Positions 1-20,000 of a DNA stretch of 20,000 nt are shown here, in pieces; the first letter of the stretch is position 1; every line of letters begins with the position of its first letter. The position numbers and the translations under genes were made by a program. The notes beneath the pieces were generated by a model, which was given only the letters and a program-made list of their open reading frames with translations, was not told the origin of the DNA and searched no databases. Source of the DNA: Proteromonas lacertae (lineage: Eukaryota); assembly GCA_002245135.1 (NCBI GenBank), contig NGBS01000889.1:120908-140907 (forward strand). Direction: 5' to 3'.

Positions 1-3000
1 AGTTACAGATTCAGATAATAAATATTCTATTAATGGTAAGATTCTTCGAGATGGAGATGTGGATGAGTGAATTCTATTTAAATATTATATAACAAAACAA
101 TATATATATATATATATATACATTTTATCATCACATATATTTGAATCTTCTTGGCGAATTGAAAAAATAGTAACATTATGTTCTTCTATTTCACTTTTAT
201 GACTTTCTATTATTTCTCTATTACAATTACTAATTATTATTTCATAATCAGTATTGTTTATCATCTCACTTAACTTTTCACTATTATCTAAACAATATCG
301 AACTGACAATTGAAGTGAATTTCCTTTAAATCCTCCATTTGAATTTATATATATTTCATATTGTTTTAGAATGTAATAGATTCGATCATCTTTATCATCT
401 TCATTTAACCAAATTCCTACTCTTGTATTAGAACTTTTTATTAATTCATCACTTACTGTAAAATCGTTTTTATATTCATCATCATCTTCACGAAATACCA
501 TTGAATATTGATTTTGTAATCTAAAACCATTTCGAGGTAATAATATTATTTCATATTCATTATTTATATAATGATTCAAGAAAATCTTTATTCCAATTAA
601 ATTATTACTTTCAATCGAATTGTAGCCTATTGGCAAATCATATTTATTTCGATATAACTCTTTTAGTATTGATTCACTCTTTTCATCATTTATCAATGGC
701 ATAACTGAATTTAAAATTGATAATGAATTAAACATTGCATAACTTATCTCATTACACATTTCATTTGATTTCCCAGAATTAGAATCTATAAATTCCATCC
801 AAGCAAAATTAGATCCACTATCTAAAAGATTTGAATAACTGGAAATAAAATAAACATCATTGAATCGATTATTATCTCCTTTGTTACAATCTATTATGTT
901 TTCTACTATATCTAGAATTATTACTTTATAATTCTTTCGATTCATATCATTCTCATTCATTAAATCTAAAAATTCAATTATATTATCATTTATTATGGTA
1001 TATATTGACACTTTACTGTAATTACAGTGAATTTCATTTATTGTTTCATTTATACTCTCATAACTAGTATTCTTTAATTCAATTTCTACACAGGTTATGG
1101 ATTTTATTATTTCTGAACTCTTCTTTACATTGGAACTGATTAATCTACTTGAATTAGTATCTAAATGGATTATTACACAATTTTCACTTTCTTGAGAAAA
1201 ATAACCTAATAATAAATCACTGTAATGGTTGGGAATTCGATTTAATGTCACTATATTCTTATAACATTCTTCACCTTCTCCTGGATTAACTACAAATAAT
1301 AGTTTATCTCCTCTTATCAAATATTTATTCATTATTTCTCTTTCTTCATTTCTGAAATTGATATTAAAGAAATTATTCTAATATATTAATTATATATATT
1401 TTAAAAAAAGATATGATTCACTTCCAAAAAAGGCAACAATTGCACTATCATTATAATAACGATCCATATAATTAGTTAATTCAGATAAACTTCGGATTAT
1501 TGGTCTTCGAGGTATTATTCGATGATTATTTATTCCACCATGTAATCGGTTTGTTGCAGCTGTCATTCCATAAAAATATTGACTGTAGAAATCGTCATAT
1601 AAATCATCATATTTTGTTGATATTCTTATATAAACAGCAATATAATAGGATTGCTTTATTTCTTTACCATTACACCAATCACATTTTCGATATATATCTG
1701 AAAAACTCATACTTTGATCAATATAGATAGATTTTGATTCTAATTCAGCTGTTCCATTTTTTATTATACCAATAAATAAATAACTTTCTAAATATCCTTC
1801 ATTATTCCAACTGATTCTTCCTCCTGCACTTTCACTTATTGAATGTTCAATTGATTCTTTAAATGATTTAAAATCCACTTGACCTATCAGATTGATTGTT
1901 TCAACAAATAGTTTTATTATTGAATAACTTAAAGACATTGTCGAGGTTAATATTGGTTCATCACTAAATACTTTTAAAGATTCTTTCAAAGATTTACTAC
2001 TCTCACTTTCATAACTATTTATATAGCTATTCATTATTATTGCATTTTCAAAGATCTCTTTTTCATAATGATTAACTATTATTTCATCTAAACTTAAACT
2101 CAACACTGGATAATCTACACTATTCATTGTTATTGTTTCATTATATTTATAGAAAAACCAATAGTTATATTCTCTTTCTATTACACTTATTATCAAACAA
2201 TTGCCTTTACAATATGTACCAATCTGAGAAACTGCATCATAAGCACTTGTTGCACTTACATCTTTCATTTCATAACTTCCTTTATAGTTTAAATTCTTTT
2301 CACCTTTTATAAATGAAGAAATTATCTCATAGCTTTTGACTGAAGACTTCTCACTTGAATATAATATAAAAACATTCTGATGTTTCTTTAATAAATTTTG
2401 ATAACTTCGAGTTATTAGATTATAAGTCATTGGTTGACTGTATAATACATTTCCATTACAATTATCACCACTTACACTTCCTAAATGTAAAAAGGGAAAT
2501 TTATATTTTTCACTTACTATCTCTTCCAATTTACCATATTCTAGTGTATTTACTATACAGATTATATTATATTCTTTCAGCTTTGAATCAATCTCAGATT
2601 GGATGATTGATGATTCTTTTGATCCATCAAAGTATATGGATATCAATGATTTTCCAAGAATTGAAGATTTCGAGTAATATTCATCTATACTTATCTCTAA
2701 ACTGTCTAATGTATAACCATCAAAGTAGCTTAAATCACCTTTAGTATTACTTATTATACCAATAAAATAGGTTTCATCACTTAAATAATTATCAGATTTT
2801 ATTAAATTACAATATTTATTGGATGGAAATCCATTCACTTGACTACTTGGTACATTGAATGGAACTTTTATTACTTCTTTTATTACCATATCACCACTAT
2901 CTACATAACCGATTTTTATATTTCCTATTAATCGATGATTGGATAATAACGATATTGATAAATTACTGATAATTTCATATTTCTGATTATAGAAATTGAA

Positions 3001-3951
3001 TCGAGTTTGTTCATAATCAAGTTTATTGTTGATTCTTTGGCTTGATAATATTTTCAATATTGTATATAGAATAACTTGTTCATCAGAATATGGAGTTGGT
3101 GGAGGTGGTGTAGTTGTTGGAACTGTTGAGGTTGGATCTACTGTTGTTGATGGAGTGTTTAAATCATTACTCATTTCAGTTGTATCAACTAATAACATAT
3201 TAGCTATCATATTCTCTTTACTTATTGGATTATAATCCTTAAATTCATTTATTGGGATTGAAAAAGTTATCATCTCAAAATTTGGATTACTTGTAAACAG
3301 ACTTTCAAATTCAGTAATAACAGTAGCATCTCCAATGCTATTATAAATAATTACACTTTCTTTTATTTCTTTTAGTTTTGTAAAGAAATCAGTTATATCA
3401 CTACTACTTGGATTTTCTTTTATCAAACAATATGACACATCATTTCCATAATATGTTAAATAATCTCTTAAACTCTCAACACAAGTCTTATCAAACTCAT
3501 TTTTATATCCCAATATTATATTATGTCTGTAACGATGTTTGTAATGATTAACTACGAAAAATCGAGTATAACAACTATCAAAACCATAAACAACATTTGA
3601 GAGACAAGTAGATAACGGATGATTCACTATATTAAATATATATACTTCATTTTCTACAGCAATTTGATTAAGTTCATCAGGCATAATTACATTTATTCCA
3701 ATAGAAGCAAAGATGATTTTAATACCCTTTTCTTTTACTTGTTTAACATTATCTAAAATATTATTTTTATCAATATTATCTACTTTCACATCCACTTCAT
3801 AAGTGTTTGAATATTTACTACCAAATTTGGTTATCACTTCTTTTAAATCACTAGCTGATGAAGAAGTAGTTGTAAGAACAGCTATATCTTCACCCAAGGC
3901 AATATAAAAAGAACTTAATAACAATACAATATTAAATAATGTGTAACGCAT
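1..3951 (-). CDS. Giant secreted/surface protein with tandem UrtA/AmiC-like periplasmic-binding (PBP type 1) domains, copy A; 3' part runs off the window
   Basis: ATG at 3951 in aatttcaaaATG context, then signal-peptide-like MRYTLFNIVLLLSSFYIALG. Proposed exons are 3951-1415, 1351-122 and 73-<1, which join the 853-aa and 415-aa ORFs in frame. Nearly identical to copy B, and intact at the site of copy B's first frameshift. Confidence 0.85.
74..121 (-). other. 48-nt GT-AG intron with (TA)10, copy A intron 2
   Basis: GTATATATA...TTTAAATAG. Removal gives SNICDDKIIHSSTSPSRRILPLIEYL, which aligns with GQECSYNVFYTGAIPNQFIDPIVTYL in another repeat. Confidence 0.85.
1352..1414 (-). other. 63-nt putative U12-type AT-AG intron, copy A intron 1
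   Basis: Identical to 12986-13048: ATATCTTTT 5' end, TTTCTTTAAT branch-point-like motif and TTTCAG 3' end. Removal deletes the stop and keeps the frame. Confidence 0.75.
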
Positions 3952-4087
3952 TTTGAAATTTCATCAATTTTTTATACTTAAACTAAAGAGTTTATAGATT
4001 TTTTTGGTTTGTACCTTTTCTCGCATTTAAAATAGTTTCATGTTTCATCGAAAAAATAAGAAAATATATATATTAAAAAAATTATCA

Positions 4088-5851
4088 CTAATGAAATGAA
4101 TAATGTTTATTATAATAATTACTATTGTGATGATGATGATGAAAATTATTAGAATTTTGTGATTTTAAAGATTTATTGTTATTCTCATCTTCTTTTAATG
4201 CTTTCTTTCTTCTTCTATCTTCTTCATATTCTTCTCTAACTGTTCTCAACAACTTTTCATCAATTCTCTTACCCTAAGTGATAGATTATAAATTAATTGA
4301 AATACTCGAAATAAACTCGGTATTTGTTCTATATCTTGAAATGTACATTGATTATCCATTAGCCATTCCAATTGTTCAATATGATGAATCAAATAATCAT
4401 GTATTTCTGGAGTTAATTCTTTAATTGATTCCTTATACTATTAAATATATATATATATACAGTAATATATTATACACCCAAACTAACCCATTTCATTGTT
4501 TCATCAATAGTGACAGTAACACAATTTTCAGTAATCAATCTATTTTAAATATAATATTATATATATACGTTGAATAAGGTTTTTTATCAGGTAATATTTT
4601 TATACATCTACTAACTTCCCTAAAATATTCATTATTTAATATATCATTATAAACACATCTCAATCTATCAGCAATATCATTTTCTTTCTGTATAGATGGA
4701 GGACAAACGAACTTAATATTTGGTTTAACCATATCAATACTATAACAAGTATATATATATATATATATATATACTTTTTTCTTATATTACCTTCACTTTG
4801 TCTTTCTTCTTTACTAATATCTACATTATTAACACGTCTGTGATGAGTAACAATTTCACTGTAGAACTCCAACGTATCTTCTAATCTTTCAGCCCAATGA
4901 ACTCTTTTCTTTTGTTTCTTTGGTGATTCTTCTTCTTTCTTATTCGGCTTTGATATTGAAGGAAGTGATATTGGTTGTTTTTCTTCTACTTTCTCTGTTG
5001 ATGCTACTGGTGATGGAATGCTATTATTATTATTATTTAGTATTTGTAATGATTGGACAATTAATGGATTTATTATATTATTTTCATTATTTTCATTATC
5101 ATTTTCAACTCTTTGTTTTTTATTCATTTCATTATTTTCTATTTCATTGTTATTATTATTATCTTCAATTTTTCTTTTAGTTGGTTTGCTATTATCATCA
5201 TTTGATTCTTTTGAAATTTTAATCCATTTATTTTTAATTTTTAATGCTAAATTCTTGTATGGACTATTATCATCACTGTATATTGATTTAATTATAACTT
5301 TTAAATCTTTGGCCTGCTTTATTTGTTCTTTTGTAACAGTTAAACTTTCACATACTTTAAGTATTTTTTTGATTAATCTTTTATTATTCGTTTCTTGAAA
5401 ATGCTTTAACCAATTACCTAATTCTTTTAAAAGATTTAATTTTAGCATTTCATCAACTATTTCAGAGCTTGTCATTGGTAGGCTATTCAATAATAATTCT
5501 ATTTGTGAGTGTGTCTAAAACATTACTAACGATTAAGTATACCAATTTAGATTGAAACATTTTAATTGCTGATTCAGCATTTATATATTTTGTATCATCC
5601 ATGGTGCACTGCAAATAGGCTTCCTGAAATTCAAAATTTGATAATTCTGGTATAAAACTACGAAACATCTACATATATATATAAACTTGACTATACATCA
5701 TATTCCTTTCTGTTGTTTTTTCTCAGTAAATACGGTTGAAAAAACTAGAGATTAACAAAAAATTATATACATCATGTAGCTCAGCTAATTGCCTAACATA
5801 TTTACATAGTGTATATGACAAAAGAGTATTATAACTGTCTTGAAAATCCAT
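4088..5851 (-). CDS. PNUTS/PPP1R10-like protein: TFIIS N-terminal (TND) domain plus PP1-docking RVxW motif
   Basis: Hand-spliced from ATG 5851 with seven GT-AG introns: 5770-5745, 5696-5669, 5542-5515, 4774-4740, 4568-4540, 4475(or 4487)-4438 and 4305-4274. Ends at TAG 4090-4088. TND-like segment LGNWLKHF...IKKILKVCESLTVTKEQIK...LALKIKNKW is followed by KKQKKRVHWAERLEDTLEF. Confidence 0.75.
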
Positions 5852-6288
5852 TTTAAAAAAATGAAATTTGTTTCAAAATTATAGTCGTTTCATTCAAACA
5901 AAACTCAAGCCACATTTTTTATTTTTAAGTTTATTTTTCATTTTATTAATAATTAGATATAAAAGACTTAATATTATTAAGAATTATAAATGTAACAGTT
6001 AAAATCCTCATTGATAAACTTCACAATAAATCAGTAAATGAAATTAACAGAATTATTCAATTCCAATAATGAATAGAAGATTGATAATAGGTTAAAGAAT
6101 TGATAGATCAGATTTAGCAAGTGTATATTCTTTACACTATTATTATAATCTTTTATAAGCGATAAAATCAAGGAATAAAGAAAAATGCGGCTTGATCAAT
6201 GTTTGAAATAAAACGACTATATTTTGAAATAGAAAAAAACTCAATATAAAAACAATATAACTTTATATTAATATTATAAAATACACTT

Positions 6289-7773
6289 TCAAATACAAAA
6301 TGAATCTGGATTGATTGAAGTACGATTGATTGAAGGAATAGTTAATAAATCATCCTCAACATATAGATTCAATGATGATTGTAACAATGAATCATTATTA
6401 TTAACCATACTTATAGGAGCACATATATCCATACTAACATAAGGCAAACTAAAAACCGTAGGAGCTTGAATAAATCCAATCACATTCCTTTGATTATCAC
6501 TATTCAAATAATTTGCAACTAATGTTGGTTTTATTCTTTTAATTGGTTTGTTTTGTATTGCACAATGTTTATTAACACATTTATTATAAGTAGCAGGGAT
6601 AGTCCATCTATAATATAATCTAATAACATTATTATGATATGGTAAAGTGTTTAATAAATTATCGAAATTACTCAATTCTTTAGCGTTTTCATTCATTATT
6701 GTAAATACATAACCATTCAATCTATTCCATTTCTTTAACAAGTGATTAGTTACTGTTGATATTGGTTTATTACTTCCACATGTAATTTCTAATAGAGGAT
6801 TATATAGACATTGTTCCATATAAGTTGAGGTTTGATTGTCAAATGGAATTAATTGAATTGTAGCTCTAAAACATACAGATGAAGCTGTTGTATTTCCTTC
6901 TATTTGTTGTTGTTGTTGTTGTTGTTGTGATGGTAATTGTGATATTGGTTGATTAGTTTGTTTTTGTGAAGATTCACTTACTGTTGGTATAATGAATGAA
7001 ACGATATCATTCTGTATAAAAGCATGTGACGTATTGTTCTGTTTACTATTATCCTTTCTGTTTCTTGTTATTGTATTAGTGTTATTAGTTTTTTGTTGTA
7101 TTAATGAGGTGGATTGTAGTGAAGCTTTACAATATTTCATTTTCTTTATCAATGCTTTTGAAAAGAATTTAGGATTCATATATCTCTTATTATTTGGTTT
7201 GACTGATTTTAATACATTATAGTAGCTCAATATTGCACGATGAATATACTATTAGATACATATAAGATAATATGATTTATACATTTTTCTCTTTTATTCT
7301 CAATTCTTCTGATATACATCCGTATTTTTGTAGCATTGTTGTGATCTTTGTAACCAGTCTGTAATAAAACTGTCTGACCTGATCTTTACTTCTTGAATTC
7401 ATATTTATGCTTATAGCTTGAAAATCTTTATAATATTTCTTATATAAGTCGAAGAACTTAAATATTTCTGTTCTTGACCAATTATTTGTCTCTATTTCAC
7501 TTTTAGAAGTAATATTCTTCTCAATCATGGCTTCACTACTAACAATAACTTTAGCTGAGTTTTTTGTATGAAATATATCATTCATTCTTTCATCGGGGGA
7601 AACTAAATCGCAAGTGTCGAGAATTGAAGAAGGTGATTTAGAGAGAACTATATTCATTATAATATAACATTGATACAGTCATTATATATAGATTTATCAT
7701 TACCATTTGATTGTTTAGGACTTGATGGTTGTGATTGGTAGGAATTGAGTTGGTTTTCTTCTAAAAAATCCAT
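6289..7773 (-). CDS. SANT/Myb-domain protein of the CRAMP1 (cramped) / TSL-kinase-interacting protein 1 family
   Basis: ATG 7773; introns 7676-7648 and 7282-7249 join the ORFs in frame. SANT-like WSRTEIFKFFDLYKKYYKDFQAI...SKDQVRQFYYRL, and a second family block IQLIPFD...NPLLEITCGSNKPISTVTNHLLKKW. Confidence 0.8.
6904..6927 (-). repeat. (CAA)8 coding microsatellite, poly-Gln
   Basis: TTG x8 on the + strand; QQQQQQQQ in the ORF. Confidence 0.9.
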
Positions 7774-7863
7774 ATATGTGTCAGAACAATGTGTATTAAA
7801 TAATAATATAAAGTTAAAATATCAAAAAAGCTGTGAAATTATTAGATAAATAAACCTAAATAA

Positions 7864-7881
7864 TTTCGCGCCAAATTTGAA
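7864..7881 (+). promoter_or_regulatory. E2F-like site with adjacent CHR-like element upstream of the CRAMP1/TKI1-like gene
   Basis: TTTCGCGCCAAA followed by TTTGAA, about 90 nt upstream of ATG 7773. The CG-rich core is conspicuous in this AT-rich intergenic DNA. Confidence 0.5.
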
Positions 7882-8075
7882 TGAGGTTTAGTGTTTGAGG
7901 TTATAGTATATAATTTTTATACAGCATTATACTATATTCATATTTTATATCAATAAAAGTGTTTTTTGTATATTCCAAACTGTTTAAGTGTAAATTGATA
8001 AACATATAGCTTATCAAACACACAAAAGTGAATATTAAAAAATAATAATAAAATTTAATTTCCAAAATTAAGTTA

Positions 8076-8430
8076 TTACACTTCCTAGAATGAATAGAGA
8101 CTTAAAATATATACAGATGCTTTTCTAACAATTTCTGATTCTTCCAATTTCTTTATTTCGTTCTCTAATTTGTCTACTTGATTCATGAAATTCATTATAT
8201 CAGTATTTGTTTCAACACCTAAACATCTGACAATAAAGCTAAATAACAGTAAATATTGATCTAAAATACTCCATTGGATCTGTTGGTCTTGGCACTTCTT
8301 CATAAAGTGCTAGAAGTACCTTATTAAACATATCGAACACTCCTTCATCATGAAGATACTTCCTAAACTCATTTTTTTCATCCTAATAATGTTAAATTTG
8401 AAAAAATACATTTGTTTGAGAGTTACTCAT
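8076..8430 (-). CDS. MYCBP: c-Myc-binding protein (MYCBP/AMY-1)-like small protein
   Basis: ATG 8430; introns 8409-8383, 8269-8239 and 8114-8085. Spliced product MSNSQTNDEKNEFRKYLHDEGVFDMFNKVLLALYEEVPRPTDPMDFIVRCLG...KASEV* matches the MYCBP pattern FRxYL..GVxD.L.KVLVALYEE..KP..ALDF...LG plus a coiled coil. Confidence 0.85.
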
Positions 8431-8507
8431 TTCAAAATCTTTAAAAACTGAAATATTCAAAACTTGTTTCAATCAAGCCTAATTTTTGATTTTTTTTTCA
8501 TTATACG
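8431..8507. promoter_or_regulatory. 77-bp bidirectional promoter region between MYCBP-like and RTF1
   Basis: Head-to-head ATGs at 8430 (-) and 8508 (+). Confidence 0.65.
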
Positions 8508-10320
8508 ATGAGTGACTCAGATGATGTATTTGAAGAATCGTCCGATTCAGATGATAAACCAACAAGAAGCAAAAAACGTACTAGCAACTTAACAAACAAC
8601 ACCAGAAGGTATAATTGGTGTTAATTAACATGTTGATAGGAAAAAAGCAAAGTTTGTTTTATTATCTTATTTATATTTACTAAAAATAGGAGATATGATA
8701 GTGAAGATGAAGAAGATGATGATGATCTCAACCATGAGCTTAAAATATACGAAGAGACAGAGAATAAAAATAAACAAAGAGAAAAACAACGATTGAAGCA
8801 AAAATACAAGCAAAATATGGGAGAGTATTAGTTATTAGTTATAATTATGTAGAAATGATTATGAATCTGATCAAAACGAATCAGATGATGACATGGATGA
8901 TATATATCTTTCACACAACACAACAACAACAACAGCAACCACTAAAAGAAACGAAGAAAAGAAACAAACAAATGAAATGAAAAAAGAGGTAAAAACAAAG
9001 CAAGAAGACCCACCAATAACATTAGATGAATTGAACAAATGTCGTATACCTCGTACATACCTTGAACAATGGTTATATGAACCATATTTTGATAAAGTAG
9101 TTACAAATGCATTTGTTAGATTATCAATTGGAACAGTTAAAGATACTGTATTTGATAGAAATTATTATATATATAGGGTGAAACAAAGTATAGGCTGTGT
9201 ATTGTTGAGAATGTCTCTAGAAATTACAATAGATCATATCGTTTAGGTAATAGAACTACAAATGTTGTATATTTTAATATATATATATATTCATTCATAT
9301 AGGGTTTATTATTAAGTTATGGTGATGCTAAAAGAGTATGGAGTATGGATAAGATTAGTAACAGTCGTATAACACAAACTGAATATGACAAATGGATTAA
9401 AATGATGAGAGAATGTAAATTACATATAATGACATCATCAGTATATATATTCTATTATTATTAATATTATATAATAGGAAGCAAGAGAAAAAGCTAAATC
9501 AATTATTCATACTATCAAAAACACAGTTCATAGTGCAGAAGTAGTCAATGAAATGGTTAAACAAATACAATCCAACGTATTTATATATATATTATCATTT
9601 ATTAGTTTGCAAATGTAAGTAATTTAGCTAGTAAAAGAGATGAATTAGTTGCACTTTATAATACAGCCAAATTAGAAGGAAATGCAGCTCAAGAAGAACA
9701 TATTCAGAGTCTATTAGATGAATTAGATGTATAAACATTGTTATTATTATTATGATAAAATAGAGTGAAGCTAAAAGAAGAAAGAAGAATGAATATAATA
9801 GACTTACTCAAGGAAGTTTATTGAAACAAATCAATGAAAAGCAACAGAAATCAAACAAAGAAACGTTAAGAAGACACCAAGAAGAGATGGAAAAGAGAGG
9901 TGAAGATATACATGATCCTTCAGGTAGAATTGACACTATTCCAACTAATATTTGGGCTGTTTCTATTAATAAAGATGAAGAGGAAGAAAAGAAGGAGGAA
10001 GAAGACAAAGCTAAAGTATTAATTCAATATATATATTTATTTATATATTTAGAAAGTTGAATTACCTGATTTGAATAAAAATGATACTCCTCCTCCTCAA
10101 CAACTTGTTGTATCTCCAACTAAAGCTGCAAATGACGATAATATTGTTATTGATATTCCCTCTATTTCTCCAATAAATTCTGCTAATAGAACTGCTCCAA
10201 TTCAGAGATTGATTGAACCACCTAAACTTCAAGGAAAAGTATGTTTATATTATTATATTGTATTAGAAAATGGGCTTAGAAGAATATAAAAAACTTAAAT
10301 TACAAAAAAATAAAACTTAA
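8508..10320 (+). CDS. RTF1: RTF1-like Paf1-complex-associated protein (Plus3 domain)
   Basis: ATG 8508; ten GT-AG introns: 8609-8639, 8652-8689, 8825-8852, 9148-9176, 9267-9302, 9441-9477, 9577-9605, 9729-9763, 10016-10052 and 10239-10266. TAA ends at 10320. Plus3 motifs LDELNKCRIPRTYLEQWLYEPYFDKVVTNAFVRLSIG, YRLCIV, YRLGNRTT and MDKISNSRITQTEYDKW; C-terminal MGLEEYKK. Confidence 0.9.
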
Positions 10321-10448
10321 TAGATAATTGTTTTTTCTCATTGTTTATCTTTCATGTTTTGATTGGATTAACTTATGTCATGATTTTTATACTATTTATA
10401 TCATATTACTGTGAGTACTTACATAAGATTTGATGTGTGAGAAAAATT

Positions 10449-13400
10449 ATGCGTTTTAATATTTTTGGTTTATTAGAAGCTTTACTTTTACTCAATATCG
10501 TAGTATGTGATAAAGTAGCTATATTAACAACTGATACAAATTCTAAAACTGGTTTAGAAGAAGTGATAACCAAATTTGGTAGTAAATATTCAAACACTTA
10601 TGAAGTGGATGTGAAAGTAGATAATATTGATAAAAATAATATTTTAGATAATGTTAAACAAGTAAAAGAAAAGGGTATTAAAATCATCTTTGCTTCTATT
10701 GGAATAAATGTAATTATGCCTGATGAACTTAATCAAATTGCTGTAGAAAATGAAGTATATATATTTAATATAGTGAATCATCCGTTATCTACTTGTCTCT
10801 CAAATGTTGTTTATGGTTTTGATAGTTGTTATACTCGATTTTTCGTAGTTAATCATTACAAACATCGTTACAGACATAATATAATATTGGGATATAAAAA
10901 TGAGTTTGATAAGACTTGTGTTGAGAGTTTAAGAGATTATTTAACATATTATGGAAATGATGTGTCATATTGTTTGGTAAAAGAAAATCCAAGTAGTAGT
11001 GATATAACTGATTTCTTTACAAAACTAAAAGAAATAAAAGAAAGTGTAATTATTTATAATAGCATTGGAGATGCTACTGTTATTACTGAATTTGAAAGTC
11101 TGTTTACAAGTAATCCAAATTTTGAGATGATAACTTTTTCAATCCCAATAAATGAATTTAAGGATTATAATCCAATAAGTAAAGAGAATATGATAGCTAA
11201 TATGTTATTAGTTGATACAACTGAAATGAGTAATGATTTAAACACTCCATCAACAACAGTAGATCCAACCTCAACAGTTCCAACAACTACACCACCTCCA
11301 CCAACTCCATATTCTGATGAACAAGTTATTCTATATACAATATTGAAAATATTATCAAGCCAAAGAATCAACAATAAACTTGATTATGAACAAACTCGAT
11401 TCAATTTCTATAATCAGAAATATGAAATTATCAGTAATTTATCAATATCGTTATTATCCAATCATCGATTAATAGGAAATATAAAAATCGGTTATGTAGA
11501 TAGTGGTGATATGGTAATAAAAGAAGTAATAAAAGTTCCATTCAATGTACCAAGTAGTCAAGTGAATGGATTTCCATCCAATAAATATTGTAATTTAATA
11601 AAATCTGATAATTATTTAAGTGATGAAACCTATTTTATTGGTATAATAAGTAATACTAAAGGTGATTTAAGCTACTTTGATGGTTATACATTAGACAGTT
11701 TAGAGATAAGTATAGATGAATATTACTCGAAATCTTCAATTCTTGGAAAATCATTGATATCCATATACTTTGATGGATCAAAAGAATCATCAATCATCCA
11801 ATCTGAGATTGATTCAAAGCTGAAAGAATATAATATAATCTGTATAGTAAATACACTAGAATATGGTAAATTGGAAGAGATAGTAAGTGAAAAATATAAA
11901 TTTCCCTTTTTACATTTAGGAAGTGTAAGTGGTGATAATTGTAATGGAAATGTATTATACAGTCAACCAATGACTTATAATCTAATAACTCGAAGTTATC
12001 AAAATTTATTAAAGAAACATCAGAATGTTTTTATATTATATTCAAGTGAGAAGTCTTCAGTCAAAAGCTATGAGATAATTTCTTCATTTATAAAAGGTGA
12101 AAAGAATTTAAACTATAAAGGAAGTTATGAAATGAAAGATGTAAGTGAGACAAGTGGAAATAATGCTATCGACGAAATAAATACATATTGTAAAGGCAAT
12201 TGTTTGATAATAAGTGTAATAGAAAGAGAATATAATTACTGGTTTTTCTATAAATATAATGAAACAATAACAATGAATAGTGTAGATTATCCAGTGTTGA
12301 GTTTAAGTTTAGATGAAATAATAGTTAATCATTATGAAAAAGAGATCTTTGAAAATGCAATAATAATGAATAGCTATATAAATAGTTATGAAAGTGAGAG
12401 TAGTAAATCTTTGAAAGAATCTTTAAAAGTATTTAGTGATGAACCAATATTAACCTCGACAATGTCTTTAAGTTATTCAATAATAAAACTATTTGTTGAA
12501 ACAATCAATCTGATAGGTCAAGTGGATTTTAAATCATTTAAAGAATCACTTGAACATTCAATAAGTGAAAGTGCAGGAGGAAGAATCAGTTGGAATAATG
12601 AAGGATATTTAGAAAGTTATTTATTTATTGGTATAATAAAAAATGGAACAGCTGAATTAGAATCAAAATCTATCTATATTGATCAAAGTATGAGTTTTTC
12701 AGATATATATCGAAAATGTGATTGGTGTAATGGTAAAGAAATAAAGCAATCCTATTATATTGCTGTTTATATAAGAATATCAACAAAATATGATGATTTA
12801 TATGACGATTTCTACAGTCAATATTTTTATGGAATGACAGCTGCAACAAACCGATTACATGGTGGAATAAATAATCATCGAATAATACCTCGAAGACCAA
12901 TAATCCGAAGTTTATCTGAATTAACTAATTATATGGATCGTTATTATAATGATAGTGCAATTGTTGCCTTTTTTGGAAGTGAATCATATCTTTTTTTAAA
13001 ATATATATAATTAATATATTAGAATAATTTCTTTAATATCAATTTCAGAAATGAAGAAAGAGAAATAATGAATAAATATTTGATAAGAGGAGATAAACTA
13101 TTATTTGTAGTTAATCCAGGAGAAGGTGAAGAATGTTATAAGAATATAGTGACATTAAATCGAATTCCCAACCATTACAGTGATTTATTATTAGGTTATT
13201 TTTCTCAAGAAAGTGAAAATTGTGTAATAATCCATTTAGATACTAATTCAAGTAGATTAATCAGTTCCAATGTAAAGAAGAGTTCAGAAATAATAAAATC
13301 CATAACCTGTGTAGAAATTGAATTAAAGAATACTAGTTATGAGAGTATAAATGAAACAATAAATGAAATTCACTGTAATTACAGTAAAGTGTCAATATAT

Positions 13401-16400
13401 ACCATAATAAATGATAATATAATTGAATTTTTAGATTTAATGAATGAGAATGATATGAATCGAAAGAATTATAAAGTAATAATTCTAGATATAGTAGAAA
13501 ACATAATAGATTGTAACAAAGGAGATAATAATCGATTCAATGATGTTTATTTTATTTCCAGTTATTCAAATCTTTTAGATAGTGGATCTAATTTTGCTTG
13601 GATGGAATTTATAGATTCTAATTCTGGGAAATCAAATGAAATGTGTAATGAGATAAGTTATGCAATGTTTAATTCATTATCAATTTTAAATTCAGTTATG
13701 CCATTGATAAATGATGAAAAGGAGTGAATCAATACTAAAAGAGTTATATCGAAATAAATATGATTTGCCAATAGGCTACAATTCGATTGAAAGTAATAAT
13801 TTAATTGGAATAAAGATTTTCTTGAATCATTATATAAATAATGAATATGAAATAATATTATTACCTCGAAATGGTTTTAGATTACAAAATCAATATTCAA
13901 TGGTATTTCGTGAAGATGATGATGAATATAAAAACGATTTTACAGTAAGTGATAAATTAATAAAAAGTTCTAATACAAGAGTAGGAATTTGGTTAAATGA
14001 AGATGATAAAGATGATCGAATCTATTACATTCTAAAACAATATGAAATATATATAAATTCAAATGGAGGATTTAAAGGAAATTCACTTCAATTGTCAGTT
14101 CGATATTGTTTAGATAATAGTGAAAAGTTAAGTGAGATGATAAACAATACTGATTATGAAATAATAATTAGTAATTGTAATAGAGAAATAATAGAAAGTC
14201 ATAAAAGTGAAATAGAAGAACATAATGTTACTATTTTTTCAATTCGCCAAGAAGATTCAAATATATGTGATGATAAAATGTATATATATATATATATATA
14301 TATTGTTTTGTTATATAATATTTAAATAGAATTCACTCATCCACATCTCCATCTCGAAGAATCTTACCATTAATAGAATATTTATTATCTGAATCTGTAA
14401 CTAAGATAATCTTGATTTATCCAATTGGTTTTGAAGAAACATCTGATTATGAATTATTAAATAGTTCAATAAATGCATTAGGAGCGATAATCTCAAAAGA
14501 ATATAAAGTAAATGAAACAGATATAGAAAATATAAAATCAAAAGTATCATCTGCAATTTCTTCAGTAAGAAAATACTTAAATGATGGTGGTATAATATTT
14601 AATTTCTTAGAAAGTGAAACAAGTAATATAATGTATGAAAAACTATTCAATATAATGAGTTATTTAAATCATAAAGAATATGAAAACAGTTTAGAAATCT
14701 CATCTAAATATCGAATAGTATCAAGAAAAATCGAAAATTTCAAGAAAGTTGATAAAAAATATCGAGAAGGTCATTATTGTGAGAGTTTATGTTATTTATC
14801 TGATGATAGTTTAATAAGTGAATTGAGAATGTCAACCTTTGGAAATGATAGTGTATTATCTGAAAGTGAATCAATTGGAATAGCCACAATCGAATATATA
14901 ATAAATGGTTTAAAATCTGATATAAACTCAATTAATATATTGGAATATCTTCAATCTAATTCAATAAGTACATCTTTTGGAAAAATCTCAATCGGATCTG
15001 ATAATTATGTAAATTTCCCAATGTCACTATTAACTAGTAAAGATGGTAAAATGGTAGAAAAAGTGATATTATATAAGAAATGGGATAGTGATACTTATCG
15101 TAGTAATTTTAATGAAATACTATCAAATCGAAAAGAATGTGATATAAAGAATAATAATAATAATAACAATAAAAACAAAATAGTAATATCATTAGTATTA
15201 TTATATCCAAGTACTGGTTCATTTGCTTATCGTGGAGTGGATTTAATATCTAGTTATTTATCAACAATTGAATATTTAAACAAAGAAGAAAGTGGAAGTG
15301 GTTTATACTATAATCCAATAATATATGATAGTGGAGGTGATGTTGAAAGTATACGAAGATTTATTCATGAGATAAAATCTAAATATAAAACATTATTTGT
15401 CTTTGGTCTTTATGGTGATGAATTAAAAGATCAATTTTTGACTGATTTCGAAGAAGAAGGTTTAATATTATTTTATCCAACAGATTATGATGGTGATGAT
15501 TGTAATAAGAATGTATTTTATACTGGAATTCCATTTCCAACAAAATATCCAGTAATATCTTGGATAGATTCTCATTTAGGTAAGACAATCTATGTAGTAT
15601 ATTCCGAAGGTGTAAGTTATAAAGAAATGGCAAATCAAGTAAATATGTGGTATAAAGAAAGAGGAATAAATGTGATAAGACTATTTCAAATTCCAATGAT
15701 AAACTATAAAATGGAAGATATAGTTTCAACAATCACTAATGAGTTAAGTTCCGGTGTGATAATCTCCTTATTAGATGGTAAAGCAGCAACTGATTTTTTG
15801 ATTGAAATGGATGAGAAAGGACATAAATATCCAACCTACAAGATAGTGAATTTCTTTATAAGATCAGTTGATTCTATAGCTATATCAAATCGTATAAATG
15901 GTCATTACATGTGTTTCAGTCATACAGATATAATAACTGAATTATATAAACCTGGAGATAAACTAACAGAAATATTTCAAACCACTTTTGCTCATTATAC
16001 AACCGATGCCGAATTGTTACCAAGTGCAATAATATCGATTTTACTAGTTGATAATACTCTCAAATCATTAAATCTAAAAGTAGATGAAAATAATGCAAAT
16101 ACTATTCCTTATAGTTTTAATGATGTATTAGACAAACTGCATGAAGGAAATAGTATAAGTTATTTCCCTAAGATTCATACTGGTGTAAATCATCATGTTA
16201 GTTATTCATTTAGTTTGTATGAAATGTCATCTGATTCTACTAATGGTTATAATACAAAATCTGTTCTTAGTATAACAAGTGAATCAACAGCAAATGAATA
16301 TAACAGTCATTATTTAAGTGAAGGAATATATCAATGTGATTGGATTCGAAATAATGAAAGTGGTAAAATAAGTGAAGAATATGTATTGGTTGGTTTGTTG

Positions 16401-19400
16401 ATTTCAATAAGTGGAAGTACAAGTGAATTAGAATATACAGCAATTGATCCAATAGTTGGTGGAATAAAATCAATAAATGAGAATGGTGGATTAAATGGTT
16501 GTTTTGTTGATTATAAGATATTTGATACAGGAAGTAAATCTGAATTGGATGTAATAAAAGAAGCAATAAAGAATCCAAAGATAGTGACATTTATTGGTTG
16601 TTATTTGAACAAATGTAGAACAACTGTATCAAAATTCTTATTAGAATATGATAAATTATTGTGGTATCCAACAATATTTCAAGGCCAAGAATGTTCTTAT
16701 AATGTATTTTACACCGGAGCAATACCAAATCAATTTATTGATCCAATAGTGACATATTTAGCATCAACTGTAGATGATTATTCAAAATCTCTATATTTTC
16801 TTGGTTATACTGGTGAATTTAGTGATGATATATTTAGAGTATTATCATTTAAATTGTCAGGTAGTTATGAAGTTCAAACATATTATGTAAATGATTTATC
16901 TCAACAGAATGATGTTTCAAAAACTATTACTCAAAATTATTTAGGTGGAACTATTATTACTACACTACCCGATATAGAATTAGCATCATTTTTAGAATAT
17001 TTTGATCAATATGTGATTGATGGATCTGTGTTTAGATATATATGTTTAAATGCTGATAGGTCAATAATGAAATTAACTTCTCACACTGCTTCATATGAAC
17101 TATTGTTAGTTGGTTCATATTTTGATGAAATGAATCCTGATTCTAAATTCCATAATGAAATATATGAATATACAGGAAGAACAAGTCATACAATGTATGG
17201 TGATTCAGTTTATATAGCATTACAGTTTTGGTCTAAAGCTGTGAATGCATCTCATAGTTTTAATGAATTAGATTATATTCCACATATGTATTTATCAACA
17301 GTTGAAAGTGGAAGTGGAAAAGTAGAAATGAATAACAACCATTATACATCATTATTTTTCTATATAGCAAGATGGAAAAGGAATAGTGAAGAGATGGAAA
17401 TAGTATCTTCTCAATCTGTTACTCAAACTCCAATGGCATGGAATTGGGATATAGAAAGTACACATGGTTATATATGTAATTATAATGATAGTTCAATAGG
17501 TGAAAAGAAACAGATAAAAGCATTAGATGTTTTACTTGTAATATCTAACAGTGGTGGAAGTAGATCTTTATATACTGGTTTACAAACAATAATTAATTTA
17601 GCAATGAATGAAGTGACTGAAAAATATAAAGGAGGATTATTAAATCGAGAATTCTTTCTTACAGTGGTTGATGATGAATCAGATAATGACATCTGTGTAG
17701 ATAAAGTGAAAGAAACGCTTAAAACCTTAAATCCAGATGTGATATTTACTACTTCAACTTCTGATTGTGTTAAATCATTTTTTGCCTTCAATGGCTCATC
17801 TTGCTATTCCGTTATTCCGAATAAACTATGCAGGAGGAGAATTATGTGAAGAAAATGTGTTTATATCAAGTAAAGAACCAAGTGTGCTTGATCGAATAGT
17901 GGATATTTATTATGATATCAATGATGAATCTAAATGTAATTTCCATATAATTGGAACAACTGATGCTTATAGTAAAAAGGCAGTTGAATATTTAACAAAA
18001 TATTTAGAATTTAAATCTGCTACTTTGTTATTATCTAAAACAGTTGATCCAGGTTTAACTGATTTTAATGAAATTATGAATGATATAGTTGAATCTTCTC
18101 CAAATGGTGGAACAATAATCTTTTTTGGAAGTAAAGAGAATCATCTTGGTTTATCAAAAGCATTTTCTGATAATAATGTTGATTTATCAAAGATTCATTT
18201 GATTAGTTATACAACAGGTGAAAATATGATAGGAACAAATGTGAATGAATTTTATTCTTCTCAAGCTTTCTTCAGTGCTTTAGAAACCAGTAAAAGTAAA
18301 GAATTTGTTTCAAAAGTAAAAGCATATACAAGTGATCCAATCTCTGAATTAATGGAATCTACATATGTGATATTTAATATTTGGGCTGAAGCAGTAGAAG
18401 AAGCAGGAAGTACAAATCTAAGTATGATAAATAAATACATTTATAATCGAGAATTTGATTCTCCTGAAGGAAAAGTGAGTTTAAAGCCAAGTAATTACTT
18501 ATCTCATTTCTTATCATTTGCATTATTTAAAGACAATAAATTTACAATTGAATATACTTCTAGTTCTGAGATAGTTCCTGTTGTTTATAAGAAGTTTGTA
18601 AATGATGGAACATATCTTTGTGATTTTGCTGATAAAACAATTGGATCTCATCATAAAGATCAAACAGTGACAATAGGAGTAATAAATTCTTTGACAGGAA
18701 CATTCAGTGTAACTGAAAGAGCTTTATCTGATGGAATAATATTAGCAGCAAATGAAATAAATACAAATGGTGGAGTGTTGGGAAGAAAAATCTTATTAGA
18801 AGTGAGAGATCCTGAATCGAATTTAGAAAAATATGTAAGTCAATCTAAAGATTTGTGTCGATTAGATGAAGTAGTAGCTGTATTTGGTAATGGAAGATAT
18901 AAGAATCTAATGAATATGTATAAGACATTTGAGCAATATAAAAAGCCTTATTTTTATCCAGGAGTAACAGCAACCGAAGTATGTAGTGGTTATACTTTTG
19001 TAAGTCAATCCACAACAAGTCAAATAGTTCGATCATTTGAAAAATATGTTTATCCATATTATAAATCATTCATATTAGTGATGGATATAAGTAATTCATT
19101 TTCTGTAGTTCTTTGTAAAGCCACAATTCCAAGTATTGAAAGAATAAATGGGAAGATATATGGACCATATAATTATACTGATTTAGATCCATTATACAAT
19201 TTAGGAATGGAAATAATCAGTAAAAGTGCAATAATTCATGTATCTGGAGCAGATGCCGAGAATCCAATATATACTTATTACTGTTCTCATGGAATAACAG
19301 GTAAAACAGCTCATATTTATAGTGCAACATTAGATTCTCGAATAGTGTCATCACTTGATTTTAGTTGTATGGCTGGAGTATCAGTAGTAACAACATTTAT

Positions 19401-20000
19401 TCAAGAAATGGGTGATGCAAGTTCTGATTCATTAACTTATCTAGCAGCTGCAGAGACATTTGTAACAGCAGTGAAGAATAGTTTTGGAAATAAAGTGATA
19501 ATCTCAGCTGCAATGGAAGCTGCTTATACAGCTGTGAAACTATGGGCAGATGTAGTAACAAACACTTATTCCTTTGATACTGAATCTCTTCGATCTACAA
19601 TATATGGTTATACATATGATAGTCCAACTGGTTTATTGGAAATGAATACTAATGGAATAGCCAATCGAATCATGTTTTTAGCTGAAGTGACTGAAGAAGG
19701 TAAATTTCGAATAACTGAATCTGCTTCAAAACCAGTTCAATCTGAAGCATATGATCAATTAATAGAAGGAAATGCAGGATATACATGTGATTGGACAGAT
19801 AAAGGAGATTATTATTTATTAAAGAATATGAAAGTAATATTTATTCATGAAGAGAAGAATCGAGAGAGAGAATTGATATTACAGAATTATGAATCTTATA
19901 TGATTCAAGATATAAACTATAACAAACTGAATGGTTATTTTATAATTCCAGTGTTTATATATGGTAGTAATGCTGAAGAATTCCATGAGAGATTAAGTCC
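10449..20000 (+). CDS. Giant secreted/surface protein with >=9 tandem UrtA/AmiC-like PBP1 domains, copy B; two +1 frameshifts; open at window end
   Basis: ATG 10449 with signal-peptide-like MRFNIFGLLEALLLLNIVVC. Introns 12986-13048 and 14280-14329; frame changes at 13721-13722 and 17778-17783. The frame from 17785 has no stop through 20000 (translated by hand; absent from the ORF track). UrtA-like motifs: TIGVINSLTGTFSVTE...EINTNGGVLGRKI...VVAVFG, LLWYPTIFQGQECSYNVFYTGAIPNQ and GYTCDW. Confidence 0.85.
12986..13048 (+). other. 63-nt putative U12-type AT-AG intron, copy B intron 1
   Basis: 5' ATATCTTTT; TTTCTTTAAT at 13028-13037 with its adenines 12-13 nt from the AG; 3' TTTCAG. Spliced AFFGSESNEEREIMNKYLIRGDKLLF aligns without gaps to TFIGCYLNKCRTTVSKFLLEYDKLLW in repeat 6. 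Confidence 0.75.
14280..14329 (+). other. 50-nt GT-AG intron with (TA)11, copy B intron 2
   Basis: Removal joins the 13711 ORF in frame to the 14412 ORF (AT|A = Ile). Confidence 0.85.

Follow-up and report, generated by a model that had tools for sequence, protein, structure and literature searches.

A gene of Proteromonas lacertae is interrupted by a 63-nt AT-AG segment that we predict, with high confidence, to be a U12-type (minor) intron at this donor. We consider it probable, at a lower grade of confidence, that this minor intron was gained in the third repeat of a UrtA-like probable surface receptor after the repeats had multiplied. The gene lies in a 20,000-nt stretch of contig NGBS01000889.1 (the window) that has a GC content of about 26%; the accessible part of the genome paper gives 27% for P. 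lacertae (PMC12129017). The gene runs off the window in the ninth of its Peripla_BP_5/UrtA-like repeats, of which the first eight are complete, and its 5' part is present a second time in inverted orientation. The features are as follows.

10449..12985, plus strand: exon 1, with a hydrophobic, signal-peptide-like N-terminus, repeats 1-2 and the start of repeat 3.
12750..13974, plus strand: repeat 3 (Peripla_BP_5/UrtA-like domain), which alone among the repeats contains this intron.
12986..13048, plus strand: predicted U12-type intron, AT-AG, 63 nt, phase 2; joint-top in-frame cut, with intron-less homologues.
12986..12995, plus strand: minor-type donor ATATCTTTTT, a 7/8 match to RTATCCTT; YLF read-through common to four homologue clusters.
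13029..13037, plus strand: branch-site-like TTCTTTAAT; the likely branch A is 13036, 12 nt before the 3' end.
13046..13048, plus strand: acceptor CAG, with an alternative AA acceptor at 13041-13042.
13049..14279, plus strand: exon 2, with a mid-domain start.
14280..14329, plus strand: predicted major GT-AG intron, 50 nt, which is 2 nt shorter in the inverted copy.
14330..20000, plus strand: exon 3, with the rest of repeat 4, repeats 5-8 and the start of repeat 9.
1..3951, minus strand: inverted second copy of the 5' part of the gene, 99.3% identical over 1-3850, with another N-terminus.
1352..1414, minus strand: identical copy of the 63-nt intron, by letter comparison with the plus copy.

The segments 1-3850 (minus) and 10550-14402 (plus) stand head to head as near-identical copies whose N-termini differ and between which a 34-nt patch at 12148-12181 has diverged, a pattern that gene conversion between older paralogues would produce. 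Given 99.3% identity over 3.85 kb, we count the two copies as one observation of the intron. The plus copy has two further frame breaks, one extra base near 13721 that is absent from the inverted copy and a second break in a T run at 17788-17793; these could reflect either decay or assembly error.

Read-through of 12986-13048 reaches an in-frame TAA and the segment is letter-identical in both copies, in agreement with the in-frame TAA that the initial annotation had described in each. We scored 2561 in-frame, stop-free cuts with a profile of five intron-less homologues. The AT-AG cut at 12986-13048 comes joint first (100.7 bits), its sole tie being its own 1-nt slide, which yields the same protein product. 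This supports the exact junction proposed earlier (12985/13049), which the five homologue clusters cross gap-free, and the claim that removal of the 63 nt keeps the frame and aligns gap-free with sister repeats is borne out and extends to the five homologues. The 44- and 70-nt GT-AG cuts from 12979, said to lose the frame, are indeed not among the in-frame cuts. The two GT-AG cuts that do stay in frame and had been put forward as alternative junctions, 12963-13022 and 12979-13056, fare poorly, with 83.9 and 82.1 bits; 83.9 bits is the best in-frame GT-AG score, approximately 17 below the AT-AG cut, and the best GT-AG cut with an assumed indel rescue reaches 92.4 bits. The possibility that a separate gene begins downstream is argued against by exon 2, which starts in mid-domain, at Pfam profile position 90.

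The AT-AG termini are those of the best-scoring cut, and the 3' end is the part on which another minor-type solution has to be weighed. If the U12-type donor and branch site are kept and the 3' end is placed at the AA at 13042, the result is a 57-nt AT-AA intron and a product with two residues added. This cut is in frame, its AA lies 6 nt from the branch A as in rows of the Blastocystis ST1 intron table, and AT-AA is a known minor subtype. However, it scores 94.2 bits, that is, 6.5 below the AT-AG cut, and it needs a two-residue insertion that is absent from 5/5 intron-less homologues; we regard it as unlikely.

The splice signals favour the U12-type character claimed initially. The donor ATATCTTT matches RTATCCTT at seven of eight positions, and RTATCYTT at a fixed site has a probability of p=1.8e-4 given the composition of the window's introns. 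The branch-site-like TTCTTTAAT (7/9 match to a TTCCTTAAC-like branch site) stops 11 nt short of the 3' end. Of 100,000 shuffled versions of the intron interior, 1.4% contain a branch-like motif, as do 0/19 predicted major introns of the window. These 19 are homology-free predictions, with two placed by eye and three doubtful calls excluded. All have the form GT...TAG, and 17 of them start GTAT. Eighteen are 26-38 nt long and the remaining one, at 14280-14329 in the candidate intron's own gene, is 50 nt. The candidate had been described as longer than the 26-38-nt major introns nearby: at 63 nt it does exceed all 19, but the range has to be widened for the 50-nt intron. In the first part of the published annotation, judged by eye, most P. 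lacertae introns are 24-46 nt (PMC12129017).

Homologues carry the argument for the donor further. We searched exon 1 against 50%-identity representatives and obtained 46 proteins, the close ones being Logan proteins; the many homologue clusters on numerous contigs indicate that relatives are common in public runs. Intron presence in these protein sequences was judged from the frame stop, and the intron's first base in them may be A or G. Ten lineages cover the site, the window included. Five (P0004, P0009, P0015, P0018 and P0019) are continuous through it, reading G-x-x-T and then N-[EN]-[EQN]-R, and because their C-termini look like intron read-through we take them as genomic. The other five (the window, P0002, P0003, P0011 and P0016) stop just past the site with YLF. 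P0002 is 80% identical to the window protein, while P0003, P0011 and P0016 are 31-34% identical to it and 37-41% to each other. Read-through of major type is found at the repeat-3 site in none of the five interrupted lineages. In the P0011 cluster one member out of 12 has YHF instead, one change away from a CTY codon and three from TTA, and this favours a TATCT donor; the tail of P0002 ends FFNI, like the branch region in the window, a likeness that is suggestive only.

In U12-type introns a long conserved donor (ten bases) is expected alongside a diverged interior. None of the 19 predicted major introns reads through as YLF (their donor matrix gives p=0.014 for each), and at a control site near residue 698 four homologues read YNY, YIL, FLL and YNK, with boundaries set by eye. 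The retention of YLF by distant homologues and its absence from the 19 major introns make a constrained U12-type donor likely. Word-index searches gave no homologues for repeats 5-6 among the longer proteins and none for exon 2 or for the Plus-3 piece of a neighbouring RTF1-like gene, and homologous DNA loci amounted to short, weak matches (L001, L002-L003), with none among viral contigs.

A real intron could also be a non-canonical AT-AG one spliced by the major spliceosome, in a host that may lack the minor machinery. The start GTAT in 17/19 window major donors is near the candidate donor, and an Rfam scan of the window gave 0 matches, thus no snRNA, both of which accord with such splicing. 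Against it stand the conservation of the donor to position +10 across proteins of 30-41% identity, the U12-like branch motif with no counterpart in the 19 major introns, the terminal CAG in place of TAG, and the length. We hold splicing by the major machinery to be quite unlikely. For U11/U12-25K, Table S5 of Lind 2025, in its accessible part, lists two copies in P. lacertae and none in Cafeteria (PMC12129017).

In the initial annotation AT-AG termini were called a rare subtype, which does not hold for the most relevant comparisons. In the part of the Blastocystis ST1 table available to us, at least 336 intron rows start ATATCC (Gentekaki 2017, PMC5608401), and among the first 30 of them 11 end in AG, 17 in AC, one in AT and one in AA. 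At least three rows start ATATCT, one of them of the form ATATCTTT...AG; at donor position +6 the window intron has T, which counts against it, since the ST1/ST4/ST7 table has T there in at least three rows and C in at least 336 (PMC5608401). In Physarum, AT-AG is the commonest non-canonical minor type, at 29%, according to the accessible text (bioRxiv 10.1101/2020.10.12.336362). The termini of the window intron are thus unremarkable for such lineages.

The likeness to Blastocystis ST1, in the rows examined, goes beyond the termini: there too minor introns have an AT-initial donor, frequent AT-AG ends, a length above that of the major introns of about 30 nt, and a CTTAAC/CTTCAC-like branch site that resembles the motif in the window. 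In contrast, the window motifs ATATCTTT and TTCTTTAAT are AT-shifted, the intron measures 63 nt against 37-53 nt, and the branch-to-end distance is 12 nt against about 5-9 nt. For the window intron, unlike those of ST1, presence and absence across repeats and homologues also locate the gain. Physarum polycephalum, as far as the available text goes, provides an rtatctt donor variant, common AT-AG ends, a T-shifted branch site and lineage-specific gain (bioRxiv 10.1101/2020.10.12.336362), although there the expansion of minor introns is genome-wide and here a single intron is at issue. Neither the Physarum-type terminal inverted repeat (rtatctt...aagATAT) nor a TA duplication is found at the intron ends and flanks, so the transposon route proposed for Physarum is unsupported for the window intron.

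The history of the site can be followed across repeats and relatives, as the initial annotation had proposed to survey it. The site is uninterrupted in every other repeat of the window, in nine repeats of P0007, in repeat 1 of 8/8 spanning homologues and in repeat 2 of 6/6, the last count leaving out three homologues that start just after the site (residues 484-487); in repeat 3 the lineages split evenly, as above. Because the intron is absent from the other repeats examined, repeat 3 likely acquired it after the repeats' expansion, and the earlier claim that one of at least nine UrtA-like repeats is interrupted stands. On both trees two intron changes suffice. The smaller tree places the intron-bearing rows together with P0009 on one side of a branch (weak support, 63/40), and the AU test does not reject a constraint that groups the intron-bearing rows alone (p=0.082). 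The simplest reading would be a single gain followed by a loss in P0009, though the absence in P0004, P0015 and P0019 may be loss instead. Being common to proteins that are 31-34% identical, the intron is old within the family. Of the gain after transfer and repeat expansion that was first suggested, the confinement to repeat 3 is upheld; the gain is not a recent one.

Elsewhere in the family, frames end near residue 424 in P0008, P0012, P0030 and P0115, near residue 627 in P0005, P0006 and P0036, and near residue 698 in P0001, P0010, P0014 and P0020, while the window gene is continuous at all three places. These shared stops suggest loss or gain of major introns during the history of the family, and from such patchy sites intron turnover in the family would appear to be high.

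The domain itself is closest to UrtA (best family match, E 4e-64; best structure PDB 8hic, E 1e-32), although the best score, 216.7 bits, misses the UrtA cut-off of TIGR03407 (492.75), and an atlas search with the window gene returns the general binding-protein family. ANF_receptor has no match in the window proteins. The repeat domain is of prokaryote type. The bacterial ancestry ascribed to the gene is borne out as similarity to UrtA and goes no further: in a tree of the repeats with 18 prokaryote-looking domains, branches are long and the repeats receive no supported placement, and P0007 (3745 aa), a Logan protein, is a class C GPCR with nine tandem UrtA-like domains and a 7tm_3 domain. Since a class C GPCR carries nine such repeats, any transfer may be old. 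P0007 adds 7tm_3 to repeats like those of the window gene, which suggests a receptor role for the window gene and an architecture shared beyond its own lineage; a cell-surface receptor is the probable prediction. We found no description in the open-access literature of a class C GPCR whose 7TM domain is joined to nine UrtA-like domains. EhVFT, a protist PBP-like surface protein for which a lateral origin has been suggested, has its domain family in common with the window gene. The window gene differs from known family members in its at least nine tandem, strongly diverged copies, its cysteine-bearing linkers and its score far below the UrtA cut-off. In the accessible tables of Lind 2025, Proteromonas lacertae has 182 IPR028082 proteins, Cafeteria six and each of eight Blastocystis strains 0-1 (PMC12129017). 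A Proteromonas-like stramenopile fits the window best on these numbers, on U11/U12-25K and on GC content, and the count of 0-1 speaks against Blastocystis as the host. Among rumen ciliates, also considered as hosts, E. caudatum is reported to have lost most of its ancestral introns, and minor snRNAs are lacking in the ciliates surveyed.

These family data bear on the idea of an ancient intron that came down from an old eukaryotic Venus-flytrap receptor and disappeared from other repeats and relatives, with no gain after transfer. The same repeat architecture in P0007, from another source, the six IPR028082 proteins of Cafeteria, the patchy presence of the intron across the family and the typically old age of minor introns (PMC10639083, in the text available) could all be accommodated by it. 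However, an ancient origin needs loss from seven other full repeats, from P0007 and from all homologues spanning the site in repeats 1-2, and the window repeats match Peripla_BP_5/UrtA without an ANF_receptor match; we judge it decidedly unlikely. Least probable is a site with no AT-AG intron at all, where a GT-AG intron would be combined with an indel from assembly, or a broken gene would end at the TAA: the two other frame breaks of the plus copy, one of them in a homopolymer run, and the GTGAAT at 12979, which resembles a major donor, are outweighed by the deficit of 8-17 bits or more of every GT-AG cut, with or without an assumed indel, and by the four other lineages whose frames end there with identical read-through residues.

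For a minor intron gained in repeat 3, we envisage ATATCTTT as the pairing partner of U11 and TTCTTTAAT as that of U12, the C-to-T changes being tolerated as G-U pairs or met by altered snRNAs, as reported for Physarum. Branching would take place at A13036, followed by cleavage at the AG 12 nt further on. A single gain in repeat 3, early in the radiation of the family, would have been followed by long retention of the donor and by loss of the intron in at least one relative (P0009).

How such an intron came into being can be narrowed to two routes. The proposal of a de novo U12 gain is supported in its U12-type character and its restriction to repeat 3; direct creation is indistinguishable from conversion of a major intron at the same site. 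Conversion via minor-like introns has been discussed (PMC11347168, in the portion available), and few point changes separate the GTAT major donors of the window from the minor donor. On the other side, the interrupted lineages offer no relative of the window gene with a major-type read-through at the site (0/5). We regard major-to-minor conversion of an AT-rich intron as slightly more likely than direct creation because 17/19 major donors of the window already start GTAT. The first 37 nt of the intron (12986-13022) end in TATTAG, as a typical major intron of the window does; a splice at 13022 would shift the frame, and the TATTAG may be left over from a shorter ancestor or have come about by chance.

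Larue and Roy 2023, in the accessible text, describe Physarum as an extremely rare case of minor-intron gain, with very little de novo evidence from other lineages; for the minor introns of Blastocystis they count recent gain among the possible explanations (PMC10639083). Eighteen of the 29 ST1 genes marked as supported transfers in the available part of Lind Table S6 (PMC12129017) were looked up in the ST1 intron table. Twelve of them have intron rows, and among the 66 of 69 rows examined (one N-masked) none is annotated as starting with AT. Two long rows given as GT-AG, OAO14775_1 and OAO16379_11, each contain a 38-nt AT-AC U12-like segment (PMC5608401). Both segments start ATATCCTT, hold a CCTT(A/C)AC branch motif and end in AC. 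Once the 38 nt are removed from OAO14775_1 (glycosyl transferase), a 225-nt open frame is left, by eye, with what we take to be a DxD-like glycosyltransferase motif; OAO16379_11 lies in a fused gene. Both introns are apparently mis-annotated. The OAO14775 transfer is dated to the human-Blastocystis branch in the same Table S6 (PMC12129017). Two of 66 rows is compatible with a genome-wide minor share of about 1% (346 of approximately 35,000), at small numbers.

From these cases we propose, at somewhat short of an even chance, that minor introns are still being created in Opalinata (Proteromonas and Blastocystis), at about their genome-wide share and even in bacterial-derived genes, which would make this group the second such lineage after Physarum; GTAT-type major donors in AT-rich genomes would be the feedstock. 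If this is true, the repeat-3 intron and the introns of OAO14775 and OAO16379 are datable gains. Restriction to a single repeat of a prokaryote-type domain means that an intron postdates that repeat, so its gain can be placed on a tree. The open-access literature available to us yielded no paper that treats minor introns in Proteromonas or in transferred genes. Carriers and non-carriers of the repeat-3 intron are already present in public assemblies, so that minor-intron gain outside Physarum would be directly testable in this lineage, and with the repeat-3 intron and the two hidden Blastocystis introns in hand, the idea of recent gain in this lineage can be put to a concrete test across the genome. 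Genes with such introns would be split or mis-modelled by gene finders that allow GT-AG and AT-AC alone.

Three other genes lie in the window. An RTF1-like gene (8508-10320, plus strand) encodes 494 aa with a Plus-3 domain and has 10 predicted major introns of 28-38 nt. A Myb/SANT gene (6290-7773, minus strand) has a weak Cramped-like C-terminal lead from an atlas search, and a gene at 4300-5851 (minus strand), which is presumably PNUTS-like, has a PP1-binding-like RVHW motif and a long exon without a Pfam match.
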